From a virus, in IMG/VR virus record IMGVR_UViG_3300014024_000065: a stretch of DNA of 54,562 bases, one strand, 5' to 3'. Below are positions 1-54,562 of this stretch, in pieces. Made by a program: the position numbers and the translations under genes. The notes beneath the pieces were generated by a model. It did no database searches, was not told the DNA's origin, and saw only the letters and a program-made list of their open reading frames with translations. The first letter of the stretch is position 1; every line of letters starts with the position of its first letter.

Positions 1-77
1 TACAGCCCTACTAAACTGTGCGGAGGTGGGACGACGAAATCGAATTCTAACGAATTACCGATTTCTGTCCCACTCTC
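1..77 (-). repeat. 77-bp intergenic repeat element, copy 1 (reverse orientation), starts exactly at window edge
   Basis: Exact reverse complement of 857..933. Matches 54486..54562 with 2 mismatches. Contains an internal imperfect hairpin (GGGAC..CGAAATCGAATTC / GAATT.CCGATTTC..GTCCC). Confidence 0.85.
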
Positions 78-107
78 ATTTGTCTGTAAAATATTTACCA
101 AAATGCT

Positions 108-134
108 TTGTAATTTTAGATTTTATGGTATAAT
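108..134 (+). promoter_or_regulatory. Putative nusG promoter (-35 TTGTAA, extended -10 TGgTATAAT)
   Basis: TTGTAA at 108..113, TG at 126..127, TATAAT at 129..134. Lies about 55 nt upstream of the nusG ATG. Confidence 0.45.
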
Positions 135-189
135 AAGGCTAGATATCAAGCAGAAGCCCTAGGCTTTTTTATTTAGGAAAGGACAAAAC

Positions 190-726
190 ATGGACAGTTT
201 TGATAAAGGCTGGTTTGTACTGCAAACCTACTCAGGCTATGAAAATAAGGTAAAGGAAAATCTCTTGCAGCGCGCCCAGACCTATAATATGCTGGAAAAT
301 ATCCTGCGCGTGGAAATTCCGACTCAGACCGTACAAGTAGAGAAAAACGGCAAGAGCAAGGAAGTCGAAGAAAACCGCTTCCCAGGTTATGTATTGGTTG
401 AGATGGTCATGACGGACGAAGCTTGGTTTGTCGTGCGGAATACACCAAACGTAACTGGATTTGTGGGTTCACACGGAAACCGTTCGAAACCAACTCCGCT
501 TTTGGAGGAAGAAATCCGCAGCATTCTGATTTCTATGGGACAAACAGTTCAAGAATTTGACTTGGACGTCAAAGTGGGCGATACAGTTCGCATCATTGAC
601 GGTGCCTTTGCTAACTATACTGGCAAAATCACGGAAATTGACAATAATAAGGTCAAGATGATTATCTCTATGTTTGGAAATGACACGGTTGCAGAAGTCA
701 ACCTCAGCCAAATTGCTGAATTATAA
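190..726 (+). CDS. nusG: Transcription termination/antitermination factor NusG
   Basis: 178-aa ORF with an NGN domain (WFVLQTYSGYENKV, FPGYVLVEM) and a C-terminal KOW motif (KVGDTVRIIDGAFANYTGKITEID). Confidence 0.95.
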   Translation: MDSFDKGWFVLQTYSGYENKVKENLLQRAQTYNMLENILRVEIPTQTVQVEKNGKSKEVEENRFPGYVLVEMVMTDEAWFVVRNTPNVTGFVGSHGNRSKPTPLLEEEIRSILISMGQTVQEFDLDVKVGDTVRIIDGAFANYTGKITEIDNNKVKMIISMFGNDTVAEVNLSQIAEL

Positions 727-744
727 TTTTTGAATGCATAAAAA

Positions 745-775
745 AGAGTCGGAAAGTATTTTCCGCTCTTTTTTG
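745..775 (+). terminator. Rho-independent terminator after nusG
   Basis: Stem AGAGTCGGAAA / TTTCCG-CTCT followed by a T-run, 20 nt after the stop codon. Confidence 0.8.
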
Positions 776-856
776 TTAGCAGTGTTGGCTGTTAGATAAA
801 GGCTGGTGCTCCTGGTATCATTGCACTTCATTAAACTTGACCAATGACGTAAAAAA

Positions 857-933
857 GAGAGTGGGACAGAAATCGGTAATTCGTTAGAATTCGATTTCGT
901 CGTCCCACCTCCGCACAGTTTAGTAGGGCTGTA
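857..933 (+). repeat. 77-bp intergenic repeat element, copy 2
   Basis: Perfect inverted repeat of 1..77. Near-identical direct copy at 54486..54562. Confidence 0.9.
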
Positions 934-980
934 GAGCCCACTCAACCACTGCGTCTTGCTCGACAATCCAAAGACAATTG

Positions 981-1008
981 AGAGGCTAGGACTTTTGTCC
1001 CAGCCTCT
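981..1008 (-). terminator. Hairpin downstream of the tRNA-Cys 3' remnant (probable ancestral tRNA terminator, now orphaned)
   Basis: AGAGGCTAGGAC-TTTT-GTCCCAGCCTCT, a 12-bp stem with 1 mismatch. Lies about 35 nt downstream (minus sense) of the tRNA 3' fragment at 1042..1059. Confidence 0.45.
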
Positions 1009-1041
1009 TGGTTAGTATAAAGTCGGATTTAAACCGATAAA

Positions 1042-1059
1042 AAAGGCGGTAGACGGATT
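1042..1059. repeat. attL core (duplicated 3' end of tRNA-Cys)
   Basis: Identical to 36293..36310, which forms the 3' acceptor/T-stem part of the intact tRNA-Cys. Confidence 0.8.
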
Positions 1060-1095
1060 AAATACTATTGATTTAATGGGCTTTATTAAGGTTTC

Positions 1096-1114
1096 GCCCC
1101 AAATCCGCCCCAAA
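1096..1114. promoter_or_regulatory. Candidate integrase arm-type site, P' arm (GCCCCAAATCCGCCCCAAA)
   Basis: 19-bp sequence repeated exactly at 36176..36194. Each copy is itself a tandem GCCCCAAA-N3-GCCCCAAA. In a circularised phage the two copies flank the att core. Confidence 0.5.
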
Positions 1115-2182
1115 TTATGCAATCAGGAATATTTCTTTTATTTTTTCAAAATTCTTTTCTGCCAGTGCCTCCATCTGATGCGAATAAACTTTCAAGGTTA
1201 TATCTGGACTTTCATGTCCTAATAATTTCGATATGGTCACAATATCTACGCCCTTTAAAATCAAATATGATGCGTAAGTGTGGCGCAGACTATGATTTCT
1301 TACTGGACGACCTACAAGCCTTTTTATCAGCTTGTTACAAGCCGAATTCGAAACACCAAAACATACCCTGTTTTTAATATTGGCCTGCCAGTGTTCTTTT
1401 TTATAAGTTTTCAAAGTCTCGATTGTGATCCTGTCAATTGGGACTTTTCTTTTTGATGTCTCATTTTTTAGACCAGCAAAATCTTGCGTTTTTGAATAAT
1501 CAAAGCTCTTATTAATGTCTATTATCCCGTTCTGCAGGTCTATGTCGTTCCATGTCAGACCCAGAGCCTCTGAGAATCGCATGCCAGTGACTGAAAGCAG
1601 GTAGAGGGTGAAATAGGACACGTACTGGATGTTCGAGCGTGTAGAGGCTATTAGATCCTTATATTCGCCCTCTTCTAAAAAGTCGTTATCCTCCGACCTA
1701 GTTTCTATCTGAGATTTGACTTTGGCACCTTCAGCGAAGTTGTAGCTGATCACTTGTTCTCTGACTGCTACCTTCAAAGCTCCCTTGATTTGATAGTGGA
1801 ATTTCTCGAGGGTTTCCTGGGCGTATTTCTCGCCAAACTCATTGAGCCTTTTTTGATAATAAAGCGGAGTGATGTCCTTTACTTTCAAATCCCCAAAATA
1901 GGTCTTGATGTGCTTGAGGTTTTTGGTGTAAGTATCCCAGGTCTTATCCTTGACGTGCGGTCGCTTATATACTTCAGACCAGGTTTTGACAAAATCATAA
2001 AGCGTGACGTCTTTGTCTGTTAGGATATTCTCGGATAGGTTATCCTCTACATCCCTTGCTGCTGCTTGAGCCAGTTTTTTGGTCTTAAACCCGCTTTTTG
2101 ATTTCTGCTTATACTTGCCGTCAGGTCCTTTGTAAGAGATACGGTATTCCCAGCCATTTTCTCTTTTTCTAAAATATGCCAT
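1115..2182 (-). CDS. int: Tyrosine-type site-specific integrase
   Basis: Catalytic signature NHSLRHTYASYL and LGHESPDITLKVYSH. The start was moved to ATG 2182 (MAYFRKRENGWEY), which is preceded by a GAGGTG RBS. Confidence 0.92.
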   Translation of the reverse strand: MAYFRKRENGWEYRISYKGPDGKYKQKSKSGFKTKKLAQAAARDVEDNLSENILTDKDVTLYDFVKTWSEVYKRPHVKDKTWDTYTKNLKHIKTYFGDLKVKDITPLYYQKRLNEFGEKYAQETLEKFHYQIKGALKVAVREQVISYNFAEGAKVKSQIETRSEDNDFLEEGEYKDLIASTRSNIQYVSYFTLYLLSVTGMRFSEALGLTWNDIDLQNGIIDINKSFDYSKTQDFAGLKNETSKRKVPIDRITIETLKTYKKEHWQANIKNRVCFGVSNSACNKLIKRLVGRPVRNHSLRHTYASYLILKGVDIVTISKLLGHESPDITLKVYSHQMEALAEKNFEKIKEIFLIA

Positions 2183-2270
2183 CTTGTTTTTCACCTCATT
2201 TCTTGATAAAATAGGTACAAGAAAAGAGCTCAAAAGAAACTATCTTTTGAAAATCCTTTCTTGTAAGTCA

Positions 2271-2316
2271 GCCCTACGCTCAGACTCGCCAAAGTTTGAG
2301 AGCGTGGGGCTTTTTT
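2271..2316 (+). terminator. Plus-sense intrinsic terminator between two minus-strand genes
   Basis: GCCCTACGCTC ... GAGCGTGGGGC stem followed by TTTTTT on the plus strand only. Confidence 0.55.
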
Positions 2317-2319
2317 GTT

Positions 2320-2856
2320 TTATTTCACTTTTACTTTCATATCACCGTTCATCTTTTGAGAAGCTAGAGCGTCACCGTCATCAGTTTTAATGTGTAACAT
2401 AGGGTAGGAATTAAAGTCTACACCGTTTATAGCAGCCCAAACATTAAAAGCCTCATGCTCTTTCTCTTTCAATCCATCAGCAAATGCCTGTAGGTCGGTT
2501 TTTGAATAATATTTATACTCATTCGGAACTGTCACATAAAGAATAGTATCCTTATTGTAAAAGGTATAGGTAGCAATGTCCACGCCTTTATCTGTTAGGT
2601 CTTGCTTTAGATAGTCAATAAAGCTAGCCATTTGGTCAGCTGTAACTCGTGGTAGTTTTTTATCACCTTCTGAACTAGCCTCAGTAGCCTCTGTGCTTTC
2701 TGAGGTCTTTTCTTCTGTCTCAGTTGTTGAACTCCGAACGGCCACCGTGGGAGTTTCAGGAGTTTCTGTCTTTGGTGCAAGACCTAAGGCCTGCAACACG
2801 AAACCAAGAGCAGCAAGGGCTAAAAAGCCACCTCCAAACAATTTTAATTTTTTCAT
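2320..2856 (-). CDS. Membrane-anchored/secreted hypothetical protein between int and cI (candidate superinfection-exclusion position)
   Basis: 178 aa with an N-terminal hydrophobic segment (LFGGGFLALAALGFVLQALGLA). This is followed by a T/E/S-rich linker and a globular domain of about 110 aa. No lipobox Cys is present. Confidence 0.7.
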   Translation of the reverse strand: MKKLKLFGGGFLALAALGFVLQALGLAPKTETPETPTVAVRSSTTETEEKTSESTEATEASSEGDKKLPRVTADQMASFIDYLKQDLTDKGVDIATYTFYNKDTILYVTVPNEYKYYSKTDLQAFADGLKEKEHEAFNVWAAINGVDFNSYPMLHIKTDDGDALASQKMNGDMKVKVK

Positions 2857-2874
2857 GATGCGTTCTCCTTTTGT

Positions 2875-3615
2875 TTAAACTTTATAAATATCTACGACTT
2901 CTCCGATTGTACGGATGTCGTCGTCTTCAGTCAAGTAAATTTCCTCGTATCCGCTGTTCAAACTTTGCAAATACCAGGAGCCGTCGTAGTCTCTTTTTAA
3001 TTTCTTGACAAAGTTTTTACCGTTAATTTGGAAAATCCCGATATCATTGACATCTACCTGACTGGTGATTTTAATAAATAACAAGTCATTGTCTTCTATC
3101 AACGGCTCCATTGAGTCACCTGCTACCTTAGCGATAGTGTCATACTTGTCTGGTACGTCAGTAGCTCTGAGCTTGACCTCCATGTGCAAATTGTCTTCCT
3201 GAAATGTTCCATGACCTGCAGCTACCAAGCCCTCGACGTAGTCAATGATATAATCTTCATTGCTTACCTTTTCGAATATAGAAACAGCCTTAGATTTTTC
3301 CTGCTCATCAAGTTGTTCCTTAGCAAAGCCAAGGACTTTTTCCTGCCTAGGTTGCTCTAGTTTTTCATAAATTGTAACTATTTCAGACGGAGCTTTCTTG
3401 TTTTCTTTTTGGATACCCAACAAGTATTCTGGGGTAATCCCTAGAACCCTAGCAAAGTCATCCGCTCTGTTAAGTGGAAACTCCCTTGTCTTATTGAAAT
3501 ATCTTGACATTGTTGACTTGGCAATTCCAACCCGTCTAGCCAACTCGCTCATCGAAATATCTTTTTCATCTATATTCTCTTGAATAAGTAAGATGATTTC
3601 ATCGTTGGTTCTCAT
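2875..3615 (-). CDS. CI-like repressor (XRE HTH + S24 LexA-type autopeptidase)
   Basis: HTH segment ISMSELARRVGIAKSTMSRY and the S24 motif AGDSMEPLIEDNDLLFIK. The start was moved to ATG 3615 (MRTNDEII), which has an AAGGAAAGGG RBS. Confidence 0.9.
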   Translation of the reverse strand: MRTNDEIILLIQENIDEKDISMSELARRVGIAKSTMSRYFNKTREFPLNRADDFARVLGITPEYLLGIQKENKKAPSEIVTIYEKLEQPRQEKVLGFAKEQLDEQEKSKAVSIFEKVSNEDYIIDYVEGLVAAGHGTFQEDNLHMEVKLRATDVPDKYDTIAKVAGDSMEPLIEDNDLLFIKITSQVDVNDIGIFQINGKNFVKKLKRDYDGSWYLQSLNSGYEEIYLTEDDDIRTIGEVVDIYKV

Positions 3616-3645
3616 ATTTTCCCTTTCCTTTGATTTGGTATTTTC

Positions 3646-3674
3646 ATTATACCACCGTTCCCGAAAATATACAA
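3646..3674 (-). promoter_or_regulatory. Putative repressor (PRM-like) promoter
   Basis: Minus-strand TTGTAT (3669..3674), a 17-nt spacer, and TGgTATAAT (3646..3654). A GTTCC half-site at 3657..3661 lies within the spacer. Confidence 0.5.
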
Positions 3675-3720
3675 GAGAAACACAAAAAAACATTTTTTTG
3701 ATATTTTTTGCTAAAAATAG

Positions 3721-3750
3721 TTGACAAAGTGGAACAGTCGGAGTTATAAT
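3721..3750 (+). promoter_or_regulatory. Putative early lytic promoter (TTGACA-18-TATAAT)
   Basis: TTGACA at 3721..3726 and TATAAT at 3745..3750. The spacer contains AAGTGGAAC, which is shared with the distal operator. Confidence 0.6.
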
Positions 3751-3756
3751 GAAATC

Positions 3757-3772
3757 GTTCCAAAACGGGAAC
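3757..3772. promoter_or_regulatory. Candidate operator GTTCC-N6-GGAAC
   Basis: Inverted repeat GTTCCAAAACGGGAAC immediately downstream of the early promoter -10. Confidence 0.5.
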
Positions 3773-3798
3773 CAAACTAATAAAAAGGAGTACACGAA

Positions 3799-4038
3799 AT
3801 GACAGTCAATCTCAAACGATTAAAAGCTGAACGCATTGCCAGCGGTATGACTCAAGATGAAGTCGCTCACCGCATGGGATGGAAAACACGAACACCCTAC
3901 GCGAAGCGTGAAAACGGAATTGTTTCTATTGGCGCTGATGAATTGGCCAAAATCACTCTGATTTTTGGTCTGCCTATGGAAAAGATTACTATTTTTTTTG
4001 ACAATAACGTTCCCGAAGTGGAACACCGAATAGCATAG
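3799..4038 (+). CDS. Cro-like XRE-family HTH regulator
   Basis: 79 aa, divergent from cI. HTH segment MTQDEVAHRMGWKTRTPYAKRENG. RBS AAAGGAG. Confidence 0.85.
   Translation: MTVNLKRLKAERIASGMTQDEVAHRMGWKTRTPYAKRENGIVSIGADELAKITLIFGLPMEKITIFFDNNVPEVEHRIA
4009..4024. promoter_or_regulatory. Candidate distal operator GTTCC-N6-GGAAC inside the 3' end of cro
   Basis: GTTCCCGAAGTGGAAC has the same architecture as 3757..3772 and lies about 250 bp downstream of it. Confidence 0.4.
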
Positions 4039-4050
4039 AGAGGAGTAAAC

Positions 4051-4218
4051 ATGAATGAATCTTTTCTTACTATACTAGGCATATCAATGATTGCTAGTTT
4101 TATCACGAATTTAATTGCTTACTTAGCTGGTAGACATCATCTAAAAAAGAAAATTAAAAACCACAAAGTGTGGTTTAATTCTGAGATAGATCGTATCAAG
4201 AAAGAGTATCATTTGTGA
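4051..4218 (+). CDS. Small (55 aa) predicted membrane protein
   Basis: ATG preceded by an AGAGGAG RBS. Translation is MNESFLTILGISMIASFITNLIAYLAGRHHLKKK..., one TM segment followed by a basic tail. It is below the ORF-track length cutoff. A minus-sense terminator hairpin lies inside it. Confidence 0.45.
   Translation: MNESFLTILGISMIASFITNLIAYLAGRHHLKKKIKNHKVWFNSEIDRIKKEYHL
4143..4175 (-). terminator. Intrinsic terminator for the minus-strand gene 4209..4658
   Basis: Perfect 7-bp stem AACCACA-AAG-TGTGGTT (4159..4175). On the minus strand it is followed by a T-rich tract, the complement of the A-rich 4143..4158. Confidence 0.6.
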
Positions 4219-4658
4219 TTTTTCTTGGATAATTTTTCCACAAATTGTTTTTGAAGATTGGAAGGTTGTTGCTTGTTCGCAAATTGACTGAGAGTATCTA
4301 TATTTTTTATTGCTAAATCTGCAGATATTTCTCCTGAAATAGCTTTAAAAATTAGGTCATTTAACTTTAAACCTTGGTCAGTTTGAGTGTCTAGTTGTGA
4401 TACTTTTTCGAGTTCAAGTAATCTTAATTCGTGAGTTTGTTTCAGCGAATAAAGTTCTTGTGAGTGTTGCTTTTGCATTTTTTCCATATCCTGTTTAAAT
4501 TGATTTTCGATATTTTCAAGCTCTTGTAAGTGTGCGATGTTAATTTTATCAATTTCGTGCTTGCTGTTTCCTTTAGCGGCGATGTAAGACCACACACCAG
4601 AAACAAAGGCAGGTATGGCAGCGATCGCAAGCGTTTCTATAAAACTGAAATTATTCAT
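4209..4658 (-). CDS. Membrane-anchored coiled-coil hypothetical protein (reverse-oriented moron)
   Basis: 149 aa with an N-terminal TM segment (ETLAIAAIPAFVSGVWSYIAA) followed by heptad-like Q/E/K/L-rich sequence. It has its own RBS, promoter and terminator. Confidence 0.75.
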   Translation of the reverse strand: MNNFSFIETLAIAAIPAFVSGVWSYIAAKGNSKHEIDKINIAHLQELENIENQFKQDMEKMQKQHSQELYSLKQTHELRLLELEKVSQLDTQTDQGLKLNDLIFKAISGEISADLAIKNIDTLSQFANKQQPSNLQKQFVEKLSKKNHK

Positions 4659-4684
4659 AAATTTTCTCCAATCATTTTATTTTT

Positions 4685-4693
4685 ATTATACCA
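4685..4693 (-). promoter_or_regulatory. Extended -10 promoter (TGgTATAAT) for gene 4209..4658
   Basis: The reverse complement of ATTATACCA reads TGGTATAAT, about 27 nt upstream of the ATG at 4658. Confidence 0.55.
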
Positions 4694-4712
4694 AATTTAG
4701 AAAGGAGAGCGT

Positions 4713-5100
4713 ATGACAAGTTTTAAAAACTTGAATGTTCAACTAATCTTTCAGAAATGCAACGGATGATTATACAGCAGTCAAAAATGATTTTTTGAGA
4801 GATCCAAAACTTGACCCTGCCACAATTGGGATATTGATGGTTATTCTCAGCAATAAAGAGAATTGGCTAGTCTATCCAGAGGAAATAGCTAAACGATTAA
4901 ATGTTAGTCGCGACATGATAGACCGTCATCTAAAAAAACTAGAGGATGCTGGTTATATGCGAGTTGTCAAAAAAAGTCTTGGTAGAGGCCGAGGAGTTCA
5001 GACTTTCAGATTCTTCTCAGATATCAAAATTACCGATTTTCAATTTGAGATTATGTTGCAGAGATTGGAGGATGCTTTACAAAAGTTATCCACAGTTTGA
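4713..5100 (+). pseudogene. Winged-helix/HTH DNA-binding protein (replication-organiser-like N-terminus), apparently frameshifted
   Basis: ATG 4713 has a strong AAAGGAGAG RBS and gives MTSFKNLNVQLIFQKCNG*. The +1 frame continues ..DDYTAVKNDFLRDPKLDPATIGILMVILSNKENWLVYPEEIAKRLNVSRDMIDRHLKKLEDAGYM. The track ORF 4795..5100 has only a TTG start. Confidence 0.6.
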
Positions 5101-5116
5101 TATTTACATTTCCGAC

Positions 5117-5171
5117 TTTTACAAATCTGTATTTTACAAATCTGTATTTTACAAATCTGTATTTTACAAAT
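5117..5171 (+). repeat. 15-bp tandem iterons TTTTACAAATCTGTA x3.7
   Basis: Three perfect head-to-tail copies at 5117..5161 plus a partial fourth. The region is AT-rich and non-coding, directly after the HTH gene. Confidence 0.9.
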
Positions 5172-5188
5172 AAGTAAAATAAGGCACT

Positions 5189-5246
5189 AATAAATATTAA
5201 CTAACAACAAGTATTAAATAACAATAAATATTAACTAACAACAAGT
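5189..5246 (+). repeat. 24-bp direct repeat AATAAATATTAACTAACAACAAGT x2
   Basis: Copies at 5189..5212 and 5223..5246, 34 bp apart start to start. Confidence 0.9.
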
Positions 5247-5317
5247 CCTACTTCTCTTAATAAATAAAAGAGAGAAATTTCAATTTTAGGACTTTGCAAA
5301 ATAGGAAAGGAGAAGGA

Positions 5318-5482
5318 GTGAAACCAAGACGATTCCCTTATAGTGGGAAAAGAAAAAAGCCTATCTGTCAATCGATAGACTTTACGATAGATAAAGATGC
5401 TATTCTTCAGTTGGCTTTTCGAATTTCCCAATCGAAACACCCAATATCTGATCTAAAAATAGACAAATGTATGGCATTTTGA
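5318..5482 (+). CDS. Possible small basic protein (54 aa, GTG start)
   Basis: Translation VKPRRFPYSGKRKKP... shares its N-terminal motif with ORF 12807..13052. It overlaps the 3' end of the convergent gene 5400..5741 by 83 nt, and the start codon is uncertain. Confidence 0.3.
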   Translation: MKPRRFPYSGKRKKPICQSIDFTIDKDAILQLAFRISQSKHPISDLKIDKCMAF

Positions 5483-5741
5483 ATGGTCCACCGATTGAAT
5501 TGGTGCGAACTTCAACATCTACTAAAAAGATTGCTGTTGGATTTTTTTCATCGTATTCAGAAACTCGAAGATTTTTTATCGCTTGAGCAATTGCAGATAC
5601 CTCAGGATAATCAGCGCTATCAGGATAAGGTTCGCCAATATATTGCCCTGCAGCTGTTTGGATTATCAATTTATGACCTGTGTCTTTAGCGATAATATCA
5701 TGCGTTAGTATAATGTCATATTTTTCTAAGTTGTTACTCAT
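5400..5741 (-). CDS. Hypothetical protein (113 aa), reverse-oriented in the early region
   Basis: A strong AAAGGAGG RBS lies upstream of ATG 5741. I recognise no motif in it. Confidence 0.7.
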   Translation of the reverse strand: MSNNLEKYDIILTHDIIAKDTGHKLIIQTAAGQYIGEPYPDSADYPEVSAIAQAIKNLRVSEYDEKNPTAIFLVDVEVRTNSIGGPFKMPYICLFLDQILGVSIGKFEKPTEE

Positions 5742-5886
5742 AGCCTTTCCTCCTTTCTGTTTAAATTTTGACTAAAACGGTGAGAGGTCCTAGTCAAGAA
5801 TGATTATAACATAGATAACAGAAATGCACAACATATTGTTATTTAAATATATTTGCTTAACAATATATAGTGGTTAGAGGTATAAA

Positions 5887-6072
5887 ATGTGGGAACAATT
5901 AAACAGAATCATGCAGGAAAGAAATTTGAACGGCAATCAATTATCTAAGATGTCTGGAGTTAATCGCAGTTTCTTTTCTGACCTAAAGACAGGAAAGGTA
6001 AAATATCTGTCTTGGCCAAATATTTGCAAAATTGCTGATGCATTAGAAATCAGCATAGATGAACTAAGATAA
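5887..6072 (+). CDS. Small XRE-family HTH protein (61 aa)
   Basis: HTH segment NGNQLSKMSGVNRSFFSDLKTGK. Divergent from 5400..5741. Confidence 0.8.
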   Translation: MWEQLNRIMQERNLNGNQLSKMSGVNRSFFSDLKTGKVKYLSWPNICKIADALEISIDELR

Positions 6073-6102
6073 AACAAAAAGCGCCTGACGGCAATCAGGC
6101 GC
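6071..6102. terminator. Hairpin GCGCCTGA-N6-TCAGGCGC after the HTH gene (U-tract only in minus sense)
   Basis: Perfect 8-bp stem at 6081..6102. An A-run precedes it on the plus strand and no T-run follows. Confidence 0.45.
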
Positions 6103-6132
6103 ACAACAAATATTCTACGAGAGGATTATATC

Positions 6133-6417
6133 ATGAATGACTTAATGAATCAATTATTAGACCAGTTTGAAGCTGGATTGATGGATAGAACGCTTAAGGT
6201 CATGACGATTGTGACTGATGAAACAAGGCGTTTCCCGATGGAGCTGAATAAGTCACAATGCTCAGAAATGCTTCTGGGCACGAGAGATACGGGGACATTT
6301 GACGAGCGGTTCAATAGCCGCAAAGACTTTCCAAGAATCAAAGGAAAGCGCGAGAAATACCCACGGGATGCAGTCATTGAGTGGTATCACGAAAATTGGC
6401 AAAAAACAGCTATTTAA
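6133..6417 (+). CDS. Hypothetical early protein, possibly excisionase-like DNA-binding
   Basis: 94 aa. The C-terminal KYPRDAVIEWYHENW resembles MerR/excisionase-type helices. The functional assignment is weak. Confidence 0.6.
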   Translation: MNDLMNQLLDQFEAGLMDRTLKVMTIVTDETRRFPMELNKSQCSEMLLGTRDTGTFDERFNSRKDFPRIKGKREKYPRDAVIEWYHENWQKTAI

Positions 6418-6466
6418 AAATCACTAGCCACTAGCAAAAGGCATCTATACAGAAAGGATTTAATCA

Positions 6467-6685
6467 ATGAGGTTGATTGACAAAATTAAAAATTACTTTT
6501 TCACAGAAGAGCCAGAGGTTCTCACTCTGCCGGATGAAGCCGAGCGCTGGCGATCGTTAGCGATTGAGTTGAACGACGATTTGATAGAGACTCGAAAGGC
6601 GTACAGGCACCTTTTTGATGAATGGCAACGTCAAGGAAAATTGCTAAAACTCTACCAAGAACTATTGGCTGCAAAGGAGAAATAA
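6467..6685 (+). CDS. Hypothetical early protein (72 aa)
   Basis: ORF with an AAAGGA RBS, tightly packed against the neighbouring genes. Confidence 0.6.
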   Translation: MRLIDKIKNYFFTEEPEVLTLPDEAERWRSLAIELNDDLIETRKAYRHLFDEWQRQGKLLKLYQELLAAKEK

Positions 6686-6686
6686 T

Positions 6687-6956
6687 ATGTTTAAAGCACA
6701 ACGAAAACTTGACCAAGTAAAACAACTGCAGAGAGAAATGCACGATTTCAGCCTTGCTTTTTTGCTCGGACAGGAAATAGGCCTTTTCCCAGAAAACGAA
6801 ACGGCCAAAGCGAAAGCTCAGGCGATGCATGACGCAAGCCATCTTTTGGATGATGTCCTAAAAGGCAAATCAGTTGACGAAGCAACAGCTCGCTTGAAAA
6901 AGACTATGGTCAAAGAGGTAGAAGAAGCGAAGGAAGAGGTAAAAGAAGATGACTAG
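6687..6956 (+). CDS. Hypothetical early protein (89 aa)
   Basis: Starts 1 nt after the preceding stop. RBS AAGGAGA. Confidence 0.6.
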   Translation: MFKAQRKLDQVKQLQREMHDFSLAFLLGQEIGLFPENETAKAKAQAMHDASHLLDDVLKGKSVDEATARLKKTMVKEVEEAKEEVKEDD

Positions 6957-7092
6957 AGTTGAGCTTGAAAATCGTGTGTGGTTGTTGGCCAACCATGAAG
7001 AAAAAAACGAATTATTGGATCTTGGGCTAGAATCCAAGGCTAGATATGTGAAGCGAGTCCTTGAGCTCGGAAAGGTGTACGCTCATGTTTAA
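6949..7092 (+). CDS. Small hypothetical protein (47 aa)
   Basis: MTRVELENRVWLLANHEEKNELLDLGLESKARYVKRVLELGKVYAHV. Overlapping start and stop codons chain it to its neighbours. Confidence 0.45.
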   Translation: MTRVELENRVWLLANHEEKNELLDLGLESKARYVKRVLELGKVYAHV

Positions 7093-7204
7093 TTACGACA
7101 GGATAGAAGCGCTGCAGCCACCGATTGAAAAACCAGAACGCCCTGATCCTGACAATTGGGTCTGGAACGGGAGCGAAGAGGTCTATGTAGGTGATGATGT
7201 ATGA
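7085..7204 (+). CDS. Small hypothetical protein (39 aa)
   Basis: MFNYDRIEALQPPIEKPERPDPDNWVWNGSEEVYVGDDV. Shares an ATGA overlap with the next ORF. Confidence 0.4.
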   Translation: MFNYDRIEALQPPIEKPERPDPDNWVWNGSEEVYVGDDV

Positions 7205-7380
7205 TTGAGGAATTACAAGCAGAAATCGCCGAATGGCGCAGAGCTTACGCTCATTTAGGCGAGGAGTTTGGCCAGATTATCGACAAGCAGCAGGATACAA
7301 TCCTAGCGCTACGACGTAAAAACAAGCGCCTGAAGCGCGAAAATTGGAATCTGAAGAAGACGAAAGGAAGAAGAAAATGA
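7201..7380 (+). CDS. Small hypothetical coiled-coil protein (59 aa)
   Basis: MIEELQAEIAEWRRAYAHLGEEFGQIIDKQQDTILALRRKNKRLKRENWNLKKTKGRRK. Shares an ATGA overlap with the next ORF. Confidence 0.5.
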   Translation: MIEELQAEIAEWRRAYAHLGEEFGQIIDKQQDTILALRRKNKRLKRENWNLKKTKGRRK

Positions 7381-7607
7381 CACAGATAGCCAGCAAAGGG
7401 AAGTCATTTATAAGAGCGGAAGTCTCTGAAAAACAGAAAGAATATATCGGACTTCTTGCTAAATTAAGAGGTGTGACAACGCAAGAACTTTTAGGTCAAG
7501 TTATAGAACGCTTCATTGACCGGAATTTGCAACTTATTCAAGATTACAATAATGAATTGGATAACTTAAACAGTAAGTCTAGCCGCAGAATTGCCATGAA
7601 TACATAG
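7377..7607 (+). CDS. Hypothetical protein (76 aa), possibly ribbon-helix-helix-like
   Basis: Start taken at the internal ATG (MTQIASKGKSF), which overlaps the upstream stop codon. Confidence 0.55.
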   Translation: MTQIASKGKSFIRAEVSEKQKEYIGLLAKLRGVTTQELLGQVIERFIDRNLQLIQDYNNELDNLNSKSSRRIAMNT

Positions 7608-7620
7608 GAGAAAAACAAAA

Positions 7621-8547
7621 ATGACGAATGAAATCGCTAAATTTGACACGCTAACACCACAACAAGCATTCAAAAGCCCGGCAGCACTAGAAAGGTTTAA
7701 GTCAGTATTAGACGGGAGTGAATCACAATTTGTCGCAAGTCTGCTATCGATTATAAACAACAATAGTTATTTGGCTCAGGCCACAAATACAAGCATTATG
7801 AACGCAGCTATGAAAGCAGCAACTTTGAAACTGCCGATTGAGCCAAGTCTTGGAATGGCGTATGTAGTGCCCTATAACCGAAGCGAGAAACGCGGAAATA
7901 CTTGGGTAAAAATAAATGAAGCTCAATTCCAGATGGGTTATAAAGGCTTCATTCAATTGGCACAACGGAGTGGGCAAATCAGGAATATAAACTGTGATGT
8001 CGTCTACAAAGAAGAATTTTTGCGGTACGACAAAGTTTACGGCACATTACATCTAACAGATGAGCAGGTTGATAGCGGAGAGGTTGAAGGATATTTTGCA
8101 AGCTTGGAATTGATCAATGGATTCCGAAAAATGATTTTCTGGAAAAAAGAAAAGGTCATAGCACATGCTCAAAAATATTCCAAAACTTACGACAAGACAA
8201 CTGGTGATTTTAAACCAGGGACACCTTGGAAAACTGAATTTGACGCCATGGCTCAAAAAACGCTCATAAAAGAGCTTTTGAGCAAGTATGCGCCGCTTTC
8301 AATCGAATTACAAAAGGCTATTCTAGCCGACAACGAGGATTCAAATGTAAATGAAGTGAAGAGAGCAAAGGACATCACACCTCAAGAACCAGAAAATCTC
8401 TCTGATTTACTGAGTGCTCCAGAGGAAGAACAAGCTAAAGATGTTACGCCTCTTGAAGATGATGTTCAAAATTCAGCTGCAGATAACGTTCCAGATTTCG
8501 ATGAAGAAACTGGCCAAATGGACATGCTAGAAGGGGAGGATTTCTAG
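7621..8547 (+). CDS. recT: RecT-family single-strand annealing recombinase
   Basis: 308 aa with the RecT-like core MGYKGFIQLAQRSGQIRNI and an acidic C-terminal tail. Confidence 0.8.
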   Translation: MTNEIAKFDTLTPQQAFKSPAALERFKSVLDGSESQFVASLLSIINNNSYLAQATNTSIMNAAMKAATLKLPIEPSLGMAYVVPYNRSEKRGNTWVKINEAQFQMGYKGFIQLAQRSGQIRNINCDVVYKEEFLRYDKVYGTLHLTDEQVDSGEVEGYFASLELINGFRKMIFWKKEKVIAHAQKYSKTYDKTTGDFKPGTPWKTEFDAMAQKTLIKELLSKYAPLSIELQKAILADNEDSNVNEVKRAKDITPQEPENLSDLLSAPEEEQAKDVTPLEDDVQNSAADNVPDFDEETGQMDMLEGEDF

Positions 8548-8548
8548 A

Positions 8549-9745
8549 ATGACTGAAGAATTAAAAGATGTGACAGATAGCCTAGAACTCGTTCCAGTAA
8601 CGGATTTAGAAGTCGGCTTTATCCTAAAAGCTGCTGAAATTGAAATCCAAGGCAAGGAAGTTTTAGAGCAAGCTTTAGCAGCTTACCAAAAGAAATATGC
8701 TGGATACGTCGTAACAGAAGAAACTTTGTCGGATGACACCAAGGTTAAAGACGAGTTGGGACGAGTGCAACGCCAGATTGAACAAGAGCTTAAAAGCCAG
8801 CTCTCAGAATACTCTAAACCTCTTGACGAAGTTAAGGTGTGGGTAGAGAGTATATTAGACCCTATCAAAACTTTGCAGGATGACATTAAAAATCAGATTA
8901 AAGAGTTTGAAGAGAGAGCGACGGAAGCCCGTAAAGAAACGGTCAAAGAAGCCTTTGAAGCAGCAATCGCAGAAAGCGGAGCCGATCTTGATATCAAGCT
9001 GTTCGCCATCTACTTTGATGATCTCAGCAAGAAAAAGTGTTTTATGGCTGATAATGTGCGCATCAATCAAGCAACCTCTAAAACGATTGTCGACTTGGTA
9101 GCAGAAGAAGCTACAAAAAAGCAACAACGTGAAGCTGGACTTATCCAGATTACAGAAGCAGCTGCAAAGGCTGGTTTTGGTCCTGCTGTCTACATCCGCA
9201 GATATGATGAAGGAGCAAAATTGGCTGATATCTTGCAAGCAATTCTTGATGATAAAGAGCTGGCAGATCGCGCTAAAGCGGAAGCGAAGCTGAAACAGCG
9301 CATCGAAGAAATGACGGCTATCGCAGAAGCCAAAGGCTTGAATCCTGAAAAATATGTTGATTTGCTCAATGAAGGTCGCTCTGCTCTGGATGTTATCAAT
9401 ATCCTGCACGCAGATGCAGACGAGCTTAGACAGGCACAAGCAGAAGCGGAACGAAACACTCAGAATCAATCCTACGCCCAAAATCAGCCCGAATTTAAGC
9501 CTGAAACAGTTCCGGAAGGGAATTACACCCCAGAACAAGAAACTGGCCAGAAATCGCAAAATACGGCTTCTGGTGATGTGGATAAAAAATTTGGCTATCG
9601 CTATCAAAATATGGAAATTATTTTCCCTGAAAAAAACATGCGTCAAGTCAAAGAACAATTTAAGACTATTTCTCAAGAATTAGGAATTATTGTCCGGATA
9701 ATGCCTGGAGCGGAAAGTAAGGCTGAAAAGGTGGAAATGAAATGA
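8549..9745 (+). CDS. Hypothetical protein commonly adjacent to phage RecT (DUF1351-like)
   Basis: 398 aa, coiled-coil and acidic, translationally coupled to recT. Confidence 0.6.
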   Translation: MTEELKDVTDSLELVPVTDLEVGFILKAAEIEIQGKEVLEQALAAYQKKYAGYVVTEETLSDDTKVKDELGRVQRQIEQELKSQLSEYSKPLDEVKVWVESILDPIKTLQDDIKNQIKEFEERATEARKETVKEAFEAAIAESGADLDIKLFAIYFDDLSKKKCFMADNVRINQATSKTIVDLVAEEATKKQQREAGLIQITEAAAKAGFGPAVYIRRYDEGAKLADILQAILDDKELADRAKAEAKLKQRIEEMTAIAEAKGLNPEKYVDLLNEGRSALDVINILHADADELRQAQAEAERNTQNQSYAQNQPEFKPETVPEGNYTPEQETGQKSQNTASGDVDKKFGYRYQNMEIIFPEKNMRQVKEQFKTISQELGIIVRIMPGAESKAEKVEMK

Positions 9746-10554
9746 CAATGGATTTACTTGGTAAAGATTACTATTCAGCAGCTTCTGCCCGTCGCTACTG
9801 GTCTATCTCGCAATATAAGCGATTTAGAGAGTGCGAAGCACGGGCGTTAGCTGAGCTAGAAGGAGAATGGGAAGATCAAAGAGACAACACGGCTCTCTTG
9901 GTCGGGAACATGGTCCACAGCTACTTTGAAAGTCCGGAAGCACATAAGAAATTCATGGATGAAAATGCAGATGCCATGATTTCAAAAGTCGGAAAGACCA
10001 AAGGTCAGTTAAAATCAGACTTTCTGGTTGGCCAGCGCATGATCGAGCGACTGGAAGCTGACAAGGATTTTATGGATTACTATGTCGGCCAGAAAGAGGT
10101 CGCTGTCACAGGTGAAATCGAGGGTGTGGAATTTAAAGGCAAGATTGACTGCCTTAATGTCGAAAAAGGGTATTTTGTGGACATCAAGACTACAAAATCA
10201 GACATTGACAGCATGGTCTGGGTTCAAGATGAAGCAAGCGGACGAAATATTCAGGTTCGCTGGTTTGAGGCTTGGGGCTACGTCTTGCAGATGGCAGCGT
10301 ATAAGAAAATGCTGGAAGATCAGTACGGTAAAGAGTTCACGCCGGTTATTTACGCAGTGACGAAAGAGCAGACTCCTGACACCAGAGCCCTTGTCTTTGA
10401 AACCCAAGAGAAACTTGGCTATGAGCTGACTGAGCTATCTATGCTCATCCAGCGTTTGGATAAGGTCAAGCGAGGTGAAGAGAAAGCGAAGCCGTGCGGT
10501 CATTGCGAATACTGCAAAACGAAAGCGTTGAGCCAGCGTGTGGAGGTGATTTGA
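9742..10554 (+). CDS. PD-(D/E)XK (RecB/Cas4-like) exonuclease
   Basis: Motifs GKIDCL, VDIKTTK and QMAAYKKM. One N-terminal Cys plus a C-terminal CGHCEYC suggest a Cas4-type Fe-S cluster. Confidence 0.75.
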   Translation: MTMDLLGKDYYSAASARRYWSISQYKRFRECEARALAELEGEWEDQRDNTALLVGNMVHSYFESPEAHKKFMDENADAMISKVGKTKGQLKSDFLVGQRMIERLEADKDFMDYYVGQKEVAVTGEIEGVEFKGKIDCLNVEKGYFVDIKTTKSDIDSMVWVQDEASGRNIQVRWFEAWGYVLQMAAYKKMLEDQYGKEFTPVIYAVTKEQTPDTRALVFETQEKLGYELTELSMLIQRLDKVKRGEEKAKPCGHCEYCKTKALSQRVEVI

Positions 10555-11080
10555 TGAGTAAGCAAGTGAAAGACATACTAGAAACTCACAACACAGGTTG
10601 TCCTCATGGCATCACATTTGCAATACATCAAGATAAAGATGAGTGTATTGCTTTGTTTGGTCGTTCTGGTTGGCCTGGTCTAAAACCTCAATTTATTTGT
10701 TGGAATGAAAGCGTGGAAATTTTACCACAACTTACGAAGATAAGGATATGAAATCCTGGCGCAATCAATGTCAGTTACTAATTGCTAATCAGTGCATGGG
10801 GCAGCCCGTCCTTGAGGGAGCGCTGAAGGAGAGGGTGAGATTTTACATCAAGCCCCCTCAGTACATTTCTAAGGTCAAAAGGAATCAGCAAGCGCTCCTG
10901 GATGAGATTATTCCAGTAGGAAAGAAGCCTGACATTGACAACTACGAGAAAGCTTTATATGACAGCATGAGCGGAATTGTCTTTCAGGATGATGGTCAGA
11001 TTGCCTTGCATGATGTAGGCAAGTTTTACAGCCTTAATCCACGTATTGAGGTAGAAATAGAGGTTATGGAATGGAACTAA
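10554..11080 (+). pseudogene. rusA: RusA-type Holliday junction resolvase, split by an apparent 1-nt frameshift
   Basis: ORF 10748..11080 carries the RusA core KPDIDNYEKALYDSMSGIVFQDDGQI, and its frame stays open back to 10709 (KRGNFTTTYEDKD). The N-terminal part (..GWPGLKPQFICWNE) lies in the frame of 10554..10751. The junction is at the run AAA 10708..10710. Confidence 0.6.
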
Positions 11081-11385
11081 TTAAAGACAGTGTAAAGTTT
11101 GCCGCTAGCTTGCTAATTGTGATGGCTGCCTGGATTGGATATGGCTATCTGATGTACCAATCAGGGTACAACCAAGCTAAAAGCGAGGTTCAGCCTATCA
11201 TCATTCACAAGGCAGACAATGCTGGTGCAGAAATGCACGGCAGAATCACAGACAAAGAAGTCATAGACGGTCGCTATACTGTGACCGCTGGGCCGTACGG
11301 CAAATTCCTCGTGACCAAGGAGCAGTACGAGAGTTTAAATGTAGGGGATGAAATCCCTGATTATTTGAGAGGAGCAGGAAGATGA
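11071..11385 (+). CDS. Hypothetical membrane protein (104 aa)
   Basis: N-terminal TM segment FAASLLIVMAAWIGYGYLMY. Confidence 0.65.
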   Translation: MELIKDSVKFAASLLIVMAAWIGYGYLMYQSGYNQAKSEVQPIIIHKADNAGAEMHGRITDKEVIDGRYTVTAGPYGKFLVTKEQYESLNVGDEIPDYLRGAGR

Positions 11386-12056
11386 ATAAAGAAGAAGTTA
11401 TTAATAAAATTAATGAAATGACGGTTGAAACGTTTTTTTCAAAAACTCTCTTTGTACAACAAAAGAAAGTCATCGAACTTATCGAACAACTTGACGAACC
11501 AGAGGCAGGTCACGCAGATGAAGCGCCGCGCTATGTTAAAAATATACTGGCACGATTGCGAGAATTACCATTACATGACAGAGAAGTTTGGTTGAAAGCA
11601 ATCATGGGTGAATTTGAGAAAGATTTCAGTCATGCAAAATGGCGAGAGGGCTATGAACAAGGCAAGTTTGAGGGAATGATTAAACGTGAGAAAGTCACAG
11701 TGCCGCAGTATATCGCTGAAAAAATTGAGTATTTCAAAAAAACTGGCGATTGGGATTTATTTCAAGCAATGGACGATTTATTTGAACATACGGTAACGTG
11801 CAAATGGCTTGAATTTAAAGACAACCAAGAAATATTCGCTCTAGCCTGGATTTTCGGCTACGAGGTCGAGAAAGAGAAGCGGTATACAGTGGTGATGAAA
11901 ACGACAAAACAACCGCTATACTATAACGTCTTGGATAAAAAACTATTTTTCTCGATGGGTGGACTAGCTACAAAATTCACCCGCAAAGAGCTGGAAGAAG
12001 CCGGCTTCGGCTGGGTGTTTGATTGTCCGGGGATTAAAGTCGAGGAGGTGGAATGA
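11382..12056 (+). CDS. Hypothetical phage protein (224 aa)
   Basis: ORF coupled to the preceding gene by an ATGA overlap. Confidence 0.65.
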   Translation: MNKEEVINKINEMTVETFFSKTLFVQQKKVIELIEQLDEPEAGHADEAPRYVKNILARLRELPLHDREVWLKAIMGEFEKDFSHAKWREGYEQGKFEGMIKREKVTVPQYIAEKIEYFKKTGDWDLFQAMDDLFEHTVTCKWLEFKDNQEIFALAWIFGYEVEKEKRYTVVMKTTKQPLYYNVLDKKLFFSMGGLATKFTRKELEEAGFGWVFDCPGIKVEEVE

Positions 12057-12208
12057 TGATTCCAAACGAACCTTTTATCAGAGAGCTTATCGAAGATGAA
12101 GATATCATTTTTAACAAAGATAGTGACTATCACAAGCAGAAGAAAAAAGAAAAGAAGAATCCTATATTCAAACGAAACAATTCAAAAAAGAGGTGGAAGA
12201 ATGAGTAA
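12053..12208 (+). CDS. Small basic hypothetical protein (51 aa)
   Basis: MMIPNEPFIRELIEDEDIIFNKDSDYHKQKKKEKKNPIFKRNNSKKRWKNE. Shares an ATGA overlap with the upstream gene. Confidence 0.4.
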   Translation: MMIPNEPFIRELIEDEDIIFNKDSDYHKQKKKEKKNPIFKRNNSKKRWKNE

Positions 12209-12428
12209 ATTTGAAATCTCCCTGTCTAAAGACGACCTTGAATATATCGCTAACGGTTATGAAATCAAAATCAAAATCGACGGTAAAAGATTTTTGGGAA
12301 CAAATGAAATCATTTTGAAGCCTGCATTGACAAATGATGTTATGGCTCCGATATTGAATTATAGAAATAAAATAATTGATACTGAAGTGCAAAATATTGC
12401 TAATAATTTTAGAGGAGGTGCAAGATGA
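12201..12428 (+). CDS. Hypothetical protein (75 aa)
   Basis: Internal ATG (MSKFEISLSKDD) preceded by an AAGAGGTGGAAG RBS. The longer track ORF begins in a poly-A/K stretch. Confidence 0.6.
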   Translation: MSKFEISLSKDDLEYIANGYEIKIKIDGKRFLGTNEIILKPALTNDVMAPILNYRNKIIDTEVQNIANNFRGGAR

Positions 12429-12817
12429 CAAATCTTTGGGAGGAGACCTTAGAGGTTTTAAGGGACCACGGCAAAACGTTTGAGGGGGTCAGGTATATTC
12501 AAGGCTCAGACTTTAAAATCACTAAAGAAAATTTTGAGAGACTTGCCAAACAAGCTAATTATCATAGCGGATACGGTGCCGCTCACGTTCCTACTGATTT
12601 AGTCATTGTTGGCAAAGGTTGGTGGTTAGAGCGAGGAGAATATGATGGTTCTGAATGGTGGGATTTTAAAGAAACGCCTAAACAAATCAATGAAACCAGA
12701 GACATTTCTTGTCTTGTAGGTGGAATGTGGCCGAGACTTAAAGAGTTGAATACCATCGATCCGATGCAAGAAAGGCTTGAAGAAATAAGAAAAGAGAGGG
12801 AATCTAATGAAACCTAG
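12425..12817 (+). CDS. Hypothetical phage protein (130 aa)
   Basis: ORF with an AGGAGGTG RBS and an ATGA overlap. Confidence 0.65.
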   Translation: MTNLWEETLEVLRDHGKTFEGVRYIQGSDFKITKENFERLAKQANYHSGYGAAHVPTDLVIVGKGWWLERGEYDGSEWWDFKETPKQINETRDISCLVGGMWPRLKELNTIDPMQERLEEIRKERESNET

Positions 12818-13052
12818 AAAATATCCGTACTCAGGAAGACCTAAGCTGATTAGACAGGCTTTGCCAAGATTCGTTCTATTAGGCGATATTGCTTTCAATA
12901 GCGATTTGGTGAAATGCATTGATACAATGAGGCAAGGGACACCAAATCAAACAATCATTTATTTTAAAATCCCTAAATTCCTTTCGCACGAAGAGAAGAT
13001 TGTGCGGGTGCCTTTAGAAATCTCTGAGGTGGTCAAGATTTTAAACCGATAA
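12807..13052 (+). CDS. Hypothetical protein (81 aa) with N-terminal MKPRKYPYSGR motif
   Basis: ORF overlaps the upstream gene by 11 nt. Confidence 0.55.
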   Translation: MKPRKYPYSGRPKLIRQALPRFVLLGDIAFNSDLVKCIDTMRQGTPNQTIIYFKIPKFLSHEEKIVRVPLEISEVVKILNR

Positions 13053-13130
13053 AAAACAAAAAAGCCAAGACACTCTCTGCCTCAGCTAAAATCACAATAA
13101 GATTATTATATCATAAAAAGGAGACAGAGA

Positions 13131-13535
13131 GTGAGGGCTAAAGAGCTTTTAAACGAATTGCAAAATCTTGATATGGATATTCAGAGCAGGATTGATGAAA
13201 TCAATGAGCTTGAGGCAGGCTTGCTCTCAAGCCCCAAGTGGACTGATGTAAAAGTCCAAGGTGGCCAGACAAGAAAAGTTGATGATGTCTACACCCAGCT
13301 CATCGTGATGAAAGAAGCGATTGAGCAGGACACTAAGGAAGTTATTAACAGGAAACTTGAACTTGGTAGGCTGATTAACAAGCTTAAAAGTCCGAAAAGT
13401 AGGTCTATTCTTAGGATGACTTACATTACCAAGATGTATGTTGATGATATTTGTGATAAGCTAGCTATCAGCAAAAGCTCTTATTACAACATGCGCAGAA
13501 ATGCCGTGGATGAATTAGAGCACATCTTGGAATAA
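13131..13535 (+). CDS. ArpU-family (sigma region-4-like) late transcriptional regulator
   Basis: 134 aa. The C-terminal HTH DICDKLAISKSSYYNMRRNAVDELEHIL and the position immediately upstream of the terminase genes both fit this family. GTG start with a GGAGACAGAG RBS. Confidence 0.7.
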   Translation: MRAKELLNELQNLDMDIQSRIDEINELEAGLLSSPKWTDVKVQGGQTRKVDDVYTQLIVMKEAIEQDTKEVINRKLELGRLINKLKSPKSRSILRMTYITKMYVDDICDKLAISKSSYYNMRRNAVDELEHILE

Positions 13536-13610
13536 TTTGGAATTTTTTGGAATATCTTGAGTTATCTTGAGAGTATCTTGAGAATATGTGCTAATCAAAA
13601 TAATCTTGAT
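13524..13610 (+). repeat. Phased direct repeats (TTGGAAT x3; TATCTTGAG x3 at 10-11-bp spacing; further ATCTTGA-like copies)
   Basis: TTGGAAT at 13527, 13537 and 13547. TATCTTGAG at 13553, 13563 and 13574. ATCTTGG at 13524 and ATCTTGA at 13603. Confidence 0.85.
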
Positions 13611-13629
13611 GTGCACTGTAACGATAATC

Positions 13630-13638
13630 TGTTAGAAT
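13630..13638 (+). promoter_or_regulatory. Extended -10 element TGtTAGAAT upstream of the tRNA-like modules
   Basis: TG at 13630..13631 and TAGAAT at 13633..13638. No good -35 is present, which would fit an activator-dependent late promoter. Confidence 0.4.
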
Positions 13639-13656
13639 GGTAGTATCAAGAATTGA

Positions 13657-13740
13657 AGAGAGGTCTCAGAATTGGTAGATGGTTACCTGTAATGTCAGGG
13701 GGCTGTAATGGCCTTGGAGGTTCGAGCCCTCCCCTCTCAT
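13657..13740 (+). ncRNA. tRNA-like module 1 (type-II/Leu-like architecture, aberrant anticodon arm)
   Basis: T arm GGAGG-TTCGAGC-CCTCC and acceptor GAGAGG/CCTCTC with a terminal A-A mismatch. D loop GAATTGGTAGA and variable arm GGC-TGTAATG-GCC. The anticodon region pairs only as CCTG/CAGG with a 6-nt loop TAATGT. Confidence 0.55.
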
Positions 13741-13745
13741 TTTTT

Positions 13746-13831
13746 GGAAACATAAGGTTTGACTTCTCCATCTCGTTGAAAGTCCTAGGTTTGAGATGGT
13801 TTGGTCGCAGGTTCAAATCCTGCTGTTTCTA
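13746..13831 (+). ncRNA. tRNA-like module 2 (canonical acceptor/T arm, 7-bp stem with 18-nt loop in place of the anticodon arm)
   Basis: Acceptor GGAAACA/TGTTTCT, then T8 A9, and T arm GCAGG-TTCAAAT-CCTGC. The central stem CCATCTC/GAGATGG encloses GTTGAAAGTCCTAGGTTT. Confidence 0.55.
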
Positions 13832-13964
13832 TTATGTCTCTGCGAATAGCTATCGCGATAGAGGTATAGGGCGGTAATTAGATTTAGGCTGATTAACCTG
13901 TAGGACAGAGATAAAGTAGCGCTATATAAGGCTCTGGTGGGGGAGGCACCCACTTACCGCATAC

Positions 13965-13994
13965 GGTCACTCAACGAGTGGCTTTTTATTTTGT
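13965..13994 (+). terminator. Intrinsic terminator immediately upstream of the terS RBS
   Basis: Stem GGTCACTC-AAC-GAGTGGCT (8 bp including 2 G-U pairs) followed by TTTTTATTTT. The terS RBS AAAGGAGG starts at 13997. Confidence 0.6.
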
Positions 13995-14015
13995 CAAAAG
14001 GAGGTAGCCCAGTGA

Positions 14016-14510
14016 GTGGATAAATTAACCCCAAAACAAGAATTGTTTGTCCAAGGGATAATCTCCGGACTATCTCAAAGACAAGCCTATAGGCAGGCTT
14101 ATCCGTCATCTAAAAAATGGCTAGATAGTAGCGTTGACAGCAAAGCAGCCGTCTTACTTCAAAATGTAAAGGTTTTGTCAAGGTATAGAGAACTTCTTAA
14201 ACAGTTCTCTAATATGTCCTTATGGTCCAGAGAACAGGCTTTCAATGAGTATGAATGGCTGAAGAATAAGGCCAGAGCCAGCATTGAGCGAGACGGCATC
14301 AGACAAGCAAATTCTAACGCTTTTCTTTCGGCGTTGGATGGGATGAATAACATGACTTGGAAGGACTTGAAATTGACTGACGATAAAATCAGACAAGAGA
14401 TTGAATTGCTCAAAATCAAAATTGAAAGCAATCAAGGTTCTAAGTCTGACACCAGTCTCATGACTGCCCTTTTGGATGCGGTAAAAGGCGGTGACGAAGT
14501 TGAAGATTGA
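14016..14510 (+). CDS. terS: Terminase small subunit
   Basis: 164 aa. N-terminal MDKLTPKQELFVQGIISGLSQRQAYRQAY is typical of phage small terminases. GTG start 11 nt after AAAGGAGG. Overlaps terL. Confidence 0.8.
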   Translation: MDKLTPKQELFVQGIISGLSQRQAYRQAYPSSKKWLDSSVDSKAAVLLQNVKVLSRYRELLKQFSNMSLWSREQAFNEYEWLKNKARASIERDGIRQANSNAFLSALDGMNNMTWKDLKLTDDKIRQEIELLKIKIESNQGSKSDTSLMTALLDAVKGGDEVED

Positions 14511-15789
14511 GTTCTCGAGAAAACAAGCTGACATCATTCGCAGGCCTTTTAATTACGAGCTGGAAGTCAATGAAGGCACCCCTCGAAGCGGCAAGACAAC
14601 CGCTGGTCATTTTCGCTATGCCAGGTATTTGATTGAGTCGCCCGACGAGAATCATCTCATTGCTGCATACAATCAAGAGCAAGCTTACCGCCTTTTTATC
14701 GACGGCGACGGCACAGGTTTGATGCACATCTTTGATGGTAATTGCAAAATCAAGCACGACGAGCACGGAGACCACCTCTTAATTGATACACCGAACGGCA
14801 CCAAGCGCGTCTACTACAAAGGGGGCGGTAAAGCCAATAGTGTAGGTGCTATCACTGGTATGTCTTTAGGCTCGGTGGTTTTTTGTGAAATCAACCTGCT
14901 GAACATGGACTTCATCCAGGAAGCGTTCAGACGGACGTGGGCCGCTAAACTTAGATATCACTTAGCTGACCTAAACCCTCCAGCTCCACAGCATCCAGTT
15001 ATTAAGGATGTCTTTGATGTCCAAAATACACGGTGGACCCATTGGACCATGGATGACAATCCGATTTTGTCCGAAGAGCGGAAACAATCCATTATCCAAT
15101 CGACGAAGAAAAATCCTTATCTATATAAGAGAGACATTCTCGGTCAGAGAGTCATGCCTCAAGGCGTCATATACGGCCTATTTGACCTAGAGAGGAACAT
15201 CAAGGATAGTTTGTTAGGCGAACCCGTTGAAATGTATTTCACGGGCGATGGTGGACAATCTGACGCGACCTCAATGTCTTGCAACATCGTTACTAAGCAT
15301 AGAGAGAACAACAAGACTTTTTTTAGACTCAATCGTGTAGCCCACTACTACCACAGTGGAGCAGAGACAGGCCAAGTCAAAGCTATGTCTACCTACGCTG
15401 TTGAGCTTCGAGCGTTCATCCAGTGGTGTGTAAGCAAGTATCAAATGCGCTATACCGATGTGTGGATTGACCCAGCGTGTAGATCCTTACGAGAGGAATT
15501 GCATAAGCTAGGTATCCGAACAAGAGGAGCCTTGAACAATGCCCATGATGTTAGCAGCAAGGCGAAAGGCATTGAGGTAGGGATTGAGCGTGGTCAGAAT
15601 ATCATTTCGTCAGGCCAGTTCCTGCTTATCAATCATCAGGAAGAGGAATATGATCATTATCACTTTTTGAAAGAGATCGGCCTTTATAGTCGTGACGATA
15701 ATGGGAAACCGATTGACAAAAACAACCACGCTATGGACGAATTTAGATATAGTGTGAACGTATTTTATAAGCGTTACGCTAATTTTTAG
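14491..15789 (+). CDS. terL: Terminase large subunit
   Basis: 432 aa. Walker A GTPRSGKT near the N-terminus, with a C-terminal nuclease-type region. Confidence 0.9.
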   Translation: MTKLKIEFSRKQADIIRRPFNYELEVNEGTPRSGKTTAGHFRYARYLIESPDENHLIAAYNQEQAYRLFIDGDGTGLMHIFDGNCKIKHDEHGDHLLIDTPNGTKRVYYKGGGKANSVGAITGMSLGSVVFCEINLLNMDFIQEAFRRTWAAKLRYHLADLNPPAPQHPVIKDVFDVQNTRWTHWTMDDNPILSEERKQSIIQSTKKNPYLYKRDILGQRVMPQGVIYGLFDLERNIKDSLLGEPVEMYFTGDGGQSDATSMSCNIVTKHRENNKTFFRLNRVAHYYHSGAETGQVKAMSTYAVELRAFIQWCVSKYQMRYTDVWIDPACRSLREELHKLGIRTRGALNNAHDVSSKAKGIEVGIERGQNIISSGQFLLINHQEEEYDHYHFLKEIGLYSRDDNGKPIDKNNHAMDEFRYSVNVFYKRYANF

Positions 15790-15806
15790 CAATAAGGAGC
15801 CGATAA

Positions 15807-17315
15807 ATGGGCATTATTCAATTTGTCAAAAATCTATTTAAGAGAGGACAGTATGCAATGACTACAGAAAGTCTCGCAAGTATCACAGACCATCCTAAAA
15901 TCGCAGTAACAAGCGCAGAGTATCGTCGAATCAATGAGAACCTAAGATACTACCAGAGCAACATTGCAAAGATAACATACACGAATACGGACGGTATCAA
16001 GAAGCAAAGAGAAGCGACGCATTTGCCGATTGCTCGGACCGCTGCCAAGAAGATTGCTAGTCTGGTCTTTAACGAGCAGGCAACAATCAAATTGGATGAC
16101 GAACAAGCGGACGCATTCATTCAAGAAACATTGAAGAATGACCGCTTTAACAAGAATTTTGAGCGCTATCTTGAGAGCTGTTTAGCCCTGGGCGGTCTGG
16201 CCATGAGGCCTTATGTAGACAACGGACGAGTGCGGGTGTCATTCATCCAAGCGCCTGTCTTTCTGCCATTGCAGTCGAATACACAGGATGTCTCAAGCGC
16301 TGCTATCGTGACTAAAACGATTAAGGCTGCAGGTCAGAAGAACATCTACTACACATTGATTGAGTTCCATGAGTGGTCGAAAGATGGTAAGTACATCATT
16401 TCAAACGAGCTATACAGGTCGGAAAATTCTGAGCAAGTAGGCGGGCGTGTGCCGTTGGCAGAAGTCTATGAGGATCTAGAAGAACAAGTTGAACTTGACG
16501 GTCTAACAAGACCGCTTTTTTCTTACCTAAAACCTCCTGGGATGAATAACAAGGACATCAATTCACCCCTTGGTCTATCTATCTTCGACAATGCCAAGAG
16601 TACGATTGATTTCATCAATACCACTTATGATGAGTTCAAGTGGGAAGTCAAGATGGGCCAGCGGCGAGTGGCTGTTCCTGAAAATCTGACAGAAACTAGA
16701 ATGGTCTCTGACAACGGTGATATTAACATTGTCAAGCGTTTTGATGCTGAGCAGAATGTTTACTTGCGCTTATCAAATAGCGACATGGACGGCGGGAATA
16801 TCACAGACCTTACGACAGCGATCAGGGCAGATGACTACATCAAGACTATTAACGAAGGACTAGCGCTCTTTGAAATGCTTCTGGGCGTGTCTGCTGGAAT
16901 GTTTACGTTCGACGGTCAGAGCTTGAAGACTGCGACAGAGGTGGTCTCTGAAAACTCTGATACTTACCAAATGAGAAACAGTATTGTCAGTCTGGTCGAG
17001 CAATCGCTGAAAGAGTTGATTATCTCAATCTGCGAGCTTGGGAGCCTTTACGAGCTATACGATGGCCCGATTCCTCAAATGGAGAAGATTTCAATCAATC
17101 TTGACGACGGAGTCTTCACTGACAAGAACAACGAGCTCGATTATTGGACCAAGGCGCTTGCTAGTGGCATTGTCAGCAAGGCTCACGCTATCCAGAAAGC
17201 TTTCAACATGTCAGAGGCTGACGCTAAGAAGATGATTCAGGCAATCAATCAGGAAACGATGGACACGGCCAACAGTCAGCGAACGCAAGAGGATATTGAC
17301 TTGTACGGGGAGTAA
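15807..17315 (+). CDS. Portal protein (SPP1 gp6-like)
   Basis: 502 aa, directly downstream of terL. RBS AAGGAG. Confidence 0.85.
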   Translation: MGIIQFVKNLFKRGQYAMTTESLASITDHPKIAVTSAEYRRINENLRYYQSNIAKITYTNTDGIKKQREATHLPIARTAAKKIASLVFNEQATIKLDDEQADAFIQETLKNDRFNKNFERYLESCLALGGLAMRPYVDNGRVRVSFIQAPVFLPLQSNTQDVSSAAIVTKTIKAAGQKNIYYTLIEFHEWSKDGKYIISNELYRSENSEQVGGRVPLAEVYEDLEEQVELDGLTRPLFSYLKPPGMNNKDINSPLGLSIFDNAKSTIDFINTTYDEFKWEVKMGQRRVAVPENLTETRMVSDNGDINIVKRFDAEQNVYLRLSNSDMDGGNITDLTTAIRADDYIKTINEGLALFEMLLGVSAGMFTFDGQSLKTATEVVSENSDTYQMRNSIVSLVEQSLKELIISICELGSLYELYDGPIPQMEKISINLDDGVFTDKNNELDYWTKALASGIVSKAHAIQKAFNMSEADAKKMIQAINQETMDTANSQRTQEDIDLYGE

Positions 17316-17410
17316 TTAGATGAACCGAATTTTAAGGATTTTCTCGTTAGCTCCAAACCCTGCTAAGCTCTTCATGAAAATACCAGGAACATTGCTAGAG
17401 AGGATGCTAA

Positions 17411-19090
17411 ATGAAAGGAAAGAAGAGACCACCAATTCAGTTCAATGACGAGCAACTGCTGCTTCAAGCGAGCAACGTGGCAGACATCTATCATCAGTTG
17501 GCCTTGGACTTGTTTGATAACGTGGTCGAACGTGTGACTGAACGAGGCACGGTCTATCTTGATAAACAACCCTACATCTGGCAGCTCGAGAAGATGCAAC
17601 AGATGCACATGCTCAACGAGAAAAACCTGAAGCTAATCACTGAATACTCTGGAGTTGCTGAAGAGCAACTGCGCTATATCGTCGAAAACGAAGGCTTGAA
17701 GCTCTACACAGACACGAAGCAACAGCTTTTAGAAGATTTAGGTCGTGGATCCGCAGGAGATAGTAACCACATTCAAGAAATACTTGCCGATTATGCTAGT
17801 CAAGCTGTCGGAGATATCCATAATCTAATCAACACAACCTTACCTAAAGCCGTCATTGGTGCTTATCAAGGCATTGTGGAGCAATCTGTCGCCAGAGTTG
17901 TGACTGGCCTCTCTACGGCCGATAAGGCTATCTCTGATACGGTCATGAAGTGGCAAGAGAAAGGGTTTCAAGGCTTCAAGGACAGCGCTGGGCGTAACTG
18001 GAAGATAGACAATTACGCACGGATGGTTATCAAGACGACCACCTATCGAACTTTTCGGGAAATGCGAACCAGGCCGGCTGAAGAGTTAGGTATTGATACT
18101 TTTTACTACTCTAAGAAAAGCTCTGCTCGTGAGATGTGCGCTCCTTTGCAACATCAGATAGTAACCTACGGACCAGCTCGGACTGAAAATGGCGAGCGTA
18201 TTCTATCTTTGGAAGACTACGGATATGGTAAGCCCGGCGGCTGCCTCGGTATTCACTGCGGCCACATGCTGACGCCTTTTATCCCAGGAGCAAACTACAA
18301 GCCTGATTTAGGCGAGGATGTAGAATCCATTACTCCTGAGCAAGCAATCGAAAACGCCAACGCAGAGGCTAAGCAGAGAGCACTAGAGCGGTCCATCAGA
18401 GCGAACAAGGAAAAGCTCCACGTCGCTGAAAAATTGGGTGATAAAGAGCTGATGGATAAGTATAAGAGTAAGATACGCACCCAAAACGCTGCCTTGAAAG
18501 ACTACATCGATAAGCACCCATTACTGAAACGGGATGAGGCAAGAGAAAAACTCTTCAAGAAAAACGAAAAACCAGCAAGCGTCAAGCCTGCTGGTAATAA
18601 GTCTTATGTTTCTTTAAAGGATAAATGGTTGTCAAATGCAGACCCTGACAAAGCCAGGGTTTCGGAAATGAATTTCTGGGAGCATAACGGCCAGAAGTAT
18701 CAAGTCGATGGAAAGCATGTAGTGCTGGATTATTCCCAAAAAGAGAAAGAGGTAGGAGAATGGCTGTCTAAAACGTTTGGAAAACACGTCCAAATGGCGC
18801 CACGAGTGAACTTCCCAGAAAAAATCCCGAGCCCAGATTATTTAGTTGATGGTTTGAAATTTGACCTGAAAGAGATAACTGGTTCAGGAAAAGGGACGTT
18901 TGATCAAAATACTAGAAAAGCTAAAACTCAAGCTGAAAATATAGTTTACGATGTTACTGAGTCTGCTCTTACCGATAAAGAAATAGAGCGGCAACTTGAA
19001 GAAATATACAAATTCGGTCGTCGAGGACTTAATATTGCGATCGTCAAAAGAGGACATCGTTTGATTTATGCCACGAAAAAAAGGAACTGA
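17411..19090 (+). CDS. MuF/SPP1 gp7-like minor head protein with ~160-aa C-terminal extension
   Basis: 559 aa, located after the portal gene. The C-terminal part carries a PD-x(n)-D-x-K-like motif (PDYLVDGLKFDLKE). Confidence 0.75.
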   Translation: MKGKKRPPIQFNDEQLLLQASNVADIYHQLALDLFDNVVERVTERGTVYLDKQPYIWQLEKMQQMHMLNEKNLKLITEYSGVAEEQLRYIVENEGLKLYTDTKQQLLEDLGRGSAGDSNHIQEILADYASQAVGDIHNLINTTLPKAVIGAYQGIVEQSVARVVTGLSTADKAISDTVMKWQEKGFQGFKDSAGRNWKIDNYARMVIKTTTYRTFREMRTRPAEELGIDTFYYSKKSSAREMCAPLQHQIVTYGPARTENGERILSLEDYGYGKPGGCLGIHCGHMLTPFIPGANYKPDLGEDVESITPEQAIENANAEAKQRALERSIRANKEKLHVAEKLGDKELMDKYKSKIRTQNAALKDYIDKHPLLKRDEAREKLFKKNEKPASVKPAGNKSYVSLKDKWLSNADPDKARVSEMNFWEHNGQKYQVDGKHVVLDYSQKEKEVGEWLSKTFGKHVQMAPRVNFPEKIPSPDYLVDGLKFDLKEITGSGKGTFDQNTRKAKTQAENIVYDVTESALTDKEIERQLEEIYKFGRRGLNIAIVKRGHRLIYATKKRN

Positions 19091-19244
19091 CTTAGGCGCC
19101 GACCTAAAATAGGCCATTGGGTGCCAAACCAGTTCCTTTATTTATTTAATTATACAACATTTTTACAAGGAACGCAAAAGAAGTGAGGCGATAACCGCTT
19201 GACCAGCAGAAAAGACTGCTATAAATTACTGTAAACCACTATAA

Positions 19245-19271
19245 ACCGTATCGGATTCGATGCGGTTTTTT
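19245..19271 (+). terminator. Intrinsic terminator in the MuF-scaffold intergenic region
   Basis: ACCGTATCG-GATT-CGATGCGGT followed by TTTTTT. Confidence 0.7.
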
Positions 19272-19335
19272 GCTTGACTTTATCCGCAGTCGGTAAAGAA
19301 CGGAAGATAACACCTAATTCTAGGAGGACGGAAGA

Positions 19336-19905
19336 ATGCCAGAAGACATTCAAACACAAACTGACCAGTCAGCTAATACTGGAGAAAACACTGAGTCGCA
19401 AACTCAAGAGCAACCTATCAAGACATTCACTCAGGAAGAAGTGACTGGCCTTGTAGCTAAAGAGTCCAAGAAAGCACAAGAGAAAATCTTCAAAAGCCTA
19501 GGATTCGAAGATGTCAAAAGTGCTAAAGAAGGACTGCAGCAGCTCAAGGAGTGGAAGGACTCACAAAAGAGTGAGGCTGAGAAACAGTCAGAAGCACTTG
19601 CTACTAAAGAAAAAGAACTGGAGCAGGTTTTGTCAGATAAGAAAAATCTGGAAGCGAAGCTGTCAGCTCTGACTCTGGGGGTAAATGCTGAGTCTGTTGA
19701 CGATGTCATCACTCTATCTGCTCGCTTGGTATCCGACGAGGTATCTATCGAGGATGCTATTGGCCAAGTGTTGCAGAAATATCCTCAGTTTGGTCGCACA
19801 GAGCAACCTGAAGAGAAGAAGCCGACATTTTCAGCTGGAGGAAATCCAACGGCTGGAACGAACTCAGAAGATGCCTTTTTGAAGGCTCTAGGACTAACAA
19901 ATTGA
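19336..19905 (+). CDS. Capsid scaffolding protein
   Basis: 189 aa, acidic coiled-coil, immediately upstream of the major capsid gene. RBS AGGAGGA. Confidence 0.75.
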   Translation: MPEDIQTQTDQSANTGENTESQTQEQPIKTFTQEEVTGLVAKESKKAQEKIFKSLGFEDVKSAKEGLQQLKEWKDSQKSEAEKQSEALATKEKELEQVLSDKKNLEAKLSALTLGVNAESVDDVITLSARLVSDEVSIEDAIGQVLQKYPQFGRTEQPEEKKPTFSAGGNPTAGTNSEDAFLKALGLTN

Positions 19906-19919
19906 TAGGAGAATAATCA

Positions 19920-20792
19920 ATGACACTTAACTACATCACTAAACACGAGGGCACGTTTGAAAAGAAATTGATGCAAGGTGCCCTCACAAGCATTTTGGAA
20001 ACACCACAGGTAAACTGGTTGGGTGCTAAGTCGTTCGAATTGCCGACAATCTCTGTAACAGGCTACAAAGCGCACACTCGATCTAAAGGTTACAACGCTG
20101 GTACAGCTTCAAACGACAAAAAAGTCTACACTCTCGGTTTCGACCGTGATGTCGAGTTTTTCGTGGACAAAGCAGACGTAGATGAAACAAACCAGGAGCT
20201 TTCAGCTGCTAACGTATCTAACACATTCATTACAGAGCACGCAACTCCTGAAGTTGACGCTTACCGCTTCTCTAAGCTGGCTACGACAGCAATCACAGCA
20301 ACAAAATTTAAGTCTGAAGATGACTTGTCAGAAGTGAACATCTACACCAAATTGAAAGCTGCCCTCTTGCCAGTTCGTAAATACGGCGCCCAAAATATCG
20401 TTATGTACGTTTCTAGCGAAGTGATGGACTTCTTAGAGCGCTCTAAAGAGTTCACACGTTCAATCGCCACTACATCACCTCAAGGCATTGACACCCGTGT
20501 CACTTCGCTTGATGGAGTTCAACTCATCGAAGTTTGGGACGATGCGCGCTTCAAAACTAAGTTTGACTTTACGACAGGCTTTGTCAAAGCTTCAGATGGT
20601 AAAGATATCAACTTCCTGATCGTTGCTAAGCCAGCAGTTATCGCGAAGGCTAAATTCAACTCAATCTATCTTTTCGCTCCTGGCCAACATACTGAAGGCG
20701 ATGGCTATCTGTACCAAAACCGTCTTTACCACGACCTTTTTGTCCTGGAAACTAAAAAAGATGGTGTCTATGTATCTCACAAATCAGCTTAA
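19920..20792 (+). CDS. Major capsid protein
   Basis: 290 aa, positioned after the scaffold gene. Sequence is typical of the siphoviral major head proteins of low-GC Gram-positive phages. Confidence 0.8.
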   Translation: MTLNYITKHEGTFEKKLMQGALTSILETPQVNWLGAKSFELPTISVTGYKAHTRSKGYNAGTASNDKKVYTLGFDRDVEFFVDKADVDETNQELSAANVSNTFITEHATPEVDAYRFSKLATTAITATKFKSEDDLSEVNIYTKLKAALLPVRKYGAQNIVMYVSSEVMDFLERSKEFTRSIATTSPQGIDTRVTSLDGVQLIEVWDDARFKTKFDFTTGFVKASDGKDINFLIVAKPAVIAKAKFNSIYLFAPGQHTEGDGYLYQNRLYHDLFVLETKKDGVYVSHKSA

Positions 20793-20805
20793 CAGGGGGT
20801 AAAAC

Positions 20806-21054
20806 ATGAAGAAGTACGAGAAAGACAATCAGGTCTACACCGTCCAAGAAGGTAGTGAACTTGAAATTCAATTGATTGCTGATGGGTTTAAAGAGAAGAA
20901 AGAAGAAAAAGATTCTGTCTCTGACCCTTACAGTAAAATGACTGTGGATGAATTAAAAGCTCTTCTTGAAGAGCGCTCTATTCCACTTCCAGAAGGAAAA
21001 GCTACTAAAAAGGATCTTGCGGCCCTTTTAGAAAAAGGTAATGAGGAGGAATAA
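20806..21054 (+). CDS. Hypothetical head-module protein with HeH/Rho-N (SAP-like) motif
   Basis: 82 aa. The segment TVDELKALLEERSIPLPEGKATKKDLAALL resembles the helix-extension-helix fold. Confidence 0.6.
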   Translation: MKKYEKDNQVYTVQEGSELEIQLIADGFKEKKEEKDSVSDPYSKMTVDELKALLEERSIPLPEGKATKKDLAALLEKGNEEE

Positions 21055-21059
21055 ACTAA

Positions 21060-21257
21060 ATGGCACAATTTAAAGCTAAGGCAAATTTCTACCTGGTCCA
21101 ATCTGATCGTCATTTTGACGAAGGAAAAGTCTATGACTTGCAAGTAAGCGAAGCGGACAAAATCAATAAAATGTATAAGGCTGCGTTCGACGAAGATGGC
21201 TTAGAGCGCATCGAAGAAGAAGCTAAGAATGCGAAGGCGGCCGATACCGCCTCATGA
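21060..21257 (+). CDS. Hypothetical head-module protein (65 aa)
   Basis: ORF within a tightly packed operon. Confidence 0.55.
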   Translation: MAQFKAKANFYLVQSDRHFDEGKVYDLQVSEADKINKMYKAAFDEDGLERIEEEAKNAKAADTAS

Positions 21258-21269
21258 GGAGGTGAGTAG

Positions 21270-21671
21270 ATGACCTACTTAACAAAAGATGAGTTTGAAG
21301 AGTTGGGTTTTGATGTGGATGGCGATTTTGACAAATTGCTGAAGCGCGCAGAACTCGCTATCAATGCGTATATTCGGGATTTTTACTCTCGCAATAGCTT
21401 TGAAAGCGATCATGATGCTAGGAAAAAGGCTGTCAAACTCGCTACCGCTTTCCAGATTGCTTATTTGGATAGCTCAGGAATCATGACCGCTGAGGACAAG
21501 CAAGCAATGGCCAGCATGACCGTTGGGCGGACCTCTGTCAGCTATCGCGGTGGCAATCAAAACAGCGCCCAGATGCTTTCGTTGGCCGAAAGATACAATC
21601 TGTCTAGAGATGCTGAAAACTGGCTAAGATTGGCTGGATTTGGCTTTGCGAGGGTTGATTATGATAGATAA
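21270..21671 (+). CDS. Head-tail connector (gp6-like) protein
   Basis: 133 aa. Assigned from position and size within the head-completion module. Confidence 0.6.
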   Translation: MTYLTKDEFEELGFDVDGDFDKLLKRAELAINAYIRDFYSRNSFESDHDARKKAVKLATAFQIAYLDSSGIMTAEDKQAMASMTVGRTSVSYRGGNQNSAQMLSLAERYNLSRDAENWLRLAGFGFARVDYDR

Positions 21672-21993
21672 ACGAATGCTACCGGATTCCGTAACGATCC
21701 AAAAAAAATTGAGCAAGGACGACTGGGGAAAAGAGACTTATTCAGAGCCTCTTTTGCTCTCTCCGTGCAAATTCGATAGGACATTTTCTCAGACCGGATC
21801 AGGCAATCATCAGAGTGAAAATAAGCCATCGACGGTGATTGTATATCATAAATACTGTCCTGTAGAGCTCGACAAGAGCTTTATAGGCGGTGTTGTCGAC
21901 GATAAAGGCACACTCTACATTGTCCGCAGTATCATCCCTCAATATCATCCGTTTACTAAGAAGCTTATGGCTTACGAAATCGAGGTGATTTGA
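21661..21993 (+). CDS. Head closure / head-tail adaptor protein
   Basis: Start taken at ATG 21661, which overlaps the upstream gene. About 110 aa, in a syntenic position. Confidence 0.55.
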   Translation: MIDKRMLPDSVTIQKKLSKDDWGKETYSEPLLLSPCKFDRTFSQTGSGNHQSENKPSTVIVYHKYCPVELDKSFIGGVVDDKGTLYIVRSIIPQYHPFTKKLMAYEIEVI

Positions 21994-22385
21994 TGGGTGG
22001 TGTTTCGATTAAGATTGACTTAAAAGGCATCGAGAAGAAAGTTTCTCCGGAGAATTTCGCAAAAGGGAAGCTGGCCATAGCTAATCAGGCGATGTTGGAC
22101 ATGGATCCGTTCGTTCCGAAAAGAAAAGGGATACTGAGAGCTAGCGGCCATGTCAGAAAGGATTCTATCGTGTATGCACAGCCTTACGCTAGAATTGTTT
22201 ACTACGGCCGAAAACGGAAAGGCTTCTTTTCGGATAAGCAGAGAAGGTTCTTCTTTGCGAATAAAGAAAGATTGCTGAGCCAAAAGCCGACGCCTGGAAC
22301 GGGTCCTAGATGGGATAAGAAAGCCGTGCCACTCTATGCCCAAAGATGGGCAGAAGTTGGTCTGCGAGCTATGGGAGTGAAATAA
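21990..22385 (+). CDS. Head-tail joining (HK97 gp10-like) protein
   Basis: 131 aa. ATGA overlap with the upstream gene, in a syntenic position. Confidence 0.55.
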   Translation: MMGGVSIKIDLKGIEKKVSPENFAKGKLAIANQAMLDMDPFVPKRKGILRASGHVRKDSIVYAQPYARIVYYGRKRKGFFSDKQRRFFFANKERLLSQKPTPGTGPRWDKKAVPLYAQRWAEVGLRAMGVK

Positions 22386-22786
22386 TGCAGAATAATGACT
22401 TTTCAGAGGTCTTGCTTGAGCATATCAAAAGTGTTCAAACCAAAATCCCTTCAAAGCATGGCTATTTAGACGAGAAAGAGGGATTGGTTGTCTATCCTCT
22501 CCCTGGCGGAGATGTGGTGGACGAGGACATGGCAGGGACGCAGATTGTGGATCTACCATTTGAAATTGCTATCAAGTCAAAAGACCAGAAACTGATTGAT
22601 ACTACACTATGGCAGATTAACACTGCCTTATCAAAAATTGGCTTGGAATTGCCAAGTAAAAATAATTCATATAACTTTTTAGACCTTAAAGTCAAGAAAC
22701 CGTACTTAAACGAGTTGGACGAACAAGGCTTTTACATTTACTTGCTGGATGTTACTGCCAGCCTTGAAATAGAAAGGGAAGAATAA
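22385..22786 (+). CDS. Tail completion/terminator-type protein
   Basis: Start at the internal ATG 22385 (MQNNDFSEV), which overlaps the upstream stop. 133 aa. Confidence 0.5.
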   Translation: MQNNDFSEVLLEHIKSVQTKIPSKHGYLDEKEGLVVYPLPGGDVVDEDMAGTQIVDLPFEIAIKSKDQKLIDTTLWQINTALSKIGLELPSKNNSYNFLDLKVKKPYLNELDEQGFYIYLLDVTASLEIEREE

Positions 22787-22789
22787 TAG

Positions 22790-23251
22790 ATGGTAAAGAA
22801 CAAAAACGTAAAACGTAAACATTACATCGGACCATATAAGGAAGCGACTCCTGATACTCCACCAACTGCTCAAGAGTATCTCTGGATTGCAAAAGGAATT
22901 AAAGAGTCGTCTCCTGACAACGACGAAAAAACAGACGACTTTTCAGATTTTGCAGGAGACGGGACTGTTGAAGAACTAGTGGTGTCAAAAAAACGCGGAC
23001 GCTCTTTTGAAGGTCTGCGTGATACAGATGATAAAGCCCAGAATTTTATCGCGGATAAACAGGACGCGGTGGGCGATGATCTGCTGGTTTGGTACAAGGA
23101 AGTTGATTCTACAGGGAAGACCCAATACGAAGGCCCAGCTCGTCTTTCTGAAATCGAAATCGGAGACGGTGAAGCTTCAGAAAATGAAAGCATCAAGTTT
23201 AAGATCGTATGGCGCCGCACTCCTAAGAAGTCGGCTGTCGTACCAGGATAA
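22790..23251 (+). CDS. Major tail protein
   Basis: 153 aa, positioned before the tail chaperone genes and followed by a strong terminator/attenuator. Confidence 0.65.
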   Translation: MVKNKNVKRKHYIGPYKEATPDTPPTAQEYLWIAKGIKESSPDNDEKTDDFSDFAGDGTVEELVVSKKRGRSFEGLRDTDDKAQNFIADKQDAVGDDLLVWYKEVDSTGKTQYEGPARLSEIEIGDGEASENESIKFKIVWRRTPKKSAVVPG

Positions 23252-23257
23252 GGCTAG

Positions 23258-23284
23258 GGCGTGAAATATCACGCCTTTTTCTTT
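23258..23284 (+). terminator. Intrinsic terminator/attenuator after the major tail gene
   Basis: GGCGTGA-AATA-TCACGCC followed by TTTTTCTTTTT. Confidence 0.75.
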
Positions 23285-23301
23285 TTGAAAGGAGAATTTT
23301 T

Positions 23302-23658
23302 ATGGTTGTTATTAAGAAAATCAGCAATGTCATCCCAATCGATTTTGGGGAATTTCAGCTCGAATATAACGCGAATGACGAGGGAGCGAAAAACCTTGAC
23401 AGTTATCGTGATGATCTATCGAAAAGATGGAAGGAAATCAGCAAATTAACCGATGAAGAAATTGCGATTCAAGCGATGGAAATCACAGAAGAAGGCTGGA
23501 GCAGATTGTTCGGCCCAGACGCTTTCCCGAAAGTGTATCAATTCGCAGGCGAAGACACGACGATTGCGTTCAATTATTTGCTTCAGGCCATTCTTGGCAT
23601 TCAAAAGGAATATCTGGAGCGCAATTCAGAAGATACCCTCAAGAAGTATCTAGCATGA
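23302..23658 (+). CDS. Tail assembly chaperone
   Basis: 118 aa, acidic, between the major tail protein and tape measure genes. Confidence 0.6.
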   Translation: MVVIKKISNVIPIDFGEFQLEYNANDEGAKNLDSYRDDLSKRWKEISKLTDEEIAIQAMEITEEGWSRLFGPDAFPKVYQFAGEDTTIAFNYLLQAILGIQKEYLERNSEDTLKKYLA

Positions 23659-23662
23659 TGCT

Positions 23663-24283
23663 ATGTTGGATATTTCTAGGAAATTGGCAGACGAGCTAAT
23701 CTTAGAAATTGATGGCGAAGAGCGAACCTTTCCTTTGTCGCTATCGTTTGACAAGGTTTTGAAAGTTTTTGAGATGTGGGGGGATGATGAGATCCCGGAC
23801 CTTGTTCGACCACATCTAGCCTTAAAAATGTTAACAAATGAGTATTTTGACACGTTAGCAGTAGACGAAGCGATGGAAGTTGTAGCAGCCATTTTTGAAG
23901 AACATATTCAACCCGGAAAAGCTGACAACGGCATCGAGTATGACTTGGCCGGGAATGTTATCAAGACTACATCGTCAGAGGAACCACATAAACGACTCTA
24001 CAATCTGAAGTATGACGGTGATTATGTCTTCGCTTCGTTTATGCAGGCCTACAGAATCGACTTAATCGAAGAGATAGGGAAACTTCATTGGAAAAAGTTT
24101 AATGCTCTTCTTGTTGGGCTTCCAGAAGGCACAAAGTTTGTTGAAGTGTTAAAAATCCGGTCTTATGAGCCACAAAAAGGCGATAGTCAGGAATACATCG
24201 AGAAAATGCGTGAATTACAAAGAGAATTTCGTTTGCCTGATGAAGACGTCGACGATGAAACCGAAGAAGATAGTTGGGACTAG
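23663..24283 (+). CDS. Gp15-like tail-assembly-associated protein
   Basis: 206 aa with an acidic C-terminus (DEDVDDETEEDSWD), immediately upstream of the tape measure gene. Confidence 0.55.
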   Translation: MLDISRKLADELILEIDGEERTFPLSLSFDKVLKVFEMWGDDEIPDLVRPHLALKMLTNEYFDTLAVDEAMEVVAAIFEEHIQPGKADNGIEYDLAGNVIKTTSSEEPHKRLYNLKYDGDYVFASFMQAYRIDLIEEIGKLHWKKFNALLVGLPEGTKFVEVLKIRSYEPQKGDSQEYIEKMRELQREFRLPDEDVDDETEEDSWD

Positions 24284-24296
24284 AAAGGAGGTATAG

Positions 24297-27200
24297 ATGG
24301 CAGATGGTAAGGTTGTCATTCAGGTTGAAATGGATGGTAACAAGGCTCAATCAGGAGTCTCTAAATTAAAAAGTTTGCTCGGAGGATTGAGCGAAAGCGG
24401 CGCTAAGCTCGGATCAGTGTTTAAGTCTGTTTTAGGTGCTAACCTGGTTAGCTCAGCTATCACATCCGGTATAGGTATGGTTGGCTCTGGTATTCGGGAA
24501 ATGGTCGGAGAGTTGAACAGTTCGCAAAAAGCTTGGAAAACCTTTGAGGGGAATTTACAAGCCTTTGGTCGCTCTTCCGACGAAATAAGAAAAGCGAAGG
24601 CTGAGATGCAGGACTTTGCAACCAAGACGATCTATTCAGCTTCTGATATGGCAAGCACTTACTCTCAATTGGACGCGGTCGGTACTAAGAACGTCGGAAG
24701 CCTCGTTAAAGCCTTTGGTGGTCTAGCTGCCTCAGCAGAAAACCCAGCCCAAGCCATGAAATCACTGTCTACCCAAGCGACCCAGATGGCAAGTAAGCCT
24801 AAAGTGGCTTGGATGGACTTTAAGATTATGATGGAGCAAGCTCCTGCTGGTATGGCAGCAGTTGCTAAAGAGATGGGGATGTCTACCGCTGAGCTGGTGT
24901 CAGCTGTTCAAGATGGCAAAATCAAGACAGAGGACTTCTTCGACGCTATGAACCGCGCAGGGAACTCCGACGCTTTCCAAAAGATGGCCACGGAGTTCAA
25001 AACGGTTGACCAGGCTATAGACGGGGCAAAAGAAAGCCTCTCTAATAAGCTCATGCCAGCGTTTGAAAAACTTAATGCATTTGGGATTAAAGCAGTCAAT
25101 GCCCTGTCTAACGCTCTAGAAAAAATAAATTTCGGCAAGCTGGCTGATGGTCTAGGAAAATTCCTTGAGAGTATTGATGTAGAGAAGATTGTAGCAAAAG
25201 TTAGCAGCACTATCTCAAACCTAGCCGGAAAAGTTAAGGCCTTTTGGACTGCCTTCGCTAACACTGGGGCGGTATCTGCCTTTATCAGCGCTATCCAGAG
25301 TATTGCAGGAGCTATTGGTCATATCTGGAATAGTCTAACCGCCTCAAACGAGCTAAACACTCTTGCTAGCGTCCTTGGGAATGTGGTAAAGTGGCTTTCT
25401 CAGGCTGCAACTGTAGCAGCTAACTTTATCAGTTCGCTGCCGGCTGGAGCAATTCAGGCAATAGTAGGCGGTTTGGTTGGTTTAGTTGCTGGCTTCAAAA
25501 CCTTTAACTTTTTAAAATCCTTTAACCCGTTCAACATCTTCAAAAGGAATGCAACAGAAGCTGCAAGCGGAGCAGCTGAAGCTATTACGCAGGGACGGTC
25601 TAAAATCGCTCAAATTTTGGGTAGCTTAAGCTCTGTTATCGGTTCTATTGGAGGAGCGGTCAAATCTGCTGCAATTGGTATAGGGATTGGCATTAAAGCG
25701 GCATTAAGCGGGGTTTCGCAGGTCATACTAGCCTTTGGCGCAGCCTTGCAAACCGCAGGCGTGGCCAATATCCTAGCCTTCGGCGGAGCGGTAGCTACAG
25801 CCGCAGTCGGGATTGGAGCTGGTGTGGCCATCATAGCCGCAGGGTTCGCTCTGCTGGCCACGCAAGGTCAAGGGGTAGCTACTATCATCAATGCGGTAGG
25901 AGAAGCCTTTGCTACGGTAGCAACTGCAATTATCGGAGCTTTTGCCCAAGCCATTGTCACAGTAGCTGGTGTGCTGCCGATTGTGACATCTGCATTGGCT
26001 AATCTAGCGCCTCTAATCGTAGCTTTCGGTCAAGCATTCGGTGCAGCCGCTCCGTTTGTCTCGGCTTTGGGAGAAGCGATAACCTCTATCGCCTCCGTTT
26101 TACCGCCTGTGATTAGTGCTTTTAGTCAGGGTATTTCGGCCATCGTCGAGGCCGTGACCCCAATTGTCGAAATCATAGGCAATGTGTTTACGACAGTAGC
26201 ACAAATTGTCGCAGATGCGATTGTTAGGATAGTGCAGGCTTTGGCTCCATTTATGCCAGCGGTCGTACAGATAGCTCAGGCTTTAGCTCCTGTGCTGCAA
26301 TCAATAGCCGAGGCATTTACGGCATTAGTGGCTCAAATAAGCCCGATAATGGACAGCATAGCAAATCTATTTAGGACGCTAGGCAATGTCATTAAAAGCG
26401 TGCTTGACGGAGCGAAAGGCGTGATAGAGGGCTTCGGGAATGCTGTCAGGACCATTTTAGACGGTATATCTGGTATCTTTGATTCGATTGGTCGAGCTGC
26501 TTTAAGTGCTGGTCAAGGTTTTAAGCTGCTTGCTCAAGGCGTAGTTATGATTACTAACACCAATCTTGGTGATATGGCCGCTTCTCTTGGAGCGGTTGCG
26601 CTTGGTGTTGGTAATATTGCGAGCAAGTCAGCAGGATTGTCTCAAGCTGGTAATGCCATGAAAACACTTGGCGTTGGCATGACAACAGTATCAAGTCAAG
26701 CTAATGCAGCAGTTTCAGGACTAACAAACTTTGCGGCCAGAATTACATCTTTACAGACTGCTGTCACAGCATTGCCTTCAATTCTTGCATCAGCCGCATC
26801 AAGTTTTGCTAGTTTCGCAAGTCAGGTCGTGTCTGGTATCGCTGGTCTATCAGCTATTAATGCCCCTATCACCGCATTGAGAACTCAAGTAACGACGATC
26901 ACACCTGCTTTATTGCAGGCTGCCATGGGCTTTGCTGTATTTGGTGCTCAGGTTATAGCAATCAACTCAAGCCTTACGATAGTCTCTGCTACCTTTGTGC
27001 AAGTTGGAACAAGCGCTGCAAGCGCCTCTGGCCAGATTACAGCTATTTCAGCAAGTACGGCATCAGCGATTGCAGCCTTTGCATCAATGTCTGCACAGGT
27101 TCAATCCTCTATGCAAATGATGCTTTCTGTCGTTCGCTCTACGGGTAGTCAGATGATTTCGCAAGGTCGCCAGACCGGGCAGCAAACCTCACAGAATATC

Positions 27201-27845
27201 GCCCAAGGAATCCGAGGAGGAGGGGGGCAAGTAAGGAGCGCCATGAGCTCTCTGGTAAATGCCGCTCGTTCTGTTGGTATGTCTGGAGCCGCGACTATGC
27301 GCTATGTCGGGGCTATGATTGGCCAAGGATTAGCCCAAGGTATGTATTCGGCTTTAGGGGCTGTGACAGCTGCAGCAAATGCACTTGTCGCACAAGCCGA
27401 ACGTGCAGCGCAGGCTAAAGCTCGCATCCACTCGCCATCGCGACTGTTCCGGGATAATGTAGGTCGCTACATTTCCCAAGGTATGGCTGTTGGTATTTTG
27501 GCGGATGCGCATAAAGTAGATGCTGCAATGGGTGATGTTTACGATCAAATCAGAGCCTTTAAATATGCTCCGGAAGACATCATTGGCGTTGGTCAATCGC
27601 AGCTGTCTAGAACAGTGCAGGTCAAATCAGACCTAGAACGGTCAATAAAAGCCAGCGTTAAGGTTGTACAAGAGAAATCTAACAATCTTGTAGAACGCGC
27701 ACTTGAAGTTGCTGAACGAGCCGTGAGACGACCTGTGAACATGGTATTGGACGACGGAGCTCTAGTTGCTAAAATCGGTAAACCAATGACCGATTATCAA
27801 AATGATAAGTTGTTACTAGATAACATGATGAGAGGAATAACATAA
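24297..27845 (+). CDS. Tail tape measure protein
   Basis: 1182 aa. It has a long Ala/Gly/Ile-rich repetitive hydrophobic core and is the largest ORF in the tail module apart from the fibre. Confidence 0.9.
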   Translation: MADGKVVIQVEMDGNKAQSGVSKLKSLLGGLSESGAKLGSVFKSVLGANLVSSAITSGIGMVGSGIREMVGELNSSQKAWKTFEGNLQAFGRSSDEIRKAKAEMQDFATKTIYSASDMASTYSQLDAVGTKNVGSLVKAFGGLAASAENPAQAMKSLSTQATQMASKPKVAWMDFKIMMEQAPAGMAAVAKEMGMSTAELVSAVQDGKIKTEDFFDAMNRAGNSDAFQKMATEFKTVDQAIDGAKESLSNKLMPAFEKLNAFGIKAVNALSNALEKINFGKLADGLGKFLESIDVEKIVAKVSSTISNLAGKVKAFWTAFANTGAVSAFISAIQSIAGAIGHIWNSLTASNELNTLASVLGNVVKWLSQAATVAANFISSLPAGAIQAIVGGLVGLVAGFKTFNFLKSFNPFNIFKRNATEAASGAAEAITQGRSKIAQILGSLSSVIGSIGGAVKSAAIGIGIGIKAALSGVSQVILAFGAALQTAGVANILAFGGAVATAAVGIGAGVAIIAAGFALLATQGQGVATIINAVGEAFATVATAIIGAFAQAIVTVAGVLPIVTSALANLAPLIVAFGQAFGAAAPFVSALGEAITSIASVLPPVISAFSQGISAIVEAVTPIVEIIGNVFTTVAQIVADAIVRIVQALAPFMPAVVQIAQALAPVLQSIAEAFTALVAQISPIMDSIANLFRTLGNVIKSVLDGAKGVIEGFGNAVRTILDGISGIFDSIGRAALSAGQGFKLLAQGVVMITNTNLGDMAASLGAVALGVGNIASKSAGLSQAGNAMKTLGVGMTTVSSQANAAVSGLTNFAARITSLQTAVTALPSILASAASSFASFASQVVSGIAGLSAINAPITALRTQVTTITPALLQAAMGFAVFGAQVIAINSSLTIVSATFVQVGTSAASASGQITAISASTASAIAAFASMSAQVQSSMQMMLSVVRSTGSQMISQGRQTGQQTSQNIAQGIRGGGGQVRSAMSSLVNAARSVGMSGAATMRYVGAMIGQGLAQGMYSALGAVTAAANALVAQAERAAQAKARIHSPSRLFRDNVGRYISQGMAVGILADAHKVDAAMGDVYDQIRAFKYAPEDIIGVGQSQLSRTVQVKSDLERSIKASVKVVQEKSNNLVERALEVAERAVRRPVNMVLDDGALVAKIGKPMTDYQNDKLLLDNMMRGIT

Positions 27846-29287
27846 TGGATACAATCATCTATAACAATCATGACCTCTCTGAGGTTATCCGGATAATTGA
27901 AGTTATCCGACCAGTCGGAAATGAGAGGAGTGTCACGACAAACGACGCTCCTCTTTTAGGTGTTAACGTACAAGATTTAAAGATAGGGCCTAAAAAAATC
28001 AAAGTAAAATTTGCGATCCACAAAAAGACAGCTAGAGATGCCGAAGGCACAAAACACGCTCTGGCAAACATCTTGAACACGAAGAAACCTGTACGGATCA
28101 CGATATCTGATGAGCCTGATAAATATTATCTTGGCATGGCTGTCGGAGCTGTGGATATGGACATCGTTGCTCGCTGGTTTCAAAAAGGGGAGTTTGATAT
28201 TTTGATTCCCGATGGCGTGGCCCACGCTATCACTTACAAGCGATTTGATAACCCTAAGCAAGAAGGAAATAAGCTGGTTTTTGATTTGGTGAACAATGGG
28301 AACGTTGATGCTTTTCCTGTCGTCACCGTCAGAAACAACTCAGAAAATGGGTATATCGGCTTGGTCAATCCTAGTGGCGCTATGGAGCTCGGCAATCGAG
28401 AAGAAACTGACTTAGAAACCTATAAACAATCAGAAATCCTTTTTGATTATGTGACGAATAACGGAATCGTGAAAGGATTTGCTGCAGCAAGGAAAGAATC
28501 TGGGGCACTCAGGATTGAAAACAACTGGGGACGCCCACACTTAGCTCTAGTTCCAGGCAACAACTCTGGAACGATCTCTTGGGACATTCCAGTTGATAGT
28601 TCTGGCCAAAGAGGTGCTTTGAATGATTACCTCTGGTGGCGGCAGATTTGTTGGCTCGGTGCCGGTAATCAAATGGGGCTCATGAAAATAAACTTCGTCG
28701 ACAGCACCGGAAGATTTATTTATGGAGTAGAGATTTACAAAAGATGGTTTGGCTTGGAATGTGAATATAATTTCTTGGTCCGTGGAGACAATGGACCGCG
28801 TCTTGTTAAGAAATGGCAATTCACCGGAACACACTACGATCATCACAACCCCTTTAATGCGGAGCGGGGATGGTCTGATATTCAGCGCCGTGACGACATG
28901 GTGCAGGTGTTTTGGTGGGGGACTTATCCACAATTTCATATTCCAGAAATCAAGGGAATAAAGACTGCTAAAATCCAAGTGATTATCAGCTCTATCAGCA
29001 ATAATCCAATGATAAGTCACCTCTATCTAGACAGTCTTGTATATCGCAAAGATTTTGTCACAGGGATCCGTGATGTACCTAATCGGTATCGACCAGGATC
29101 GACAGTCGTGATAGATTGCGAAAATGATGGTATTACCGTGGATGGTCTGAACAAGTTCAGCGACCGCGTCCATGGTTCAAGTTGGTTAAAAGTTCCGCCC
29201 GGCAACAGCAAGCTAGAGGTTTACTGTTCAAGTTGGGCGAAGAACAAACCAACAGTAGCGGTCAATTTTGAGGAAAGGTGGTTATAA
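27845..29287 (+). CDS. Distal tail protein (Dit), extended form
   Basis: 480 aa, directly after the tape measure gene with an ATAATG overlap. Confidence 0.75.
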   Translation: MDTIIYNNHDLSEVIRIIEVIRPVGNERSVTTNDAPLLGVNVQDLKIGPKKIKVKFAIHKKTARDAEGTKHALANILNTKKPVRITISDEPDKYYLGMAVGAVDMDIVARWFQKGEFDILIPDGVAHAITYKRFDNPKQEGNKLVFDLVNNGNVDAFPVVTVRNNSENGYIGLVNPSGAMELGNREETDLETYKQSEILFDYVTNNGIVKGFAAARKESGALRIENNWGRPHLALVPGNNSGTISWDIPVDSSGQRGALNDYLWWRQICWLGAGNQMGLMKINFVDSTGRFIYGVEIYKRWFGLECEYNFLVRGDNGPRLVKKWQFTGTHYDHHNPFNAERGWSDIQRRDDMVQVFWWGTYPQFHIPEIKGIKTAKIQVIISSISNNPMISHLYLDSLVYRKDFVTGIRDVPNRYRPGSTVVIDCENDGITVDGLNKFSDRVHGSSWLKVPPGNSKLEVYCSSWAKNKPTVAVNFEERWL

Positions 29288-32200
29288 ATGTTACTGACAA
29301 TTCATGATGCTCACTTGCATCCTGTCGCTTCGATCGACAACGACAAGCAGACTACATTGAATTATTTTAACGATACCTGGCATCGTTTCTTTGAGACCGG
29401 TGCCGCCACCTTTGATTTTACAGTCGCAAAAAAGACCTTGAGTACAGATACGCATTCGAAGCGAGCTTACAATCTTTTGAGCGAAAAGAACTTTATCTCT
29501 TTTGAGTATGAAGGGGAAACCCAGCTCTTTACCGTCCGGAAAACAGTTGAAAACGAGAAAGTGATTAAAGTAAACTGCGTAAATTTCAACCTCGAATTGA
29601 TTAACGAATATGCAAACCCATACAAAGCACCAAAAGCAATGTCCTTTAAAGAGTATTGCGAAGCTATGGATTTGCTCAATTTCACCTTGCTGCAGATTGG
29701 GATAAACGAAGTTTCTGACAAAAAAATCACTGCCGAATGGGAAGGTCAGGATACTAAGCTAGCTCGTTTGCTTTCCTTGGCCAATAAATTCGGAGCTGAA
29801 CTCGAGTTTAAAACACGGCTTAATGATGACAGCTCTATCAAAGCTTTTATGGTCAACGTGTACCATGAAAACGACGCAACGCATCAAGGCGTGGGGAAAG
29901 TCCAGTCTAAAGTGTTGCGTTATGGACGTGACTTTCGCTCTCTTACTCGCACGGTTGATACAACAGGAATTTATAACGCCACACGGCCAACTGGTAAGAC
30001 AGAAGAAGGCGAAGTCGTAACGATTGCAGGAATGCAAACGCTGGAAATTAAAAACGAAAAAGGAGAGATTGAGTTTTTCCAAAGAGGGGAAATGCTCTAC
30101 GCTCCGCTATCGATGAGCATGTTTCCAGCGGCATTTACTAGCGGGACGATGGCTGACCAATGGATCCGAAAGGATTTTTCGGTCGAGTCAGCAAGCAAAG
30201 AAGTTATCCGATCTAGTGCTCTGAGAGAGTTAAAAAAGAATTGCTATCCAGCATTGACTTACGAGGTAGACGGCTTTCTGCCCTACGGCGTCGGAGATAC
30301 CGTTGAGGTTGAAGATGATGGTTTCTACCCAACATTGTTGCTCCAAATGCGAGTCTTTGAGCAGTCTATGAGCTTTACAGGAACCGGCGAGAACAAGACG
30401 GTATTTGCCAACTTTAAAGCGATTGAAAACAAAGTCTCAAGCAGTCTGCAGCAACGTTTAGAAAACATGCTTGAAGAAGCGAAGCCGTATTTGATCAATC
30501 TTGCTACTGATAATGGCCACATCTTTAAAAACAACCAGGGTGAATCCACGGTTTTCCCGACGCTCAAAAAGGGCAATAAGGTTGTGGAATGTGTCTGGAA
30601 GTGGCTGGTTGATAACGAGGATTTTGGACAAGCTCCAAGTCATAAGGTCACAGCGGCAGGAATGAGGGAATCCCTTACCTTGACGGCTATAGCCTTGGTA
30701 AACGGTCAGGAAGTGGCCAGAGAGCAGCTGACATTTACTAATGTCAACGATGGTCAAAATGGAGCTAAAGGCGACCCAGGACCACAAGGACCGAAAGGGT
30801 CAACTGGAGCAACCGGAGCCAAAGGCGACAAAGGAGAGACTGGAGCTAGAGGTCCTCAAGGTGAACGTGGGCCACAGGGAGCTGTAGGACCACAAGGACC
30901 AAAGGGAGAGCGAGGAGACCCAGCTGACACTGCTGAATTAAAAAAAGCTGTGACAGCAGCTCAATCCCAATTGGCAGATGTCAAAAACAATCTGGAAGGG
31001 GTTAGGGCGAACCTGACGCAGGCTCAGAGTCAGTTGTCTGGCAGTATCAGTCAAATCCGCTCGGATGTTGGCTTCATCCGCACCAAACAAGGCCAGCACG
31101 AAGCCGAAATCGGCAAGCAAGTGCAGGCGCTCAATGCGGCCAAAAACGAGTTAGCGGGCGTGAAATCTGCTCAGTCAACGTTTGAGCAGACGACTACTCG
31201 CAGGTTAGCTGAGCTGACGAATCTGGCGGACGGCAAGGCGAGTAAGTCCGAGCTTGTGCAGACCGCGGAAGAGCTGAAAAGCAAGATTGCGAGTGTGCAT
31301 TTAGGTCGCAGAAACTTGCTAAAAGGCACAAAGGAGCTCGCGAAATACAAACCGACTAGCGAATACAACGGTTTTAAGGTCATCAGGACGGTTGCAGGAG
31401 CAACCAGCTATCGCGATAGCTACACAGAAAGAACCGTCGTACCAACGACCGGGACAGAGTACATAGCTATCTTTTATGCGAGAGCTAGCGAAAATGACTA
31501 TCCTATGCGCTGTCATTTTTACAATCCAAACACAGTCACATCATCCGAAAACAGCAGTGGATATAACTCAAGGTCGTCAGACGGCTTGTCTGTTATCCGT
31601 CTCTCGACAGACTGGCAGTTGTGCTGGGTCAAGTGGACCCAAACCACAACAGACCAAGCCAAGACGGTCATCATTGGCCGTCACGGCCCGCAAGTCGGAG
31701 GTAAAGAGGGCGTCTGGGTCGAAATCTGCGCCCCTGCCCTTTTTGAGGGCAATCTTGTCGGTGACTGGACACCAGCCTACGAAGACCAAGACGAGCGTGT
31801 CTCAGCCGTCGAGTCTAGCTTTAAGCAACGAGCTGACTTAATCGAAGCTGGCGTGAACCGCTTGACTGAGGGGATCAAGACTAAGGCTGACAGCAGCGCT
31901 TTGACTGTGCTCTCAGATAGTATCAAGCAGTCTGTCAAGTCACTCGAGACTAACACGCAGAACCAGCTGGACTCAAAATTGAGCACGGCCGAATTTGATG
32001 TGCGAGCGTCTGGCATTCATCAGGAAATCATCAATGCGACCAAAGACAAGGCCGATAAGGCCTTGGTCACAGCAGAAGCTGGGCGGTTGAGGGAGGAGTT
32101 GGCGAGTATGCAGGTCGGAGGTCGGAATTTGATGGGCGTGTTTAATACAACGTCTGTCAAATCGACGTTTGAACCCAATACATATAGGTTTACAGCAAAG

Positions 32201-34021
32201 ACGACCAAAAACACGACTAAACCAACTCTACAACTCCAATTTCGTTGGACAGATGGAACTTACAGCGCTATTGTATGGGTAGGTCAAGAGGGTGTTTTTA
32301 AAAAATCGTTTAGGATAACAAAAGATTACACAGAGCTTAGGATCAAATTTAATTGCAATAAGGAAGATGCAGTCTTGCTCTTTAAAGGCAATAAATTCAT
32401 CGAGCTCAATACAGACTACCTTTTTACTGGTGACTTGATTAACCTGTCACCAAACGACAGCCAAGCAAACTTTTTGAAAATCGAAAAAGCGACTATCCCA
32501 TCCGATTGGAGCCCGGCTCTCGAAGACACGGAAGGCCTCATCACCGAGGCTAAAGCAACCTTTGAGCGGACAGCTCAAGGCTTGCGCACTGACTTGTCAG
32601 CGGTGCAGGCCTACGTCAACGCTGACGGCACACGCTCAGAAGCCTTGCGCACTTTCTCTCGTGAGGAGACGGCACGCCAACTGACTGCTGAGCGCAAGCT
32701 CATTGAGGCTGGATATGTGGGCAAGGCTACATATGCAGAAGATGTGAAAGGCATAAGCAGACGGTTTGAGGAGCTGAAAACCAGCTCTGAGACTAAGCTG
32801 GCTGAGTTTAAACAGGGGATTGACGGCCAACTAGCTACTGTGCAGGCTGCCCTTAATACAGCCAACGGATCATTAACCAGTTTTAACAACTGGAAGCAAT
32901 CAGCGCAGGAAACCTTAAACAAAGTCGGCAGAGTCGAGGCTACTCTTAACGAGACCAAGACTAGCTTAGCTGAGTTTAAGCGCACGGCTGAAGGTCAGCT
33001 GACTACGATTACTCAACAGGTTGCTGGGAAAGTCTCACAAGCAGAGCTAACTCAACGAGCTAATCAAATCACGCAAGCTGTGCAGGAGCTAAACAATTCA
33101 GTCCTCAGAAAAAGCCAAGTCAAAATCAACGAGGGCGGCATCATCTCAAGCGTCGAGAAGACCGTCAACGGCCAGACCTTGGCCAGCATGATTGCTCAAA
33201 GCCCAGAAAATGTTGAGATTATCGCTCGCTTGCTAAAAGTCAAAGGCGATATGATCGTCAACGGCTCTGTCACAGTTGACAAGCTAAACATTGAGGGTGA
33301 GCTATCAGCTTTAAGTGGTAAGCTTGGTAGGGTGACCTCTGGAGAAATCATCAACGAGTACGAAACACCTTACACAAGAGGTGAAATCAGAATCGCTGAT
33401 AACATCCAGATTACGAACCACAACAAGTCAGGACCTCGCTCGAATTTGGGCAAGGAAGAAATCAAGATGCTGCCAAACGGCATCCTGATGCATGCTTACG
33501 ACGTTAACGAGAAGCCGATCCATACGATGCAAGTGTCGCCTGACGTTATTTCTTACCAACGCCTTAACTACTCGCTGAAAGGCGGAGGGACAGGCTCTTG
33601 GGATTTGGCGTATTCAAACGGATATTCCGCCCTCAACATCGATACAGTCAACCAGAAAATAAGGTTACAGGCCGAGTCTAGTTTGATGTGGGGCGTCAAT
33701 GCTACGTTCTTGCGGATCGGGAATCTAGTGACAGTCTCGGTTACTAGAATCATCAAGAACATTGCTAGTATTGTCGAGAATGGCAAAGCAGTTGAACGGA
33801 TACCAGCCGGATTTCGGCCAATCTCCCAAGCTCACTTAACATTGACTGGTAATGTCAATGCGACAATTGACGCAACGTGTATCGTCCACTTGGAGCCTGA
33901 CGGCGCTATCAGATACACAAATAATAAATTTGGTGATCGTGTCTGGACGGGTACTGTCAGCTATACGACTGTGGATGAATTCCCTCTGGCTGGAGACGTG
34001 CCAAAAGGCAAAATCATATAG
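29288..34021 (+). CDS. Tail-associated/receptor-binding fibre protein with collagen-like repeat
   Basis: 1577 aa. It has a Tal-like N-terminus, 19 G-X-Y triplets (30752..30922), long coiled-coil stretches and a C-terminal globular domain. Confidence 0.8.
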
Positions 34022-34031
34022 AGAGGATCCT

Positions 34032-34223
34032 ATGGATAACAAATTTTATAATCTTATGCTAGCTGGATATAAGGAACGGCTAGATAACTCGACTTTGGGA
34101 GAAATTGAACTAAAAGCTCGATTGATCCTGGAGCAAGAAAAAAACGCTGAATTGCAAGCGAAAGTTGAAGAGCTGGAAGCTTTGCTTGAAGAACAAACGA
34201 AACCAGCTGAAGAAGGAGAATAA
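34032..34223 (+). CDS. Hypothetical protein (63 aa)
   Basis: Start at the internal ATG (MDNKFYNLMLAGYKERL) just after the fibre stop codon. Confidence 0.55.
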   Translation: MDNKFYNLMLAGYKERLDNSTLGEIELKARLILEQEKNAELQAKVEELEALLEEQTKPAEEGE

Positions 34224-34225
34224 TC

Positions 34226-34480
34226 ATGACTTTAGAAATTACAAAAACAACTAAAATCGTAGGCCGTATTAAAATCGACGACACAGTCGTCAAGACAATG
34301 ACAGCGGATATTGACGATAAAGGTGTAACAACACCTAGCGATTGGGTCGATAATGCTGAGATTTACGCGGCTAACCGTCGCGAGGTGCGGAAACAAGAAC
34401 AGGCATTTCAGGAGGCGGTCTATGCTGCGGAAGATGCGATTATTTCCGAGCTGGAAGCAAAAGGAGCCGAGAAAAAATAG
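34226..34480 (+). CDS. Hypothetical protein (84 aa)
   Basis: ORF with a GAAGGAGAA RBS, lying between the fibre gene and the lysis cassette. Confidence 0.6.
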   Translation: MTLEITKTTKIVGRIKIDDTVVKTMTADIDDKGVTTPSDWVDNAEIYAANRREVRKQEQAFQEAVYAAEDAIISELEAKGAEKK

Positions 34481-34493
34481 GAGGCGGTGAAAT

Positions 34494-34901
34494 GTGAATC
34501 ATTTAATAGACTTTGTGGACAAGCTCACGCCTGTCCTGGTAGTGATTATTCCCAGTTATTTTAGCTACAGGAGTAATCAAAATAGCAAAGAAACCGACAA
34601 ACGAATCGAAGCTCTGGCCGAAGATTTGGGCGACCTGAAAGAGTCTGTGACCAATATACAAAATATCGGAAATATAAATAATCAGGATCTAAATCTGATC
34701 CAAAAAGGTTTGCAACGCTTGCAACGTTTTCGATTGCAGGAAAATCTAAAAAAAGCTTTGAGGCGTGGCCAGACTACCCAGCATGAGCTGGAAGAGCTGT
34801 CCCGCCTTTACGAGAGCTATGTTGAGCTTGGCGGCAATGGTGCCATCAAGCTTTTGTTTGAGAAATTCTCGAAATTACCAATCAAGGAGGAAAAAGTGTG
34901 A
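34494..34901 (+). CDS. Membrane protein of the lysis cassette (holin-associated)
   Basis: 135 aa. GTG start after an AGGAGG RBS. N-terminal TM segment LTPVLVVIIPSYFSY followed by a coiled coil. Confidence 0.55.
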   Translation: MNHLIDFVDKLTPVLVVIIPSYFSYRSNQNSKETDKRIEALAEDLGDLKESVTNIQNIGNINNQDLNLIQKGLQRLQRFRLQENLKKALRRGQTTQHELEELSRLYESYVELGGNGAIKLLFEKFSKLPIKEEKV

Positions 34902-35158
34902 ATAAGATCAATTGGACGGTGCGTCTGAAAAATAAGAATTTCTGGCTGGCTCTGGTGCCCGCTATTGCCTTGCTTTTGCAGGCTGCGGGCGACATCTTTG
35001 GACTTAAGCTGGAGTTTGGAGTAACGATTGATAAGATTTTAGTCTTTATCAATGTACTCTTCGCTTTGCTTGTTCTCGTCGGGGTTGTTAACGACCCAAC
35101 GACTGCTGGACTAGCTGATAGCCAACGAGCTTTAAGCTATGAAGAACCTAAGAAATAA
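34898..35158 (+). CDS. Holin (phi LC3-type)
   Basis: 86 aa with two TM segments (FWLALVPAIALLLQAAG and ILVFINVLFALLVLVGVV) and a charged C-terminus. Lies immediately upstream of the lysin gene. Confidence 0.75.
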   Translation: MNKINWTVRLKNKNFWLALVPAIALLLQAAGDIFGLKLEFGVTIDKILVFINVLFALLVLVGVVNDPTTAGLADSQRALSYEEPKK

Positions 35159-35249
35159 CATAAAAGAGCAGGCTCTGAAGCTTGCTCTGTTTGCTTTTGC
35201 TGCTGGCTACTTTTGGCTTGCGGCGTTTGAAAAATTGAAAGGAAAATGA
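35139..35249 (+). CDS. Possible 36-aa membrane peptide between holin and lysin
   Basis: MKNLRNNIKEQALKLALFAFAAGYFWLAAFEKLKGK. Overlaps the holin 3' end in another frame and has no clear RBS. Confidence 0.3.
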   Translation: MKNLRNNIKEQALKLALFAFAAGYFWLAAFEKLKGK

Positions 35250-35253
35250 AAAA

Positions 35254-36000
35254 ATGACAACAGTAAACGAAGCATTACAAGATCTAGCCGCTTTGGTGGG
35301 CTCTGGCACTCCCGTCGGAAATGGTGAGTGTTATGCACTCGCTAGCTACTACGAGACTCTCATCAATCCAGACAGCACGGTTGGGCTGGGAGCTGGCGTT
35401 GGCTATGTAAGTGGCGCAATCGGTGACACTATTTGCGCTGCTAACATCGGAACAAGCTATGACTGGGAAGCCAACGGCTGGACGGTTACTAGTGATGGAG
35501 TTTTGCAGAGTGGTCAGATTTTGACCATCGAAGGAACAAATTGGAACCCATACGGTCACGTCGTGGTTGTTGAATCTGTCAACGGTGATCAATTGGTTGT
35601 AATTGAGCAAAATTACGCTGGCGCTCGCTATCCTGTACGCAACTACTACAGTGCGTCTGATTACATTCAGACCGTGGCACACTTCATCACACCAGTGCAA
35701 TCAGGCGGCGAAATTGCTGACGAAGCTGCTAGCGTATCTGGCTCAAATCAATACGCCGAAAACGGCACAATGACCGTGACTGTGGATGCTATCAATGTCC
35801 GCCGTGCTCCTGATACATCAGGAGAGGTAGTGGATCGATACACCAAAGGCCAAAGCTTTAAGTACGATACGGTAATCGTAGATGCTAATGGCTTTGTCTG
35901 GGTATCTTATGTCGGCGGAAGTGGTAATCGCAATTATGTAGCAACTGGCCCTACTCAAAACGGTAAGCGTTACGGCGCAGCTTGGGGCACGTTTAAATAA
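35254..36000 (+). CDS. Endolysin (CHAP amidase/peptidase + SH3b-type wall-binding domain)
   Basis: CHAP Cys in GNGECYALASYY and His in YGHVVVVES. The C-terminal INVRRAPDTSGEVVDRYTKGQSFKYD is SH3-like. Confidence 0.88.
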   Translation: MTTVNEALQDLAALVGSGTPVGNGECYALASYYETLINPDSTVGLGAGVGYVSGAIGDTICAANIGTSYDWEANGWTVTSDGVLQSGQILTIEGTNWNPYGHVVVVESVNGDQLVVIEQNYAGARYPVRNYYSASDYIQTVAHFITPVQSGGEIADEAASVSGSNQYAENGTMTVTVDAINVRRAPDTSGEVVDRYTKGQSFKYDTVIVDANGFVWVSYVGGSGNRNYVATGPTQNGKRYGAAWGTFK

Positions 36001-36050
36001 AAAACGCAGCGGAAACTGCGAAAAAAATATCTTTCTTAAATTTTAATCTA

Positions 36051-36077
36051 CCCCGGCCAAAAGGCTGGGGCTTTTTT
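36051..36077 (+). terminator. Intrinsic terminator after the lysin gene
   Basis: CCCCGGCC-AAAA-GGCTGGGG followed by CTTTTTT. Confidence 0.8.
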
Positions 36078-36175
36078 ATATAGTGTTAGATAAATAATTG
36101 TCTCTAAACGGAAAATCTAGAAAATGTCCGCTCTGACGGACTTAGGCAGACTGGCAGCGATGTCGGTCTGTTTTT

Positions 36176-36194
36176 GCCCCAAATCCGCCCCAAA
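36176..36194. promoter_or_regulatory. Candidate integrase arm-type site, P arm (GCCCCAAATCCGCCCCAAA)
   Basis: Exact copy of 1096..1114. Confidence 0.5.
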
Positions 36195-36234
36195 ATATTT
36201 TTAAAGTTAGTCTGGTTTAACCTAACAGAAAATC

Positions 36235-36260
36235 AAAAAAGCCCGATTTTACGGGCTTTT
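36235..36260. terminator. Bidirectional terminator inside the prophage right end; serves the reconstituted tRNA-Cys in minus sense
   Basis: AAAAAA-GCCCG-ATTTTA-CGGGC-TTTT, about 35 nt downstream (minus sense) of the tRNA 3' end. Confidence 0.65.
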
Positions 36261-36292
36261 CATTAGGTTGATTCCTGATAAGTCAGGTATTG

Positions 36293-36310
36293 AAAGGCGG
36301 TAGACGGATT
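36293..36310. repeat. attR core
   Basis: Identical to 1042..1059 and overlaps the 3' end of tRNA-Cys. Confidence 0.8.
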
Positions 36311-36365
36311 TGAACCGACGATCAAGCTTTTGCAGAGCCGTGCCTTACCACTTGGCTATACCGCC
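36295..36365 (-). tRNA. tRNA-Cys (GCA)
   Basis: Minus-strand 71-nt sequence GGCGGTATAGCCAAGTGGTAAGGCACGGCTCTGCAAAAGCTTGATCGTCGGTTCAAATCCGTCTACCGCCT. It has the acceptor stem GGCGGTA/TACCGCC, the anticodon loop CTGCAAA and the T loop TTCAAAT. CCA is not encoded. Confidence 0.85.
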
Positions 36366-36491
36366 ACAACTCTTACTATTCTACCTTAAAATGGCCTGTT
36401 CGTCAAGAGCCTGACCCGACTTAAGTGAGAATTTCTTGAAGGATGGCTAGCAGATGGGCCGAATCAAAGCGAGAAAATAGTGTCCAAAGAC

Positions 36492-36520
36492 TTGTCAAAA
36501 GCTAGAAAATTTGATATGAT
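36492..36520 (+). promoter_or_regulatory. rpsB promoter (TTGTCA-17-TGaTATGAT)
   Basis: -35 at 36492..36497 and -10 at 36515..36520 with an upstream TG. A structured leader of about 120 nt follows, with hairpins GCCGTTTAAACGGC and GAGC..GCTC. Confidence 0.55.
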
Positions 36521-36640
36521 AGTAGATGCCGTTTAAACGGCAGAAATACTCATTTTAGATGAATTGTGGAGCCGTTGCCGATCGGTAGCTCTGCGAGCTG
36601 AAATCTAAGAGAGGAAAAAAACAAAAAGGAGAATTTACTC

Positions 36641-37423
36641 ATGGCAGTAATTTCAATGAAACAACTTCTTGAGGCTGGTGTTCACTTTGGTCACCAAACT
36701 CGTCGCTGGAACCCTAAGATGGCTAAGTACATCTTCACTGAGCGTAATGGTATCCACGTTATCGACCTTCAACAAACTGTAAAATACGCAGATCAAGCTT
36801 ACGACTTCATGCGTGATGCAGCTGCAAACGATGCAGTTATCTTGTTTGTTGGTACTAAAAAGCAAGCTGCTGAAGCTGTAAAAGAAGAAGCAGAACGTGC
36901 TGGTCAATACTACATCAACCACCGTTGGTTGGGTGGAACTCTTACAAACTGGACAACTATCCAAAAACGTGTTGCTCGTTTGAAAGAAATCAAACGTATG
37001 GAAGAAGAAGGAATCTTCGAAGTTCTTCCTAAGAAGGAAGTAGCACTTTTGAACAAACAACGTGCTCGTCTTGAAAAATTCTTGGGTGGTATCGAAGATA
37101 TGCCTCGCATCCCAGATGTAATGTACATCGTTGACCCTCATAAAGAGCAAATCGCTGTTAAGGAAGCTAAGAAACTTGGTATTCCAGTAGTTGCGATGGT
37201 TGACACAAACACTGATCCAGACGATATCGATGTGATTATCCCTGCTAACGACGACGCTATCCGTGCTGTTAAATTGATCACTGCGAAAATGGCTGATGCT
37301 GTTATCGAAGGCCGTCAAGGTGAGGACGCTGTAGCGACTGTTGAAGCAGAATTTGCTGCAACTGAAACTCAAGCAGACTCAATCGAAGAAATCGTTGAAG
37401 TTGTAGAAGGCGACAACGCATAA
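36641..37423 (+). CDS. rpsB: 30S ribosomal protein S2
   Basis: 260 aa, [27 protein letters not shown]. Confidence 0.97.
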
Positions 37424-37447
37424 TTTTCATAAGTCAATTAACCTAAA

Positions 37448-37477
37448 GGGGCGGGGCTCAGCCCAGCCCCTTTATTT
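37448..37477 (+). terminator. Hairpin/attenuator between rpsB and tsf
   Basis: GGGGCGGGGCT-CA-GCCCAGCCCC followed by TTTATTT. Confidence 0.55.
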
Positions 37478-37504
37478 AAAAATAGTAAACATAGGAGAAG
37501 AAAA

Positions 37505-38548
37505 ATGGCAGAAATTACAGCTAAGCTTGTAAAAGAATTGCGCGAAAAATCTGGTGCTGGTGTCATGGACGCTAAGAAAGCATTGGTTGAAACTGATGGT
37601 GACATCGAAAAAGCGATTGAATTGCTTCGCGAAAAAGGTATGGCAAAAGCAGCTAAGAAGGCTGACCGTGTTGCCGCTGAAGGTTTGACAGGCGTTTATG
37701 TGGATGGTAACGTTGCAGCTATCGTTGAAGTCAATGCTGAAACTGACTTTGTTGCGAAAAACGCTCAATTTGTTGAATTGGTAAATGCTACTGCAAAAGT
37801 AATCGCAGAAGGCAAGCCAGCTAACAACGAAGAAGCATTTGCATTGACAATGCCTTCAGGTGAAACTCTTGAAGCTGCATATGTATCTGCAACTGCAACT
37901 ATCGGAGAAAAAATCTCATTCCGTCGTTTTGCTTTGGTTGAAAAGACTGATGCTCAACACTTTGGTGCTTACCAACACAACGGTGGTCGTATCGGTGTTG
38001 TCTCAGTGATTGATGGTGGCGATGACGCTCTTGCGAAACAAATTTCTATGCATATCGCTGCGATGAAACCAACTGTTCTTTCATACAAAGAATTGGATGA
38101 GCAATTTGTTAAAGATGAATTGGCACAATTGAACCACGCGATCGATCAAGACAATGAAAGCCGCGCTATGGTTGACAAGCCAGCACTTCCACACTTGAAA
38201 TATGGTTCAAAAGCTCAGTTGACTGACGAAGTGATTGCACAAGCTGAAGCTGACATCAAAGCTGAATTGGCTGCTGAAGGCAAACCAGAAAAAATCTGGG
38301 ATAAAATCATCCCAGGTAAAATGGATCGCTTCTTACTTGACAACACTAAAGTTGACCAAGCTTACACACTTCTTGCACAAGTGTACATCATGGATGACAG
38401 CAAGACAGTTGAAGCTTACCTTGAATCAGTGAATGCTTCAGTAGTTGAGTTTGTTCGCTTTGAAGTTGGTGAAGGTATTGAAAAAGCAGCTAACGACTTC
38501 GAATCAGAAGTTGCAGCAACAATGGCAGCTGCTCTTGGCCAAAACTAA
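37505..38548 (+). CDS. tsf: Elongation factor Ts
   Basis: 347 aa, [45 protein letters not shown]. Confidence 0.97.
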
Positions 38549-38565
38549 TCTAAGTTTATAACAAA

Positions 38566-38605
38566 AAAAGATTGAAGAGAAATCATTTCTTTTCAATCTT
38601 TTTTA
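38566..38605. terminator. Terminator between convergent tsf and the VIT gene
   Basis: AGATTGAAGA ... TCTTTTCAATCT flanked by an A-run and a T-run. Confidence 0.7.
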
Positions 38606-38631
38606 TTATGCTGGTCTGAATAGCTCTTCTT

Positions 38632-39321
38632 TTAAATTGAGAAGAACTGGCCTAGGAGATAGGTGACAGCCATGGTCAAAAGTCCGATAGTGAGGTTACG
38701 GATCATGGCATTTTTAATGGGTGCCTGTCCCAATTTTGCACTGGTATAGCCGGTTCCCAAGAGAGAAAGAGCTACAACAAGGACGGTCGCTGGAATCCTA
38801 TAGGCAGCCGGAAGCAGAACGATGGTCAGCATAGGAAAGATTGCACCTATGGCAAAGGCTAGAAAGCTGGATATAGCTGCATGCCAAGGATTAGTGAACT
38901 CTTCGACCTCAATGCCGTACTTTTCCTCGACCAAGGCCTTGAGCGGATCCTGCAAGAAGGCGCGATTGGTCAAGAGTTGGGCAGAAGTCTCGCACTCACC
39001 GTTTTGGACGTAGGAGGCGTAGAGCGACTGTCTAGCAATATCTGGATTCTTTTCTAAGAGTTCTCGCTCTCTAGCCACTGCAGCCTCCTCAGTGTCCTTC
39101 TGAGTGGAGACGGATACGTACTCCCCGCCTGCCATAGAAAAGGCGCCAGCAAAGACAGCAGCCAGACCAGATAGAAAGATAATCCAAACATCTTCCGTCG
39201 CACTGGCCACTCCGATGACCACCCCTGCGATAGAAATAATACCGTCGTTGGCCCCCAAAACCCCAGCCCGCAAAATATTCAGGCGTCCGCTAAAATTTTT
39301 GTCAATCTTATGTTCTTCCAT
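38632..39321 (-). CDS. VIT1/CCC1-family metal (Fe/Mn) transporter
   Basis: 229 aa. N-terminal RAGVLGANDGIISIAGVVIGVA, with a central soluble helical segment between TM blocks. Confidence 0.85.
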   Translation of the reverse strand: MEEHKIDKNFSGRLNILRAGVLGANDGIISIAGVVIGVASATEDVWIIFLSGLAAVFAGAFSMAGGEYVSVSTQKDTEEAAVARERELLEKNPDIARQSLYASYVQNGECETSAQLLTNRAFLQDPLKALVEEKYGIEVEEFTNPWHAAISSFLAFAIGAIFPMLTIVLLPAAYRIPATVLVVALSLLGTGYTSAKLGQAPIKNAMIRNLTIGLLTMAVTYLLGQFFSI

Positions 39322-39499
39322 TCTAAAACTTTTCTCTTTTCTTTTTATTTGTAATGATTATAAATAAAAAGAATAAGGATAGCGAGTGAAAGTAGGAAAA
39401 TGAGAAAAGTCCGACGATTTAAGGGAAAATTCTTATCAAAAAAGGGCCGTTTTAAACGACTCCTTTCTTTGTAATCACGATAATGTTGTAGCCAACTGA

Positions 39500-42001
39500 T
39501 TATTTCACCACGATATTAACCAGTTTATTCGGCACACTAATGACTTTCACGACTTCTTTACCAGCGATTTCAGACTTAATTTTCTCATCTGCCAGAGCGA
39601 TTTCCTGCAGTTCCTCGCGGCTCAGGTCCTTGGCTACGACTAGCTTAGCACGAACTTTGCCCTTGATTTGAACTACGATTTCGACCTCTGCCTCGACCAG
39701 TTTGCTTTCGTCATAAGTTGGCCAAGCTACATAGGAAATGCTCTCGCCAGTTTGAGCTACTGCCTGCCAGAGTTCTTCAGCCAAGTGCGGTGCAAAAGGC
39801 GCCAGCAATTGGATAAAGCCTTTGGCATATTCGACATAGAGCTTCTCTTCCTTGTTGGCTGCATTGACAAAGATCATGAGCTGGGCAATGGCTGTGTTAA
39901 ACTTGAGCTCCTCAATCTGGTCTGTGACAGACTTGACTGTTTCGTGGTAGACCTTGTCGAGTGCTCCGCTATTTTCCGCAACGATTTCTTTACTTGTGAT
40001 CAAACGATAGACACGATCTAGGAACTTGCGGCTGCCTTCCAGACCTTCCTCGCTCCAAGCGATGGATGCATCTAATGGTCCCATGAACATTTCATAAACA
40101 CGAAGGGTATCGGCGCCGTATTGTTCCACCACATCGTCTGGGTTGACCACATTCTTGAGGGACTTAGACATCTTAGCAGGCGCTTGCTCTAGTTCTTCTC
40201 CCGTTTCGATGTTGAAGAAGGAACCATCGCGTTTTTCCACCTTATCTGTCGCTACAAGAGCACCGCGGTGGTCACGGTAGCTAGTCCCCAAGATCATTCC
40301 TTGGTTAAAGAGTTTTTGGAAAGGCTCTTTTGTTGGAACGACACCGAGGTCATAAAGGAATTTATGCCAGAAGCGAGCATAGAGGAGATGGAGCACAGCG
40401 TGCTCTGCGCCGCCGATGTAAATATCAACAGGAAGCCAAGCCTTGAGCAGGTCTTCGTCTGCTAACTTCTCATTATTGTGCGGGTCAATGTAACGCAGGT
40501 AATACCAGCTAGAACCTGCCCATTGCGGCATGGTGTTGGTTTCGCGGCGTCCTTTGACACCGTCTTCGCGAGTCACTTCCAGCCAGTCAGTCAGATTGGC
40601 CAGAGGGCTTTCACCGGTACCAGAAGGACGGATATCCTTGGTTACAGGCAAGACAAGTGGCAGTTCATTTTCAGGGACAGCTGTTGAAGTGCCATCTTCC
40701 CAATGAATGATTGGAATTGGCTCACCCCAGTAGCGTTGACGGCTAAAGAGCCAGTCACGCAGGCGATAGGTGACTTTTTCATTTCCGACACCTTCCGCTT
40801 CTAGCCAAGAAACCATCTTATCAATCGCGGCAGCCTTGTCCAAGCCATCTAGGAAGCCAGAGTTAATATGCGGACCGTCTTCTGTGTAAGCAGCTTCAGC
40901 AACATTGCCACCCTCTAGAACCGGAATAATCTCTAAATCAAACTGCTTAGCAAACTCCCAGTCGCGCTCATCGTGCGCAGGAACGGCCATGATAGCCCCT
41001 GTTCCGTAGCTTGCAAGCACATAGTCGGCAATCCAGATTGGGATTTCCTTGCCATTGACAGGATTGATGGCATAAGCTCCTGTCCATACCCCGGTCTTCT
41101 CCTTAGCCAAATCAGTCCGAGCCAGGTCAGATTTGAGGCTGGCTGCATGTTTGTAGTCTGCAACTGCTTGGGCTTGTTCTGCACTTGTAATAGCGTCTAC
41201 CAGTGCATGCTCTGGAGCCAAAACAGCATAGGTCGCACCAAAAAGGGTGTCCGGACGAGTCGTAAAGACGGTAAAGTCCTTGTCAGTGTCCTTAATCTTG
41301 AAGGTTACATTGGCACCGATTGACTTCCCGATCCAGTTGCGCTGCATATCCTTGATAGACTCTGGCCAGTCCAGCTCCTCCAAGTCATTGAGCAAACGTT
41401 CTGCATAGGCTGTGATTTTCAGCATCCACTGGCGCATAGGCTTGCGGACGACTGGATAGCCACCACGCTCAGATGTGCCATCTGGCAGAACTTCTTCGTT
41501 AGCGATAGCAGTTCCCAGCTCTTCCACCCAGTTTACTGGGACTTCAGCTTCATAAGCCAGGCCTTTTTCATAAAGCTTGGTGAAAATCCACTGGGTCCAC
41601 TTGTAGTAGTTGGGGTCAGTTGTATTGACTTCCCGATCCCAGTCGTAAGAAAAACCAAGCGCATTGATTTGGCGTTTGAAGTTGGCAATGTTTTCTGCTG
41701 TAAAGTCAGCCGGGTCATTGCCTGTATCCATAGCGTACTGCTCGGCTGGCAGTCCAAAGGCATCCCAACCCATTGGGTGAAGGACATTGTAGCCTTGGGC
41801 GCGCTTGTAACGACTGAGGATATCCGTCGCTGTATAGCCTTCTGGGTGTCCTACGTGCAGACCAGCTCCTGATGGATAAGGGAACATATCCAGCGCATAA
41901 AAGTTAGGTTTGTCCTTGTCCGTACCTGTCTTAAATGTATGGTGCTCAGCCCAGTATTTCTGCCACTTGGGCTCGATTTCTTTGTGATTGTAAGTTGCCA
42001 T
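39500..42001 (-). CDS. leuS: Leucyl-tRNA synthetase
   Basis: HIGH motif in [16 protein letters not shown] and KMSKS motif in AKMSKSLKN. Start set to ATG 42001 ([14 protein letters not shown]), 9 nt after a GGAGAG RBS. Confidence 0.97.
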
Positions 42002-42052
42002 AATCATTTACTCTCCAACGATCTTTTCTGTGTTCTAAACACGTTTCTATCT

Positions 42053-42061
42053 ATTATACCA
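42053..42061 (-). promoter_or_regulatory. leuS extended -10 promoter (TGgTATAAT)
   Basis: The reverse complement of ATTATACCA. It leaves a leader of only about 45 nt. Confidence 0.5.
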
Positions 42062-42181
42062 TTTTCAAGGGATTTTGAAAGTAACCGACGAAGGAGAATG
42101 AAGAAAATCTTTGCGGATTGACCTTGACTTATTTTTAAAAACAGATAGAATGAAAGCAAGTTTAAAAAAGTGATGTTGAGG

Positions 42182-42847
42182 ATGACAAGAAAGATTTTAT
42201 TTCAGATTATTGAGCCCCATCAAAAAGGAAAATGCGATTGAAAAAGCCTATGATGTGCTTATGTTCCTGACTATTATTGTCAGCCTGATCCCCCTGACCA
42301 CCAAGAGTCACACCGGAATCTTCATGTGGTTGGATTTTGTGTCAACGATTATTTTTATTATTGACTATATCCTTCGGCTTCTAACGGCTGATTATAAATT
42401 GGGAAAGGGGAAGCTTTCTTTTTTCCTCTATCCTTTTATCTTTCTGGCGCTGGCTGATTTGCTCTGCATTTTACCTTCCTTTTTTTGTTGAATAATAGTT
42501 TGCGGCTCTTTAAGTTTATTCGCTATTCTAAAAATATCCAAATATTGACCAATGTCTTAAAAAAGCAGAAGGACAGTTTGATGATCGTGGGTCTTTTGGC
42601 TCTCGGCTATATCTTTATCTCTGCCCTTATCATTTTTAATGTCGAAGCTAGCACATTTCCTAATTTTTTTGACGCCCTCTACTGGGCGACCATCTCCTTG
42701 ACGACGGTTGGCTATGGTGATATTTACGCAGTTTCAACGACTGGAAAAATTATTACCATGATTTCTTCCTTTTTATGAATCGCCATTGTGGCTCTGCCCG
42801 CTGGTATCATCACAGCCGGTTATATGAAAGAAATCAAAGAACTATAA
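42182..42847 (+). pseudogene. Ion-transport/K+ channel protein (TVGYGD filter), disrupted by two frameshifts and one in-frame TGA
   Basis: MTRKILFQIIEPHQK shifts frame at the A5 run 42222..42226 and continues as KENAIEKAYDV... A second shift occurs at the T7 run 42480..42486 and leads into LNNSLRLFKFIRY..TTVGYGD..ISSFL. A TGA at 42776 is followed in frame by IAIVALPAGIITAGYMKEIKEL. Confidence 0.8.
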
Positions 42848-42892
42848 AAACCTGTTTGGGAAGGCTCTAATGCCTTCCCAAACAGGTTTTTT
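42847..42892. terminator. Bidirectional terminator between the channel pseudogene and pepO
   Basis: Perfect 15-bp stem CCTGTTTGGGAAGGC / GCCTTCCCAAACAGG flanked by an A-run and a T-run. Confidence 0.85.
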
Positions 42893-42918
42893 GATTGATT
42901 AAATATTATTAAAGTCGC

Positions 42919-44811
42919 TTACCAAATCACTACCCGTTCTTCTGGACTGCGCCACATACCGTCTCCTTCTTGGACATCAAAGGTCGTAAAGAAGTCGTCA
43001 AAGTTAGGTAGCTGGACATTGGTCCGAAGTTTAGCGGGCGCATGGACATCGACGCTGGCTAGAAGCTTCATGTACTCTTCGCGTCCCTTCATCCGCCAGA
43101 TGCGGGCAAAGTTGGTGAAGAATTCCTCCGCAGAGAAATCGTCTTCTTTCTTGGCTGCTTCGAGAGCCGCTGCAATACCACCTAAGTCCGCCACATTTTC
43201 TGAAACAGTCAGCTTGCCATTGACCTTGGCACCGTAAGAATCTAGACCTTCGAACTGGTCAATGACTTTCTGAGTCCGCTCAGTAAAGGCTTGGTAGTCA
43301 TGCTCCGTCCACCAGTTGTTGAGGCTGCCGTTTTCATCAAAGGAAGCGCCGTTGGTATCAAAGGCATGGGAAATCTCATGGGCAATAACCGCACCGATAC
43401 CACCATAATTGGCTGAAGAGGACTGGTGCAGGTCATAGAATGGTGCCTGCAGGATAGCCGCTGGAAAGACAATCAGGTTTTTCTGAGGATTATAGTAGGC
43501 ATTGACCATGTGGGCTGGCATTCCCCATTCTTTGTAATCCACTGGCTGGTTCCACTTGCTCCAACCATGCTTGATTTCCACTTGTCGCAGCTTTTGAGCA
43601 TTTTCGAAGAGGCTGAGATTTTCATCCACAATCTTGTCTGCGTAGCGCTCAGGCAACTCCTCTGGGTAGCCGATATAAGGCTTGATGACATTGAGTTTGA
43701 CAATGGCCTTGTCCCGAGTTTCTGGTGTCAGCCAGTCATTGCCTGCGAGGCGTTCCTTGTAGACTTGGATCATGTTGGCTACTTTTTGCTCCACATCGGC
43801 CTTGGCTTCAGGGGAGAATTTTTGTCCAGCATACCAGAGTCCGATGGCTTGATTGAAAGGCGCTTGAGCTAGGTAAAAGGCAGCTTTTTTCTTGTCTTGC
43901 GCCTGAGGTGTTCCAGATAGGGCGCGACGGTAAGCGCCTGCTAGGACACGGATTTCGTCAGTCAAGTAGGCTTCAGCTGACGCGATAGCATTAAAGATAA
44001 GCACGGCCTTGAGCAGGGGCCAAGTCTCTTCGCAGTAGAATTGGTTGGCAGCTTGCCAGAAACGCTCCTCAGGTACGATAATCTGGTCAGGAATTTGCCC
44101 GATGAGTTGGGTGAAGATCGCATCTAAAGGTAGATTCGGTGCTAAGGCTTTGAAATTTTCCCACTTGTAAGGGTGGTAAAGCTTGGCATATTCTGAACTT
44201 TCCTCCCGTGACAGAACGACTTTGGCAATTCGAGCATCCAGTTCTAAAACCTTATCCAGCAAATCTTGAATTTCTTCTGCTGAAAATTCGAATTTTTGCA
44301 GCAAAGCTTCGGAAGATTCGCGCCATTTTTTTAAGAGCTTATCCTTTTGAGGATGCTCATCGGCATAGTAGGTTGTGTCTGGGAGAATAGTACCTGGTGC
44401 CTCTGCCCAAAGGACATTGATACGGGCGTCCATAAAGTCAGGCGCCACGCCAAAGGGAAAGAAATTGGGCTTGCCAGCCAGCTCAAACTCGGCAATCTTT
44501 GTGGTAAATTCTGCAAAGGAGTTGAGTGCTTGGTATTCCGCAATCAAAGGCAAAACAGGCTTGATACCGAGTGCTTCCCGCTTGTCATAGTCAGCTGCTA
44601 AACGATGGTACTTGATAAAGTTTTGCAAAATAGCATCGTCAGGGACTTCCTCACCCCGCAACCATTGATCAGTAGTGGAGAGCATCAGCTTTTCAATCTC
44701 ATCTGACAGATCTGTGAAGCCACCGGTGACAGGCTTGTCATCTGGGATAACGGCCGTTTTGGCCCATTCGCCATTAATGGCGTCATAAAAATCATCTTGT
44801 AAACGTGTCAT
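42919..44811 (-). CDS. pepO: M13-family zinc endopeptidase PepO
   Basis: HEISH zinc motif (VIAHEISHAFD) and ENVADLGG. Start set to ATG 44811 (MTRLQDDFYDAINGEW). Confidence 0.93.
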   Translation of the reverse strand: MTRLQDDFYDAINGEWAKTAVIPDDKPVTGGFTDLSDEIEKLMLSTTDQWLRGEEVPDDAILQNFIKYHRLAADYDKREALGIKPVLPLIAEYQALNSFAEFTTKIAEFELAGKPNFFPFGVAPDFMDARINVLWAEAPGTILPDTTYYADEHPQKDKLLKKWRESSEALLQKFEFSAEEIQDLLDKVLELDARIAKVVLSREESSEYAKLYHPYKWENFKALAPNLPLDAIFTQLIGQIPDQIIVPEERFWQAANQFYCEETWPLLKAVLIFNAIASAEAYLTDEIRVLAGAYRRALSGTPQAQDKKKAAFYLAQAPFNQAIGLWYAGQKFSPEAKADVEQKVANMIQVYKERLAGNDWLTPETRDKAIVKLNVIKPYIGYPEELPERYADKIVDENLSLFENAQKLRQVEIKHGWSKWNQPVDYKEWGMPAHMVNAYYNPQKNLIVFPAAILQAPFYDLHQSSSANYGGIGAVIAHEISHAFDTNGASFDENGSLNNWWTEHDYQAFTERTQKVIDQFEGLDSYGAKVNGKLTVSENVADLGGIAAALEAAKKEDDFSAEEFFTNFARIWRMKGREEYMKLLASVDVHAPAKLRTNVQLPNFDDFFTTFDVQEGDGMWRSPEERVVIW

Positions 44812-44901
44812 GTTTTTCTCACTTTCCTGCTTTTGATATAACCTTATCAAAATTAGCTCCTTTTTTCAAATATTTCTTATATTGATTTTAAGGATTTTTC
44901 G

Positions 44902-44939
44902 AAAATTAACTTGACTTAATTTTCATTTTAATGTATATT
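44902..44939 (+). promoter_or_regulatory. Mn-transporter promoter with DtxR-family (ScaR/PsaR-type) operator
   Basis: Palindromic AAAATTAACTTGACTTAATTTT (44902..44923) embeds the -35 TTGACT. A 17-nt spacer leads to TATATT at 44934..44939. Confidence 0.7.
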
Positions 44940-44959
44940 AAAACAAAAGAGGTATAACA

Positions 44960-45679
44960 ATGATTGAAATGAAAAATTTAAGTGTCAGTTATCAAGGACA
45001 GCTGGCCTTAGAACCAACTTCTTTAACAATAAAAGGACCAACTATCACAGGAATTATCGGACCAAACGGGGCTGGAAAGTCAACTCTCATAAAGGGTATG
45101 TTAGGAATTGTTGAGAGTGAGGGGCAGACCTTTCTGGATACAAAACCCATGAAGCTAGAATTAAGCAAGATTGCTTATGTGGAGCAGAAAATTCACATTG
45201 ATTATAATTTTCCTATCAAGGTCAAGGAGTGTGTGTCTCTGGGTTTATATCCTAAGATCAAGCTTTTTCAACGCCTCAAAGCCTCTGACTGGGAAAAGGT
45301 TGCTCGGGCTTTGAAAATCGTTGGTTTAGAAGATTTTGCTGAGCGGCAGATTAGCCAGTTGTCTGGTGGGCAATTTCAACGGGTCTTGATTGCCCGTTGC
45401 TTGGTTCAGGAGGCGGACTATATTTTCCTAGATGAGCCTTTTGTTGGGATTGACTCGGTCAGCGAAGAGATTATTATGAAAACACTCCGTCAGCTAAGAA
45501 AAGACGGGAAGACGATTTTGATTGTCCACCATGACTTGAGCAAGGTGGTCGCTTATTTTGATCAGGTCTTGCTACTTAACAAAAAAGTCGTCGCTTTCGG
45601 ATCAACTGAGAGCACCTTCACCAAAGAAAATATGCAGAAGACCTACGGCTCTCAGCTCTTTATGAATGGAGGTGCCTAG
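44960..45679 (+). CDS. psaB/scaC/fimC: Mn/Zn ABC transporter ATP-binding protein
   Basis: Walker [10 protein letters not shown], signature LSGGQFQR and Walker B IFLDEP. Confidence 0.93.
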
Positions 45680-45680
45680 G

Positions 45681-46517
45681 ATGATTCAGGAATTTATTCA
45701 AGGCTTACATGACTTTCATTTCCTGCAAAATGCTTTGATTACAGCCATTGTGATTGGAGTGGTGGCCGGTGCCGTTGGATGCTTTATCATTCTGCGGGGC
45801 ATGTCACTCATGGGGGATGCCATCTCTCACGCGGTGCTGCCCGGTGTGGCCCTGTCTTATATTTTGGGGATTAATTTCTTCATCGGTGCCATTACCTTTG
45901 GCTTACTAGCTTCCATTATTATCACTTACATCAAGGGCAATTCTATTATCAAAAGTGACACGGCTATCGGAATTACTTTTTCTTCCTTCCTGGCTCTGGG
46001 GATCATTTTGATTAGCGTTGCCAAGAGTTCGACCGATCTTTTCCATATTCTCTTTGGGAATATCTTGGCGGTGCAAGACCTTGATATGTGGATTAGTATC
46101 GGTGTGGGTATCTTGGTGCTGCTGGTTATTACTATGTTCTTCAAGCAGCTTTTGCTGACGTCCTTTGACCCGCTCTTAGCCCAAGCTATGGGAATGAAGG
46201 TGAATTTTTACCACTATTTACTGATGATTCTATTGACTCTGGTATCTGTCACAGCCATGCAAAGTGTCGGAACGATTCTGATCGTGGCCATGCTGATTAC
46301 ACCAGCTGCGACAGCCTATCTCTATGCCAAGAGTCTCAAGACCATGATTTTATTGTCATCTGCCTTGGGGGCTGGTGCATCTGTTTTAGGTCTCTTCATC
46401 GGTTATAGTTTTAATGTTGCAGCAGGTTCTAGTATCGTTCTAACCTCTGCCCTGATCTTTTTGGTTTCATTTTTTATCGCACCAAAACAGCGGTATTTAA
46501 AAAGAAAAGTAAAATAA
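45681..46517 (+). CDS. psaC/scaB/fimB: Mn/Zn ABC transporter permease
   Basis: Polytopic membrane protein. Start at ATG 45681 (MIQEFIQGLHDFHF), 8 nt after a GGAGGTG RBS. Confidence 0.92.
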   Translation: MIQEFIQGLHDFHFLQNALITAIVIGVVAGAVGCFIILRGMSLMGDAISHAVLPGVALSYILGINFFIGAITFGLLASIIITYIKGNSIIKSDTAIGITFSSFLALGIILISVAKSSTDLFHILFGNILAVQDLDMWISIGVGILVLLVITMFFKQLLLTSFDPLLAQAMGMKVNFYHYLLMILLTLVSVTAMQSVGTILIVAMLITPAATAYLYAKSLKTMILLSSALGAGASVLGLFIGYSFNVAAGSSIVLTSALIFLVSFFIAPKQRYLKRKVK

Positions 46518-46538
46518 TATATTTATGGAGGATTTCCA

Positions 46539-47471
46539 ATGAAAAAATGTCGTTTCTTAGTTCTGCTTTTGCTGGCTTTTGTCGGCCTAGCAGCCTGCTC
46601 TAGTCAAAAAAGCAGTACCGATACTGGTTCTTCAAAATTGAATGTTGTTGCGACCAACTCGATTATTGCGGATATTACAAAGAATATCGCTGGCGATAAG
46701 ATCAATTTGCACAGTATCGTACCTGTTGGGCAAGACCCGCACGAATACGAGCCCCTACCTGAAGATGTCAAAAAGACTTCCCAAGCGGATCTGATCTTCT
46801 ACAATGGGATCAACCTTGAAACAGGTGGTAATGCTTGGTTCACAAAATTAGTAGAAAATGCTAAGAAGAAAGAAAACAAGGACTATTATGCTGTCAGCGA
46901 AGGTGTGGACGTGATTTACTTGGAAGGCCAAAGTGAAAAAGGGAAAGAAGACCCTCATGCTTGGCTCAACTTGGAAAATGGGATTATCTATGCGAAAAAC
47001 ATTGCCAAGCGTTTGAGCGAAAAGGATCCAGCTAACAAAGAAACTTACGAGAAAAATCTTAAGGCTTATGTGGAAAAATTGAGCGCTTTGGACAAGGAAG
47101 CCAAAGAGAAATTCAACAACATTCCTGAAGAAAAGAAAATGATTGTAACCAGCGAAGGTTGCTTCAAGTACTTCTCTAAGGCCTACAATGTGCCATCAGC
47201 CTATATTTGGGAAATCAACACTGAAGAAGAAGGGACTCCAGACCAAATTAAAAGCTTGGTTGAAAAACTTCGTAAGACCAAAGTGCCATCACTCTTTGTG
47301 GAATCAAGTGTAGACGACCGTCCGATGAAGACCGTTTCTAAAGACACCAACATTCCGATCTACGCTAAAATCTTCACTGACTCAATCGCTGATAAAGGCG
47401 AAGAGGGTGATAGCTACTACAGCATGATGAAATACAACTTAGAAAAGATCGCAGAAGGTCTGTCTAAATAA
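46539..47471 (+). CDS. psaA/scaA/ssaB/fimA: Mn-binding lipoprotein adhesin (LraI family)
   Basis: Lipobox LAAC|S. Contains the conserved LraI sequence [42 protein letters not shown]. Confidence 0.95.
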
Positions 47472-47476
47472 TAATA

Positions 47477-47510
47477 AGAGGTTGGGAAGACAAAATCCTG
47501 ACCTCTTTAT
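47477..47510 (+). terminator. Hairpin/partial terminator between the lipoprotein gene and tpx
   Basis: AGAGGT ... ACCTCT stem followed by TTATTT. Confidence 0.45.
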
Positions 47511-47622
47511 TTCTGAAGGACAAGCTTCACATGGAGTAGCTCTCAAATTTTCGGTCAAATTATTCGAAAAAAATCACTATTCGCAGTACAATGGAGCTAT
47601 CAAACATGAATGGAGACTTCCT

Positions 47623-48114
47623 ATGACAACTTTTCTCGGAAATCCCGTAACCTTTACGGGCCAACAACTGCAAGTCGGCGACACAGCCCACGATTTTAGC
47701 CTGACAGCTACTGACCTTTCAAAGAAAACCTTGGCTGATTTTGCTGGCAAAAAGAAAGTTCTCAGCATCGTGCCGTCTATCGATACTGGCGTTTGTTCAA
47801 CTCAGACCCGTCGTTTCAATCAAGAACTCTCTGACTTGGACAATACCGTTGTTATCACGGTTTCAGTTGACTTACCTTTTGCTCAAGGCAAATGGTGTGC
47901 TGCTGAAGGCATCGAAAATGCCGTCATGCTATCTGACTACTTCGACCATTCTTTCGGTCGCGACTATGCTGTCCTCATCAATGAATGGCACCTGTTAGCC
48001 CGTGCAGTCCTTGTCTTGGACGAAAACAACACTGTGACCTATGCTGAATATGTAGATAACATCAACACCGAGCCAGATTATGATGCAGCCATTGCGGCAG
48101 TCAAAAGTCTGTAA
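47623..48114 (+). CDS. tpx: Thiol peroxidase
   Basis: [13 protein letters not shown] start, with the peroxidatic Cys in [14 protein letters not shown] and the resolving Cys in [11 protein letters not shown]. The track ORF is extended upstream artificially. Confidence 0.93.
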
Positions 48115-48134
48115 AGAACGATACTTTTCAAAAA

Positions 48135-48171
48135 ATACACTCAATTCTTCATAAGAGTTGAGTGTATTTTT
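48135..48171 (+). terminator. Terminator after tpx
   Basis: ATACACTCAA ... TTGAGTGTAT followed by TTTTT. Confidence 0.85.
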
Positions 48172-48201
48172 GTCGTCTTGACTAAAAATTTTGGAAAATA
48201 C

Positions 48202-48233
48202 AAAAAGACAAACATCAGTTTTGACGTTTGTCT
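48202..48233 (-). terminator. Terminator after telA (minus sense)
   Basis: AGACAAAC ... GTTTGTCT with a T-run on the minus strand. Confidence 0.75.
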
Positions 48234-48265
48234 ACGAGTTGAAAGAGTCTGGATGGCTCTTTTGC

Positions 48266-49522
48266 TTATTCTGAAGTTAATTCTTTCTGGGCTTCCTTGC
48301 CTTGATCCAGCAGGGCTTGGATAATCTTTTGATCACGCAGTTTGACAGAGTTGTTGATAGTTTCTGCGGATTGGATGACCGCCGCTTCTAGCAGAGCGCG
48401 TTTTTCCCGTCCTTTATCAATGGCTTCGATAATGCCTTGGTTTTGAGCAACGAGGCTTTCTGCTAGCTTAGTTACAGACTCAACAGCGATAGTAGGGCTT
48501 TGGGAAATCCGTTCCAGCTGAGGAATGACTTCCTTGCTGGTTTCAGCGAGCATTTGCAGGGCAGCGTTATTCGCATTAGAGATAGCGTCAGCTACCTGAC
48601 CGGACTTCATCGATTGCTGGAGAATACCTAACTGGGCAATAGATAGTTTCATAGTTGGAATGGTATTGCGACGGAGCATTCCAAGTTTTTGGCGCATATC
48701 AGAGGAAACCTTGACCAGATTACGCATTTGAGGCGTTGTCGCCCAAGCCACATAAAGACGGCTGACATATTCAGTGTGTTGCTGCTCTAAGGTATTGACC
48801 ACCTCTGTCATTCGGGCTAATTCCTGCGATTTGACTTGATAGTCAACGGTTGTCATATCTAGCTGAGCAACTTCAGCCTGCAGCTTGAGCGCCCGATTAC
48901 CAGCTTCTTGCTGAGCAGCTTCGATAAAGGAAATAACTCCGACTAGGTTTTCAATCGATTTGGTATTGTCCTCAATCAGCATTTCAGCAGAAACGATGTT
49001 GCGAGCCAGAACATCTTCTTGTTTGACGACCGTTGCAGCCATACCGTCCATTTTCTGCTCAATATTTTGTGAGTCGAAATAGAATTCTTGAAGAGTGTTT
49101 TTGCTCTGTTTGAAGAGTTTTTCCAGGAAATTAGGCTTCTTGTCTAGTTCCGCTACTTGAGCATCCTTGTATTTTGCGACAAAGCCATTGAGTTCTTTGT
49201 TGGTGTTTTTTAAGAGCTCATCTACCTGAGGAATCTGCAATTTTTTCTGCTCGGCTAAGATACGATTGACAGTGCTATTGACTTCTTCGACAGCAGATTG
49301 ACCAAAGTCCAGCAAGGCATTCTGGTCTGATACGAAATTATCCACTAGCTGAGGGGCTTTAGCCGTAATCGCACTCTGTTGTTCAGGAGTCAGCTTTTCC
49401 AGAAAAGTTAGCTGGCCATTTCCTTGAGTCGTGTTGGCCTCGATGATTTCCGTTGTTTTATCGCTTTTGCTGATGGCATTGTTGGCAATTTTATCAATGT
49501 CAAAATTAAATTCTTGGCTCAT
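48266..49522 (-). CDS. telA: TelA/YaaN-family toxic-anion-resistance protein
   Basis: 418 aa, all-helical. Its pairing with the upstream xpaC-like gene matches the arrangement in Bacillus. Confidence 0.8.
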   Translation of the reverse strand: MSQEFNFDIDKIANNAISKSDKTTEIIEANTTQGNGQLTFLEKLTPEQQSAITAKAPQLVDNFVSDQNALLDFGQSAVEEVNSTVNRILAEQKKLQIPQVDELLKNTNKELNGFVAKYKDAQVAELDKKPNFLEKLFKQSKNTLQEFYFDSQNIEQKMDGMAATVVKQEDVLARNIVSAEMLIEDNTKSIENLVGVISFIEAAQQEAGNRALKLQAEVAQLDMTTVDYQVKSQELARMTEVVNTLEQQHTEYVSRLYVAWATTPQMRNLVKVSSDMRQKLGMLRRNTIPTMKLSIAQLGILQQSMKSGQVADAISNANNAALQMLAETSKEVIPQLERISQSPTIAVESVTKLAESLVAQNQGIIEAIDKGREKRALLEAAVIQSAETINNSVKLRDQKIIQALLDQGKEAQKELTSE

Positions 49523-49546
49523 AGTTTCTCCTTTGGTTTATCTAGC

Positions 49547-50392
49547 TTAAAAGCCGGTGTCTGTTTGCTTTTCTTTGTCTAGGATACGCAGGCTGATGTC
49601 AAAATCCCTCAAATCAGCTTCATTTAATTGGCGCAGCGCCTCGTCTAGGTCTAAGTCAAACTGCTCGATAGCTGCTTTGGCTTTGGCTAGCCGCTCCTCT
49701 GCATTGTAAAAATCTTTGGGAGACGCTTTGATTTTGAGGTAGCCTTCTAAAATATCTTCGTAGTGCTCCATCTGGGACTGATGAATGGCAGTCAGTTCTT
49801 CCTTGTTGTTGCTTTCGGATTGAGAGATTTTTTGAAGAATGGCCTCGTGGTCAATCTGAATATTGCGAACCGTAGCGACCAATTCTGGGGCTAGCTCTTC
49901 TAGACTCGTTTTCTTTGGCTGCGCTTCCTTTTGCATTTTCTCTCGTTCAATCTTTTGCAGTTGTTTATCAATTTCCTCGGTTACAGTAGTAATTTTAGTC
50001 TGAATGCGCTGGTAGACAGAGGCAGGAATTTCATCTCGCAATTCCTTAGCAACGTTTTTGATATAGGTGAGTTGGGGAAGAACTTGCAGAGCTAAATCAT
50101 GGTAATCTTCCTTCTTGCCGTATTCTTGGTAGCTTTCTAATTCTTTAATACGGCGGTCAGCCTGCCCAATCTCTGCCTTTAAATCTTCAATACGGCCAAT
50201 GCTGGCTTGTTTAGCTTCAATACGAACTCTTTTCTGTCTTTGGTAGCGATAGATTCCGTAGCCAACACCTCCTAAAATAGCAATGGGGATCAGATAGCTG
50301 GCTATCACTCCAGAACCAAAAATAATTGCAAGTATCCAAATCCAGCTAAACCATTCCGGCTGCTGGTTAGAATAATTCTTTCTTCTCGACAT
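49547..50392 (-). CDS. xpaC: XpaC-like (5-bromo-4-chloroindolyl phosphate hydrolysis) membrane protein
   Basis: 281 aa with two N-terminal TM segments followed by a long helical domain. Lies immediately upstream of telA. Confidence 0.7.
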   Translation of the reverse strand: MSRRKNYSNQQPEWFSWIWILAIIFGSGVIASYLIPIAILGGVGYGIYRYQRQKRVRIEAKQASIGRIEDLKAEIGQADRRIKELESYQEYGKKEDYHDLALQVLPQLTYIKNVAKELRDEIPASVYQRIQTKITTVTEEIDKQLQKIEREKMQKEAQPKKTSLEELAPELVATVRNIQIDHEAILQKISQSESNNKEELTAIHQSQMEHYEDILEGYLKIKASPKDFYNAEERLAKAKAAIEQFDLDLDEALRQLNEADLRDFDISLRILDKEKQTDTGF

Positions 50393-50590
50393 GAACCTTT
50401 CTCTTTCTTCTCAATGTGATATTTCTATTTTAACATAAAAGCTGAATTTTGAAGGATAAAGAGTGCAATGATTTTATATATTTAGACGTGTTTTTAGATT
50501 TGCTGAGAATGCTTGCCTCATCAAGAAAGAGCTTTGCTTTCTTTTCTGAAAGCAAGCCCGTTAAAGATTGTGAATCCCGACCTGCAAGCA

Positions 50591-50617
50591 AAAATCGCAG
50601 GGTATTCCTTGCGATTC
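50591..50617 (-). terminator. Terminator after gshAB (minus sense)
   Basis: AATCGCAGG ... CCT(T)GCGATT with a T-run on the minus strand. Confidence 0.65.
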
Positions 50618-50624
50618 TTATTGC

Positions 50625-52880
50625 TTAGTCCATTTCTGGGAAAAGTTTGGCCAGTATTTTAGGAGTGATACTTTGCCCCGGCCCCTCAGCGCAATAGGTG
50701 TGCATATACATAGAGGGATTGAAATTAAGCTCGATGCAGGTGCAGGTGGGATTTTCCTTGGTGGAAATAGCAGAGCTGTCAGGGATGATTAGGTCAACGC
50801 CACAAGCCCAAGCTCCCATAGCCTTTGCCATGTCTGCAGCGAGTTTTTTATAAGATGGGTGCATGCTGTCTGTGACGTCAATCGAGTCTCCGCCAGTAGA
50901 AATATTGGAATTGCGCCGCAAGTCGACCTTGACACCAGCAGGCAAGATGTCATCTGGTCTATAGCCTTGCTGGTCCAGCATGAGCAACTCAATGTCTCCC
51001 AGTTCAATGATTTCGAGCGGTGAACGATGGTCGCGCCCGCGCAGGGGATTGTCATTTTTGATGGCAACTAATTCTCTCACGGTATGTTGACCGTCTCCGA
51101 CGACATTAGCTGCCACGCGCAAGAGGACTGCCTCACATTGACCGTCTAAGACAAAGAAGCGGTATTCCGTTCCAGCGATAAATTCCTCCACCAAGACGGC
51201 GGCGTCTTCTGAAAAAGCAATCTCCAGAGCCTTGCGATAAGATTCCAGACTAGCCGGTTCTTGGAAGATAGAGATGCCCAGTCCGAAGTTGGTTGACTTA
51301 GGTTTGACAACAATTTGTCGGTCTTTAATCAAAGGATAGTAGGCCAGTCCCTCTTCGAGAGAAGAAAACTCTGCCCCAGTCGGAACGGGAAAATCAGCTG
51401 CTGCCAAAATCTTTTTGGTGACCGTTTTATTGGCCATGGCCAGCGGGATGACATAGTTATCCTTAGAGGTCATATTGCCATTCTTGACATACTCCACATG
51501 CTGACCATGCCAGAGCTTGAGAAATTGGTCATTTTCATCTAAGATCTCGAGATGGAGGCCTTTCTGGAGAGCGTCAAATATCAGCATTTGAGTGGAAAGT
51601 TCCATACTTTCATACCCCTTGAGGGCGTAGGGTGCAGTCCAGGCGTAAGCTCGATATTCCCGTGCTTTTGCAAGTCCAAATGTTGATAGGGAATTCTTCT
51701 CAATATGAGGCAATAATTGGCCTGCCAGAGTCAGCTTGGGCTCGGCCAGCGTAGCTCTGACTTGTGCTAGCAATTGACGGTAGGCGTCAGGGAGATTGAA
51801 ATGTTGAATAACATGTTCCATAGCTTGGAGAATAGCAGAGCTGTCGGCCTCTGCGGGTAGAGGAGTCAAGGGGTGAGCCAGCGCAACAGCATCGTTGAGA
51901 GCATAGGTGGCTTGTAGCTGTGCATCGCTATCTGTCAGGTCATCCAGCCACAACAGGCCCAAGAGAAAGAGATGGACTGTGTCCAAGGTTTCCTGACTGA
52001 TGCCCAAGACATCAAATGGATTGAGGTCGAAACAGCGCAGTTCCAAGTAAGTAATGCCTTGTTCTAGGTAATTTCGATTTCGTTTTTGACCGCGAAAGCG
52101 CACAGGTGAGTAAAATTCCTTTTCTGCACTTAAGTCGCCAGACTTGACATAAGCCTCGATATCTGAGACATAGCTTTCCAGCGAGCGAAATGACACATGA
52201 ACATGCTCCTCATTGACATAGCCATAATGGCTATTGCGGAGTGAACGGACAGGAGCCTCAACCGCCTCATCGTAAAAGCCAGCTTCTGCCAGCGGAGCCG
52301 CACCATAAAGATAGGTCAAGAACCAGCGGAAACGGAGGAAATTGCGAGCTAATTTGAGATAGAGGGCATTTTTGAAATCCTTGAAGGAAGAAAAGTCGCT
52401 AGCCTCAAAGAGAGCCGTCATCAAATCTTTTCCTAACTCGATATTGTAATGAATGCCGGAAATGGTCTGGAGCCGTTTGCCGTATTTTTCTGCTAAACCT
52501 TGACGATAATGGAGTTCGTAGGCATTTTCGAGGTGGGCAATCTCAATCTCGTCTTCTCGGAGTTGGGGAGGCATTGACAAGGGCCACATGAGTTCATCTT
52601 GGGGAATGGAGCGTCCAGCTACATCGGTGATGGCACCCAGCAGGCGACGAGCCTCCTGAGTTGAAGAGGAAATGGGCGTAATCAATTCGAGCTGTTGCTC
52701 GCTAAAATCCGTCTGGATATAGGGATGAAAACTCCGAGAGCCCAAAGAGCTGGGATGGGGAGTTGATGCCAGTGTCCCTGCCTCTGTCACGCGTAGGGAT
52801 TCTCTTTCCAGTCCAAAAGTCGCCTGTAAGATCGGGCTGGCAGGGTCTAGCTTTTCGAGTAAACGATCAATAGTCATCAT
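50625..52880 (-). CDS. gshAB: Bifunctional glutamate-cysteine ligase / glutathione synthetase
   Basis: 751 aa. An N-terminal GCL domain is fused to a C-terminal ATP-grasp domain, as in streptococcal GshF. Confidence 0.92.
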   Translation of the reverse strand: MMTIDRLLEKLDPASPILQATFGLERESLRVTEAGTLASTPHPSSLGSRSFHPYIQTDFSEQQLELITPISSSTQEARRLLGAITDVAGRSIPQDELMWPLSMPPQLREDEIEIAHLENAYELHYRQGLAEKYGKRLQTISGIHYNIELGKDLMTALFEASDFSSFKDFKNALYLKLARNFLRFRWFLTYLYGAAPLAEAGFYDEAVEAPVRSLRNSHYGYVNEEHVHVSFRSLESYVSDIEAYVKSGDLSAEKEFYSPVRFRGQKRNRNYLEQGITYLELRCFDLNPFDVLGISQETLDTVHLFLLGLLWLDDLTDSDAQLQATYALNDAVALAHPLTPLPAEADSSAILQAMEHVIQHFNLPDAYRQLLAQVRATLAEPKLTLAGQLLPHIEKNSLSTFGLAKAREYRAYAWTAPYALKGYESMELSTQMLIFDALQKGLHLEILDENDQFLKLWHGQHVEYVKNGNMTSKDNYVIPLAMANKTVTKKILAAADFPVPTGAEFSSLEEGLAYYPLIKDRQIVVKPKSTNFGLGISIFQEPASLESYRKALEIAFSEDAAVLVEEFIAGTEYRFFVLDGQCEAVLLRVAANVVGDGQHTVRELVAIKNDNPLRGRDHRSPLEIIELGDIELLMLDQQGYRPDDILPAGVKVDLRRNSNISTGGDSIDVTDSMHPSYKKLAADMAKAMGAWACGVDLIIPDSSAISTKENPTCTCIELNFNPSMYMHTYCAEGPGQSITPKILAKLFPEMD

Positions 52881-53070
52881 GTTTTTCCGTCCTTAGTATA
52901 GTACTTTCAGTCTATTATAAAAAAGGCCAGAAAACAACTATTCACTACGTTTTTGATGAATTCCCGAACTTTTATTTCCATTTGTTGGATATATTTCGTG
53001 AAAATGGAAAAATCCAAAAAGAATTATTCGCTTTCAAAAGTGAAAATCCAAATTTAAAAGATACCTGATC

Positions 53071-53099
53071 TTGAAAAAAATTCAAAATTTTCTTATAAT
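53071..53099 (+). promoter_or_regulatory. purA promoter (TTGAAA-17-TATAAT)
   Basis: -35 at 53071..53076 and -10 at 53094..53099. Confidence 0.6.
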
Positions 53100-53146
53100 A
53101 AAGTGTAAGATACGTTTGCAGGTGAAACTCCTGCCTTGTAGATTAA

Positions 53147-54472
<1,326 letters not shown>

Positions 54473-54485
54473 GCAAATGAAGACA

Positions 54486-54562
54486 GAGATTGGGACAGAA
54501 ATCGGTAATTCGTTAGAATTCGATTTCGTCGTCCCACCTCCGCACAGTTGAGTAGGGCTGTA
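54486..54562 (+). repeat. 77-bp intergenic repeat element, copy 3, ends exactly at window edge
   Basis: Matches 857..933 with 2 mismatches (54490 and 54550). Confidence 0.9.

Follow-up and report, generated by a model that had tools for sequence, protein, structure and literature searches.

The window analysed here, a stretch of 54,562 nucleotides from a virus (IMG/VR record IMGVR_UViG_3300014024_000065), carries on its + strand a late-gene region in which a non-coding leader lies between a regulatory gene and the small terminase gene. The regulatory gene (13131..13535, +), which forms the context of the leader RNA and lies outside it, had been taken for ArpU but encodes a DUF1492 protein of the LtrB family (Pfam PF07374, E=2.6e-47), a family for which activation of terS and late transcription has been demonstrated (PMC3753634). 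A repeat search revealed direct repeats at its 3' side (13527..13588, +), with three copies of TTGGAAT in a 10-nt phase followed by three copies of TATCTTGAG in an 11-nt phase; repeats immediately distal to ltr genes are proposed activator sites (PMC3753634), and we regard these as putative LtrB binding repeats. A late promoter core could be read from the sequence at 13630..13653 (+), formed by the extended -10 element that the initial annotation had reported, TGTTAGAAT (13630-13638), and a conserved GGTAGTATCAAGAA; a sigma-70 scan returned no -35/-10 pair on the + strand, and the core is without a -35 element. This promoter motif was found 3' of DUF1492 in 75 out of the 80 loci of an unbiased sample, taken from genome contigs and chosen solely by the DUF1492 protein. 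On the far side of the leader, terS (14016..14510, +; Pfam Terminase_2) is the first gene of the late operon; next come terL and a portal gene of the SPP1 type.

The leader opens with two tandem tRNA-like modules, previously described as having canonical acceptor and T arms around non-canonical middles, a description that proved correct to the base. Module 1 (13657..13740, +), a type-II-like tRNA-like RNA according to sequence, folding and covariation, is closed by the acceptor stem AGAGAGG (13657-13663)/CCUCUCA (13733-13739), which consists of 6 bp plus an A1-A72 mismatch, and ends with a U at 13740. Its D region, UCA-GAAUUGGUAGA-UGG (13666-13682), could form a stem of 3 bp (U-G, C-G and A-U) around the loop GAAUUGGUAGA, but this invariant stem was not predicted by RNAalifold. 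The anticodon arm is replaced by a hairpin, CCUG-UAAUGU-CAGG (13686-13699), followed by the variable-arm hairpin GGCU-GUAAU-GGCC (13701-13713) and by the T arm GGAGG-UUCGAGC-CCUCC (13716-13732). The duplication of CUGUAAUG claimed for this module was confirmed by the repeat search. After a U5 spacer (13741..13745, +), similar to the short U-rich spacers of relatives, comes module 2 (13746..13831, +), which folding, covariation and alignment define as a D-armless tRNA-like RNA, kin of a phage tRNA-Phe(GAA). Its acceptor stem, GGAAACA (13746-13752)/UGUUUCU (13824-13830), has an A 3' to it at 13831, and the D arm is substituted by an unpaired linker (13753-13760) with no D stem and an invariant GG. 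The position of the anticodon arm is occupied by a 12-bp interrupted helix, comprising GACU/GGUC (13761-13764/13803-13806) and the 8-bp helix CCAUCUCG/UGAGAUGG (13768-13775/13792-13799, including a G-U pair), with a near-invariant loop of 16 nt, UUGAAAGUCCUAGGUU (13776-13791), at its end. The T arm is GCAGG-UUCAAAU-CCUGC (13807-13823), and the MFE z-score of the whole module was -3.8.

Immediately downstream, RNAalifold identified a conserved structured RNA (13832..13964, +), hereafter elem3, with a 5' hairpin and a multi-helix domain closed by GCGGUAA/UUACCGC. The terminator formerly placed 3' of the modules is also real: a terminator scan located the intrinsic terminator GGUCACUC-AAC-GAGUGGCU plus its U run at 13965..13992 (+), and the hairpin (13965-13983), conserved in homologues, closes with its T run the non-coding leader unit 24 nt 5' of terS. 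For elem3 and the terminator together, eight divergent homologues yielded 45 pairs, 15 of them with compensatory changes. No Rfam family was found for the structured RNA at 13832-13993, and elem3 was present in 20 of the 80 DUF1492-anchored loci. The earlier suggestion of a structured cis-regulatory RNA fits this downstream element (13832-13993) better than the modules. A single global fold of the entire 376-nt leader was unsupported, with an MFE z-score of only -0.41. Likewise, the small open reading frames across the modules (74 aa on the + strand, 56 aa on the - strand) are not credible because homologues of the region differ by frame-breaking indels of 1, 2, 4 and 20 nt; the assignment of the modules to a non-coding late-operon leader holds. 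The many G-U pairs of the folds argue for an RNA read from the + strand. A reverse-strand RNA is disfavoured, because there these pairs would be A-C, and the minus-strand folds were weaker (-25.3 and -22.2 kcal/mol) than those on the + strand (-28.4 and -27.9 kcal/mol).

Standard finders returned no ordinary tRNA at either module. In the window, ARAGORN called only a tRNA-Cys (36295-36365) and no tmRNA, Rfam at gathering thresholds matched that same single tRNA, and both programs were also silent on an S. oralis locus (L178) with the same architecture. In E-value mode, the best Rfam match of module 1 was tRNA-Sec (RF01852; 21.9 bits vs a gathering threshold of 47), with the anticodon region gapped, while module 2 matched the ends of tmRNA (RF00023; 13.9 bits vs 47), with 39 nt between the aligned termini. 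These empty or sub-threshold results, with anticodons gapped or missing, led us to reject the modules as ordinary tRNAs that had been mis-folded, module 1 as a tRNA-Sec and module 2 as a mini-tmRNA; pair 3:70 of module 2 is A-U or G-C, and the G3-U70 of tmRNA is absent. A bacterial Y-RNA-like YrlA was discarded as well, as no such family appeared among the Rfam matches up to E=10 at 13500-14050 and the neighbours are phage late genes. Structurally, both modules stack a 7-position acceptor stem (pair 1:72 being the mismatch of module 1) on a T stem of 5 bp that carries a UUCRANY T loop, and neither contains the 5-bp/7-nt anticodon arm of a canonical tRNA. They display the features of mascRNA-type RNAs, namely an acceptor/T-arm minihelix, a tRNA-like elbow, no encoded CCA and an adjoining structured RNA. 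Across 121 homologous gaps, the density of modules with T arm plus acceptor was 4.0 per kb; shuffled gaps gave 0.02 per kb.

Conservation and covariation were found in homologous phages. Both modules recur in numerous prophages of Streptococcus, where base changes compensate one another, and module 1 is conserved jointly with the promoter motif in about 55 pneumococcal phages. Neither of the first two outcomes that the initial annotation had named as refuting its claim, ordinary high-scoring tRNAs and a lack of conservation or covariation, was thus observed. Among 38 distinct variants of module 1, 96.4% of the cells were paired, compared to 92.1% in shuffles (0 out of 500 reached the observed value) and 43-66% with slid partners, in an alignment that leans towards the proposed structure, since it was hand-registered and N-padded after MAFFT had mis-registered the short variants; the slid-partner controls and RNAalifold, whose consensus recovered the acceptor, the hairpin, the variable arm and the T arm, served as checks on this bias. 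Double changes were seen at 6 pairs (3 of the 4 in the variable arm, 2 of the 5 in the T stem, and acceptor pair 2:71, from G-C to U-A), and should be read as few independent compensatory events, given that the sequences are closely related (ca. 90% column identity) and represent few lineages. Pair 1:72 was unpaired in 21 of the 38 variants, the A-A of the window included; outside it, unpaired cells amounted to just 10 out of 831.

In relatives the loop of the module 1 hairpin has 4 or 6 nt, never 7, and therefore is unable to decode; the tetraloops, UAAU, AAAA or AAAU, vary on an invariant 4-bp CCUG/CAGG stem and thus leave no conserved anticodon, so the hairpin is not the odd anticodon loop it had been taken for. 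A different loop, CUGUAAU, is implied in GenBank records of pneumococcal phage genomes, which label module 1 as tRNA-Tyr, tRNA-OTHER or "hypothetical protein"; the tRNA labels read it as a GUA loop. One paper has treated the module as a tyrosine tRNA, a codon-supply gene (PMC10383233). Regarding deletions, the D stem has been lost in one lineage, in which a 20-nt deletion found in 6 species-level genomes left the acceptor and T stems intact; one of these D-arm-less copies (L199) carries a T-loop change, and other acceptor or T-arm lesions were singletons. Broken copies comprised two chimeras joined at the T loop (L048 and L174) and three internal deletions (L176, L190 and L215).

For module 2, 98.1% of the cells were paired across 15 distinct variants vs 27-47% with slid partners, 6 of the 8 pairs of the long helix were compensated across three phage lineages, and the fold was independently recovered by RNAalifold. 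The loop UUGAAAGUCCUAGGUU was kept almost unchanged in phages of the mitis group, S. henryi and S. suis while its closing helix was rewritten. Several partners for this loop were considered. A pseudoknot between GACU (13761-13764) and the AGUC of the loop was rejected, since it is disrupted, with no compensating change, in the loop variants GAAAAUCC and GAAAGCCC; the pairing of GACU with GGUC was maintained across variants. The window holds no complement of the loop except the loop itself. By inspection, a partial complementarity to elem3 (AACCUGUAGGAC) is lost where relatives pair elem3 with other tRNAs, and the terminator loop is complementary to 13772-13779 over 8 nt, no more than chance would give in a region of 521 nt. 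As to its origin, the module 2 loop had been likened to that of a Ser-UGA tRNA; instead, the acceptor stem, GGUC and T arm match those of phage tRNA-Phe(GAA) genes occupying the same slot, which also share a UUGAA...CCUAGG stretch with it, and are common to same-slot tRNA-Arg(UCU) genes too. The CCUAGG stretch may simply descend from the anticodon stem of tRNA-Phe.

The initial annotation did not include a key piece of context, namely that in relatives canonical tRNAs and GOLLD are found in this slot. At least one tRNA-shaped module was present in 60 of the 80 DUF1492-anchored loci and none in the remaining 20, and ARAGORN missed 80 of the 119 modules in this sample. The canonical tRNAs in the slot of relatives were Ser-GCU, Lys-UUU, Phe-GAA, Tyr-GUA, Arg-UCU and Trp-CCA, and further families of degenerate tRNA-like units were also found there. 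Module spacers are U-rich and measure 3-6 nt, and no module encodes CCA. GOLLD (RF02032) occupied the slot in roughly one in eight to ten related loci, with matches of 245-279 bits in the DUF1492-terS gap of L002, L009, L163, L165, L207 and L160, flanked by tRNAs and, in L002, by module 1 itself. In the S. suis locus L163 GOLLD sits between two tRNAs, with about 3 nt separating its 5' domain from the end of one and 6 nt separating its 3' end from the start of the other; in the S. uberis phage locus L160 the distance from the GOLLD 3' end to the start of the next tRNA is 10 nt. A search for GOLLD (RF02032) in the window gave no match, and the window is a GOLLD-less version of the locus. Earlier work places GOLLD in prophages, close to tRNA islands, and describes a tRNA or pseudo-tRNA within some copies (PMC12286853, PMC12990946, PMC6582537).

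The features described above suggest that the modules are tRNA-derived, non-decoding units whose conserved acceptor/T-arm half acts as an RNase P/RNase Z processing signal, a proposal to which we give an even chance of being right. RNase P, RNase Z and the CCA-adding enzyme recognise a tRNA by its acceptor/T-arm half. According to this proposal, the LtrB (DUF1492)-dependent late promoter would drive a non-coding leader of about 340 nt, which would have the modules as its first elements and end at the terminator just 5' of terS. The leader is a mosaic cargo slot, and its units have in common an acceptor stem that stacks on a canonical T arm, to which modules 1 and 2 add a GG that can dock on the T loop. 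The anticodon and D regions are free for remodelling. The expected RNase P cuts are at 13657 and 13746, those of RNase Z after 13740 and 13831; they would free two small tRNA-like RNAs and fix where the downstream structured element starts, and the same cutting in relatives would define both ends of GOLLD. That the leader is transcribed, that RNase P and RNase Z cleave it and that the phage derives any benefit, we infer. In related Ltr-controlled phages, late transcripts are processed (PMC3753634).

Of the four readings initially offered for the modules (decaying tRNA genes, decoys, processing punctuation and cis-regulation), punctuation by RNase P/Z is, indirectly, the best supported. It is favoured because only the D-arm-less lineage, which spares the acceptor and T stems, has spread, and because the tRNAs of relatives adjoin the GOLLD ends at 3-10 nt. 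Several observations count against it. The slot has no module in 20 of the 80 loci and its cargo is therefore dispensable, broken copies exist, and an RNase P substrate would not usually show the mismatch at pair 1:72. The invariant 3-bp D stem that RNAalifold did not predict also tells against the proposed explanation, and the near-invariance of the 16-nt loop of module 2, whose closing helix is replaced, is left unexplained by punctuation. Finally, in a window that lacks GOLLD, the benefit of precise cutting is a difficulty.

A rival explanation, which we consider unlikely, is that the modules have no function of their own and are pseudogenes left by recombination in a phage tRNA island, in a leader permissive enough to tolerate them. 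The T-loop chimeras, the internal deletions and the 20-nt deletion of the D arm speak for it, as do the empty slots, and the presence in these positions of canonical tRNAs whose acceptor and T arm are the same fits duplication and decay; moreover, a "pseudo tRNA" within a mycobacterial GOLLD gene showed undetectable expression (PMC6582537). It does not readily explain that the pairing of the variable arm, the T stem, the acceptor and the long helix of module 2 is kept by compensatory changes, that module 1 is almost fully paired outside 1:72, or that it is 80-96% identical across loci while the adjoining DUF1492 gene is just 74-80% identical at the DNA level. Lesions of the acceptor or T arm, bar the L199 change, have remained singletons while the stem-sparing lineage has spread, and non-canonical modules outnumber canonical ones by about 3:1. 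Decay of tRNA genes, as initially put forward, thus stands for the origin of the modules and is part of the picture, but not a full account of it.

A more ambitious possibility, which we hold to be rather improbable, is that the LtrB late leader is a dedicated platform for selected non-decoding tRNA mimics acting in trans, or for partners or cargo of GOLLD-type RNA cages. About two thirds of the tRNA-shaped modules of the slot would be mimics of this kind, and would be more than debris or cutting signals; module 2, for one, might use its near-invariant 16-nt loop to dock, or to decoy, a tRNA-binding factor of the host that serves defence or modification. The narrower notion of decoys or sponges, that is, tRNA mimics that in trans titrate or mislead a host tRNA-binding factor, seems to us quite doubtful. 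Candidate factors would be a tRNA-targeting defence nuclease or toxin, a modification enzyme, the CCA-adding enzyme or EF-Tu. The near-invariance of UUGAAAGUCCUAGGUU across phages of the mitis group, S. henryi and S. suis on a rewritten helix implies a sequence-specific partner, the elbow-forming features (T loop UUCRANY, GG) are kept, and the canonical tRNAs of the slot include Lys(UUU) and Tyr(GUA), both targets of known anticodon nucleases. However, module 1 offers no conserved anticodon loop, its loops varying in both length and sequence, so that a decoy function for this module, as once suggested, is unsupported; the window holds no complementary target, CCUAGG is possibly a mere relic of the tRNA-Phe anticodon stem, and we know of no tRNA-Phe-specific defence system.

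Control in cis, with co-transcriptional folding of the leader governing terminator read-through before terS and possibly sensing a tRNA-binding factor, is in our judgement very unlikely. In its favour, a strong terminator lies 24 nt 5' of terS, yet LtrB alone is enough for terS expression in reporters (PMC3753634), so something must permit read-through, and the modules sit between promoter and terminator. Nevertheless, relatives with the same arrangement of promoter and terS lack the modules or have them swapped for ordinary tRNAs, the conserved element adjoining the terminator is elem3, and no conserved alternative pairing links the modules with the terminator, the lone 8-nt complement being within chance. 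Working tRNAs with odd anticodon arms, be it a tRNA-Tyr(GUA) or frameshift or suppressor tRNAs with 6- or 8-nt loops, seem to us highly improbable: the GenBank labels and the tyrosine assignment in one paper (PMC10383233), the resemblance of CUGUAAU to a Tyr anticodon loop and the neighbouring slot-3 units that ARAGORN calls with 2- or 4-nt anticodons are outweighed by the fact that CUGUAAU as a loop leaves just 3 of 5 stem pairs and is replaced by tetraloops in orthologues, by the negative ARAGORN and sub-threshold tRNA-Sec results, by a base 3' of the acceptor that is mostly U next to an often mismatched pair 1:72, and by the lack of a D arm and the 16-nt loop of module 2.

Punctuation by tRNA-shaped folds has precedents. 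In mitochondria, and in the RNase P-processed phage RNAs C4 of P1/P7 and CI of P4, tRNA-shaped folds within a polycistronic transcript direct RNase P/Z cuts by which neighbouring RNAs are set free; the concept is the one proposed here for the modules, in different organisms and with different sequences. A further parallel is mascRNA and its MEN-beta counterpart (MALAT1, NEAT1), where a non-decoding tRNA-like fold is the RNase P/Z signal that sets the end of a neighbouring RNA (PMC8457004). Like the modules, these elements have kept acceptor and T arm and have a degenerate anticodon arm, and the mechanism is like that proposed here, but those RNAs are eukaryotic, unrelated in sequence and of demonstrated cleavage; the modules form tandem arrays mixed with real tRNAs. 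With tmRNA, module 2 shares the acceptor, the T arm, an unpaired GG-containing substitute for the D loop and the replacement of the anticodon arm by a long helix; in contrast, it has no G3-U70, tag reading frame or pseudoknots and is only 86 nt long. Canonical phage tRNAs of the same slot agree with the modules in position, orientation, spacing and the absence of encoded CCA, and with module 2 in acceptor and T arm, but differ in possessing a 5-bp/7-nt anticodon arm, which modules 1 and 2 lack; ARAGORN and Rfam reject both modules. Lastly, the phage tRNA islands of GOLLD and ROOL share the genomic setting, GOLLD occupying this very DUF1492-terS gap in relatives; the window differs from them in having no GOLLD and units that no caller recognises as tRNA. 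The GOLLD literature we found contains neither conserved, covarying, non-decoding tRNA-like units nor a placement in an LtrB late leader, and the literature searched gave no earlier account of these streptococcal modules or of GOLLD/ROOL being punctuated by tRNA-like units.

Few bacterial RNAs whose function is unknown reach the size of GOLLD and ROOL, which are known to lie near phage tRNA islands; we found nothing in the literature on how they are made. The locus described here pins down the GOLLD transcription unit in Streptococcus prophages as the leader between an LtrB-dependent late promoter and terS. It also reveals that most tRNA-shaped units of this slot are covarying look-alikes that keep just the half of the tRNA seen by RNase P, RNase Z and the CCA enzyme, and it corrects a recurrent annotation error, by which module 1 is recorded as a tRNA-Tyr, a tRNA-OTHER or a hypothetical protein. 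Punctuation by such units provides a testable model for the biogenesis of GOLLD and elem3, and the trans-acting roles, if true, would make them a bacterial-virus counterpart of the eukaryotic tRNA-like non-coding RNAs.

Two tandem tRNA-like modules occupy positions 13657-13831 of the window, their sequence being exactly as described in the initial annotation, which had also noted a duplicated motif, an extended -10 element and a terminator. All three are present, as duplicated CUGUAAUG, as TGTTAGAAT (13630-13638) and as an intrinsic terminator (13965-13983 plus a T run). Module 1 (13657-13740, + strand), as read from the sequence, has an acceptor AGAGAGG/CCUCUCA with six Watson-Crick pairs and one mismatched pair (A1-A72), a D region resembling that of tRNA-Leu (UCA-GAAUUGGUAGA-UGG), a 4-bp hairpin (CCUG-UAAUGU-CAGG) in the position of the anticodon arm, a variable-arm hairpin (GGCU-GUAAU-GGCC) and a T arm of textbook form (GGAGG-UUCGAGC-CCUCC). 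After a U5 spacer, module 2 (13746-13831, + strand), read in the same way, carries the acceptor GGAAACA/UGUUUCU, an unpaired linker containing GG where a D arm would be expected, a 4-bp helix (GACU/GGUC), a 16-nt loop UUGAAAGUCCUAGGUU closed by an 8-bp helix (CCAUCUCG/UGAGAUGG) and the T arm GCAGG-UUCAAAU-CCUGC, and its minimum-energy fold is this same structure (z = -3.8). Neither ARAGORN nor Rfam at gathering thresholds, two of the searches proposed at the outset to detect ordinary tRNAs, returned a tRNA at 13657-13831; relaxing the Rfam thresholds gave only sub-threshold matches, of module 1 to tRNA-Sec (21.9 bits, gathering score 47) and of module 2 to the tmRNA termini (13.9 bits). Frequent G-U pairs in both modules point to an RNA on the + strand. 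The sole canonical tRNA of the window is a tRNA-Cys(GCA) (59.9 bits; 36295-36365, - strand). It follows closely on the final long ORF of the phage strand (35254-36000) and is probably where the prophage ends or attaches, and a long ORF on the minus strand near the opposite end (1115-2233) could encode the integrase.

The gene upstream of the modules (13131-13535), thought earlier to encode an ArpU regulator, matches DUF1492 instead (E = 2.6e-47), and terS, terL and an SPP1-type portal gene lie downstream of the leader. DUF1492 proteins are late transcriptional activators of the LtrB family; one from an S. suis prophage was shown to drive terS expression, and the proposed Ltr binding sites are direct repeats just distal to the ltr genes (PMC3753634). 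Directly after the DUF1492 stop codon of the window there are phased direct repeats (TTGGAAT x3 and TATCTTGAG x3; 13527-13588, + strand), and 3' of these an extended -10, -35-less promoter (13630-13653, + strand). The conserved motif downstream of it, GGTAGTATCAAGAA, is kept in 75 of 80 loci from many Streptococcus species, picked by the DUF1492 protein alone to avoid circularity, and contains TCAAGA, in opposite orientation to the upstream TCTTGA repeats. Repeats and promoter are likely to constitute an LtrB operator/promoter, and their position directly upstream makes the modules the opening elements of the late-operon leader. A second -10-like element, TAGTAT, hints at promoter-proximal pausing.

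Comparison of 135 phage DUF1492-terS gaps revealed mosaics in which the promoter is followed by module 1 or a tRNA, by one of several second units, by a third tRNA-like unit or GOLLD (a large non-coding RNA, Rfam RF02032) and, optionally, by elem3, a structured RNA ahead of terS; the arrangement of the window was seen in 11 of them. In S. suis phages the first position is taken by a canonical tRNA-Ser(GCU) or, in one case, tRNA-Tyr(GUA). Among the 80 loci picked by DUF1492, 60 contained at least one T-arm plus acceptor module, giving 119 modules; module 1 was found in 20, elem3 in 20, GOLLD in 10 and module 2 in 3. ARAGORN called 26 of the 119 modules as canonical tRNAs and 13 as 'tRNA-???' with 2- or 4-nt anticodons, leaving 80 (58 distinct sequences) uncalled. 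In 121 homologous gaps such modules had a density of 4.0 per kb, versus 0.02 per kb after shuffling. Since the other 20 loci have no module, this cargo is dispensable. Broken and chimeric copies also occur. In pneumococcal phages the second position is most often taken by another degenerate tRNA-like element of ~74 nt (homologous locus L001, 1618-1805, and homologues; 55+ viral loci), GACCUCG...GAGGG-UUUGAUU-CCCUC-AGAGGUU, with repeated AUCACUCAUUAAC motifs ahead of it. Recurrent third units downstream of DUF1492 (L003, 1807-1887; L075, L028, L121; L222) are 'tRNA-???' to ARAGORN, which assigns them anticodons of 2 nt (aa) or 4 nt (atta), and their score of 40 bits on the Rfam tRNA model indicates tRNAs with 6- or 8-nt anticodon loops.

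By blastn against phage genomes, the promoter and module 1 are shared at 93-96% identity by ~55 pneumococcal phages with unrelated flanks, and pattern scans of viral contigs located module 1 at 114 loci and module 2 at 23. The 38 distinct module 1 variants have an invariant CCUG/CAGG stem, which closes 6-nt loops (UAAUGU, UAAUAU, UAAUGC, UAAUAC, UAGUAU) or, in other variants, a tetraloop (UAAU, AAAA or AAAU); because its length and sequence drift, this is not an anticodon loop. In a hand-registered alignment 96.4% of the cloverleaf cells were paired, against 92.1% in column shuffles (0 of 500 reached the observed value) and 43-66% with slid partners, and compensatory changes affected the variable arm at three of its four pairs, the T stem at two and the acceptor at pair 2:71, the 1:72 pair being often mismatched. 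RNAalifold independently recovered the acceptor, hairpin, variable arm and T arm; the 3-bp D stem was not returned. The close relatedness of the sequences makes independent compensatory events few. Pure decay of tRNA genes is unlikely, being contradicted by this covariation and by the higher DNA identity of module 1 (80-96%) compared to that of the adjacent gene (74-80%). Public records label module 1 inconsistently as 'tRNA-OTHER', 'tRNA-Tyr', 'hypothetical protein' or 'transcriptional regulator' (GenBank entries KT337356, OK173051, FR671406 and KY065473, among others from pneumococcal phages), and one paper took it as a tyrosine tRNA gene (PMC10383233); none of these annotations is supported by the present data. 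Six species-level genomes (L171, L175, L191, L199, L214, L217) carry, about 100-190 nt downstream of DUF1492, a module 1 lineage that has lost exactly the 20-nt D arm, a mini-cloverleaf of 60-odd nt in which acceptor, T arm and the two small hairpins remain. Neither the acceptor stem nor the T stem is damaged in this lineage; one copy (L199) has a T-loop change.

Module 2 is represented by 15 distinct variants in three lineages (mitis group, S. henryi and S. suis), with 98.1% of cells paired versus 27-47% when slid and 6 of the 8 pairs of the long helix compensated, so that both modules display the conservation and covariation in homologous phages on which the initial proposal depended. Several phages have in the second position a canonical tRNA-Phe(GAA) that has in common with module 2 the acceptor (GGGAAUA/UGUUCCC), GGUC, the T arm and a UUGAAG...CCUAGG stretch; in an S. 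suis prophage, the tRNA-Arg(UCU) that follows GOLLD is built on the same acceptor/T-arm chassis. Given this common chassis, module 2 is most simply read, from its sequence, as a tRNA-Phe with the D and anticodon region rebuilt into a long hairpin; the resemblance to a Ser-UGA anticodon loop suggested previously found no support. A scan with the T arm as its sole anchor found the 16-nt loop kept in every module-2-type sequence, with only two single-base variants. It includes GAAAGUCC (window 13780-13787), identical to what we take to be the conserved GAAAGUCC of the P4 region of bacterial RNase P RNA, which may be a coincidence. The near-invariance of this loop is the sole pointer to the modules acting as decoys or docking sites, a role that we consider decidedly improbable. 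The CCUAGG palindrome of the loop may be left over from the anticodon stem of a tRNA-Phe.

An acceptor stem stacked on a canonical T arm is all that module 1, together with the lineage lacking the D arm, has in common with module 2 and the remaining degenerate units; modules 1 and 2 add a GG able to form an elbow. RNase P, RNase Z and the CCA-adding enzyme recognise their substrates by this acceptor/T-arm half and its elbow. No module encodes CCA, and the spacers between modules are U-rich and 3-6 nt long. Rfam located GOLLD (245-279 bits) in the DUF1492-terS gap of SF39, Javan345, Javan636 and genomic loci L163, L165 and L207 (L002, 2196-2588; L009, 758-1149; L160, 354-738; L163, 3432-3821; L165, 3511-3902; L207, 3638-4033). 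In L163 it lies between a tRNA-Tyr(GUA) ending ~3 nt ahead of its 5' domain and a tRNA-Arg(UCU) starting 6 nt past its 3' end, and in L160 a tRNA starts 10 nt past this end. A T-arm plus 3'-acceptor remnant (ACAGGUUCGAGUCCUGUCGUUCCA) abuts the 3' side of GOLLD in mitis-group phages. A further conserved motif, consisting of GACUAC, an A-rich stretch and GCAAGG-UAGUAGUC-GCCUUGC (L003, 1745-1805; L165, L170, L176 and others), precedes either the 5' domain of GOLLD or a third-position tRNA-like unit, and complementarity of GACUAC to the hairpin loop may allow an H-type pseudoknot.

We favour the modules being cutting signals (tRNA punctuation), which would release small tRNA-like RNAs and set the ends of neighbouring structured RNAs, elem3 in the window and GOLLD elsewhere. 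Punctuation is preferred because the D-arm deletion spread with acceptor and T stems intact whereas other acceptor or T-arm lesions are singletons, because of the absent CCA and the short U-rich spacers, and because tRNAs lie 3-10 nt from GOLLD ends and late transcripts of Ltr-controlled phages are processed (PMC3753634). It leaves the near-invariant module 2 loop unexplained. The closest functional analogue is the mascRNA-type tRNA-like element of MALAT1 (PMC8457004); for the window modules, both transcription and cleavage are what we infer. Earlier work places GOLLD and ROOL close to phage tRNA islands and describes, in some cases, a tRNA or pseudo-tRNA embedded in them (PMC12286853, PMC12990946, PMC6582537); the literature searched contained no account of conserved, covarying, non-decoding tRNA-like families outnumbering true tRNAs in this slot, of a tRNA-like/GOLLD unit in an LtrB late leader or of tRNAs within 3-10 nt of GOLLD ends.

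Directly 3' of module 2, elem3 and the terminator (13832-13993, + strand) form a conserved structured RNA. The 135 nt of elem3 comprise a 14-bp interrupted hairpin and a GCGGUAA/UUACCGC-closed domain with three inner helices; with the terminator that follows, 45 pairs are predicted, and comparison of phages from the mitis group, S. uberis and S. parauberis shows compensation at 15 of these. No Rfam family was found for elem3, whose immediate 5' neighbour in the inspected loci is the last tRNA(-like) unit or T-arm remnant. A cis-regulatory role fits elem3 better than the modules, for which it is highly improbable. Decoding by the modules, contradicted by the loop data, is hardly credible. Elem3 could serve in read-through/antitermination or stabilise the 5' end of the terS mRNA, and its novelty may exceed that of the modules.
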